From the IMG/VR virus record IMGVR_UViG_3300032285_001165, positions 1 to 32,530 of that record: DNA of 32,530 nucleotides. The stretch is one strand, 5' to 3'. Position numbers and translations under genes: made by a program. The DNA comes from a virus (Duplodnaviria > Caudoviricetes). Positions within the stretch are counted from its first letter, which is position 1. Every line of letters starts with the position of its first letter. Of the stretch, positions 1-32,530 are shown in pieces. The notes below the pieces were generated by a model. It searched no databases. It was given only the letters and a program-made list of their open reading frames with translations, and had not been told where the DNA came from.

Positions 1-26
1 GTAGGTATCAATGCTGGAGCGTTTTA

Positions 27-2312
27 ATGACAGCAAAGGTTGTAGCCCTCCATGTCGGACCGGGCATCCAGCGTGATGGAACCTTGTTTGCGTCAGTCTC
101 TTATGTAGACGGTAAATGGGTTCGCTTCCAGTATGGTCGCCCACGCAAAATTGCAGGGTACAACGCATCATTCCTGAACGCAAAAGGGGTAAGCCGTGGA
201 ATGATCATGAGCTCCCAAGACGGGATCAACTATGTGATTTCTGGATACAGCAACGGTTTGGAACAATGGACGACTGACAATGATGACGCTGTCGGATCGG
301 GTCCAACAAACATCGAGCCAGTGGGCCCACTTTCTAGCATCACGATTGTTAGTCAAGGAACTGGGTACACAAACGGTACCTATACCAATGTGGCAATCGT
401 CACTGGTTCTGGAGCTGGTACTGGAGCACGAGTCACCGTAGTTGTGTCAAGCAATTTGGTGTTCTCAGTGACCGTCACAACCGCTGGAACTGGATATGTG
501 CACAACGACACTGTGACGATTCCATCTGCGAGTATTGGTGGAACTGGATCAGGTTTTGCAGGGTATGTGGAGTCTTTGACTTACTACAATCCAAACCCCA
601 ACACGCTGTGGCAGATGGATATTGGTTATGACCCATACGGTACTGGGAACAATAACTTGATCGCCCACCCCGGTCAAAACCTGTACGACATCTCATCGAC
701 CACAAACACCCGCCCCATGATTGGCGCATTCACAGGTACAACCATGAATCCTGTGGGCGTGTTTACTGCTAGTGGAACAACCACCAACGGTTCTCCAAAT
801 GTGACCTTTGCCACCACCAATATTGCGATGGGAGCAGGTGTAACCGTCACTGGTACTGGTATCCCAGCCAGCACCACGATCGTGTCGTCAGGGTTGGTGA
901 GCAACGCCATCACGCTGGCAGGTGTAGCTGTAACAGGTACAGCAGGTCAATTCTCGTGTAGCGCAACCACCTTGTTATTGAATCAAGAAGTGGTTGTGAC
1001 TGGTACTTTGACTGGTACTGCGACAGGTATTTCAGCAGGTACTTACTACATCATCGCTACCAACGGCACAACAACTTTCACTCTGTCCACCACTAAAGGT
1101 GGTACAGCGATTACGACTACCGCAGGAACAACCGCAGGTCTGACTTTTGTAGCGCAACTATCAAGTGTCTGGACGGTAGTTTTGAGCAATAACGCTACCG
1201 CATCAGGTACCGTGACACTGACTTTTGACAACAACATCAGCGTGTCTGGTGGTGTCGTCATGTTGTACCCCTACCTGTTTGTGTATGGGAACAATGGACT
1301 GATCCAGAACTGTTCAGCAGGAGACTTCAACAACTGGACATCTGCTGACTCAAACGCCAACAACATAGCCTCTACCAAGGTCGTCAAGGGGTTACCTTTA
1401 CGGGGTGGTACAACCTCCCCTGCTGGGTTGTTCTGGACTCTAGATTCCGTGATACGGGTCACCTATTCACCTCAACAGGTGGGTACTTCTACGCTGTACT
1501 GGCGCTATGACCTGATCACCCAACAGTCATCGATTTTGTCTAGCGCATGCGTTATCGAATATGACGGCATTTATTTCTGGGCTGGTACTGATCGTTTCCT
1601 GATGTACAACGGTGTGGTTCAGGAAGTCCCAAACAACCAGAACTTCAACTACTTCTTTGACAACCTGAACTACAACCAGCGCCAAAAAGTCTGGGCAAGC
1701 AAAGTCCCACGCTGGGGTGAAATCTGGTGGTTCTTCCCTTCTGGGGATAGCGAAGAATGCAACGATGCAGTGATTTACAACATCCGTGAGAAGTGTTGGT
1801 ATGACGCAGGACAAGCACTAGGCGCTCGTCGCTCTGCTGGGGTGTTCTCTGAGGTGTTCCGTCGCCCCATCTGGGGTGGATGGGAAGAAAACAATACTGG
1901 TGAATACACCCTGTGGCAACACGAAAAGGGTACTAATCAGGTCTACACCAACAATGTGGACGCAATCGAGTCCTATGTGGAGACCAACATCATCAGCGGA
2001 AGCGTTGGTTTGGTGGGTACGGTACAGGGAGCTGGGGACAATGTATGGACACGCTTGGAGCGTGTGGAACCCGACTTTGTACAGAATGGTCAAATGGAAT
2101 TGATCGTCACAGGTAAGTCCTATGCGGAAGATGTCGATGATCCATCAGATCCCTACCCTTTTGACCCGACTACCCTTAAAATAGATATGAAAGAACAGCG
2201 TCGTGAGATGCGGTTGCGCTTTGGTAGTAATACTCGGAATGGCGACTATTTCATGGGTCGTGTGATCTTGAGCATAGACACAGGCGATGTCCGTGGAACG
2301 GGTAACCCATGA
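27..2312 (+). CDS. Tail/head-stabilisation (nozzle) protein, P22 gp10-like, with a Thr/Gly/Ser-rich beta insertion
   Basis: 761 aa. N-terminal PGIQRDGT...WVRFQYGRPRK and C-terminal aromatic beta-propeller-like region (EIWWFFPS...AVIYN) resemble podophage gp10-like proteins. It lies just before the internal virion genes. Confidence 0.65.
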   Translation: MTAKVVALHVGPGIQRDGTLFASVSYVDGKWVRFQYGRPRKIAGYNASFLNAKGVSRGMIMSSQDGINYVISGYSNGLEQWTTDNDDAVGSGPTNIEPVGPLSSITIVSQGTGYTNGTYTNVAIVTGSGAGTGARVTVVVSSNLVFSVTVTTAGTGYVHNDTVTIPSASIGGTGSGFAGYVESLTYYNPNPNTLWQMDIGYDPYGTGNNNLIAHPGQNLYDISSTTNTRPMIGAFTGTTMNPVGVFTASGTTTNGSPNVTFATTNIAMGAGVTVTGTGIPASTTIVSSGLVSNAITLAGVAVTGTAGQFSCSATTLLLNQEVVVTGTLTGTATGISAGTYYIIATNGTTTFTLSTTKGGTAITTTAGTTAGLTFVAQLSSVWTVVLSNNATASGTVTLTFDNNISVSGGVVMLYPYLFVYGNNGLIQNCSAGDFNNWTSADSNANNIASTKVVKGLPLRGGTTSPAGLFWTLDSVIRVTYSPQQVGTSTLYWRYDLITQQSSILSSACVIEYDGIYFWAGTDRFLMYNGVVQEVPNNQNFNYFFDNLNYNQRQKVWASKVPRWGEIWWFFPSGDSEECNDAVIYNIREKCWYDAGQALGARRSAGVFSEVFRRPIWGGWEENNTGEYTLWQHEKGTNQVYTNNVDAIESYVETNIISGSVGLVGTVQGAGDNVWTRLERVEPDFVQNGQMELIVTGKSYAEDVDDPSDPYPFDPTTLKIDMKEQRREMRLRFGSNTRNGDYFMGRVILSIDTGDVRGTGNP

Positions 2313-2554
2313 TAGTTTATGACCCACGAGAAATGACTTGGGAGCAGTACAACAAGCTGATGGAAGAGCTGTTTGCTGGTAACCAACTAGGTCATGTTCC
2401 TGAGGAAAACTGGCGTGACTGGGTAGATGGAATGAACGGGATTGGATATTTTGTCCAGTCAGGGGTGCCAGATCATCGTGGATACGAGACTTGGCAAGAT
2501 TGGGCAAAACAAATGGTCGGCATTATGTCCGTCCAGCAATCAGCGGGAGTTTGA
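2309..2554 (+). CDS. Hypothetical virion-module protein (Trp-rich)
   Basis: 81 aa, ATGA overlap with the upstream stop. Confidence 0.7.
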   Translation: MIVYDPREMTWEQYNKLMEELFAGNQLGHVPEENWRDWVDGMNGIGYFVQSGVPDHRGYETWQDWAKQMVGIMSVQQSAGV

Positions 2555-2555
2555 T

Positions 2556-2927
2556 TTGAAACCTACAGATGTCATAACAGCGGACTCTCAGAAGAGGGGT
2601 TTGAATCCAAAGCTCGTTTTGGTTGGCGTAGCTCATATGCTCAAACAAGGCGGTCTTCTCCTCAGCCAAGAAAACACTGTTTTGCTTCTGCAACGGATTT
2701 CTCAAAAAGCGTTCGCCGCGCACCTCTTCACCACAGACTCACCCCTAGGTCTGTCAAAAGCCCTCCTTCAGTTCTTTGCACAGATGCAAAACAAAGGCAT
2801 CCATCGTCTGTATGGTCAAGCTGACAATGAAGAGATCATCAATCTTTTAAAGCAATTAGGTGAACGACAAGGTGTTGAAGTTCATGAATCTAATCTGCCT
2901 AGATACAACTGGATGATTGAACTATGA
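2556..2927 (+). CDS. Hypothetical protein, possibly GNAT-like (position of T7 gp13-like genes)
   Basis: In-frame TTG at 2556 with GGGAG at 2545-2549 is a more plausible start than 2442. Function is inferred from position only. Confidence 0.5.
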   Translation: MKPTDVITADSQKRGLNPKLVLVGVAHMLKQGGLLLSQENTVLLLQRISQKAFAAHLFTTDSPLGLSKALLQFFAQMQNKGIHRLYGQADNEEIINLLKQLGERQGVEVHESNLPRYNWMIEL

Positions 2928-4726
2928 ACAAGATCGGTGGGTTCAGTACCCAGCACCTAGGCGCTCAGGTTTTCCAACCGTATAGCGAAGACAGTATTCT
3001 TGGATGCGGTAGCGTCATCCGTCACTACGGTGGTGGTGGTGGAGTTATTGGAGCAATTGTTTCGATCGGTTTAGCGATTGCTACTGACGGAGCAAGCTTG
3101 GCACTGTGCGCCGCTGAGGATGTCGCCATCGCTTCTGAAGCTTTGGATGCTGTTGATACCGTTGATACGATTAGTAACATTGACAACGCAACCAATGCAA
3201 TTGACACAGTAGAAAACATTTCATGCGTGCCCACTTGTGCACCTGATGTTCCTACCTGCTCACCTGCACCATGCACTCCATGCGTTCCTGCATGTAATCC
3301 ACAGTTGTGCACAGAACCAACATGTGTTCCATGCACTCCTTGTACACCTTGCACACCTTGTGAGCCATGCGCTCCATGTGACTATTGCTCACCATGTTGC
3401 ATGCCATCAGGATGCACACCTTCTACATGCTTGCCATGTGCATGCCTACCAGCACCATGTGGTGGTTTGGATTGCGCTATGTGTATGGCGTGCGACTATT
3501 GCGCTCCAACTGATTGCTGTGTTCCAACAGATTGTTGCGTTCCATGCGACATGAATTGCTGTGTGACTGACTGTTGCACTACAGATTGCTGTATGTCATG
3601 CGATTGCGGTACATGTTGTGATTGCTCTTGCTGTGATTGTTCTTGCTGTGGATGTGAATGTGGTTCTTGCAAACCTCGTCGCCCAAGACGACCAAAGATT
3701 CCGCACACAAACACACCAAAACCAAAAGTACCAAAGACACCAAAAACGCCTGTTACACGCTCACCTGTAACTTGCACACCAACTAAAACATTCACTGGCG
3801 GTTTAGGCGCAAAATGCGCTATGCCAGTCGGAGGAGGACGCATGCCAAACTTTTTATGTAGCCACGCTGACATCTTGGTAGACAAGGGTGGAAGACAACG
3901 AGGTGCTTTGCCTAAATTGCAAACGCAATCTATTTCAAACATTTTGAAAGAAGAGAAGGCAGGCTTGCCACACATGGGTACCTCAGGTGGTATGCCAATG
4001 TGCTCATACTCTGGCGTGGATCCTATGGGTTTAGGTATTGGTTGTGGTGGTCTAGGATTCTCTGGTGGCGGTTCCGCAGAAGAATGCAAACCAGCAAGCA
4101 AGACTATCGACTGGCAAAAGACTTTTTGCATGAAACAATACGAACCCAAGTGGGCGTGCGACAAACCTGAATTCTTGCGTGGTGGTACTGGTGGACAGAA
4201 ACCTGAACCAAGAGCTCTCCAGCAAATCAAGTCATCCATCACAGGAGGACTTGCCAACGGTGGTTTGCCACAGCATTACGCATCCGCAACGCCCAAAGGT
4301 CACAACCCTGAGTTCATCACTGGTTTGACTGGGTACTACGCCTGCGGTGGTGGTACAGGTCAATCAGACGACATTCCAGCGATGTTGCACGACGGTGACT
4401 ATGTAATGGACGCTGAGACCGTATCGGCTCTTGGTGACGGTTCTAGCAAGGCTGGAAAGCAGGTTCTAGACGGTTTCCGTCAACAGGTACCTCACAAGGC
4501 AGAGGGTGGCAGTTTGCACCCTGTTCCAGCCAAGATCGCTGACGGGGAATATGTATTCCCAGCGTCATTTGTCACAGCCCTAGGAGGTGGCGATAATAAG
4601 CGTGGTGCAGAGATTCTTGATGGGTTGCGTACTAAATTGCGTGCCCATAAAAGAGGTGCTCCATTGAACAAAATACCACCAAAGGCGAAAGACCCGATTG
4701 ATTACATCAAGAATGGGAAAAGATAA
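2924..4726 (+). CDS. Internal virion protein with a very Cys-rich tract and a duplicated C-terminal 'SDDIPAML.DGDYV / PAKIADGEYV' module
   Basis: 600 aa. 50 Cys in aa 101-249. GGGTGQSDDIPAMLHDGDYV resembles a motif common in tape-measure and ejection proteins. Confidence 0.7.
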   Translation: MNKIGGFSTQHLGAQVFQPYSEDSILGCGSVIRHYGGGGGVIGAIVSIGLAIATDGASLALCAAEDVAIASEALDAVDTVDTISNIDNATNAIDTVENISCVPTCAPDVPTCSPAPCTPCVPACNPQLCTEPTCVPCTPCTPCTPCEPCAPCDYCSPCCMPSGCTPSTCLPCACLPAPCGGLDCAMCMACDYCAPTDCCVPTDCCVPCDMNCCVTDCCTTDCCMSCDCGTCCDCSCCDCSCCGCECGSCKPRRPRRPKIPHTNTPKPKVPKTPKTPVTRSPVTCTPTKTFTGGLGAKCAMPVGGGRMPNFLCSHADILVDKGGRQRGALPKLQTQSISNILKEEKAGLPHMGTSGGMPMCSYSGVDPMGLGIGCGGLGFSGGGSAEECKPASKTIDWQKTFCMKQYEPKWACDKPEFLRGGTGGQKPEPRALQQIKSSITGGLANGGLPQHYASATPKGHNPEFITGLTGYYACGGGTGQSDDIPAMLHDGDYVMDAETVSALGDGSSKAGKQVLDGFRQQVPHKAEGGSLHPVPAKIADGEYVFPASFVTALGGGDNKRGAEILDGLRTKLRAHKRGAPLNKIPPKAKDPIDYIKNGKR

Positions 4727-5955
4727 TGGCTAACTTACTGCAATCCTCACAGAATAAAACGACCTGTGCACCGTCGTTTTACACGAACTACCTGACAAAC
4801 CTTGCATCTAAGGGACAGCAGGCGGTTTGCAATTCTCAATACGCTGGTGCACAACCACTCCAGACAGAAGCGTTTTGCAAAGCACAACAGAATTTTGGGT
4901 TGTCTCAACCTGCGTTCCAAGCGGGTCTGGGGTACATGGGTTGCGCCGCTAATCAAGACATCACGGGCGCGGCGTTACCGTATGTGCAACAAGCGGCTAA
5001 CACGAACACCGCTCAGTTAGCTCAGTGCTATATGAGCCCATACATTCAGACTGCTGTACATGGCATGTCTGATATTGCTAACCGCAACATTCAGCAAAAC
5101 CTGTCACCACAGGCAACAGCGGCCGCTGTCGGTAGCGGTCAATTTGGTTCACAGCGTGGCGCTCAAGTGTTGGGTCAAGTGCAAGCAAACGCTATGCAAG
5201 ATCTGAACACACAGATTGCTAACATGGAGAACCAAGGGTACAACCAAGCGTTACAAGCGGCGATTAACAAGCAACAGATCCTCAACCAAGCAGGTTCTAC
5301 CGCAGGTACTGTTACCGCAGAACAAGCTCGTGCACTCCAGCAAGCAGGTCTGGGCATGGGTACGCTGGGTCAGCAACAACAAGCGGCTAACCTTGCGTGT
5401 GTCAACGCACTCGCTACTCTTGGTGGTCAACAACAGACGATCGCTCAGAACGCTCAGTGCTACCCACTGTCTCAATTGACTAAGTTGTCAGGTCTGTTGC
5501 AAGGCGCTCAGATCCCAACATCAGTCAAGACGACTATGTGCATGTCACCTTTCTCTGCGCTGGGCGCGGCTGGGGCTGGCGCACTCGGTATCTTGTGCAA
5601 GTACCCAGATGTATTGTGCAAAGTCTCTGGCGGTCTCAAGAAAATGTTGCCTAACAGTGGCATGTCAGCGAAGGATATTGCCGCCGCCAAGAACGGTTGG
5701 CACATGGCTTCATGCGGGAAGATGTTGGATGAATGTTGCAATCCAGTTGATTGCACTTCTTGTGGATGCCAAACCAATCCTTGTTGTACCGCATGCAACT
5801 CATGCTGTGCGTGCGATACATGCGTAGCTTGCAATTGCTGTGCTTGCCTGTGCTGTACCTGTTTCGCGGCTACTGGTGGTTCAATCCGTTCTAAGGGTTT
5901 GGGCGCAATGGGTTGTGCATCAACTCGTAATCGTGGTGGTCTACCTAGGGGTTAA
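4726..5955 (+). CDS. Internal virion / DNA ejection (pilot-like) protein with Cys-rich C-terminus
   Basis: 409 aa, Q/A/G-rich, YMSPY...GQFGSQR motif typical of podophage DNA-transfer proteins. 20 Cys in aa 330-379. Confidence 0.7.
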   Translation: MANLLQSSQNKTTCAPSFYTNYLTNLASKGQQAVCNSQYAGAQPLQTEAFCKAQQNFGLSQPAFQAGLGYMGCAANQDITGAALPYVQQAANTNTAQLAQCYMSPYIQTAVHGMSDIANRNIQQNLSPQATAAAVGSGQFGSQRGAQVLGQVQANAMQDLNTQIANMENQGYNQALQAAINKQQILNQAGSTAGTVTAEQARALQQAGLGMGTLGQQQQAANLACVNALATLGGQQQTIAQNAQCYPLSQLTKLSGLLQGAQIPTSVKTTMCMSPFSALGAAGAGALGILCKYPDVLCKVSGGLKKMLPNSGMSAKDIAAAKNGWHMASCGKMLDECCNPVDCTSCGCQTNPCCTACNSCCACDTCVACNCCACLCCTCFAATGGSIRSKGLGAMGCASTRNRGGLPRG

Positions 5956-5957
5956 AT

Positions 5958-7733
5958 ATGGCTGGTGAAGAAAAACAAGTAGGTGGGTTGCCCAATGTGG
6001 GCATTGACATGAACAAGTTGCCTTTGTATGGGCAGGATGACGAACGCCTTGCAGAGTTGAACCAAGCACAAAGAGATGCGATCTCTGCACTGGAGCAACG
6101 CTATCAAAAGCCAAACTGGTTTAAGGTCGCCGCTGGTTTTGCCAAACCACAACTTGGTGGTTTCTTGGCATCTGTAGGTAGCGCCGCGGAAGCGTTTGGT
6201 GAGAACATCGAGCAAGAGCGTGCCAACAAATTACCAGTCGCTCAGATGAAGCTCCAACTCGCTCAGTCAAACATGTTGTTGGGAGCGAACAAGAAAGTCG
6301 CTGACCAGATCAAGAAGTGGAAGGATGAGCACCCCGGTGAGACCCCATCCGCTCAGTTGGTGGGTGAGTGGGCGGCTACCGCACCCGGCTCTTCTACCGT
6401 TGAAGCACTCAAAAACGAGCTCAAGTACCAGCAAGATCAGCAGACTCAGACACTACAACGCATCAAGCAAAAACAAGATGCGAACATTCCTTTGTCACCT
6501 GATGAGATGGGTTATCTCAAGAACATCAAGCCTGAGGGTACTCCTCGTGACACTACAAAACCAGCACCTGCTGGCGCTACGACAACTACTCCAACAACAG
6601 GCGCAGAACCTGCCAAGGAAGAGAAAGCAAAGCCAAACAATGTCTACATCCTTCCAAGTGGCGCTCGTGCTAACGAAGATGTCTACAACCTGCACAAGAG
6701 CGGTATTCCGATTATCAGCAATATTCGCACTAAGGAAGAGCAGGAAGCTTTGCGTGATCCAAACAATCCTAAATTCACTAAAGAAGGTCGTCCTGTCGCT
6801 ACTGACAGTAAACACTTCACTGGTGATGCGATTGATCTGGATCCAAGCAAAAAGCTCACAGCACCTCAATTGAAGATTTTGGAAGAGCAAGGCTGGAAAC
6901 AAACCAATCCTAAGAACGATCCCAACCATTGGGAGCGTGAACCTGCTAAGGTCGCTGAGATCAAACCTCAACCGTCTGCACCTGCTCCTGCAAAAGCTGG
7001 CGAAATTTATCCACAGTCTTTGCCACGACCAGACACAGAAGGTCTTGGTTCAGAAGATCGTCGAATCCAGATAGAGCAACATGGCGCAAGTGCAAAAGCA
7101 TTGGAAGCTCCATACCAAGAGAGCGTAGGTAACTTGCAAGCTGTCGCAACAGGTCCATCCTACACACGCATCAAGAACTCATACGACAACGCTATTCGCA
7201 TGATTGATGAGAACCCAGAGTTAGCACGCAAAGTGTTTGCGATGGTTCGTCAGGATCCGATCCAAGCGGCGCTGGCTGAGGGCTTTGGTGTGCACGCTGG
7301 CGCATTCAACGCCAATGTAAGCTTGCCTGTGAAAGCATTCTTGGACGCTGGTTTGCCTGAGTCAGCAAAGAACTACGCAGACAAGTTGTTTAGCTCGATC
7401 ATGAACATCACCATGGCTAACTTGCGCTCACAGGGCGTGGCGATGGGTAAAGTCCCACAACAGGAATACATGAAAGCCTTGTCTGGTTTTGTGAGTCCTG
7501 ATCAGACTGCCCCCGCCGCCCTCAACCTGTTGCATCACAGTCGTGCTGAGTTCGATCACAACAAAGAGTACTACGACACCATTCAGAAAGAATTGCCACG
7601 CACAAAGGGTAGTCCAACACCTTATGCCGACATTCACAACAACTCTGAGAACCTAAAGAAGATCGACAGAAAATACGATGCGATCAAGAGAAAATATGAT
7701 GCAGATTACAGAGCGAGGCTCAAAGGAGGTTAA
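5958..7733 (+). CDS. Internal virion / ejection protein with M15-family peptidoglycan peptidase domain
   Basis: 591 aa. Central RTKEEQ...SKHFTGDAID...DPNHWE matches the M15 Zn-peptidase pattern (R..Q, SxH..GxAxD, DxxH). Confidence 0.7.
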   Translation: MAGEEKQVGGLPNVGIDMNKLPLYGQDDERLAELNQAQRDAISALEQRYQKPNWFKVAAGFAKPQLGGFLASVGSAAEAFGENIEQERANKLPVAQMKLQLAQSNMLLGANKKVADQIKKWKDEHPGETPSAQLVGEWAATAPGSSTVEALKNELKYQQDQQTQTLQRIKQKQDANIPLSPDEMGYLKNIKPEGTPRDTTKPAPAGATTTTPTTGAEPAKEEKAKPNNVYILPSGARANEDVYNLHKSGIPIISNIRTKEEQEALRDPNNPKFTKEGRPVATDSKHFTGDAIDLDPSKKLTAPQLKILEEQGWKQTNPKNDPNHWEREPAKVAEIKPQPSAPAPAKAGEIYPQSLPRPDTEGLGSEDRRIQIEQHGASAKALEAPYQESVGNLQAVATGPSYTRIKNSYDNAIRMIDENPELARKVFAMVRQDPIQAALAEGFGVHAGAFNANVSLPVKAFLDAGLPESAKNYADKLFSSIMNITMANLRSQGVAMGKVPQQEYMKALSGFVSPDQTAPAALNLLHHSRAEFDHNKEYYDTIQKELPRTKGSPTPYADIHNNSENLKKIDRKYDAIKRKYDADYRARLKGG

Positions 7734-7735
7734 AC

Positions 7736-8698
7736 ATGGCTGACCCAAAAGAAGATAACCGCACGGACGAAGAAAAAGAAGCTGACCGTGAAGCGGAAGC
7801 GTATTTCAAAGAATTGCACGGTGATAAAACTGGCAATCTTTATGACACCGTAAGCACTCCTTCAGAAGCAGAGAAGATCGAAGCCCAGAAAAAAGCCAAA
7901 GAAATTCCCAAGTCTGAAGTTGCTACTGTGGCAGGTGGGGCGGCTACGGGCGCATACCTGACTCATAAGGATGCGATTCGCAACGCTGGCAAAAACTTCT
8001 TGACCCCTGCTGAAGGCGTGTACGCACCCAAAGCACCTACTGCTGGTGTTCCTTCTGCACTTCTTGATGCCGAGCACATTGGTGCTCATGTGGACGACTA
8101 TGACACAATGGTCGAGAGAATGATGCAAAGCATCCGTGACGAAAAGAACAAACCTACTGGTCGCCAGATGGAAAGCGCACACAACTGGGAATCCAATCGT
8201 CAAGCGTTGGAGCGTGAAGCGCACATGAAGCAACCCGGTGCAAAGCAGGTGATCATCAATGCAGGCCCACAGACACCGACTCGTGGTGGTATTGCGGTGC
8301 CACAGCATGTAGCGGCTCAGGCTGAAGAGGACGCACTGCGTCGTGAAGCACAGAAGCGTGTAGCTGAACAGACAATCCAGCGGGAAAAGGAAGCCGCTCA
8401 ACTCGCCAAGCAACAAGCGGAAGCAAAGGTGGCTCAACGGGCTGGCATTCGCTCTGGTGTAGGCAAGGTAGGTATCGGTGCCTTAGGTGGCGCTCTGGGT
8501 GCCAAAGACCTCTACGATGTGTACGACAAGTACAGCAAGAACCAACCCCTGAACGAGGAAGACTACCTCAAGATGGTGGGTGGTTTAGGTGGTCTTGTCG
8601 CCACTATTCCAACACCAGTCACTGAGGCAATCGGTCTCGGTCTGTCAGGTGGAGCATTAGCTTACCCCTACGCTAAGAAGGCGCTGGGGTACAAATAA
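7736..8698 (+). CDS. Putative internal virion protein, last gene of late operon
   Basis: 320 aa, AGGAGG RBS, coiled coil and Gly/Ala-rich hydrophobic C-terminus. Confidence 0.6.
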   Translation: MADPKEDNRTDEEKEADREAEAYFKELHGDKTGNLYDTVSTPSEAEKIEAQKKAKEIPKSEVATVAGGAATGAYLTHKDAIRNAGKNFLTPAEGVYAPKAPTAGVPSALLDAEHIGAHVDDYDTMVERMMQSIRDEKNKPTGRQMESAHNWESNRQALEREAHMKQPGAKQVIINAGPQTPTRGGIAVPQHVAAQAEEDALRREAQKRVAEQTIQREKEAAQLAKQQAEAKVAQRAGIRSGVGKVGIGALGGALGAKDLYDVYDKYSKNQPLNEEDYLKMVGGLGGLVATIPTPVTEAIGLGLSGGALAYPYAKKALGYK

Positions 8699-8778
8699 AT
8701 TCGTGATGTCATCTCCGTCATGAATGGCCTTGCAGTGGCCCTTCGCCCCCTCTGCTTCCCTCAGAGGGGGTTTTTTTT
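8699..8778 (+). ncRNA. Candidate 3'-UTR-derived small regulatory RNA (three hairpins)
   Basis: Stems 8699-8708/8716-8725 (loop TCATCTC), 8726-8729/8737-8740 (loop TTGCAGT) and the terminator stem. Loops are complementary to early-gene leaders. Confidence 0.5.
8745..8778 (+). terminator. Rho-independent terminator between convergent operons
   Basis: CCCCCTCTG/CAGAGGGGG 9-bp stem followed by T8. Confidence 0.9.
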
Positions 8779-9007
8779 ATTTCTTGTTTTCTTGTGTTCT
8801 GACTTCCAGAATCTTGTCAGCGACTAGCGTGTTGTAAGCTCGTGCCACCTCAACGCATGACGCTCTTTCCTCCTTTATCAACACAGGTTTTGCCTTGTCG
8901 ATGATTGCGTTAGCAAGCTTGACGAGGTCGTCTTCAAGGAAGTTGTAGTTCTCTTCCAAGTGAGCATTGACGAATGCTTCTGTGATCTCTTGTTTGGTTA
9001 GTGTCAT
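8777..9007 (-). CDS. Hypothetical protein
   Basis: MTLTKQEIT start overlaps the stop of the upstream CmoA-like gene (ATGA). Confidence 0.7.
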   Translation of the reverse strand: MTLTKQEITEAFVNAHLEENYNFLEDDLVKLANAIIDKAKPVLIKEERASCVEVARAYNTLVADKILEVRTQENKK

Positions 9008-9654
9008 TTCTCTATCACCCATCCTTTAAATTCTCCAAGTTGAAAAAATTGTTTTGCTTTGTAATTGCGTAGGAGCTTTGGATCCAAGGGTCGTTGAACC
9101 CCTGAGAGACTCAGCTCTTTACTCAATATCTCTTCAGGTTTCGCACCGTTCTCAAGCTTCCAGAACATTGTCAGACGCTTCATTACGGTGGAGAAATACC
9201 CTGATTCATCCGTCACCTTGTCCACGATGATGATGGCTCCTCCTACATTCAAGTTGTAGTAGAGGGTTTCCAAAAAGTCTTTGTGGTAGAAGACAGGGAT
9301 GAACATGGCAGTCAGCATCACAACCGCAACATCAAAAGAGTCGTAGTTGTGTTCTTCTGCAAACTCCTGACACACGGTGACATTTGGTTTGGCAAGAAAG
9401 CGTGAGTATGCCTGCACCATAGATTTCTCTGGCTCGATACCTATGATGCGTGCATCACGCTCTTCCACCACATCCATCATCGCCATGGTCATGTTCCCAG
9501 TGGAGCACCCAATGTCGTACACCAGACCTTCTCTGCGAAGGTAGTTGCGGACAATGAATGCGACTGAGGTGGTGACCAGCTCGTACCATGGAAGTTGTTC
9601 CCTGACATGGGAGTCAAACCCTTGGGCAAACTCATCGAAAGTCCAGTCTTTCAT
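9004..9654 (-). CDS. cmoA: CmoA-like SAM-dependent enzyme (putative carboxy-SAM synthase)
   Basis: WTFD..A..FDSHVREQLPWY and VYDIGCSTG match the CmoA N-terminus and SAM-binding motif. ATG 9654 overlaps the MTase stop. Confidence 0.75.
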   Translation of the reverse strand: MKDWTFDEFAQGFDSHVREQLPWYELVTTSVAFIVRNYLRREGLVYDIGCSTGNMTMAMMDVVEERDARIIGIEPEKSMVQAYSRFLAKPNVTVCQEFAEEHNYDSFDVAVVMLTAMFIPVFYHKDFLETLYYNLNVGGAIIIVDKVTDESGYFSTVMKRLTMFWKLENGAKPEEILSKELSLSGVQRPLDPKLLRNYKAKQFFQLGEFKGWVIEK

Positions 9655-10769
9655 ATGTGGATCCTCTTTGCAATTTCGTAGATGACATTGACAGTCACCG
9701 CACGACCACAACGCTCATAACGCTGTGCGTCAGGTACCAGTGAACCGTCTGCGTACCACTTCGTCCAGTTATCGGGTAGCGACTGAAGCCTCTCACATTC
9801 CAAAGGGGTGAGCTTTCTCAGCGATGTCCCGACCATCAGACCGTGGCGGTCTTGTGCAGTCAGAGTAAAGACTGGTTCGTTGTGATCTTTGATACGACGA
9901 CCGTTCTGTCTTTTCTCTTCTCTGTGGGGGGTAAGAACAGGGCGCACTTGCATCACTGCACCACGCCCTTGGTTGTTCTGAATACCCTTCCAGTAGTGCC
10001 CATCGAGGGTTGGGAACACATCACGGGTTTCCATCACCTTACCAGTGACAAATGGGACATTGTTCCCACCTGTACCCATGTTTGCGGTCAGCGTGGGAGT
10101 GTGGTCACCCTTTATGTCTCTGAAGTGGTTTCGTCGCCAATGAGTTGCTCGAACAGATCCCCCTGAATCAGGTTGATCTCCTTCTCCTTCGTGATCAGCT
10201 TCTTGTCGTTCGTCTTGTCCAGCATCCTCTGCAACGCACTCTCCGAGAGGAAATACTTTGGGTCTGGGTCTTCCTCTAAGATGTCCGACAATGAATACTC
10301 GCTCCCTGTTCTGTGGGACTCCGAAATTCTTGCTGTTAACACACTCCCACTGGCAGTCATACCCCAGTTCATCCAGACTTGCGAGGATAACTGCAAAGGT
10401 TCTCCCACCGTCGTGGTTGAGAAGTCCTTTGACATTTTCAAGGAATACATATGGGATTCTTTTACTACCGAGGATTCGGCAGATCTCAAAGAAGAGAGTA
10501 CCTCGTGTATCTTCGGTGTTGAACCCTGTTCTTCTTCCTGCAACTGAGAAAGTTGCACACGGAAATCCTCCAACGAGCAGATCGCATTCGGGGATCTCGT
10601 CAGGTTGAATGGTTCGTATGTCTCGTCCATCGGGTTTGTGTTTGAAGTTGTGCTCATAAATGCTCCCTGCCTTAGGCATGAATTCATTAGCCCACACGCA
10701 CTGGTGACCAGCTCGTTCTAAACCGAGCCTGAAGCCACCAATGCCTGCGAAGAGTTCAATGAACCTCAT
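9651..10769 (-). CDS. C5 cytosine DNA methyltransferase family, candidate carboxymethyltransferase
   Basis: Motifs I (LFAGIGG), IV (GFPC), VI (ENV), VIII (QNRER), IX (RKLTPLECERLQ) and X, which reads GRAV rather than GNAV. Confidence 0.9.
   Translation of the reverse strand: MRFIELFAGIGGFRLGLERAGHQCVWANEFMPKAGSIYEHNFKHKPDGRDIRTIQPDEIPECDLLVGGFPCATFSVAGRRTGFNTEDTRGTLFFEICRILGSKRIPYVFLENVKGLLNHDGGRTFAVILASLDELGYDCQWECVNSKNFGVPQNRERVFIVGHLRGRPRPKVFPLGECVAEDAGQDERQEADHEGEGDQPDSGGSVRATHWRRNHFRDIKGDHTPTLTANMGTGGNNVPFVTGKVMETRDVFPTLDGHYWKGIQNNQGRGAVMQVRPVLTPHREEKRQNGRRIKDHNEPVFTLTAQDRHGLMVGTSLRKLTPLECERLQSLPDNWTKWYADGSLVPDAQRYERCGRAVTVNVIYEIAKRIHI
10112..10657 (-). CDS. Overlapping alternative-frame ORF, M.EcoHK31I beta-polypeptide-like
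   Basis: Same strand, different frame, inside the MTase gene. GGGAG before ATG 10657. Encodes WMNWGM...SLSDILEE..PKYFLS. Confidence 0.6.
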   Translation of the reverse strand: MSTTSNTNPMDETYEPFNLTRSPNAICSLEDFRVQLSQLQEEEQGSTPKIHEVLSSLRSAESSVVKESHMYSLKMSKDFSTTTVGEPLQLSSQVWMNWGMTASGSVLTARISESHRTGSEYSLSDILEEDPDPKYFLSESALQRMLDKTNDKKLITKEKEINLIQGDLFEQLIGDETTSET

Positions 10770-11557
10770 AGACCAAAGTTGTTTTTTAACTGCCAGAAAC
10801 GAAGTAAAGCTTGGAACATCTCCCAGCCCTTGGTCAAGTCTTCCTCAGACCATTCCACGACCTTGATAAGACCGTGGTGGGTGCGTGAGCAAAAGACATT
10901 AGCGCAACGAGCGTGGGGTAAGCCAAGACCATGACGGTACGCTGAGAGTTGCATCAGGTGCTCGTCATACGCTTCCACCTTGTCGTCGGGGCCAAAGTCC
11001 TTCGACTTAGCGTCCAGCACGATACCTGTAGGTGCATGCTCGTCAGCCTTGCAAAACAAGTCCACCTTGCCTCCAAAACCCATGGGTGATGCAAAAGCAC
11101 GCTCGGTGAGCCACGGTTGCATAGGATGGGTTTTGAAGTGGTTGAAGATGGATTCCTCGAATGCTTTGGCAATCTCTTCGTGCTCCACAGGACGCACGCC
11201 CTCGATCCAAGCCTCAATGGATTCGTGGATGCGTGTGCCGACTTCAGCCGCCTGTTTGCCAGTTTCCTTGGAGTCAGCGACGATACGGGCGATGAAGTCT
11301 TTCTCTGTCTCCTCAGGTTTGCGTGGGAGCGTGAGCGCCGCCAACAGCATCTGTTCGTTCTTCCAGACCTCCAGCCCCGGCTTTGCCGAGACTTTCAGCA
11401 CTGTGGTCACTGACGGTACTAGGTTCAGCTTGCGTGCATCACGAAGCGTTGTAGGACGGTCAGAACCATCCTTTGCTTTCACGGTGTACTGTGGCGCTCC
11501 GTCATCTGCACGGTACCAATGAACTGACTCTGCTGACCTTGCAATGATTGTTGTCAT
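10766..11557 (-). CDS. PD-(D/E)XK exonuclease (RecB/Cas4-like, non-CRISPR)
   Basis: PSVTTVL, GTRIH, GKVD...LDAKS and QLSAY motifs. Confidence 0.85.
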   Translation of the reverse strand: MTTIIARSAESVHWYRADDGAPQYTVKAKDGSDRPTTLRDARKLNLVPSVTTVLKVSAKPGLEVWKNEQMLLAALTLPRKPEETEKDFIARIVADSKETGKQAAEVGTRIHESIEAWIEGVRPVEHEEIAKAFEESIFNHFKTHPMQPWLTERAFASPMGFGGKVDLFCKADEHAPTGIVLDAKSKDFGPDDKVEAYDEHLMQLSAYRHGLGLPHARCANVFCSRTHHGLIKVVEWSEEDLTKGWEMFQALLRFWQLKNNFGL

Positions 11558-11686
11558 TTACTTCTCCGATGTTATTTTGATGTTTTTAACTGTGTTGACG
11601 CTGGTATCCACGACTTCAGCCATACTGCCTACGCCATGGGTTGCGACATATAAACCGAGGAAGAACCCCACGAGAAACTGAACCAT
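11558..11686 (-). CDS. Small membrane protein (42 aa, not in ORF track)
   Basis: MVQFLVGFFLGLYVATHG... with GAGGAG RBS, fills the gap in the operon exactly. Confidence 0.65.
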   Translation of the reverse strand: MVQFLVGFFLGLYVATHGVGSMAEVVDTSVNTVKNIKITSEK

Positions 11687-11696
11687 GGTGTCCTCC

Positions 11697-11966
11697 TCAG
11701 AGTGATAGACGAAGCTTAGGCATGCATTGAACATCGATGATGATGTCCGACATCATTCCTGAGATCAGTCGCTTGGTCATGATGGGTACTGCTCTCATGC
11801 CATTACCCTCACACTCGTGAGTCGCTTGAATGACTTCGTTGCGACTCATCTGTTGTGCTCTGGGATCCACCACGAGCTGTACAGCAGGCGCAGAGGAATA
11901 CTTATGTGCAGGTGGTGATGATCCACAACCCACTAGTAAAAGCGGGATAAGCAATAGTTTTTTCAT
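11697..11966 (-). CDS. Putative lipoprotein
   Basis: MKKLLLIPLLLVGC signal with lipobox, AGGAGG RBS. Confidence 0.75.
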   Translation of the reverse strand: MKKLLLIPLLLVGCGSSPPAHKYSSAPAVQLVVDPRAQQMSRNEVIQATHECEGNGMRAVPIMTKRLISGMMSDIIIDVQCMPKLRLSL

Positions 11967-11974
11967 GTTTCCTC

Positions 11975-12628
11975 CTAGAAAGGAATATCGTCGTCTTCGT
12001 CAAAGCCAGTACTAATCGGATTAGTAGTAACTTGAGCTGGCGCTGATTGTTTGCCTTGCAACTTCTCCCACTCAGGCGAAGACTGGATCTTTGCTTTGAG
12101 GTGGTCGCTAAACTTCTCAAACATTGCCATGTCTGGCGTTTGGAGGTTGAACAGCTCGTTGGCATTGACAGGTTGTGGGAGACCGTTCTGCTTGATGATT
12201 GCTGGGACTGGAGTGACACCATCCACATTGGAGTAGGTCTTACCGTTCTGACCTGCACGCTCGATGATGTTCAACATGCACCATGCACCCAACACATTTT
12301 TGAGATCGAACTTACGCATCTCTTCTTGAGTAAAAGGTTTGCCACGCCATGACTGGAGGTCTAAGCGCAAGTTAGCCTTCTCTGACCAACTGAAGGTGTA
12401 ATTCTTGAAGATTGCAAACGGGCGACCGTCCATCATCTTCAATTGCTTACCGTTGTCGTCTGTACCGTGGATTTCCCAACCCACCATGATTTTGTGCAGG
12501 TACTTGGTTTGACCCATGTACTCGGACTTTTGCGTGCCCAAGTCCACAATTCGGTAGCACCGTGCGAGGTGCATACCAGAGGGGCAACGCTCGAATGAAC
12601 CGCCCGTATCTTCAACAATGAAACTCAT
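11975..12628 (-). CDS. Putative ssDNA-binding protein
   Basis: Acidic C-terminal tip DEDDDIPF typical of SSBs, same operon as the exonuclease. Confidence 0.65.
   Translation of the reverse strand: MSFIVEDTGGSFERCPSGMHLARCYRIVDLGTQKSEYMGQTKYLHKIMVGWEIHGTDDNGKQLKMMDGRPFAIFKNYTFSWSEKANLRLDLQSWRGKPFTQEEMRKFDLKNVLGAWCMLNIIERAGQNGKTYSNVDGVTPVPAIIKQNGLPQPVNANELFNLQTPDMAMFEKFSDHLKAKIQSSPEWEKLQGKQSAPAQVTTNPISTGFDEDDDIPF
12010..12026. repeat. Palindrome A, TACTAATCGGATTAGTA (copy 1 of 5)
   Basis: Direct read. Other copies at 13452, 19677, 24095 and 26633. Confidence 0.85.
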
Positions 12629-12687
12629 ATCTTTCTCCTAAACAGTCCCGTAGGACAACTAACCCGATCACATGACCGTGGAAAGAC

Positions 12688-12718
12688 TATAACACGAAAT
12701 TTGATTCTGTGTTAGACT
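12688..12718. promoter_or_regulatory. Divergent promoter/operator region with two overlapping motif-C sites
   Basis: TATAACACGAAATTTGA (12688-12704) and TTTGATTCTGTGTTAGA (12700-12716), -10-like TAGACT at 12713-12718, between divergent operons. Confidence 0.6.
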
Positions 12719-12739
12719 CTGAAAAAAGAAAGGAGCTCT

Positions 12740-12940
12740 ATGAACTTAAAACAGTACTTTAAAGACGAACCCTACGGGGCGAAGAAAGAGATGGCAGAGT
12801 ATCTGGGAATCACACCGACATGGTTGGGATTGCTGATACGAAAAGCTAGACGACCTTCCCCTGAGCTGGCGAAGCAAATCGAGAAAGCAACACAAGGATT
12901 GGTAAAAGCACGAGAATTGCGCCCCGATTTGTTTGATTAA
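12740..12940 (+). CDS. Cro/YdaS-like HTH regulator
   Basis: 66 aa, EMAEYLGITPTWL...PSPELAKQIEKATQGLVKARELRPDLF. Confidence 0.85.
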   Translation: MNLKQYFKDEPYGAKKEMAEYLGITPTWLGLLIRKARRPSPELAKQIEKATQGLVKARELRPDLFD

Positions 12941-12966
12941 CCCACTGCAATTAACTGGAGATGTAA

Positions 12967-13752
12967 ATGAAGAAAGTAAAGCTTGATGCCATCAGAATCG
13001 ATGGCGGGACGCAGTGCCGACTGGTGATTGACCAGCCCACCGTGTACAACTACTTGGAGGCGATGAAAGAGGGTGACGAGTTCCCTTTGCTGGAGACAGT
13101 ATTTGACGGATCGACTCACTGGCTCACAGACGGGTTCCACCGTTATCACGCCTACAAGTTGTTGGGGATCAAGGACATCGAGGTCAAGTACAAGCCCGGT
13201 ACTTTGCAAGACGCACAAGTGGAAGCACTCAAAGCGAACAGCAAGCACGGCAAACCCCTGACCAACGACGACAAGCGCAACAAGGTCGAGATGGCTTTGA
13301 AGATTGAAGGGTTCGCTGACAAGTCGAACTACGAGATCGCCAAGCTCTGCCAAGTATCTCAACCGTTTGTCGCTTCTGTGCGTGATCCTGCCAAGAAGGA
13401 AAAACAAGCTCAGGACAAGATCAAGCACGCTAAAAAGAAGGCGCAAGAGGATACTAATCAGATTAGTAGTACAGAAACAACACCTAGGGAAAATCCCTAC
13501 GCAGGTGAAGCTCCTTCAGATGAGGAAATCAAAGCTTCTGAGCTGGCGATGCAAGCGGATCAGGATGCGATGTACAAGCTATTGGAGTCGGACGAACCAC
13601 TCAAGGTGGCTCACGAAGAGATCAAGAAGCTCAACCACCTCAACGCTCAACTTGAAGTCCGACTGCACGGATTGATGAACGAGAAGAACGAAGCGGTGAA
13701 GATGGTAAAGAAACTGCAAAAAGAAAACGACAAACTCAAAGGTAAAAAATGA
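12967..13752 (+). CDS. ParB/Srx N-terminal domain protein with HTH and coiled coil
   Basis: LTDGFHRY (ParB GxxR-type box), SNYEIAKLCQVSQPFV HTH, C-terminal heptads. Confidence 0.75.
   Translation: MKKVKLDAIRIDGGTQCRLVIDQPTVYNYLEAMKEGDEFPLLETVFDGSTHWLTDGFHRYHAYKLLGIKDIEVKYKPGTLQDAQVEALKANSKHGKPLTNDDKRNKVEMALKIEGFADKSNYEIAKLCQVSQPFVASVRDPAKKEKQAQDKIKHAKKKAQEDTNQISSTETTPRENPYAGEAPSDEEIKASELAMQADQDAMYKLLESDEPLKVAHEEIKKLNHLNAQLEVRLHGLMNEKNEAVKMVKKLQKENDKLKGKK
13452..13499. promoter_or_regulatory. Palindrome A (13452-13468) plus palindrome B TAGGGAAAATCCCTA (13485-13499) inside the ParB-like gene
   Basis: Direct read. Confidence 0.7.
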
Positions 13753-15278
13753 CACATAACCTAGCGCCAAGTGAGCGTGATGATGGAACAAAATTTCCCC
13801 AACCTAGATCCTTCCAAGTAGATGCCCACGAAGCATTGCGCCAAGGGTTTAGGGAAGGGCACAAGAACCAGTTGATCATGGCTCCAACGGGGGCAGGCAA
13901 GACCTACCTCGGATTACGAATCTGTAATGAAGCTATCCAGAAGGGAAAGCGTGCGGTGTTCTTGTGTGACCGCACCACCCTGATCAACCAGACATCTACG
14001 GTCGCTGACCGATACGGGATGTACAACCATGGGATCATTCAGGCAAAGCACTGGAGGCGTAGACCTGAGGAGCTCTTCCAGATTGCCAGCGTGCAGACGA
14101 TCGCCAAGCGGGAGTTCTGGCCTCAAATGGATGTGCTGGTAGTGGACGAAGCACACACGACCTACAAGGCGTGGACGAAGTTTGCAAACGCAACAAACGC
14201 AACGGTGATCGGTCTGTCCGCAACCCCATTTACCGTGGGTCTTGGAAAAATCTTTACCAACTTGGTTAATGCCACCACGATGTACGACCTGACTCAGCAG
14301 GGGGTACTGGTACCCATGCGGATTTTCTCGTGCCACAAGCCCGATATGAGTGGCGCAGAGACCCGTGGGGGCGAGTGGACAGAGAAGGCGGCAGAAGAGC
14401 GTGAGCTCAAGATTGTTGGCGATGTCGTGTCTGACTGGCAGAAGTTTGGCGACAACCGCAAGACGATCGTGTTCGGAGCGACCATCAAGCACTGCGAGGA
14501 GCTGTGCAGGCAGTTCATCGAGTCTGGAATCATGGCGGCGGTATTCACCAGCGAAACTTCTGACAAAGAGCGTGACGACCTTCTCAAGGAGTACCGCAAG
14601 CCTGACAGTCACCTCAAGGTACTGATCAGCGTGGAAGCTCTCGCAAAGGGTTTTGATGTCCCTGATGTCGGATGTATCTGTGACGCACGCCCATTGCGTA
14701 AGTCACTGAGTACCGCTATCCAGATGTGGGGTCGTGGTTTGCGCTCGTCACCAGAGACTGGCAAGAAAGACTGTTACCTGCTGGACTTTTCAGGAAACAT
14801 CGTTCGCTTCTTTGAGGACTTCAACGACATCTACTTCAACGGACTCGACAAGCTCGACGACGGTGACAAGCTGGACAAGAAGATCCGCACCAAGGAAGAG
14901 TTCGATGCGAAGGGTTGCCCACGGTGCCACTTCACCCCATTCCACAAGCGTTGCATGGCATGCGGGTACGAACGGATTAGCAAGGAGATTAGCGAAGCAT
15001 TGCCCGGTCATATGAAGGAAATCTTTATCGGTGAAGGCAAGAACAAGAAAAAGCTTGCTGACAACGCAGAGCACCTTTGGAATCAGGTGTGCTCATATGC
15101 ACGCCATCACAGCAAACCTGAGAACCAATCAGGTCGTGCATGGCATCTATTCAAACAAATCACAGGGCAGGAGACTCGATGGGCATTCTCGACATCACCA
15201 ACGGTAGAGATCACCAAGAATGTGTTCAACAAAATTCAGCAGATGAACATCGCTTACAAGAGGGGAACAAGACGATGA
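13749..15278 (+). CDS. SF2 DNA helicase (DEAH, RadD/YejH-like) with Zn finger
   Basis: APTGAGKT, DEAH, SAT, KGFDVP, QMWGRGLR, CPRC...CMAC. Confidence 0.92.
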   Translation: MTHNLAPSERDDGTKFPQPRSFQVDAHEALRQGFREGHKNQLIMAPTGAGKTYLGLRICNEAIQKGKRAVFLCDRTTLINQTSTVADRYGMYNHGIIQAKHWRRRPEELFQIASVQTIAKREFWPQMDVLVVDEAHTTYKAWTKFANATNATVIGLSATPFTVGLGKIFTNLVNATTMYDLTQQGVLVPMRIFSCHKPDMSGAETRGGEWTEKAAEERELKIVGDVVSDWQKFGDNRKTIVFGATIKHCEELCRQFIESGIMAAVFTSETSDKERDDLLKEYRKPDSHLKVLISVEALAKGFDVPDVGCICDARPLRKSLSTAIQMWGRGLRSSPETGKKDCYLLDFSGNIVRFFEDFNDIYFNGLDKLDDGDKLDKKIRTKEEFDAKGCPRCHFTPFHKRCMACGYERISKEISEALPGHMKEIFIGEGKNKKKLADNAEHLWNQVCSYARHHSKPENQSGRAWHLFKQITGQETRWAFSTSPTVEITKNVFNKIQQMNIAYKRGTRR

Positions 15279-15448
15279 GACCAAAGACTATCGAAGCTTT
15301 GCTATACAACCGTGAGGCGTACCTCAAAAACAAGCTGGACAAAGAGTACAACGCAAAAACCGCACATCGCCTACAAGAGGTGAAGTACATCAAAGATCAA
15401 TTGAAAATCATGTTGAAGGAAGTCAAGTATGAATATCAGTCAATCTGA
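15275..15448 (+). CDS. Hypothetical protein
   Basis: MRPKTIE start overlaps the helicase stop (ATGA). Confidence 0.55.
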   Translation: MRPKTIEALLYNREAYLKNKLDKEYNAKTAHRLQEVKYIKDQLKIMLKEVKYEYQSI

Positions 15449-15656
15449 AATCATTGAGATGGCTAGACAGGTTGGGAAAAATTTAGAAACAAGTGAAGAA
15501 GGTTACCGACTTTGGACTTATGAAGCACTTGAAGCCTTTGCCAAACTGGTAGCAGAGCGTGAGCGTGAGAAGTTTTGCGCTGTACTTCGGCAATTACATG
15601 ATTCATATTCATTGGCGAGCGATTCAAACGCAATCCGAGCAAGGGGACAAGCATGA
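15429..15656 (+). CDS. Hypothetical phage protein
   Basis: EIIEMARQ...LEAFAKLVAERERE...AIRARG, a common small phage ORF pattern. Confidence 0.7.
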   Translation: MNISQSEIIEMARQVGKNLETSEEGYRLWTYEALEAFAKLVAEREREKFCAVLRQLHDSYSLASDSNAIRARGQA

Positions 15657-16522
15657 GCTTCATCGATTTTGCACGAGCTCATGGAGTGGACATTGATTAC
15701 TCCAAGCTTTATGCTTCAGACAAGATCCGTCGTACTGGAACGGTGGACAAACCTCGCTCTGGAAATGGCGCTTACTTCTGGGATGGGCAACGAGGATGGG
15801 TCATGGACTGGTCAGGAGAGGCTAGAGTGATCTGGTACGAAGATCCCCATGCCAAACCATGGACAGACGAAGAAAAGCGCCAGTGGGTCGCTAAACGCCA
15901 GTCACAAGCATCTGAGCAACAACACAAGTACGAGCAGACCGCACTACAAGCGGACATCACCTTACGCTCTGCCAAGCTTGAAAATCACCCTTATTTGCAA
16001 ATCAAAGGTTTCTACGACGAAAAGGGGCTGGTGCTCGACGACAAATTGCTGATCCCCATGCGGAATGTCGTCACCAACAAGTTGCAGGGGTACCAGTCGA
16101 TCCGCTGGGTACCTGAGGAGCGCAAGTATGAAAAGAAGATGCTCCACGGCATGCGTGCTAAGAATGCTGTGTTCTACATCGGTAACCGCACCGCAGAGGA
16201 GACATGGCTGGTGGAGGGTTACGCTACTGGACTGAGCGTGCACCACGCCCTCAAGAGCTGTGGGTTGCCTGCGTCGGTGGTGGTGTGCTTCTCTGCGTCC
16301 AACCTAGTGCAGGTCGCTGATCAGATCCCTCATAAGCGATTCATCTTTGCGGACAACGACGAGTCACAGACGGGTGAGAAGTCTGCGATTAGTACTGGGC
16401 TTCCTTACACAATGTCTGACACCGTGGGTGAGGACGCAAACGACCTGCACATGAAAAAAAGCTTGTGGGCTGTTGTTGGAAAAATTATGGAATGTCGTAG
16501 GGGGTTGACAACCACTGCTTGA
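15653..16522 (+). CDS. TOPRIM-domain primase (TraC/P4-alpha-like)
   Basis: HPYL..KG, LIPM, LVEGYATG, FADND, DAND. Confidence 0.85.
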   Translation: MSFIDFARAHGVDIDYSKLYASDKIRRTGTVDKPRSGNGAYFWDGQRGWVMDWSGEARVIWYEDPHAKPWTDEEKRQWVAKRQSQASEQQHKYEQTALQADITLRSAKLENHPYLQIKGFYDEKGLVLDDKLLIPMRNVVTNKLQGYQSIRWVPEERKYEKKMLHGMRAKNAVFYIGNRTAEETWLVEGYATGLSVHHALKSCGLPASVVVCFSASNLVQVADQIPHKRFIFADNDESQTGEKSAISTGLPYTMSDTVGEDANDLHMKKSLWAVVGKIMECRRGLTTTA

Positions 16523-16544
16523 CCAGATGTAGAATACGCACACG

Positions 16545-16659
16545 ACAGGAGTTGGAAGCCCTGTTGAAAAACCGTTAAGTCAGACTCCGACCCCGAAAGG
16601 GGACTGTATGCGTCACAAGCGTATACGCTTCCAACGGGGTCTGTCTTAACGGTTTTTTT
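16545..16659 (+). ncRNA. C4-like antisense RNA with upstream complementary target loop
   Basis: Long stem 16567-16589/16635-16657, inner CCCC-GAAA-GGGG and GTATGCG/CGTATAC hairpins, GCTTCCAAC (16627-16635) complementary to GTTGGAAGC (16551-16559). Confidence 0.65.
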
Positions 16660-16860
16660 ATTTCCCGCTGTACTGGTCGCTCACCTGCGGTAGCGGTACG
16701 GGGATAGTCTTGCTATGGGATAGATGCTGAGATAGGACAAGGGGTGGCGAAGATAGTGCCCCTGCATCGAACGACTGTCGGGTCAAGTGGCTCCAATCGG
16801 CAGAACTTGTGAAGGCTTATCCCTTATAGGAGGGCTAGGTCTGTCCACCAAACGGCAGTG

Positions 16861-16902
16861 AAAAATAAGTATCCAATAATTAAAAATAAGTATCCAATAA
16901 TT
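16861..16902. repeat. Perfect 21-bp tandem direct repeat AAAAATAAGTATCCAATAATT x2
   Basis: Direct read, AT-rich. Confidence 0.9.
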
Positions 16903-16943
16903 GATCAGTATCAATCAAGAGACTTGTTTTTTCTTTTTTAGTT

Positions 16944-16962
16944 TCTAATTTCATGTTAGACT
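16944..16962 (+). promoter_or_regulatory. Motif C operator overlapping -10-like TAGACT
   Basis: TCTAATTTCATGTTAGA upstream of the oxygenase gene. Confidence 0.6.
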
Positions 16963-16988
16963 GTTGGGAACTTTAACAGGAGAGATCG

Positions 16989-17630
16989 ATGGATCAATTG
17001 GAAGAATTTCACTACTTCACAACCCCCGTATATGCTGTGAAGAAACCAGAATTTCTTGAACCGATACGCAATGTATCGAAGAAGTACTTGGACAAATCCA
17101 AGTCACGAATAGCAAAGAACAAGAACCCCATGATGGTCATGACGACCAACTTCTCCCTTGATCCTGATGCGAGTGAGTTTGCTCAGTATGTCTCCCAGAC
17201 AGCGTGGAACATCCTGAATGCTCAGGGATACAACATGGATAACTTGGTGACTTTCTTCACTGAGATGTGGACGCAAGAGCACAACTTCCATTCCAGCATG
17301 GATACGCATGTGCATGGTGGTGGATCGCAAATCAGTGCGTTCTATTTTCTGGATGTACCAGAGAACTCATGCAAGATGGTGATCCATGATCCACGAGCAG
17401 GTAAGGTGATGATCAACCTGCCACAGAAGGATGCCAACGCAGTCACACCAGCGTCTGAGCGGATTGTGTTTGCTCCTGAAGCTGGCGCATTGATCATGTG
17501 CCCAGCATGGTTACCACACCAGTTCACACGCAACCTGAACAAGACTAAGCCAGTGCACTTCGTTCACATGAATATCGCTGTGACACACGCACCTGAACAA
17601 CAACAAGAACCCAATGTGGAAATCATATGA
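16989..17630 (+). CDS. 2OG-Fe(II) oxygenase family protein (TIGR02466-like)
   Basis: FTTPVY, HVH...ISAFYFL, DPR, PAWLPH. Confidence 0.8.
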   Translation: MDQLEEFHYFTTPVYAVKKPEFLEPIRNVSKKYLDKSKSRIAKNKNPMMVMTTNFSLDPDASEFAQYVSQTAWNILNAQGYNMDNLVTFFTEMWTQEHNFHSSMDTHVHGGGSQISAFYFLDVPENSCKMVIHDPRAGKVMINLPQKDANAVTPASERIVFAPEAGALIMCPAWLPHQFTRNLNKTKPVHFVHMNIAVTHAPEQQQEPNVEII

Positions 17631-17854
17631 AATATCGCATCAGGTACAACAAGACAGCAGGACAAACAGGTCGTGGATCTGTAGATCACAAGTGGCGTGT
17701 GTTTGATGAGAACAACAAAGAGATCATCTGCAAAGGGGTGAAGATTCAATCCGTAGCATGGACAGAGATGGATCCCAACGGTGTGGATTGGAACTTCGTC
17801 ACAGAAGGAAAATTGATAGTTGAACGAGAAACTTCAACTGTTGTCATTGTCTAA
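17627..17854 (+). CDS. Hypothetical protein
   Basis: 75 aa, ATGA-coupled to the oxygenase. Confidence 0.7.
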   Translation: MKYRIRYNKTAGQTGRGSVDHKWRVFDENNKEIICKGVKIQSVAWTEMDPNGVDWNFVTEGKLIVERETSTVVIV

Positions 17855-17868
17855 TTCTGTGTTAGACT
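17850..17868 (+). promoter_or_regulatory. Motif C operator overlapping -10-like TAGACT
   Basis: TCTAATTCTGTGTTAGA. Confidence 0.6.
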
Positions 17869-17904
17869 CTCAGTGCCACATTGAGTGGTTTTAAGGGAGA
17901 AGAC

Positions 17905-18189
17905 ATGACAGAAGAAGAACTAGAGATAGCAATACTGAAGCATGGAAGAAGGCGTAAGACCTTCGAGGAAGAAGGACTGAGCGAGAACGACGCTTGGGAC
18001 TTGGCTGATAAGTTGTTTGATAGGGACGCAGATCCCCAAGACGACAGACGGTTGTGCTTTGAATGCAAGAAGTACGACACACAAACGAAGACATGCCCCA
18101 AAATCGTTGATCGAAAGGGTGTGCCTCAAAGACCACTGCGATTCATACTGCAACGGTGTGATTGGTTTGATTTGAAAGGGAAAAAATGA
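17905..18189 (+). CDS. Hypothetical protein with C-terminal Cys4 cluster
   Basis: ATG 17905 after AAGGGAG, DDRRLCFEC...C...RC. Confidence 0.7.
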   Translation: MTEEELEIAILKHGRRRKTFEEEGLSENDAWDLADKLFDRDADPQDDRRLCFECKKYDTQTKTCPKIVDRKGVPQRPLRFILQRCDWFDLKGKK

Positions 18190-18461
18190 ATTTGTCGAAT
18201 AACTTCGCTTACTGGTTGTCCGTTCAGGGCGAACCAGCTATGTTGCCTAGTCAAACAAAGTCCGTGACAAACATCTTGAGGAACCTGCAAGAAGCAGATC
18301 TCATCAGTGTCATGTACTACGGTTCTGACGAGCTGGCGTGCAATGCATTGAAGGAACTCAAGAAACGGTTCGAGAACGAGATGAACGAGCTCGATGAACT
18401 CAACAACGACCAAGGTCGTCGATACGAGCAGGAGAGCGAATATGCTGGTGATTGGAATTGA
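18186..18461 (+). CDS. Hypothetical protein
   Basis: 91 aa, coupled to neighbours. Confidence 0.65.
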   Translation: MNLSNNFAYWLSVQGEPAMLPSQTKSVTNILRNLQEADLISVMYYGSDELACNALKELKKRFENEMNELDELNNDQGRRYEQESEYAGDWN

Positions 18462-18891
18462 CCCCGGTGCTTCTGGCGCTATCGTTCTCCTCGAAGACGA
18501 CAAACCCATCGAGTGGATGTTGATGCCCACCTACAAGGTCGGATCTGCAACCCGTGTGAATGCGTCCGAGCTGTGCTACTTCATGGACAGGATCAAGATC
18601 GATCATGTGTATGTGGAACAGGTCGGAGCAATGCCCGGACAAGGCGTGACATCGATGTTCAACTTCGGTCACTCGTGCGGGACGGTCATGGGCGTGATAG
18701 GCGCTCTGGAGTACCCACATACCATGGTGACACCACAGAAGTGGAAAAAGAACGCAGGGCTCATTGGTACCGACAAGGACGCATCACGAGCTCGTGCTAT
18801 CCAGCTTTGGCCTGACTGGAGAGCACTGGACACCAAAGGCAACGGTCAAGCGTATGCCGACGCATCACTCATAGCGAGGTTTGGAAAATGA
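18442..18891 (+). CDS. RuvC-like Holliday junction resolvase
   Basis: VIGIDPG...VYVE...VTPQKWKK...ADA, ATG 18442 after AGGAG. Confidence 0.85.
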   Translation: MLVIGIDPGASGAIVLLEDDKPIEWMLMPTYKVGSATRVNASELCYFMDRIKIDHVYVEQVGAMPGQGVTSMFNFGHSCGTVMGVIGALEYPHTMVTPQKWKKNAGLIGTDKDASRARAIQLWPDWRALDTKGNGQAYADASLIARFGK

Positions 18892-19088
18892 AAGATATAC
18901 AAGCATTTCCACTTCAAGCAACAGAAGACTACACGGGGCAAGATGGCATGACCTTGCGTGATTACTTTGCGGCTAAGGCTATGCAAGGAATGTTGTCAGA
19001 AAACTCAGGCATCAGATACCCAACTGATGAACTTGTAGATTTTGCTTACAAGGTAGCAGACGAAATGATGAAAGCGAGGGAACAATGA
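18888..19088 (+). CDS. Conserved small phage protein
   Basis: GMTLRDYFAAKAMQ...AY..AD.M motif. Confidence 0.75.
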   Translation: MKDIQAFPLQATEDYTGQDGMTLRDYFAAKAMQGMLSENSGIRYPTDELVDFAYKVADEMMKAREQ

Positions 19089-19426
19089 ACCAGAAGGACA
19101 TCAACGACGCAGTGGATTATCTGTACACCCACGGTCGCAAATACGCAGAAGCAAAAGCACACCGTGTGTACTTGGAGGAATACCGCAAGTCACAGAAGGC
19201 AATGCTCATGAAGAAGGCAATGGCTGAGGGACGAGCCAAGACCGCAGTGGCGGCAGAGATCGAAGCCTACGCAGACTCAGCCTACATTGAGGTGCTCAAG
19301 GGGCTGGAAGGCGCTGTAGAGCGTGAAGAGGAGCTCCGCTGGGGGTTGGTATCAGCACAAGCTCGAATCGATGTCTGGCGCTCTCAGGAGGCATCCAACA
19401 GGACAATGGACAGGGCGGTAGCGTGA
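19085..19426 (+). CDS. Helical hypothetical protein (possibly UvsY-like)
   Basis: 113 aa coiled protein ending IDVWRS. Family assignment is tentative. Confidence 0.6.
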   Translation: MNQKDINDAVDYLYTHGRKYAEAKAHRVYLEEYRKSQKAMLMKKAMAEGRAKTAVAAEIEAYADSAYIEVLKGLEGAVEREEELRWGLVSAQARIDVWRSQEASNRTMDRAVA

Positions 19427-19698
19427 ACGGTTCCTACAACAAGAACGAGCGAGAGTGGGTGCAACTGGTCAAGGAGCAACCCTGCTCCGTCTGCGGTGCC
19501 CCACCACCCAGCGATGCCCACCACATCAAGCAAGGGAAGCACTACACCGTCGTGGCGCTATGCAAGTCCTGCCACCAAGGGTCAAACATGGGCTGGCATG
19601 GCAATAAAAGAGCGTGGGCGATCGCCAAAATGGACGAGTTGGATGCCCTGAATGAGACCATAAGAAACATAAGTACTACTAAACGGATTAGTACTTAG
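19423..19698 (+). CDS. HNH-like Zn-binding nuclease (Ref/DUF968-like)
   Basis: CSVC...DAHH...ALCKSCH. Confidence 0.75.
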   Translation: MNGSYNKNEREWVQLVKEQPCSVCGAPPPSDAHHIKQGKHYTVVALCKSCHQGSNMGWHGNKRAWAIAKMDELDALNETIRNISTTKRIST

Positions 19699-19796
19699 GG
19701 TAAGTCCCTAGAAAATAATTGCAAATATTTTCAAAAAAGGCTTGCAAGACTCTAATTTTCAGTTATCATTCTCCTCACTGCAATGTCGCAGGTTTA
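19677..19796 (+). promoter_or_regulatory. Early promoter with palindrome A, palindrome B, motif C and leader hairpin
   Basis: A 19677-19693, B 19696-19710, -35 TTGCAA 19742, -10 TATCAT 19764, motif C 19751-19767, leader 19776-19796. Confidence 0.75.
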
Positions 19797-19810
19797 TTTA
19801 GGAGATCAAC

Positions 19811-20131
19811 ATGATCACAGCAACACAAGCCTCTATCCAAGCTCTTGCAACAGTAGAGTCTCTCTCATCTGACATCGACGCACTCTATGTGCTCGACCAA
19901 CAAGCCAAAGCATTGGCAGAGCAAGTCAAAGCAATGAAGGACGCTATTGCCAACAAGTATGGCGAAGGCGAACACCAAGGTGAATTGCACTCAGTGACCA
20001 TCCAGATGGTTGCAGTCAAGGGTACTGTTGACTACAAGAAGTTGTGTGTGTCTTACGGCATTCAAGACAGCGTGCTCGACACCTTCCGCAAAGAAGGTCG
20101 TGCTGACATTCGTGTAACTCCAAACAAATAA
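19811..20131 (+). CDS. Hypothetical early protein
   Basis: 106 aa, AGGAG RBS. Confidence 0.8.
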   Translation: MITATQASIQALATVESLSSDIDALYVLDQQAKALAEQVKAMKDAIANKYGEGEHQGELHSVTIQMVAVKGTVDYKKLCVSYGIQDSVLDTFRKEGRADIRVTPNK

Positions 20132-20142
20132 GGGGAACCAAC

Positions 20143-20403
20143 ATGACACGCAAGATCACAAAAAAATCTTTGTATGTGGGCATGTTGGTGGTCACATCTG
20201 ACCTCCTCGGAGCCCAAGTAAGAACCCTCAGCCATATCTTCAAAGGTACCAACATGGTTGAGCTCCAGTGGATGGAGGGTACTCGTCACTGCTCACAGGG
20301 CGTTGACTACTCTTTGTGCTCTATCCCATCAATCAAACAAATCGAACATTCCATCAATGACCACGGTGCATTGATTGGCGTGAACGAAATCTTAAACTTC
20401 TAA
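20143..20403 (+). CDS. Hypothetical protein
   Basis: 86 aa, RBS present. Confidence 0.7.
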   Translation: MTRKITKKSLYVGMLVVTSDLLGAQVRTLSHIFKGTNMVELQWMEGTRHCSQGVDYSLCSIPSIKQIEHSINDHGALIGVNEILNF

Positions 20404-20415
20404 GGAGAGACCACC

Positions 20416-20799
20416 ATGTACGGATCTTTAATCAACAGATTGCAAGAGCGCATGGTGGTCGGTGCTCCCACCCCCGTAGTGGGGATGGGCGCTACCATGA
20501 CCTCCTACTCTGACCGTCACGCAGGCACCATCATCGAGGTGAAGAAAGTCGGTAAGGGATTGCTGATCACTGTGCAAGCAGACGATGTCAAACGCATTGA
20601 CAACAACGGCATGTCTGAGAGCCAAGAGTACCAATACACACCCAACCCCAACGGTGCCACCTACCTGTACAAGCAGAAGGAACCAAACACACGCTGGGTA
20701 GCGATGTACATGAACCAAGAGACAGGACGACTCAACAAGTCTGAGCGTGGTGGTTTAGTCATCGGTGAGCGTGACGAGTACTACGACTTCTCGTTTTGA
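20416..20799 (+). CDS. Hypothetical protein
   Basis: 127 aa, TAAGGAG RBS. Confidence 0.8.
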   Translation: MYGSLINRLQERMVVGAPTPVVGMGATMTSYSDRHAGTIIEVKKVGKGLLITVQADDVKRIDNNGMSESQEYQYTPNPNGATYLYKQKEPNTRWVAMYMNQETGRLNKSERGGLVIGERDEYYDFSF

Positions 20800-20800
20800 C

Positions 20801-21244
20801 ATGACACTCTCAGAATTACAAATCGTTTTGAACGCACTCACCGACGACTGGGTGAGTGCGGATACCGACACAGCGATCAAGATCATCAAACGAGAGATCG
20901 CCAAGAAGGGGCGCAAAAAGGGTCACAAACCCTTATCAGCGATTCCCCCACACCAATCCCATAGCGATACCAGCATAGCGTCTGCAATCGCTTCTATGAG
21001 CAAATTTGGGGATAGCAGGCATGCGGTGTTTTTAGCGTTGGCACAAAACCCCATGACAGATGAGGAATGCCAGACTAAACTGGGAATGTCTGGGAACTCA
21101 CATCGACCATGCAGAGTTACTTTGGTTGACGCAGGTCTAGTGGAGGATTCAGGGTACCGTCGCAAGACCAAATCAAAGCGTAACGCTGTGGTCTGGAGAG
21201 TAACGGAGTCGGGCGTAAATTATCTTATGGGGAGACTCACATGA
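20801..21244 (+). CDS. Winged-HTH DNA-binding protein
   Basis: MTDEE...R..LVDAGLVEDSG.RR...AVVW pattern, ATG 20801. Confidence 0.7.
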   Translation: MTLSELQIVLNALTDDWVSADTDTAIKIIKREIAKKGRKKGHKPLSAIPPHQSHSDTSIASAIASMSKFGDSRHAVFLALAQNPMTDEECQTKLGMSGNSHRPCRVTLVDAGLVEDSGYRRKTKSKRNAVVWRVTESGVNYLMGRLT

Positions 21245-21396
21245 TTGATACACAAACGGATTTACTCGCACGCTGGCGTGCTCTGGGTTGGATCCCACCA
21301 AGCGAACAACCTGAGGTTCAAAAGAAGTGGAAGGATGTGGCAGAGAACACGCACTGGCCTTTCCGCAAACCAGAAGAAGCAGAAGCTCATGGCTGA
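21241..21396 (+). CDS. Small hypothetical protein (51 aa, not in ORF track)
   Basis: MIDTQTDLLARWRALGWIPPSEQ..., GGAG RBS, ATGA overlap. Confidence 0.65.
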   Translation: MIDTQTDLLARWRALGWIPPSEQPEVQKKWKDVAENTHWPFRKPEEAEAHG

Positions 21397-21520
21397 ACTG
21401 CTCGACACAATCGTTAACCTGTTCATCATCGTTTTTTCGACAATCGGTTTCGTTGTCACATTCACGGTGGCGTGGGTTTACTTTCTCTTATACCAACAAT
21501 CGAAAGACAGAGATGACTGA
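21389..21520 (+). CDS. Small membrane protein
   Basis: MAELLDTIVNLFIIVF..., single hydrophobic helix. Confidence 0.55.
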   Translation: MAELLDTIVNLFIIVFSTIGFVVTFTVAWVYFLLYQQSKDRDD

Positions 21521-21773
21521 AAAAAAAGAACTGAGCCAACTGGCTAAGACAATCCTCGGTGGAGCTGGTCACATACAGACTTTCACACAATCCGAGTTCG
21601 ACGAAGCATTGGCTCTGGCTAAGGCAGAGATCATGATGGTGGCTATTGAGACTACTAAGCGTGCCATCATGATTGAGCGTGAAGAGTGCGCCAAGCTTGC
21701 GGACGAGTGCACCGACATTGAAAAGCTGGGGGACGCTATACGCAACCGCATACCAACCCAGCAGGTGCAGTGA
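21513..21773 (+). CDS. Hypothetical protein
   Basis: MTEKKEL...EREECAK...AIRNR. Confidence 0.65.
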   Translation: MTEKKELSQLAKTILGGAGHIQTFTQSEFDEALALAKAEIMMVAIETTKRAIMIEREECAKLADECTDIEKLGDAIRNRIPTQQVQ

Positions 21774-22105
21774 TGGACAAAGAAACCAAAGAAGCCATTG
21801 AGAAGGTCGGGAAGTACCTAGAACGCCTCGATCCTCTGTCACAGCGATACATCACCAAGATCATCGACAAAGACGGCACCAGCGTCGCCCTGAGCGTCGC
21901 CTGCAACATGTCCACCAGCCTGATGTGCGTCGCCATGCTTCTGGTGGAAGCCAGCAACGGGGATGTAGACGAATTCATGGAGATGGTCATTCAGGAGCTG
22001 GTGCAGAAGCACAAGCAGGCAAGGGTCAAGGCTATGTCTCAGGTGGCTATCCTGCAAGCCCAGTATGGGGATGGGGCGAATTTCACCTGCCGTCCGTTGC
22101 ATTAG
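21770..22105 (+). CDS. Hypothetical protein
   Basis: 111 aa, coupled to upstream gene. Confidence 0.65.
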   Translation: MMDKETKEAIEKVGKYLERLDPLSQRYITKIIDKDGTSVALSVACNMSTSLMCVAMLLVEASNGDVDEFMEMVIQELVQKHKQARVKAMSQVAILQAQYGDGANFTCRPLH

Positions 22106-22194
22106 GGAAAGTCCCTAGAAAATATTTTTGCTAAACCCCTTGACAGACTCTAACTTTGAGTTATACTTTCTTCACTACCAACGAGGTAGGTTTA
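22103..22194 (+). promoter_or_regulatory. Strong sigma70-type promoter with palindrome B, motif C and leader hairpin
   Basis: B 22103-22117, TTGACA 22140, TATACT 22162, motif C 22149-22165, hairpin CTACC-AACGA-GGTAG. Confidence 0.8.
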
Positions 22195-22209
22195 ACAAGG
22201 AGTTAGAAA

Positions 22210-22599
22210 ATGAAAGCAACTTACACAGCATATGTCGCATCTGATCTGTTCAACGCAGGTTATTCTTGCGATGGTCATCCCTTCATCGCAGAGCAGTATT
22301 ATGTTCTGGTGGAGAACGAAGCAGGTCGTCGCTTCCGTCATATCGCCATCTTCAACGGTACAGAGCGTATCGTTTGCGAAGAGACTGGTGATGCATGTTT
22401 CCCAGATTTGCGTGAAGAAGCTTCTGCCAAAGCAGAGCGTTTAGCAACTCGTGTTAACGCAGTGTTGGCATCTGGTAACGGTTTAGAAGGTCTCGATCCA
22501 GTTTATTGGGACGAAGTAGATCCTGCTTATGGTTCCGACGAGTATGTCGGTCAAGGTACCGAAGCAAAGCGTGTTTTTCAAGAGAAGTTAGTTGGTTAA
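22210..22599 (+). CDS. Hypothetical early protein
   Basis: 129 aa, AAGGAG RBS. Confidence 0.8.
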   Translation: MKATYTAYVASDLFNAGYSCDGHPFIAEQYYVLVENEAGRRFRHIAIFNGTERIVCEETGDACFPDLREEASAKAERLATRVNAVLASGNGLEGLDPVYWDEVDPAYGSDEYVGQGTEAKRVFQEKLVG

Positions 22600-22606
22600 A
22601 TTAAAC

Positions 22607-22620
22607 GGGGCTTCGGCCCC
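22607..22620 (+). other. Intergenic UUCG-tetraloop hairpin without U-tract
   Basis: GGGGC-TTCG-GCCCC. Confidence 0.6.
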
Positions 22621-22635
22621 AACTAGGAGCAAACC

Positions 22636-23487
22636 ATGACACATCCTTTTGAAAAAGCAAAACTCGGTAAGGCACCTTTCTCATGCACCCATGTGACTGA
22701 GAATGTATGGGACAACGGTGATGGCACCACAAAGGCTGGCGGTGTCTGCGATTACTGCGGTACAGGCATCCGTTGGGAATTCTGGATCAAGGGCTCTATC
22801 GCTGGCGCACGCCAGTTCAAGGTCGGTTGCGATTGCGTCGCCAAGACTGGCTGGGGTATCGAAGGCTTTGAGAAAGTTCGTGCCGATCATGTTCGTGCAC
22901 GCAGACAAGCTGGCGCACAAAAGCGTCGTGAGTCCCGCAAAGCTCAAATGGAAGCAGAGCGCCTCCAGCGTACCGCACAACGCATTGAAGCTACCCAAGC
23001 ATGGCGTGATCAAAACAGCGCCTTGGTGACCCGTCTACAGGCTTACGAAGGCACAAATGACTTCTTGCACAGCATGGCTCACAACTTAGCTCAGTGGGGT
23101 AACCTGACTGCACGCCAACAAGAAGCTGTCGAGTCTTGCTTTGCGGTGATCGACCGTCTTGAGCTTGCACGAGCTAACAGCCAGCACATTGGCGCTGTGG
23201 GTGACAAGCTCACCTTTAACATCACTGTTGAGCGCATCATCGTGCTCGAAAGCATCTACGGCACCAACTTCATCACCATTGCTAATGATGAGCATGGCAA
23301 CGCCATCACTTACAAAGGTCGTTCCAATATTGGCAACAAGGGTGATACTGTCACCATCAAAGCCAGCGTGAAAGAGCACACCGAGTACAACGGTGTCAAA
23401 CAAACAGTTGTACAGCGCCCAAAAAAAGTATTGACGCCAGAATCTAACCCTGTGTTAGAATCTAACCACTGCAATGAGCAGGTTTAA
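22636..23487 (+). CDS. Zn-finger plus C-terminal OB-fold-like protein
   Basis: CDYC...VGCDC, then HIGAVGDK...KASVKEHTEYNGVKQTVVQRPK. Confidence 0.7.
   Translation: MTHPFEKAKLGKAPFSCTHVTENVWDNGDGTTKAGGVCDYCGTGIRWEFWIKGSIAGARQFKVGCDCVAKTGWGIEGFEKVRADHVRARRQAGAQKRRESRKAQMEAERLQRTAQRIEATQAWRDQNSALVTRLQAYEGTNDFLHSMAHNLAQWGNLTARQQEAVESCFAVIDRLELARANSQHIGAVGDKLTFNITVERIIVLESIYGTNFITIANDEHGNAITYKGRSNIGNKGDTVTIKASVKEHTEYNGVKQTVVQRPKKVLTPESNPVLESNHCNEQV
23431..23486 (+). promoter_or_regulatory. Promoter with motif C and leader hairpin
   Basis: TTGACG 23431, TAGAAT 23456 (19-bp spacer), motif C 23443-23459, leader 23467-23486. Confidence 0.6.
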
Positions 23488-23502
23488 AACTAGGAGTTAG
23501 AG

Positions 23503-23757
23503 ATGAAACGCACATACATCAAAGCATTCAACGCCCTCAAGAAGCTGGGGGTTCCCGTCTACGAGCACGCAGACGACAATGGGAACTTCAGCATCAGTGC
23601 AGAAGAACCTGAGAGCCACAAGTGGGTGAATTACTATGCAGAGTACCCTTACTGGAAGGGTCACAAGGAAAACCCCGTCTTGAACAACTTGTTGCACAAG
23701 TACGGACTTTTTGCTGAATGGGTGAACTGTGGTCGCCTGTCAGTCTACGAAGCATAA
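23503..23757 (+). CDS. Hypothetical protein
   Basis: 84 aa, AGGAG RBS. Confidence 0.8.
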   Translation: MKRTYIKAFNALKKLGVPVYEHADDNGNFSISAEEPESHKWVNYYAEYPYWKGHKENPVLNNLLHKYGLFAEWVNCGRLSVYEA

Positions 23758-23767
23758 GGAGAACAAG

Positions 23768-24070
23768 ATGGAAGACTTCAAAACAATGGCACAAGCCAAC
23801 GACAGCGTGATCGACTTCAATACCATGGTCAAGAAGATGATGGATACCGCAAACAAAGCCACCACCATGTTGGCTTACTGCGACTACATCGCCCACCTGA
23901 TTCAGGGAATCCTGAAGGTGGAAGACACCAACGAAGAGAACCTGCTGGCAAGCGTAGGTCGCTCACAGTGGGACTTGGACGCAAACGGATCTCTGGCATC
24001 CACTAAGAAGACAATCGCTGTAGAAGATCGCTATGGCAAGAAATACAAAATCACAGTGGAGGAAGCATGA
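23768..24070 (+). CDS. Hypothetical protein
   Basis: ATG 23768 after TAAGGAG. Confidence 0.75.
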   Translation: MEDFKTMAQANDSVIDFNTMVKKMMDTANKATTMLAYCDYIAHLIQGILKVEDTNEENLLASVGRSQWDLDANGSLASTKKTIAVEDRYGKKYKITVEEA

Positions 24071-24183
24071 GAGAAGAAACCCTCGCAGAGAAGATACTAA
24101 TCGGATTAGTATTCGTAGCCACCATTGTGTTGCTGGTCATGATGCCTGACCTAGTACCCTTCACCCCCATCAACTGTAAATAA
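24067..24183 (+). CDS. Small membrane protein (38 aa, not in ORF track)
   Basis: MREETLAEKILIGLVFVATIVLLVMM..., ATGA overlap. Contains palindrome A at 24095-24111. Confidence 0.6.
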   Translation: MREETLAEKILIGLVFVATIVLLVMMPDLVPFTPINCK

Positions 24184-24191
24184 GGAACACT

Positions 24192-24413
24192 ATGGTCACC
24201 AAGAAAGTACTTGCCAAGAAAGTGGCAAAAGATATCGACGAACCGAAGTACCACATGCCACAAGAAGTAGCGGACTGGATCGAGCGTGCTAACAGCACCA
24301 TCAAGCACCAAGCAGGCAAGATCGCATCGATGGAGACTGAGATCAAGGAGCTCAAAGCGTACAAAGCGTGGGCATCCAAACGCATGACACAAAGCGACTA
24401 CGAACCCAATTAA
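24192..24413 (+). CDS. Hypothetical coiled-coil protein
   Basis: 73 aa, TAAGGA RBS. Confidence 0.7.
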   Translation: MVTKKVLAKKVAKDIDEPKYHMPQEVADWIERANSTIKHQAGKIASMETEIKELKAYKAWASKRMTQSDYEPN

Positions 24414-24500
24414 CTTTCCACGGGTGAGACTGACACTATTCAGCTCTATGGCTCGAAGAGATTTCAGACTAAAAAGACTGTCTCACCCACCCAACACCAT

Positions 24501-24716
24501 ATGCAAGGCAGAAAAATAGCAGGATACGCATACTCATTCGTTACCAAGATGGGTAAAGAACGAATAGTCATGTCCTCCTTCGGAACCAGCAAGACAAAAG
24601 CCAGCATCTACTTTAACCAGCAAAACCAAGGGAAGCTTGAACCCATCAAGAGACACAAGCTCTACCAAGTGACTGTACATATCGACAAAGAGATCAGATC
24701 CTTCCAAGAACCGTAA
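24501..24716 (+). CDS. Hypothetical protein
   Basis: 71 aa, no clear RBS. Confidence 0.45.
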   Translation: MQGRKIAGYAYSFVTKMGKERIVMSSFGTSKTKASIYFNQQNQGKLEPIKRHKLYQVTVHIDKEIRSFQEP

Positions 24717-24847
24717 TAATCAATTACACTTCAGTCCAAGATGCACTGAAACGATTGTGCGAAAGGACTGAAATATGACCACAAAGAAAGAACGGTTAGT
24801 ACACACTCACGCAAAATCTAAAGTAGACGGATTTAGAGGAGTGAGTC

Positions 24848-25198
24848 ATGGCTGATGGTAAGAAGACAGGCGGTAGGGTAGCTGGAACGCCCAACAAGGC
24901 GACATCAGAGGCTAGGCAAGCCATAGCTACCTTCGTGGATGGAAACGCTCACAGGCTCACTGAATGGCTCGACAGGGTTGCAGACGGTGTACGCAATGAG
25001 GAGGGGGAATTCATCGTCCCACCGAATCCAGCGAAAGCATTCGACATGTTCCAGTCCGTGGTTGAGTACCATGTTCCCAAGCTGGCACGCATGGAAGTAG
25101 CAGGGGATCCTGACGCTCCCATCAAGATGGAGGGTGAGTTCGACCTATTCGACGAGCTCCTCAAGCACTACGCAATGAGTCGGCAGGAATCTGAATGA
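24848..25198 (+). CDS. terS: Terminase small subunit
   Basis: GKKTGGRVAGTPNKAT N-terminus, directly upstream of terL. Confidence 0.75.
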   Translation: MADGKKTGGRVAGTPNKATSEARQAIATFVDGNAHRLTEWLDRVADGVRNEEGEFIVPPNPAKAFDMFQSVVEYHVPKLARMEVAGDPDAPIKMEGEFDLFDELLKHYAMSRQESE

Positions 25199-26631
25199 GT
25201 ACAGTAGTCGAGCTACTGAAAGATCCTGAGACACGAGAACGATTCAAGAAGCTTGACCCACGCCAACAACTGACTATCCAGTGGCGTGCTAAGTGGAACA
25301 GCAAAGCACACAAGTTCCAGCTTGAACCTGTCGGTGACTGGTGGAATATCTGGTTGATGCTCGGAGGACGAGGATCAGGCAAGACACGCACATCAGCGGA
25401 GACACTGGGATATTGGGCGGCAAGTGAACCCAACACCCGCTGGCTAGTCTCCGCTCCCACCAGCTCCGACCTACGCAATACCTGCTTCGAGGGTGAGTCA
25501 GGACTGATGGCGGTGATCCCTGCACCACTAATCGTTGACTACAACAAATCCCTGCACCAGATCAAGCTCTGGAACGGATCCATCATCACTGGTGTCCCAG
25601 CGTCAGAACCTGAGCGTCACCGTGGTGGTCAGTACCATGGAGCGTGGCTGGACGAATTGGCGGCGTGGGACTACCTCCAAGAGACATGGGACATGATCCA
25701 GTTCTCTGTCCGTCTGAAGGGTAAGCGTGGCACCAAGATACTGTGCTCCACCACCCCGAAGCCAAAGCCATTGATCATGGATCTGCTGTCCCGTGAAGGG
25801 GATGATGTCACCATCACCAAGGCATCGACCTATGTGAACATCGCCAACCTAGCGCCAGCATTCCAGAAACAGATCCTCCAATACGAGGGAACCAACCTTG
25901 GACGGCAAGAGATCCATGCGGAGATCATCGACCCTGAGGAGGGTGGCATCGTCAAGAGGGATTGGTTCAGGCTTTGGCCCGACAAGAAACCATTCCCCAA
26001 GCTGGAGTACATCATCCAGTCCTATGACTGTGCGACCTCTGACAAGACCTACAACGATCCCACAGGCTCGATCACCATGGGCGTGTTCAAGCCTCTGGAC
26101 GGTGGCATGTCTGTCATGATCCTCGACTGCTGGCAAGAGCACCTTCAATACCCTGACCTGCGCCCCAAGGTGCTGGAAGAGTATGAGACCGTCTACGGTG
26201 AAGGGAAGGAGCGCAAGCTGGTGGATCTGGTGCTGGTAGAGGACAAGTCCGCAGGTATCTCACTCATTCAGGACTTACAGCGTGCCCACCTGCCAGTGCA
26301 TGCGTACAACCCCGGTCGTGCCGATAAAGTCCAACGCCTGTCAATCGTCGCCAACATCATCAAAGCAGGACGAGTCTGGGTACCAGAGTCAAGCAAGCGC
26401 AAAGGGTATGTGCGTGACTGGGCAGAAGGCATGGTGTCTCAGATCTGTTCATTCCCTGAGGGAACCGAGCACGACGAGTTTGTGGATTGCATCTCCCAAG
26501 GATTACGCTATCTTCGTGACGCAGGATGGATTAGTATTGATGCACCACCACGAGAAGAGATTGACATTGAAGATATCAGCGACGCAGAGATCTACAATAA
26601 GCGTGGCAGAGAAAACCCATATGCTGTGTAA
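25195..26631 (+). CDS. terL: Terminase large subunit
   Basis: GGRGSGKT Walker A, WLDE Walker B, STTP, nuclease residues SYD and HDEFVD. Confidence 0.95.
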   Translation: MSTVVELLKDPETRERFKKLDPRQQLTIQWRAKWNSKAHKFQLEPVGDWWNIWLMLGGRGSGKTRTSAETLGYWAASEPNTRWLVSAPTSSDLRNTCFEGESGLMAVIPAPLIVDYNKSLHQIKLWNGSIITGVPASEPERHRGGQYHGAWLDELAAWDYLQETWDMIQFSVRLKGKRGTKILCSTTPKPKPLIMDLLSREGDDVTITKASTYVNIANLAPAFQKQILQYEGTNLGRQEIHAEIIDPEEGGIVKRDWFRLWPDKKPFPKLEYIIQSYDCATSDKTYNDPTGSITMGVFKPLDGGMSVMILDCWQEHLQYPDLRPKVLEEYETVYGEGKERKLVDLVLVEDKSAGISLIQDLQRAHLPVHAYNPGRADKVQRLSIVANIIKAGRVWVPESSKRKGYVRDWAEGMVSQICSFPEGTEHDEFVDCISQGLRYLRDAGWISIDAPPREEIDIEDISDAEIYNKRGRENPYAV

Positions 26632-26632
26632 C

Positions 26633-26649
26633 TACTAATCGGATTAGTA
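26633..26649. repeat. Palindrome A copy immediately after the terL stop
   Basis: TACTAATCGGATTAGTA. Confidence 0.85.
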
Positions 26650-26662
26650 TCAAGGAGAGGTA

Positions 26663-26884
26663 ATGAGTGATGACTTCATGTATAGCGAACAAGCGAATGG
26701 CTCTTACAAGCGGGTCGTCAACCTCGACGGAGTCCGAACGACCATCTGTGAAAACAGGTTCGAGATCCTTGTGTCACCTAACAGTGAAGTCTGGGAGCAA
26801 GTGTCAGTCCAGTTGCTCAAAGACTGGATCAAGTGGCGAAAAGATCAAGCGGAGTTGCGAGAGCCTAGGGATTTGCCAGAGTGA
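26663..26884 (+). CDS. Hypothetical protein
   Basis: 73 aa, GGAGAGG RBS. Confidence 0.7.
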   Translation: MSDDFMYSEQANGSYKRVVNLDGVRTTICENRFEILVSPNSEVWEQVSVQLLKDWIKWRKDQAELREPRDLPE

Positions 26885-26925
26885 TGGTCGTTGCTCAGAT
26901 TGCAAGCACATAGCATAATTAGGGT

Positions 26926-29445
26926 ATGAAGAAAAAGCCCTCCACCAAACAGATGCGACAGGAACTTCGTCAGAAGGGCTTGGATGCATTCTTGAAGGAT
27001 AGCAAGATCAAAGAGCGTTTGTATCACGCTACCCCAGCTAACTTCAAAGAGTTCAAACCCGGTGGGAAAGACCCAACCATGAGCGGTAAAGCGATATGGA
27101 TGTCGATGGATCCTGAGAGACAACCCGCCGCGCACAACATCCACAACTACTTTGGCAAAGAACCGTACAAAGAGGGCGTGCATGTCATGCCCTTGCATGT
27201 CCAAGCCAAGAATCCAATGGTGCTTGATGACAAGACCATGATCGAGTGGGCGAGAGAAGCATTCGCTGGTGGAAGCAAAGAGTTCCCAGAACTGTTGACT
27301 CCTGAATGGATCGACGCAGTCAGGAAAGAAGGATATGACAGCATCCACTTTGCCGATCCCTATGACCATGGCGATCCACACGAAGTGATCATGTTTGAAC
27401 CCCATAAGATCAAATCAGCCATCGGCAACCGTGGTACATACGACACAACTAAGAAAGACATCACCAAGGCAAGCGGTGGTGAAGTGTCTGTTGATCAGAT
27501 GCGTCACGAGCTGGTGATGAAAGGACATAGACTCCACCCAGTACGGCACGAAGCCAAAGGTGGAAGCGCCAAAGAGCCCAAGAGCACCGTGAAGGCGTAC
27601 AAGCTGTTCCGTGTGCATGAGAAGCATCCGGGCAAGTTGTTCCCTCTCTTCGTCGATGCCAACACCCCAGTCGAGATGGGCAAGTGGATCGATGCCAAAT
27701 CGGGAGAGATGAAGGGTGACAAGGTAAAGAGCAAGATTGGCCCATTGGCGTATAGACCGGGCTGGCACGCAGGTGATGTACCCGTCGCCACTCACATCGG
27801 TGAGAAGTCCGACCCAGCAAACATGGTGGACATGCCACCAGACACTCGTCCCCATAATCATGTGTGGGCTGAGATCGAGATGCCCAACGATGTCGATTGG
27901 CAGTCCGTCGCCAACGAGCGTGGTATGAACGCCAAGGGCAAGCTCATCGCACGCAACGCACACATCACTGACCAGATACCCAAGGGCGGTCACTACCGAT
28001 ACAAGACCAACTCCAACATGACTGGTAACTGGCTCATTGGTGGATCGATGAAGGTCAACCGCATACTGGGTGACAAAGAGGTCGAGCGCATCAATAAGAA
28101 GGCAGGCGTAGCAGATCTACCTCGTGCCCAACCGTTCAATAAAAAAGCATTCGGACTGGCTTCTGGTGGTGGTGTCGGTGGCATCGCTCCTGAGGAATGG
28201 GTCGCTGAAGAGCATGTAAACCATCTCATATCAGATGGCGCACTCAAGATGTCTAAGGGTGGAAGCATGGCAGAGCTCATGCACCACATACGAGAGATTG
28301 AAGGCAAGTATGGTGCCGATCGCCTACAGCGTGCACTGGACGAGATCCCCAACCTAGAGCACATGTTCGACTACGACGCATTGCGTCAGGCATTCAGTGG
28401 TGACAACGCTAAAGCGCTCATGACCATGAACCCTGCTGACTTTGAGAAGTATGCAACGCAGTTGAAGGGAAACCAAACAACAGGCGCACACACACCTAGT
28501 CTGGAAGAAAGAATCAAAGGGCACAAGGCACATAAGACCGACCTGTCAACAGAAGACTATGTCAAGTACCTGCAACAAATTAACAAGTTCAGAGACATCC
28601 CGTTTCTACAGATTGACAAGGAAGAGGTGGGCTTACCACTGACTCCGTTTATCTCTGGGCACGAAGGTCGTCACCGTAGCAGGTCGATGGCAGGTCGTGG
28701 CGTGGATAAGAGTCTAGTGATCCTTCACCCCCGCTCAGAATTGCGTGAACCCTTCCCTCGTCGTTACCGTGACGAGTACATTGACGCATTGAAGAAAGAG
28801 CTGGAGATGACCAACAACATGGTCAAGCCTCAGCAAGACAAGTCGAACCCACGCCCAGCGATCAAGATGCCTGACATCTATGCATCAGGTGGTGATGTGC
28901 ACCCCATGGGGATCAATGTCAAGACCGACAAGAAAGCTGGGCTTAGATATGCTGACCTGATTGTGGATGGACACAAGAAATTTGAAAGCCGTAATGGTGA
29001 CACCTTGCGTCCCTATGTGGGCAAGCGTGTAGCAATCGTCAGGACGGGCGAGGGCCCTGCCAAAGCAATCGGTGAGGTCACAGTCGGTGATCCTATGGTT
29101 GTCAACCGTAGGCAGTTCCGATCAATGGAGAGGCATCACCTAGTCCCAGAGGGTTCAGCGTTTGACATCCAGACAGAGACCAAGCACTTGTACCCAATGC
29201 ACAACCCTGTGAGATATGAGAAAGAGCGTGATGTCGGGCATGGCATCGTTGCACGCAAAGTTATCCACAAACAAACAGGTGGTGGCATTCCACCTGCTAC
29301 ACGATTAGCACTGGACGCACTGAGAGCACAAGCTCAAGCACGAGCACAACTCATGGATCAATACAACAAAGACACGGCAGGGATGTACACACATCAGATG
29401 CCGTCCTTCCAACAATGGTTGGCACAGCGCCAGCAAACAAACTAG
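26926..29445 (+). CDS. Multidomain polyvalent-type protein: ADP-ribosyltransferase-like, unknown domain, ParB/Srx-like and ASCH
   Basis: LYHAT...KNP...GYDSI...EVIMFEPHKIKSAIGN (ART-PolyVal pattern), GHEGRHR, YADLIVDGHKKFESR (ASCH pattern). Confidence 0.7.
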   Translation: MKKKPSTKQMRQELRQKGLDAFLKDSKIKERLYHATPANFKEFKPGGKDPTMSGKAIWMSMDPERQPAAHNIHNYFGKEPYKEGVHVMPLHVQAKNPMVLDDKTMIEWAREAFAGGSKEFPELLTPEWIDAVRKEGYDSIHFADPYDHGDPHEVIMFEPHKIKSAIGNRGTYDTTKKDITKASGGEVSVDQMRHELVMKGHRLHPVRHEAKGGSAKEPKSTVKAYKLFRVHEKHPGKLFPLFVDANTPVEMGKWIDAKSGEMKGDKVKSKIGPLAYRPGWHAGDVPVATHIGEKSDPANMVDMPPDTRPHNHVWAEIEMPNDVDWQSVANERGMNAKGKLIARNAHITDQIPKGGHYRYKTNSNMTGNWLIGGSMKVNRILGDKEVERINKKAGVADLPRAQPFNKKAFGLASGGGVGGIAPEEWVAEEHVNHLISDGALKMSKGGSMAELMHHIREIEGKYGADRLQRALDEIPNLEHMFDYDALRQAFSGDNAKALMTMNPADFEKYATQLKGNQTTGAHTPSLEERIKGHKAHKTDLSTEDYVKYLQQINKFRDIPFLQIDKEEVGLPLTPFISGHEGRHRSRSMAGRGVDKSLVILHPRSELREPFPRRYRDEYIDALKKELEMTNNMVKPQQDKSNPRPAIKMPDIYASGGDVHPMGINVKTDKKAGLRYADLIVDGHKKFESRNGDTLRPYVGKRVAIVRTGEGPAKAIGEVTVGDPMVVNRRQFRSMERHHLVPEGSAFDIQTETKHLYPMHNPVRYEKERDVGHGIVARKVIHKQTGGGIPPATRLALDALRAQAQARAQLMDQYNKDTAGMYTHQMPSFQQWLAQRQQTN

Positions 29446-29454
29446 GAAATCATC

Positions 29455-31341
29455 GTGAGCTTATTCGACTACGACAATTCCGAGCATGTCAGAAAGATCG
29501 CTGAACATCTCGCAAAGCACAAAAGCTTCAACAAGGTTCCAGACGCTCCCAAGCACTTGGGTGAAATGCTTTCGACAGGTAACTATCGACTCATGGAAGA
29601 TCCACGCACCCAGCAAGCAATGCGTAAAGCAGGTCATACTGGATACCACACGATGGAAAAGACTGGGAAGACACGCAACGCAATCCCACCATATATCGCA
29701 CACAAAGCTATCGGAGGAAGCATGGACGAACCAGCACACTCTCCATCACTGGCGCAAATGCGTCTACAGATCAACCAACACGCTAACCCTGCTCTGATGG
29801 ACAGCATTGGCGTGAATGAAGCTCTGGACATGGATCCCAAGATTTACATGAACCCTGATCCTCAAAAGACTGGCATGTCCTCTGTTGGTGGTGTAGCTGA
29901 TAGCAATGGCTTACCTGTCGGTGGTATCGACCAGAACCCCATGCAAGCTGGATCGCAATTGCTTCCGAACGCACTGGTTCAGCAACAGCAACAAGACCAG
30001 CAACAGCAAGGTCAAATTGGCGCTGGCGCACCTCAACAAGGTGGCACACCTCCTAACGCTCCACAGGGTCAGACACCACCCATGGGCAACATGCTATCGA
30101 TGACTCCCCAAGGTCAAGCACTGGGTGCGATGAAACCCCCTGCCCAGCCACAAGGACTTGCTGGTGGTGGTCAACCCAAAGAGCAACCCATCAAGATCAT
30201 GAAGAAGGAAGACTGGCAGTATGACGACTCACATCCAAGCACTGCCAATCTGTCACGAGCATTCAGAGAAGCGATAGATCACCATTTGAGCTTGTCACCT
30301 GAAGATCGCATGACCAATACGCACCTCGCTGAAGAAGGCGTAGCAGAACACATCGGTCGTGCCAAGACTGGCAAGATGAAGGGACGCTCACGAGACCTGC
30401 TAGGTAAGAACGCAAAGCTTCTCAAGTCAGAGAAGGGTAAAGCAGGATATGAACCCGTCACCCTCCCCGACGGGCGTGGCATTGAGACTACTGGTCTGGC
30501 TTTAGCGCCAGCATATGAGGAAGGCAAGTTCAACACCTGCCCCAACCATGCGTCATGCAAAGAGGAGTGTCTGGGCAAGACATCAGGCAACTACTTCAAG
30601 CTGGGTGGTGGGCCCGACCTCGATGCGTTCAAGGGTCCTCGCCTCAACAGCCTGCTCAAGACGCAAGCATTCTTGCGTGACCCACACTCATTTGCTGTGA
30701 AGCTCCACGACGAGATCGAGGCGGCTAAAGGGTTGGCGGCTAAGAACGGCAACCACTTGGGCATGCGATTGAATGTGTTGTCAGACATCAACCCTGAGGT
30801 GTATCGCCCTATCATAGAAGCTCACCCTGATGTGACCTTCTACGACTACACCAAGATGAAGTACAAGCCAATCGCTAAGAACCATCACTACACTTACTCC
30901 AGCACTGGTCTATCAGATGACGAAGTGACTAACCCGCACACCAACTGGCACCAGATGCGTGACCGTCTGGAGAGTGGTGACAATGTAGCGATGGCATTTA
31001 CCCATAAGCGCCACCTACCAAAGAGCGTGTTTGATGAAGAAAGTGGCAAGCACTACGATGTAATCGACGGTGACAGCCATGACTTCCGACCCTTGGACAA
31101 AGTAGCGTCTGGTGAGAAAGGCGTGATTGTTGGATTGAAGAACAAGAAAGCCACGGGTAAAATGGACGAAGCTCATATAGACTCTAACGGATTCTTTGCG
31201 AAGTACGATCCGAAAGAGCAGAAGACTTTGAATGCCAAAGGCAAACCGATCTTCGCAAAAGACAAGAGCGGTCTAACAATACCGACCAACGAAGTGGTTC
31301 ACATCAAACCACAAAAGAAGGTTAAACAAGGAGAAGAATGA
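29455..31341 (+). CDS. Protein with Q/P-rich N-terminal part and Gp88-like (radical-SAM-related) C-terminal domain
   Basis: TCPNHASCKEECL, RLNVLSD, FYDYTK, IDGDSHDFRPLD, IVGLK. Confidence 0.7.
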   Translation: MSLFDYDNSEHVRKIAEHLAKHKSFNKVPDAPKHLGEMLSTGNYRLMEDPRTQQAMRKAGHTGYHTMEKTGKTRNAIPPYIAHKAIGGSMDEPAHSPSLAQMRLQINQHANPALMDSIGVNEALDMDPKIYMNPDPQKTGMSSVGGVADSNGLPVGGIDQNPMQAGSQLLPNALVQQQQQDQQQQGQIGAGAPQQGGTPPNAPQGQTPPMGNMLSMTPQGQALGAMKPPAQPQGLAGGGQPKEQPIKIMKKEDWQYDDSHPSTANLSRAFREAIDHHLSLSPEDRMTNTHLAEEGVAEHIGRAKTGKMKGRSRDLLGKNAKLLKSEKGKAGYEPVTLPDGRGIETTGLALAPAYEEGKFNTCPNHASCKEECLGKTSGNYFKLGGGPDLDAFKGPRLNSLLKTQAFLRDPHSFAVKLHDEIEAAKGLAAKNGNHLGMRLNVLSDINPEVYRPIIEAHPDVTFYDYTKMKYKPIAKNHHYTYSSTGLSDDEVTNPHTNWHQMRDRLESGDNVAMAFTHKRHLPKSVFDEESGKHYDVIDGDSHDFRPLDKVASGEKGVIVGLKNKKATGKMDEAHIDSNGFFAKYDPKEQKTLNAKGKPIFAKDKSGLTIPTNEVVHIKPQKKVKQGEE

Positions 31342-31583
31342 TGGCGAAGTTGAAACTCAGCAAAGAAGACTTTTACCATCAGTTCCATGGGCACGAGCAC
31401 CACAATGACCCCGGTGATCATGTCAAACCTCGTTGGTACGAAGTCCCAAAGAAACTACGCAAAGCACATAAACCATTCGACTTCCACGCACATGCCAACA
31501 GAAAAGGCGGTAAGACAGTCGTGATCATCGCTAAAGATGTGCATGCTATGCGTCGTGAACTAGCAAAACATAAGGCTAAATAA
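31338..31583 (+). CDS. Small basic His-rich protein
   Basis: 81 aa, coupled to neighbours, ends KGG...AMRREL. Confidence 0.65.
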   Translation: MMAKLKLSKEDFYHQFHGHEHHNDPGDHVKPRWYEVPKKLRKAHKPFDFHAHANRKGGKTVVIIAKDVHAMRRELAKHKAK

Positions 31584-32530
31584 TGGCAGACGATATCAAC
31601 ATTGACGAACAAGAAGACGGCTCCGCAGTCGTCGATATGCCTGAGATTGAAACGGATGAGCTTCCTGACGGTTCAGCAATAGTTGACATCGATGATGGCC
31701 CCGAATTCAACCCTGAGTTCTACGACAACTTAGCAGACTCAATTGACCCCAGCACGCTGGGTGATCTCACCTTCCGTTACCTTGACTTGTTGGAATCCGA
31801 CAAGCAAGCTCGTGAGCTGAGAGACAAGCAATACGAAGAGGGAATCAAGCGCACTGGTATGGGTAATGATGCCCCCGGTGGTGCGACATTCATGGGCGCA
31901 TCCAAGGTGGTGCACCCTGCGATGGCTGAGGGCTGTGTGGACTTCGCCGCTCGTGCCATCAAAGAAATGTTCCCCCCAGATGGCCCCGTCAAGTCCAAGA
32001 TCATCGGCAAGCAAGACGACATGAAGTCCGCTATCTCCGATCGCAAGGTGGACTTTCTCAACTGGCAGATCACCGAGCAGATTGAAGAGTTCCGTGACGA
32101 GCAAGAACAACTCCTGACACAACTCCCATTGGGTGGATCACAGTACTTCAAACTCTGGTTTGACGAAGAGAAGAAGCGCCCATGCGTGGAGTTCTTGCCA
32201 ATTGATCGAGTAATTCTGCCGTTTGCGGCGACCAACTTCTACACCGCACAGAGAGCGGCTGAAGTCCACGAGATTACCACCCACGAGTTCGAGCGTCGCA
32301 TCAACTCTGGCATGTACCGTGACATTAGCTACATCAAAGCCTCTGAGTCAATTGAAGAGAACAAGGTACAGCAAGCCAACAACAAAGTTGAAGGTAAGAA
32401 GTTCGAGGAGAACAAAGACGGTCTGCGTAAGGTGTTCCACATCTACACATGGCTGGAGCTGGAAGACGACAAGAAGACTAAGGGCAAGAGTGCGCCTTAC
32501 ATCTTGATGATTGACGAGCTAGACAACGAA
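31583..32530 (+). CDS. Portal protein (N-terminal part, truncated by window)
   Basis: ATG 31583 (TAATG overlap), MADDINIDEQEDGSA...FYDNLA...GASKVVHPAMAEGCVDFAARAIKEMFPPDGPVK, position after terL. Absent from the ORF track, consistent with no stop inside the window. Confidence 0.8.
   Translation, partial: MADDINIDEQEDGSAVVDMPEIETDELPDGSAIVDIDDGPEFNPEFYDNLADSIDPSTLGDLTFRYLDLLESDKQARELRDKQYEEGIKRTGMGNDAPGGATFMGASKVVHPAMAEGCVDFAARAIKEMFPPDGPVKSKIIGKQDDMKSAISDRKVDFLNWQITEQIEEFRDEQEQLLTQLPLGGSQYFKLWFDEEKKRPCVEFLPIDRVILPFAATNFYTAQRAAEVHEITTHEFERRINSGMYRDISYIKASESIEENKVQQANNKVEGKKFEENKDGLRKVFHIYTWLELEDDKKTKGKSAPYILMIDELDNE

What the first reader, a model, noticed from the sequence alone, without database searches (positions are those of the whole stretch)
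8699..8778. Three-hairpin RNA at the end of the late operon with loops antisense to early-gene leaders
Seen: hairpin 1 exposes TCATCTC(C) (8709-8716), hairpin 2 exposes TTGCAGT(GG) (8730-8738), and the terminator follows. Their complements occur in the correct antiparallel order in three leaders. ParB-like gene: CCACTGCAA 12942-12950 and GGAGATG 12957-12963. Gene 19811: CACTGCAA 19776-19783 and GGAGAT 19801-19806. Gene 23503: CCACTGCAA 23466-23474 and GAGATGA 23500-23506. An 8-mer is expected about 0.5 times per strand in this window under uniform composition, and the three copies I found all sit within about 40 nt of a start codon. Inference: a trans-acting two-loop sRNA from the late transcript blocks early RBSs, acting as an early-to-late switch.
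Basis: partly seen in the sequence, partly recalled or inferred. Interest (0 to 1): 0.8.

Follow-up and report, generated by a model that had tools for sequence, protein, structure and literature searches.

The report
Phage tail-end RNA targets replication gene
The end of this freshwater phage's late gene block carries a conserved three-hairpin RNA whose two loops match, and change together with, two short sites in front of the phage's first replication gene, so it likely works as an RNA brake that would turn replication genes down late in infection.

Summary
All coordinates check out. The element (8699-8778) is a conserved plus-strand RNA: 42 distinct homologues, 16 of 18 pairs with compensatory changes, loop cores RUCUC (42/42) and GCAGU (37/42), no Rfam family. 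It begins at the last late gene's stop codon and ends in a terminator.

Where loop 2 reads GCAGUU and cro leads straight into parB, cro codons E58-L59-R60 read GAACTGCG in 26 of 26 junctions (classes drawn post hoc). It occurs in 1 of 41 without loop 2 and 0 of 10 other GCAGUU carriers. Where the loop reads GCAGUG (this window), CACTGCAA appears instead (4 of 5). Loop 1 fits the parB Shine-Dalgarno (GGAGAY 32/39 versus 10/27). The other two sites are copies of a promoter cassette that persists without the RNA: at most secondary targets.

Likely mechanism: two-loop antisense repression of the ParB-like gene and its coupled helicase. Expression, a discrete RNA and repression are untested. Tree-independent contrasts are few (4 of 4, p=0.125).

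The parts
8699..8725 (+). Hairpin P1; loop 1 UCAUCUC (8709-8715), an anti-Shine-Dalgarno-type seed
   Evidence: Fold; 8 of 8 pairs with compensatory changes in 42 homologues; core RUCUC in 42 of 42 rows
8726..8740 (+). Hairpin P2, abutting P1; loop 2 UUGCAGU (8730-8736)
   Evidence: Fold; 3 of 4 pairs with compensatory changes; GCAGU in 37 of 42 rows
8741..8778 (+). Pyrimidine linker, terminator hairpin (8745-8771) and U tract; U tract on the plus strand only
   Evidence: 5 of 6 pairs with compensatory changes
7736..8698 (+). Last gene of the late (virion protein) operon; its stop codon lies one base before P1, so the RNA is the operon's 3' UTR
   Evidence: upstream genes hit virion structural and DNA ejection PHROGs; this gene has no family hit
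12740..12940 (+). Cro/YdaS-like HTH gene heading the rightward operon
   Evidence: phrog_35; PF15943, E 5e-10
12914..12922 (+). cro codons E58-L59-R60: the loop-2 site in most relatives (GAA CTG CGN); in this window it reads GAA TTG CGC and the site lies behind the stop codon instead
12942..12950 (+). Predicted target site A, CCACTGCAA, complement of loop 2 and its closing bases
   Evidence: CACTGCAA at the cro end in 4 of 5 GCAGUG-loop phages and 1 of 77 others (row labels)
12957..12963 (+). Predicted target site B, GGAGATG, the Shine-Dalgarno of the ParB-like gene, complement of loop 1
   Evidence: GGAGAY in 32 of 39 junctions with P1, 10 of 27 without; background 34%
12967..13752 (+). ParB-like gene, predicted main target
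   Evidence: phrog_1033, E 2e-14; no Pfam hit; ranks 1 of 41 starts in this genome
13749..15278 (+). SF2 helicase; its start overlaps the ParB-like stop (ATGA), so translational coupling is likely
19751..19810 (+). Early promoter cassette (operator-like TCTAA-N7-TTA in the -35/-10 spacer, leader hairpin ACTGC..GCAG from 19777, SD GGAGAT 19801); possible secondary target
23443..23506 (+). Second copy of the promoter cassette (leader hairpin from 23468); possible secondary target

Best explanation
This is a conserved three-hairpin RNA in the 3' untranslated end of the phage's late operon that likely acts in trans as a two-loop antisense RNA and is predicted to repress translation of the ParB-like gene behind cro. 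Loop 2 would pair with a site at the end of cro (inside codons E58-L59-R60 in most relatives, just behind the stop codon here). Loop 1 would pair with the ParB-like gene's Shine-Dalgarno. The overlapping helicase gene would fall with it by translational coupling. The RNA is made only when transcription reaches the end of the virion genes, so it would give delayed negative feedback on the head of the replication operon. Shown: structure, conservation, position, and the joint occurrence and joint change of loops and sites. Inferred: pairing in the cell, release as a short RNA, repression as the outcome, timing, helicase coupling.
For: Structure: 97% of cells paired, 16 of 18 pairs compensatory, 0 of 500 shuffles, on a model-fitted alignment; 8 of 18 on a plain MAFFT alignment. 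Site A: GAACTGCG in 26/26 class-A junctions, 1/41 without loop 2, 0/5 GCAGUG class; all GCAGUU loops pooled 26/36 versus 1/46. Leu59 is one of 2 of 58 conserved Leu columns with a single codon, while Arg60 and Pro61 third positions vary; GAACTG is 15% of other E-L pairs in both groups. Class A lies in 6 places on the tree, at least 4 forced by starred branches; 4 of 4 independent A-versus-none pairs agree. Joint change: closing U with target A (GCAGUU/AACUGC) becomes G with C (GCAGUG/CACUGC) in 4 of 5, at two different positions; UCGCAGU loops turn a G.U pair into G-C; matched loop-2/target energies beat permuted ones, p=0.003. Site B: GGAGAY 32/39 versus 10/27, p=3e-4, background 34%; CAUCUCC loops face GGAGAUG in both lineages that have them. 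Genome-wide, the gene after cro ranks first or second in 23 of 30 genomes (1.9 expected), in 4 of 24 genomes without loop 2, and in 3-6 of 30 with loop 2 shuffled. The site does not follow the local spacer hairpin (0 of the 11 no-loop-2 junctions flagged for such a hairpin) and has no cis partner nearby (0 of 30). A record not used before, MW202545.1, fits.
Against: No expression or binding data. Classes were drawn after seeing the data, and 10 other GCAGUU carriers lack the site: 6 have a different arrangement behind cro, while L064 (wobble only), L249, L234 and G020 have parB right behind cro. A further new member, L354, also lacks it. Independent contrasts are too few for significance (p=0.125; 0.25 with those 10 included), and the tree is FastTree on two flanking genes of mosaic phages. 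Loop 1 versus own Shine-Dalgarno is not significantly better than permuted (p=0.077); 7 of 39 P1 carriers lack GGAGAY. The GCAGU/ACUGC core is invariant and cannot covary. Seeds are 5-9 bp; using the closing pairs costs about 7 kcal/mol; a double kissing geometry was not modelled. In class A, site A lies in translated cro, where ribosomes could displace the RNA.
Confidence: 0.62

Rival explanations
1. The RNA pairs with the same two sites but the outcome is not plain repression: it would change processing, stability or termination at the small hairpin and U run between cro and parB, uncoupling the two genes.
For: All the covariation evidence shows pairing, not its sign. Site A lies in cro's coding end, and most class-A junctions have a CCC..GGG hairpin and a U run between the two sites.
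Against: Site B covers the GGAG of the Shine-Dalgarno. This window, L001 and L026 lack the spacer hairpin yet keep site A.
Confidence: 0.15
2. One reading: a multi-target switch whose main targets include the ACUGCAA leaders of the strong early promoters.
For: The leaders rank second and third in this genome and often among the top four elsewhere; ACTGCAA in 25/30 leaders where the loop is UUGCAGU versus 16/28 without loop 2, p=0.04; U at loop position 2 is the one base that fits both A (leaders) and G (cro site); one UCGCAGU phage has an ACTGCGA leader (G016).
Against: The leaders persist without the RNA; loop variants are mostly not followed; ACTGCGA also occurs in phages without loop 2; the motif is one stem variant of a general leader hairpin (ACCAC, ACGGTC, ACTACC); net energies are weaker: -7.8 and -12.2 against -15.0 kcal/mol for parB, same rough method.
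Confidence: 0.1
3. A general anti-Shine-Dalgarno RNA aimed at host mRNAs, like the Burkholderia double-hairpin RNAs, or a cis 3' stability element; the link to cro-parB would come from shared descent.
For: Loop 1 is a CU-rich anti-RBS seed like those described in PMC5688073 (passages); the best Rfam scores are anti-hemB, 24.7 and 22.9 bits; P1 survives in phages that lost loop 2; class A genomes are more alike than the rest (20 of 571 versus 2 of 476 invariant codon columns).
Against: It does not explain the fixed Leu59 codon in separate branches, the U:A to G:C switch with a moved site, or the rank result. Host targets could not be scanned; extra host targets remain open.
Confidence: 0.08
4. 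Loop 2 is read by a protein or as DNA: a binding site shared with the cro end, or a mimic of a tRNA-Cys (GCA) anticodon stem-loop (5-bp stem, 7-nt loop; tRNA geometry recalled, not tested).
For: The commonest P2 has a 5-bp stem and the loop UUGCAGU.
Against: Loop length and the second U vary (UCGCAGU, UAGCAGU, GCAG); stems keep pairing, not sequence, with many G.U pairs; the likely ParB site is a different palindrome; a mimic would not need a complement in cro.
Confidence: 0.05

Closest known systems
C4 antisense RNA of phages P1/P7 (Rfam RF01695) and CI RNA of P4
   Same: A structured phage RNA that regulates the phage's own genes by short pairings at two separate sites. CI RNA pairs with seqA and seqC and limits P4 replication genes (PMC4825925, passages). 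C4 represses the icd-ant operon (PMC8198154, passages). C4's two-site pairing is recalled, not read.
   Different: No Rfam score for C4 here. C4 and CI are cut from the leader of the operon they control and serve lysogenic immunity. This RNA sits at the 3' end of the late operon, 4.2 kb from its target; the target is a ParB-like gene; the complete relative MW202545.1 lists no integrase or CI-type repressor.
Betaproteobacteria toxic sRNA (RF02278, ncS03/05/27/62) and anti-hemB (RF02837)
   Same: A CU-rich loop complementary to ribosome binding sites, a terminator with U tail, and the same host order (PMC5688073 and PMC4603805, passages). Anti-hemB shares the three-hairpin outline.
   Different: Scores far below gathering: 24.7 and 22.9 against 49.5; 17 against 50. 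Those are chromosomal, free-standing RNAs with many predicted targets; this one is phage-borne and has a second, non-SD seed.
Lambda OOP RNA and P22 sar RNA
   Same: Control of a phage's own regulator by antisense pairing; OOP acts on cII, the gene behind cro in lambda (gene order recalled), the same position as the target here (PMC12197685, parts 1-2 of 6).
   Different: Those are cis-encoded with long perfect complementarity and their own promoters; this RNA is trans-encoded with two short loop seeds.
3' UTR-derived Hfq sRNAs of bacteria, and prophage DicF
   Same: Starts at a stop codon, shares the operon's terminator, pyrimidine linker and U tail (class features recalled; DicF from PMC12197685).
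   Different: DicF, PreS and VpdS act mainly on host mRNAs; processing and Hfq binding are untested here.

Membership tests
C4 / CI phage antisense RNAs | Score at or above gathering for the Rfam C4 model | tested here: not met
   No C4 hit at gathering in the window, nor among hits to E 10 for the element or for L036
C4 / CI phage antisense RNAs | Pairs with two separate short sites on a phage mRNA | tested here: met
   Met by comparison only; binding not measured
C4 / CI phage antisense RNAs | Encoded in the leader of the operon it controls | tested here: not met
   Lies behind the last late gene, 4.2 kb from the target
C4 / CI phage antisense RNAs | Immunity factor of a lysogen | tested here: inconclusive
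   No integrase or CI among PHROG hits of 50 window proteins (window about 59% complete) or in the annotation of MW202545.1; a plasmid-like prophage state is not excluded
Betaproteobacteria toxic sRNA RF02278 / anti-hemB RF02837 | Score at or above gathering | tested here: not met
   17 against 50 bits; 24.7 and 22.9 against 49.5
Betaproteobacteria toxic sRNA RF02278 / anti-hemB RF02837 | CU-rich unpaired stretch complementary to ribosome binding sites | tested here: met
   RUCUC in 42 of 42 loop-1 rows
Betaproteobacteria toxic sRNA RF02278 / anti-hemB RF02837 | Chromosomal gene of Burkholderiales | tested here: not met
   One exact-pattern scan of 185,579 genomes gave 4 hits, all short MAG contigs that also carry this phage's genes; divergent chromosomal copies would be missed
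3' UTR-derived sRNA | Begins near a stop codon and shares the mRNA's intrinsic terminator | tested here: met
   P1 starts one base after the 7736-8698 stop, and about 8 bases after the last late gene in MW202545.1; the scan found no sigma-70-like promoter here
3' UTR-derived sRNA | Accumulates as a discrete RNA and binds Hfq or ProQ | not testable with these tools
   Needs RNA from infected cells and a pull-down

The most novel reading that the evidence does not exclude
A phage lineage runs its switch from replication to assembly with RNA alone. The tail of the late mRNA docks by two loops on the cro-parB junction, at a site written into cro's synonymous codons, and also on the 5' hairpins of the strongest early transcripts, shutting down the replication and early operons together.
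Probability: 0.3. Interest if true: 0.85.

Novelty: new variant of a known kind. Interest (0 to 1): 0.7.

Why it matters
The phage RNAs that I found described as controlling a phage's own genes are cis-antisense or immunity RNAs of temperate phages (PMC12197685, parts 1-2 of 6). This would be a trans-acting RNA from the 3' end of the late operon feeding back on the first replication gene in an apparently non-integrating phage. Its target can be read from evolution: a silent-site constraint inside cro that comes and goes with one loop, and a site that moves and changes base when the loop's closing base changes. It gives an 80-nt RNA and a 60-nt target that can be tested in a standard two-plasmid reporter without a cultured host. 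It also shows that silent codons in phage genes can carry RNA target sites.

Tried and rejected
Counting CACTGCAA: not significant alone. Whole-RNA duplex scan without regard to structure: only self hits and GC-rich noise. Rfam: no family at gathering for the element or for three further loci. Covariation of loop 2 with the promoter leaders: not found. A leftward promoter or minus-strand RNA: the minus strand loses P1 and has no U tract. attP or tRNA-end remnant: no integrase seen, loops rather than a core are kept. Sequencing runs: no RNA holder listed, which says nothing on expression. The last late gene as anchor found one identical contig only. The cultured relative Acidovorax phage AP1 (helicase 65%) gave no candidate for the RNA model. 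In one search a regular expression picked wrong loops for L102 and G010, and for L102, L105, L346 and G010; searches use corrected loops. The AACTGC labels included three hits at other codons (L003, L038, L039); one search uses the E-L-R site only. One search used a wrong spacer length, corrected. PDB sequence search gave nothing for the ParB-like protein. Not in print as far as searched: nine full-text searches showed no description of this RNA. In PMC10690425 (10,000 candidate viral RNAs) four of six held supplementary files had no match, but the two zip archives and three large files could not be searched, so the motif may be listed there.

Full report
Setting. The window is a linear virus record, about 59% complete. 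A short leftward block (12628-8777: unknown protein, exonuclease, methyltransferases) diverges from a rightward block that opens with a Cro/YdaS-like gene (12740), a ParB-like gene (12967), a helicase and a primase, and runs on through terminase to virion and DNA ejection proteins. The element lies where the late genes end and meet the leftward block. Relatives are 52-57 kb phages. The host is likely Burkholderiales: the only 4 hits in 185,579 prokaryote genomes are Betaproteobacteria or Burkholderiales MAG contigs that carry this phage's genes, and the closest cultured phage infects Paracidovorax.

Observation. All coordinates are right. The plus strand folds into P1 (8699-8725), P2 (8726-8740) and a terminator (8745-8778), z -5.6; the minus strand loses P1. 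The count of CACTGCAA is not unusual by itself (4 found, 2.46 expected, 22 of 100 shuffles). Two of the three leader copies belong to one repeated promoter cassette.

The RNA is real. Loci were gathered with flanking proteins as anchors and with patterns. A covariance model from 16 sequences found 29 matches above 50 bits in 78 sources, 16 of them its own training rows, then a gap to 30 bits; it found 22 of 76 and 9 of 50 in further, partly redundant sources. The window has one copy. On 42 distinct members chosen from these hits, 97% of cells pair and 16 of 18 pairs change on both sides, against 0 of 500 shuffles and much lower values for slid partners. That alignment is fitted to the model; a plain MAFFT alignment gave 8 of 18. 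Loop 1 keeps RUCUC in 42 of 42 rows and loop 2 keeps GCAGU in 37 of 42. Other relatives keep only P1, only P2, or only the terminator, so the loops are separable modules. The element starts at the last late gene's stop codon, and the scan found no promoter there. No Rfam family reaches gathering.

The promoter leaders are not the conserved target. The cassette is an operator-like TCTAA-N7-TTA word in the promoter spacer, then a hairpin at the likely start site, an AU stretch and a Shine-Dalgarno. The hairpin stem comes as ACTGC/GCAG, ACTAC/GTAG, ACCAC/GTGG and others. ACTGC leaders were found in 20 of 26 junction classes with a UUGCAGU loop and 16 of 41 without loop 2. ACTGCAA makes up 25 of 30 and 16 of 28 distinct leaders (p=0.04, not tree-corrected). 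Loops UAGCAGU and AAGCAGU still face ACTGCAA leaders. They remain possible secondary targets.

The cro-parB junction is the conserved target. Of 231 stretches with cro, 107 junctions were distinct. I classed 82 and left out 25: 22 had too little upstream sequence to see the RNA, and three (L082, L182, L211) were short or very divergent; 6 of the 25 carry the site. The classes were drawn after seeing the data. Class A (26): loop GCAGUU and parB right behind cro. Class B (5, with this window): loop GCAGUG. Class O (10): other GCAGUU loops. Class N (41): no loop 2 found; in about ten of these no junction terminator was located either, so absence is less sure. GAACTGCG at cro codons E58-L59-R60 is present in 26/26 A, 0/10 O, 0/5 B and 1/41 N; pooled, 26/36 against 1/46. 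In class A, Leu59 is one of 2 of 58 conserved Leu columns with a single codon and Glu58 one of 6 of 36, while Arg60 and Pro61 vary freely at the third base. GAACTG is 15% of other E-L pairs in both A and N. Class B has CACTGCAA instead in 4 of 5, against 1 of 77 others (a phage with a decayed loop). It lies behind the stop codon in three and inside codons V-T-A-K in L188; the fifth has a wobble version. So the base that closes the loop and the facing target base change together, U:A to G:C. Matched loop-2/target energies beat permuted ones (32 distinct pairs, p=0.003).

Loop 1 fits the parB Shine-Dalgarno: GGAGAY in 32 of 39 junctions with P1 and 10 of 27 without (p=3e-4), against 34% after other GGAGA words. 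The matched-versus-permuted test for loop 1 is not significant (p=0.077). In a scan of all predicted starts, the gene behind cro ranks first or second in 23 of 30 genomes with both loops (1.9 expected), in 4 of 24 scored genomes without loop 2 given majority loops, and in 3-6 of 30 when loop 2 is shuffled.

Descent. On a FastTree tree of two flanking proteins class A needs 6 changes, at least 4 forced. All 4 independent A-versus-N pairs agree, too few for significance (p=0.125; 0.25 with O and B included). Two records seen after the rule was set: MW202545.1 fits; L354 does not. L354 and several O and N phages have a promoter and an attenuator-like cassette between cro and parB. There loop 2 is shortened, closed or lost, as expected if the target context was replaced, though this is an argument after the fact. 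L064, L249, L234 and G020 are plain exceptions.

Mechanism. Most likely the tail of the late transcript, whole or cut free near the stop codon, docks loop 2 on site A and loop 1 on the Shine-Dalgarno and blocks ribosome loading on the ParB-like gene; the helicase start overlaps the parB stop and would follow. A rough sum for this window gives -15.0 kcal/mol for parB, -12.2 for 23503 and -7.8 for 19811 after opening the target. Opening the RNA's two closing pairs would cost a further 7.3, and geometry is not modelled. Shown: structure, position, conservation, joint occurrence and joint change. Inferred: pairing, processing, sign and timing.

Known relatives. It works like C4 and CI RNA (two short pairings on the phage's own mRNA) but fails their membership tests. 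It shares an anti-RBS loop with Burkholderia double-hairpin RNAs and anti-hemB but scores far below their thresholds. Papers seen: passages of PMC4603805, PMC4825925, PMC2864571, PMC8198154 and PMC5688073; parts 1-2 of 6 of PMC12197685; for PMC10690425 the listing, the supplement list and searches in four of six held files. Citron and Schuster 1990 was seen only as a reference entry. Nine searches showed no description of this RNA; the unsearchable supplements of PMC10690425 may hold it as an unnamed candidate.

Verdict. A real, apparently undescribed phage RNA family with comparative evidence for a specific trans target. New variant of a known kind; interest 0.7; confidence in the repression model 0.62, in pairing with the cro-parB junction about 0.8.

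Noticed in passing
window 16540-16665: A large attenuator-like structure (z -7.8) behind a promoter, with GTTGGAAG / CTTCCAAC arms and a terminator. Relatives carry a like cassette with TTGGCGG / CCGCCAA arms between cro and parB. It recalls C4/IsrK-type leaders (recalled); no Rfam hit at gathering.
   Followed up: partly
window 16666-16783: Rfam Betaproteobacteria-1 RNA (RF02932), 102 bits, directly behind that terminator.
   Followed up: no
window 12010, 13452, 19677, 24095, 26633: Five copies of the 17-bp palindrome TACTAATCNGATTAGTA (0.02 expected), one inside the ParB-like gene and one right behind terminase; likely the ParB-like protein's site.
   Followed up: partly
window 16944, 17850, 22149, 23443; looser at 12700 and 19751: Operator-like TCTAA-N7-TTAKA in promoter spacers (0.04 expected), shared by most relatives examined; likely the Cro operator.
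   Followed up: partly
window 17874, 19777, 22175, 23468 and relatives: A family of hairpins at the likely start of early transcripts (AC-stem-loop-stem-GGT) with compensatory stem changes, present with or without the three-hairpin RNA; function open: stability, antitermination or protein binding.
   Followed up: partly
window 26926-29445: An 839-aa protein behind terminase with ART-PolyVal and ASCH domains, a polyvalent-type protein.
   Followed up: no
L143, L250, L252, L050, L246 junctions: Distant versions keep P1 but have a tetraloop-type or unrelated loop on P2; their parB Shine-Dalgarno matches loop 1 by 6-8 Watson-Crick pairs.
   Followed up: partly

Follow-up and report, generated by a model that had tools for sequence, protein, structure and literature searches.

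Does a tailed phage in which a cytosine C5 methyltransferase (MTase) gene overlaps a cmoA-like gene make its own carboxy-SAM (Cx-SAM) and carboxymethylate the cytosines of its DNA, and how close is the locus to the enzymes already published for this reaction? The window analyzed here is the whole 32,530-bp contig of the phage, in which terminase, portal, helicase, and primase genes are present. The contig shows no terminal repeat and breaks off within the portal gene, which makes the genome look incomplete.

The initial annotation had predicted that the phage supplies its own cofactor for cytosine carboxymethylation, and it mentioned natural phage examples. One such example, the CmoA-CmoX system of Synechococcus phage S-B43, is published and carries out the same chemistry, and sequence comparisons support the prediction for the window. 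In S-B43, CmoA makes carboxy-SAM, CmoX carboxymethylates cytosine in GC, and CmoY adds glycine, a pathway backed by both biochemical and structural data (PMC12783734). At a probability of about 0.8, the two overlapping genes of the window encode a CmoA-CmoX-type pathway that is predicted to carboxymethylate cytosine at C5 with carboxy-SAM. A categorically new DNA base was considered and rejected, since the modification itself was already published in 2025 (PMC12783734). The separate GFPC lineage with its nested beta gene differs from the published CmoX.

In the proposed mechanism, the CmoA homologue would make carboxy-SAM, with prephenate providing the CO2 as in SpCmoA. The Arg356 enzyme, probably with its nested partner, would then carry the carboxymethyl group to cytosine C5. 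By analogy with SpCmoX, Cys71 would attack C6, Arg356 would hold the cofactor carboxylate, and Ala72 would open room and disfavor plain SAM. More speculatively, Arg160 may stand in for the missing Arg199 of CmoA, and several short sites may be targeted, perhaps for protection from restriction. The features of the locus are listed in Table 1.

Table 1. Features of the MTase/cmoA locus, in contig positions.
Feature	Position	Strand	Remarks
Terminator-like hairpin	8745..8771	called on +	between convergent structural genes and the MTase/cmoA run; consensus match only
76-aa ORF whose ATG overlaps the cmoA stop	8777..9007	-	no Pfam/PHROG match; not CmoY
CmoA-like carboxy-SAM synthase homologue, 216 aa	9004..9654	-	Glu180 in place of E. 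coli Arg199; Ser184 in place of the SpCmoA Arg; Arg160 invariant across the subclade
Alpha chain (372 aa) of the C5-MTase family, GFPC lineage	9651..10769	-	predicted DNA cytosine C5-carboxymethyltransferase
Arg356 codon (CGT, 9704-9702), motif X	9702..9704	-	at M.HhaI Asn304 / SpCmoX Arg350
Variable region, three T-L modules (10065-10097, 9984-10013, 9840-9869)	9840..10097	-	candidate tandem target-recognition units
Beta-subunit homologue (181 aa), nested in the +1 frame	10112..10657	-	phrog_16143 match, E 4e-34 (PHROG "DNA methyltransferase" family)
QGDLF near beta C-terminus, sliding-clamp-binding-like	10151..10165	-	one mismatch to QL(S/D)LF
Catalytic Cys71 and Ala72 (Gln82 position of M.HhaI)	10554..10559	-	alignments to M.HhaI/SpCmoX
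Upstream same-strand genes	10766..12628	-	exonuclease-like 10766-11557, two small ORFs, NGO0469-family replication protein 11975-12628

The gene run and the cofactor pocket

On the minus strand, the run is composed of an NGO0469-family protein, an exonuclease, the C5 MTase, the CmoA-like gene, and a 76-aa ORF, and ends at a terminator-like hairpin. ATGA overlaps join the last four ORFs. The stop of the exonuclease-like gene overlaps the MTase ATG, and, as first annotated, the MTase stop (TGA, 9653-9651) overlaps the ATG of the CmoA-like ORF (9654-9652). A promoter scan gave fewer sites than were found in shuffled sequences. A locus search with a single protein recovered only the same phage (L001, which is 100% identical and adds no sequence beyond the contig). 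No host was found, and the GFPC enzyme was present in 0/80 bacterial-genome loci.

The MTase, or alpha chain, matches Pfam PF00145 over its full length (E 5e-80, residues 1-370). Both GGFPC (C71) and FLENV are present, in agreement with the intact PC and ENV first described, and the CGT codon places an Arg at position 356 in motif X. When motif X was aligned to M.HhaI and SpCmoX, Arg356 fell at N304 and R350, respectively, which is the SAM-pocket Asn position that the initial annotation had proposed. The M.HhaI alignment of this residue is a second stretch that is weak alone (i-E 0.31), with motifs IX-X in register. Alpha scores 172 bits with M.HhaI vs 53 with SpCmoX, and the six SpCmoX residues named for cofactor binding and catalysis (F25, E47, F48, D69, C98, and R350; PMC12783734) are identical in alpha as F7, E29, F30, D50, C71, and R356. 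In SpCmoX, Arg350 replaces Asn304 of HhaI and contacts the Cx-SAM carboxylate, and the wild-type enzyme is reported to accept only Cx-SAM, not SAM (PMC12783734).

Arg stands at motif X in all 120 of the best homologues found with residues 170-372, a count that is biased because the query itself contained the motif. A search with the N-terminal part alone, covering 150 cluster representatives, confined Arg to ranks 1-11 and returned 98 Asn. Judged from these sequences, Arg356 is not a chance change.

A second pocket position changes with the first. The residue after the catalytic Cys was counted over 541 distinct sequences, with motif X called by pattern, 30 sequences left without a call, and those without motif IV skipped. 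Among GFPC enzymes, it is Ala in 207/211 of the Arg-type and Gln in 124/127 of the Asn-type; among SPPC enzymes, Ala or Ser is found in 46/48 of the Arg-type and Gln in 34/35 of the Asn-type. The Arg-type GSPC enzymes (n=5) keep the Gln. The change from Gln to Ala or Ser thus tracks Arg in the GFPC and SPPC lineages alike. The engineered change N436K reportedly lets Dcm, a C5 MTase, use carboxy-SAM. Another engineered change named in the initial annotation, M.MpeI N374K, is documented (PMC13288465). In M.HhaI, Q82A gave 4-fold higher activity with a bulkier cofactor and lowered methylation about 16-fold (PMC3526304). Engineered M.MpeI N374K and M.HhaI Q82A/N304A are changed at the same two pocket positions, whereas the window enzyme is natural, has Arg and not Lys or Ala, and has its own cofactor gene (PMC13288465, PMC3526304).

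Linkage to cmoA and the identity of the mark

The co-occurrence of Arg-type motif X with cmoA, suggested as a check in the initial annotation, is borne out. A cmoA gene lies beside 48/48 informative Arg-type viral loci, which were selected by motif, and beside 0/57 Asn-type GFPC/GSPC loci and 0/42 Asn-type SPPC loci (together 0/99). An informative locus has flanks of at least 1.1 kb upstream and 1.5 kb downstream, by an equal rule in all sets. These counts are not independent events because the sequences are related. From the cmoA side, starting with the subclade of the window CmoA, a C5 MTase is present in 74 of the best 80 viral loci (80 of 580 confirmed), a set that includes the phage of the window (L007). 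By motif IV, these 74 enzymes are GFPC in 52, SPPC in 9, and GSPC in 6, with 7 cut; motif X is visible in 73 and carries Arg in 73/73, again among the best 80 of 580 loci. From the motif alone, a C5 MTase was found at 118/119 loci and cmoA at 113. The five motif loci without cmoA have at most 329 bases downstream, and CmoY begins there in three. The association of cmoA with an Arg-type C5 enzyme is not universal: in two staphylococcal phages its partner has a Gly-Gly motif X, and at 41/80 bacterial cmoA loci no C5 MTase lies within 5 kb.

CmoY homologues are found in 5/48 informative GFPC/Arg loci and can lie between the MTase and cmoA. They were counted in favor of the pathway, since CmoY acts on 5-carboxymethylcytosine (5cxmC). 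The 32.5-kb contig has no match to CmoY or an amide ligase anywhere, with the CmoY profile empty at E 10. Because no ligase is linked, the mark probably remains 5cxmC, a view held with moderate confidence. The same first step may instead be followed by conversion of 5cxmC to a derivative, through an enzyme that is unlinked, lies in a missing part of the genome, or is unrecognized. The incomplete contig is compatible with this, as related contigs reach 54-61 kb, and a glycine amide is the sole form reported for S-B43 virion DNA (PMC12783734). However, CmoY adjoins the MTase or cmoA wherever it is present in the lineage, and 43/48 informative loci have no CmoY in their flanks. A further conversion of the base is considered unlikely, and 5cxmC is the preferred mark.

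The CmoA-like protein

The identification of the neighboring gene as CmoA-like agrees with its best matches in both sequence and fold. The best PDB sequence matches are CmoA/YecO (E 8e-15 to 7e-12). The AlphaFold model (pLDDT 88) has a predicted CmoA fold with lid helices, and its best structural matches are 1IM8, 4GEK, and 4IWN (TM 0.87-0.88). Unlike E. coli CmoA and H. influenzae YecO, the window protein has Glu at the Arg199 position, is only about 22% identical to them, and has no CmoB partner seen in the window. The best NCBIfam match is CmoA TIGR00740 at 72.6 bits, under the 193-bit cut-off; the active SpCmoA is likewise under it, at 115.6 bits. The non-canonical nature of this CmoA was absent from the initial annotation.

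In E. coli CmoA, Arg199 binds the carboxylate (PMC3663124). SpCmoA, which is 21% identical to the window protein, also has Glu at this position and carries an Arg four residues later, where the window protein has Ser. Arg199 seems dispensable for activity because the active SpCmoA has Glu there as well, and the idea that the window CmoA is dead from a missing Arg199 is weakened. In a set of 117 distinct CmoA sequences, Arg160 is present in 76 and replaced by Lys in one, the SpCmoA-type Arg is found in 37, and three are nearer the E. coli pattern; 0/117 have Arg160 and the SpCmoA-type Arg together. The His-His/His-Tyr pair of the lid is replaced by Thr-Met in the window protein.

With both known carboxylate-binding Arg positions empty and the lid pair changed, the Arg160-type CmoA may be inactive or may make another SAM derivative, and the transferase would use that derivative or carboxy-SAM from the host. 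Against this, the subclade is widespread (1028 matches at E<=1e-10 with the window protein) and has 37 invariant columns among 100 sequences. It is also interchangeable with the SpCmoA type beside the same MTase clade. GFPC/Arg MTases were found paired with all three CmoA types, including the SpCmoA type. Conversely, Arg160-type CmoA is paired with all three Arg-MTase lineages, stands beside SPPC/Arg CmoX, as in Moraxella phage Mcat8, and partners CmoY at some loci. An inactive or altered synthase is judged quite improbable. We infer that the CmoA-like protein is active and that its arginine has been relocated, and this is the weakest link of the whole reading.

It is very improbable that alpha tolerates the Arg and simply makes 5mC, with cmoA serving otherwise, e.g., in tRNA modification: Asn-type methyltransferases are its nearest relatives by N-terminal domain (up to 69% identity), but the linkage to cmoA is 48/48 vs 0/99, the Gln-to-Ala change is coupled to Arg, no CmoB-like gene is found among the 48 ORFs scanned, and SpCmoX, which has the Arg, is reported to refuse SAM (PMC12783734).

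A separate lineage with a nested gene and a variable region

Within the favored carboxymethylation pathway, a bolder and more tentative reading is that the locus encodes a second, independently evolved two-chain DNA carboxymethyltransferase. Its overprinted beta chain would dock on the host sliding clamp, swappable modules would mark several sequences, and a third CmoA design would carry its Arg on a different lid helix. The Asn-to-Arg and Gln-to-Ala pocket would then have been reached at least twice, at the positions that engineers chose. If the proposed pathway is right, 5cxmC would be commoner than the SPPC-based census indicates, with an estimated 180 or so viral stretches carrying the motif X of this lineage. 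The lineage would also clearly exemplify convergent cofactor switching, matching two engineered mutations. Moreover, such enzymes would be natural carboxymethyltransferases with modular, possibly exchangeable specificity, which would be useful for deamination-based epigenetic sequencing. The 2025 paper expects such exchangeable specificity only from engineering (PMC12783734).

The census of Yang et al. 2025 holds 5,615 candidates and required SPPC and Arg350 (PMC12783734). The GFPC enzyme would fall outside it because the stated filter demands SPPC. A literature search, mostly without subscription journals, found no GFPC or two-chain carboxymethyltransferase and no clamp binding by such a beta. 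Compared with S-B43 CmoA-CmoX(-CmoY) (PMC12783734; PDB 8YF3), the window enzyme has the same C5-MTase fold, Arg at the Asn304 position, and the same pocket residues; in both, cmoA lies next to the enzyme gene and the catalytic Cys is followed by a small residue (Ser in SpCmoX, Ala in the window). In contrast, its motif IV is GFPC and not SPPC, the two enzymes are 29% identical and in separate clades, and the window has no CmoY or ParB neighbor and a CmoA of another subtype. The window also has a modular variable region and a nested beta gene, and no counterpart of the latter was detected at SPPC loci, S-B43 included. By sequence, the enzyme is placed outside the SPPC-defined CmoX family, with which it shares the Arg but neither motif IV nor clade.

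The separate lineage was absent from the initial annotation. In a tree of 61 rows, the GFPC/Arg enzymes group as a single clade (100/99) nested within the GFPC Asn-type enzymes (92/96). SPPC Arg and Asn enzymes form a separate clade (100/100), and four state changes are needed. On these 61 rows (LG+G4), a forced single Arg clade was rejected, with AU p 1e-39 for all SPPC Arg-type enzymes and 7e-7 for SpCmoX with Mcat8. An earlier 51-row set, without the Asn-type SPPC relatives, did not reject one Arg clade (p 0.77); a single clade with SPPC CmoX was rejected once these relatives were added. The trees were built with LG+G4 without a mixture model, on thinned rows, with the Arg column and chimera P0248 omitted and the bootstrap unsettled (0.982). 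The scaffolds of the GFPC and SPPC Arg enzymes appear separate, and the GFPC/Arg lineage is likely to have adapted independently of SPPC CmoX. The Arg may have been brought in by short-patch recombination instead of a point change. Chimera P0248 has a GFPC N-terminus and an SPPC-type C-terminus.

The nested beta gene, also absent from the initial annotation, has GGGAG (10663-10667) upstream of its ATG (10657). In 52/52 dereplicated relatives, its frame runs for 130 codons or more without a stop, with an ATG start in 47/52, whereas the +2 frame is closed in every one. Third-position entropy of alpha is 0.87 inside the overlap (n=28) vs 1.79 outside (n=15), and only 46/20,000 synonymous shuffles kept the beta frame open. 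The nested gene seems to be older than the cofactor switch because beta homologues are found in 56/57 Asn-type GFPC/GSPC loci.

Two-chain enzymes of this layout have precedents. Beta is 52% identical over 128 aa to the "C5 methyltransferase beta subunit" of Streptococcus phage MM1 1998. In that phage (DQ113772 orf13/orf14, as annotated), beta is likewise nested in the +1 frame of an alpha that is 39% identical to that of the window. However, MM1 1998 keeps the canonical PCQ and GNSV motifs, shows no cmoA within the 5.4 kb viewed, and has an N-terminal clamp-like motif, QMTLF, whereas that of the window beta is C-terminal. M.EcoHK31I is described as a similar alpha/beta heterodimer, with a second chain in another frame inside the alpha gene and both chains needed for activity (PMC2836561). 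Unlike its beta, which supplies motif IX, the window beta is not the supplier, since alpha keeps motif IX as well as X.

The alpha/beta complex model scored 0.81, and the best of three controls scored 0.00; the score may be helped by likeness to single-chain MTases or by shared-DNA covariation. The mark for this score is reached by 116/157 solved complexes and 2/215 mismatched pairs. No fewer than 63% of contacts are shared between model runs, and partner pLDDT is 53 or higher. In the modeled interface, beta 97-102 lies against alpha 138-143 and beta 126-135 against motif IX. Beta probably binds alpha as a partner chain. The tail of beta might also bind the sliding clamp, for which the consensus is QL(S/D)LF (PMC9690074). 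The strict pattern is found in 19/52 relatives and is absent from 18,167 aa of their alpha frames; the QGDLF of the window falls outside the strict form.

The variable region has low confidence in the alpha-alone model, in which residues 177-317 are unresolved. T-L is a hallmark of target recognition. Across the 52 relatives, modules of five types are combined as mosaics, and the T-L modules may act as target-recognition units, by analogy with the tandem target-recognition domains of multispecific Bacillus phage MTases (PMC8936443). Comparing modules with word depletion gave two associations (p about 1e-3 and 2e-3) among 120 tests, both confounded by kinship, and no module-to-site link survived. 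Site depletion fits restriction pressure and loss of modified sites alike. In the window, ACGT occurs 0 times vs 235 expected, CCWGG 0 vs 85, and GCWGC 0 vs 61; CCWGG, GCWGC, and GGWCC are also underrepresented at Arg-type loci.

Arg160-type cmoA genes beside a ParB-type protein

The Arg160-type cmoA genes, the subclade of the window CmoA with an invariant Arg160, have no C5 MTase beside them at 41 of 80 bacterial-genome loci. Twelve of the bacterial loci were inspected. At 10 of them, as well as at two viral loci, a ParB-type protein of ~500 aa is followed by cmoA; this arrangement is present only in part at L209 and L255. The pair is often accompanied by a 140-aa HAD-like ORF, and terminase genes lie nearby at most of these loci. 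The ParB-type protein has a weak Methyltransf_23 match in three of the five scanned, and the arrangement is a candidate for a carboxy-SAM acceptor other than a C5 MTase.

C5 enzymes paired with CmoA or related to the window MTase

The cmoA-paired enzymes of two staphylococcal phages carry no Arg in motif X, and a different residue may hold the carboxylate. One of these phages also encodes a homologue of the amide ligase CmoY (E 6e-36). At SPPC CmoX loci, named for the phage S-B43 carboxymethyltransferase, an insert of 452 aa precedes cmoA (L023, L027, L039-L041). The L023 insert is a protein with GATase and Asn-synthase, matching the glutamine-type ligase class of PMC12783734.

A third Arg-type lineage (FGSPCQ ... 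ALGRSMAV; L055, L071, L074, L080, L085) retains Gln after the Cys, and its MTase gene is downstream of cmoA.

The MTase homologue P0248 is a chimera, with a GFPCA N-terminus (68% identity to the window MTase) and an SPPC-type C-terminus (57% identity to SpCmoX). Four short members of 304 aa (L026, L028, L059, L123) have one candidate recognition module each and the longest tails of beta, the nested +1-frame chain. These are the simplest assay candidates.

Depleted words and other genes of the window

Across positions 1-32530, ACGT is wholly missing (0 against 235 expected), CCWGG and GCWGC do not occur, CGCG is strongly depleted (12 against 190), and GGCC is also strongly depleted. Two polyvalent-type proteins sit between terminase and portal.

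Features of the window and of related loci
Feature	Location	Strand	Remarks
Arg160-type cmoA without C5 MTase, bacterial	L207, L224, L227, L228, L233, L236, L243, L274, L279, L285		
Arg160-type cmoA without C5 MTase, viral	L081:2105-4688; L044		
cmoA-paired C5 enzymes, staphylococcal phages	L004:4672-5679; L006:5494-6501		motif X GGV
Polyvalent-type protein	window 26926-29445	+	ART-PolyVal and ASCH domains
Polyvalent-type protein	window 29455-31341	+	GP88 domain
2OG-Fe(II) oxygenase	window 16989-17630	+	not linked to the MTase/cmoA pair
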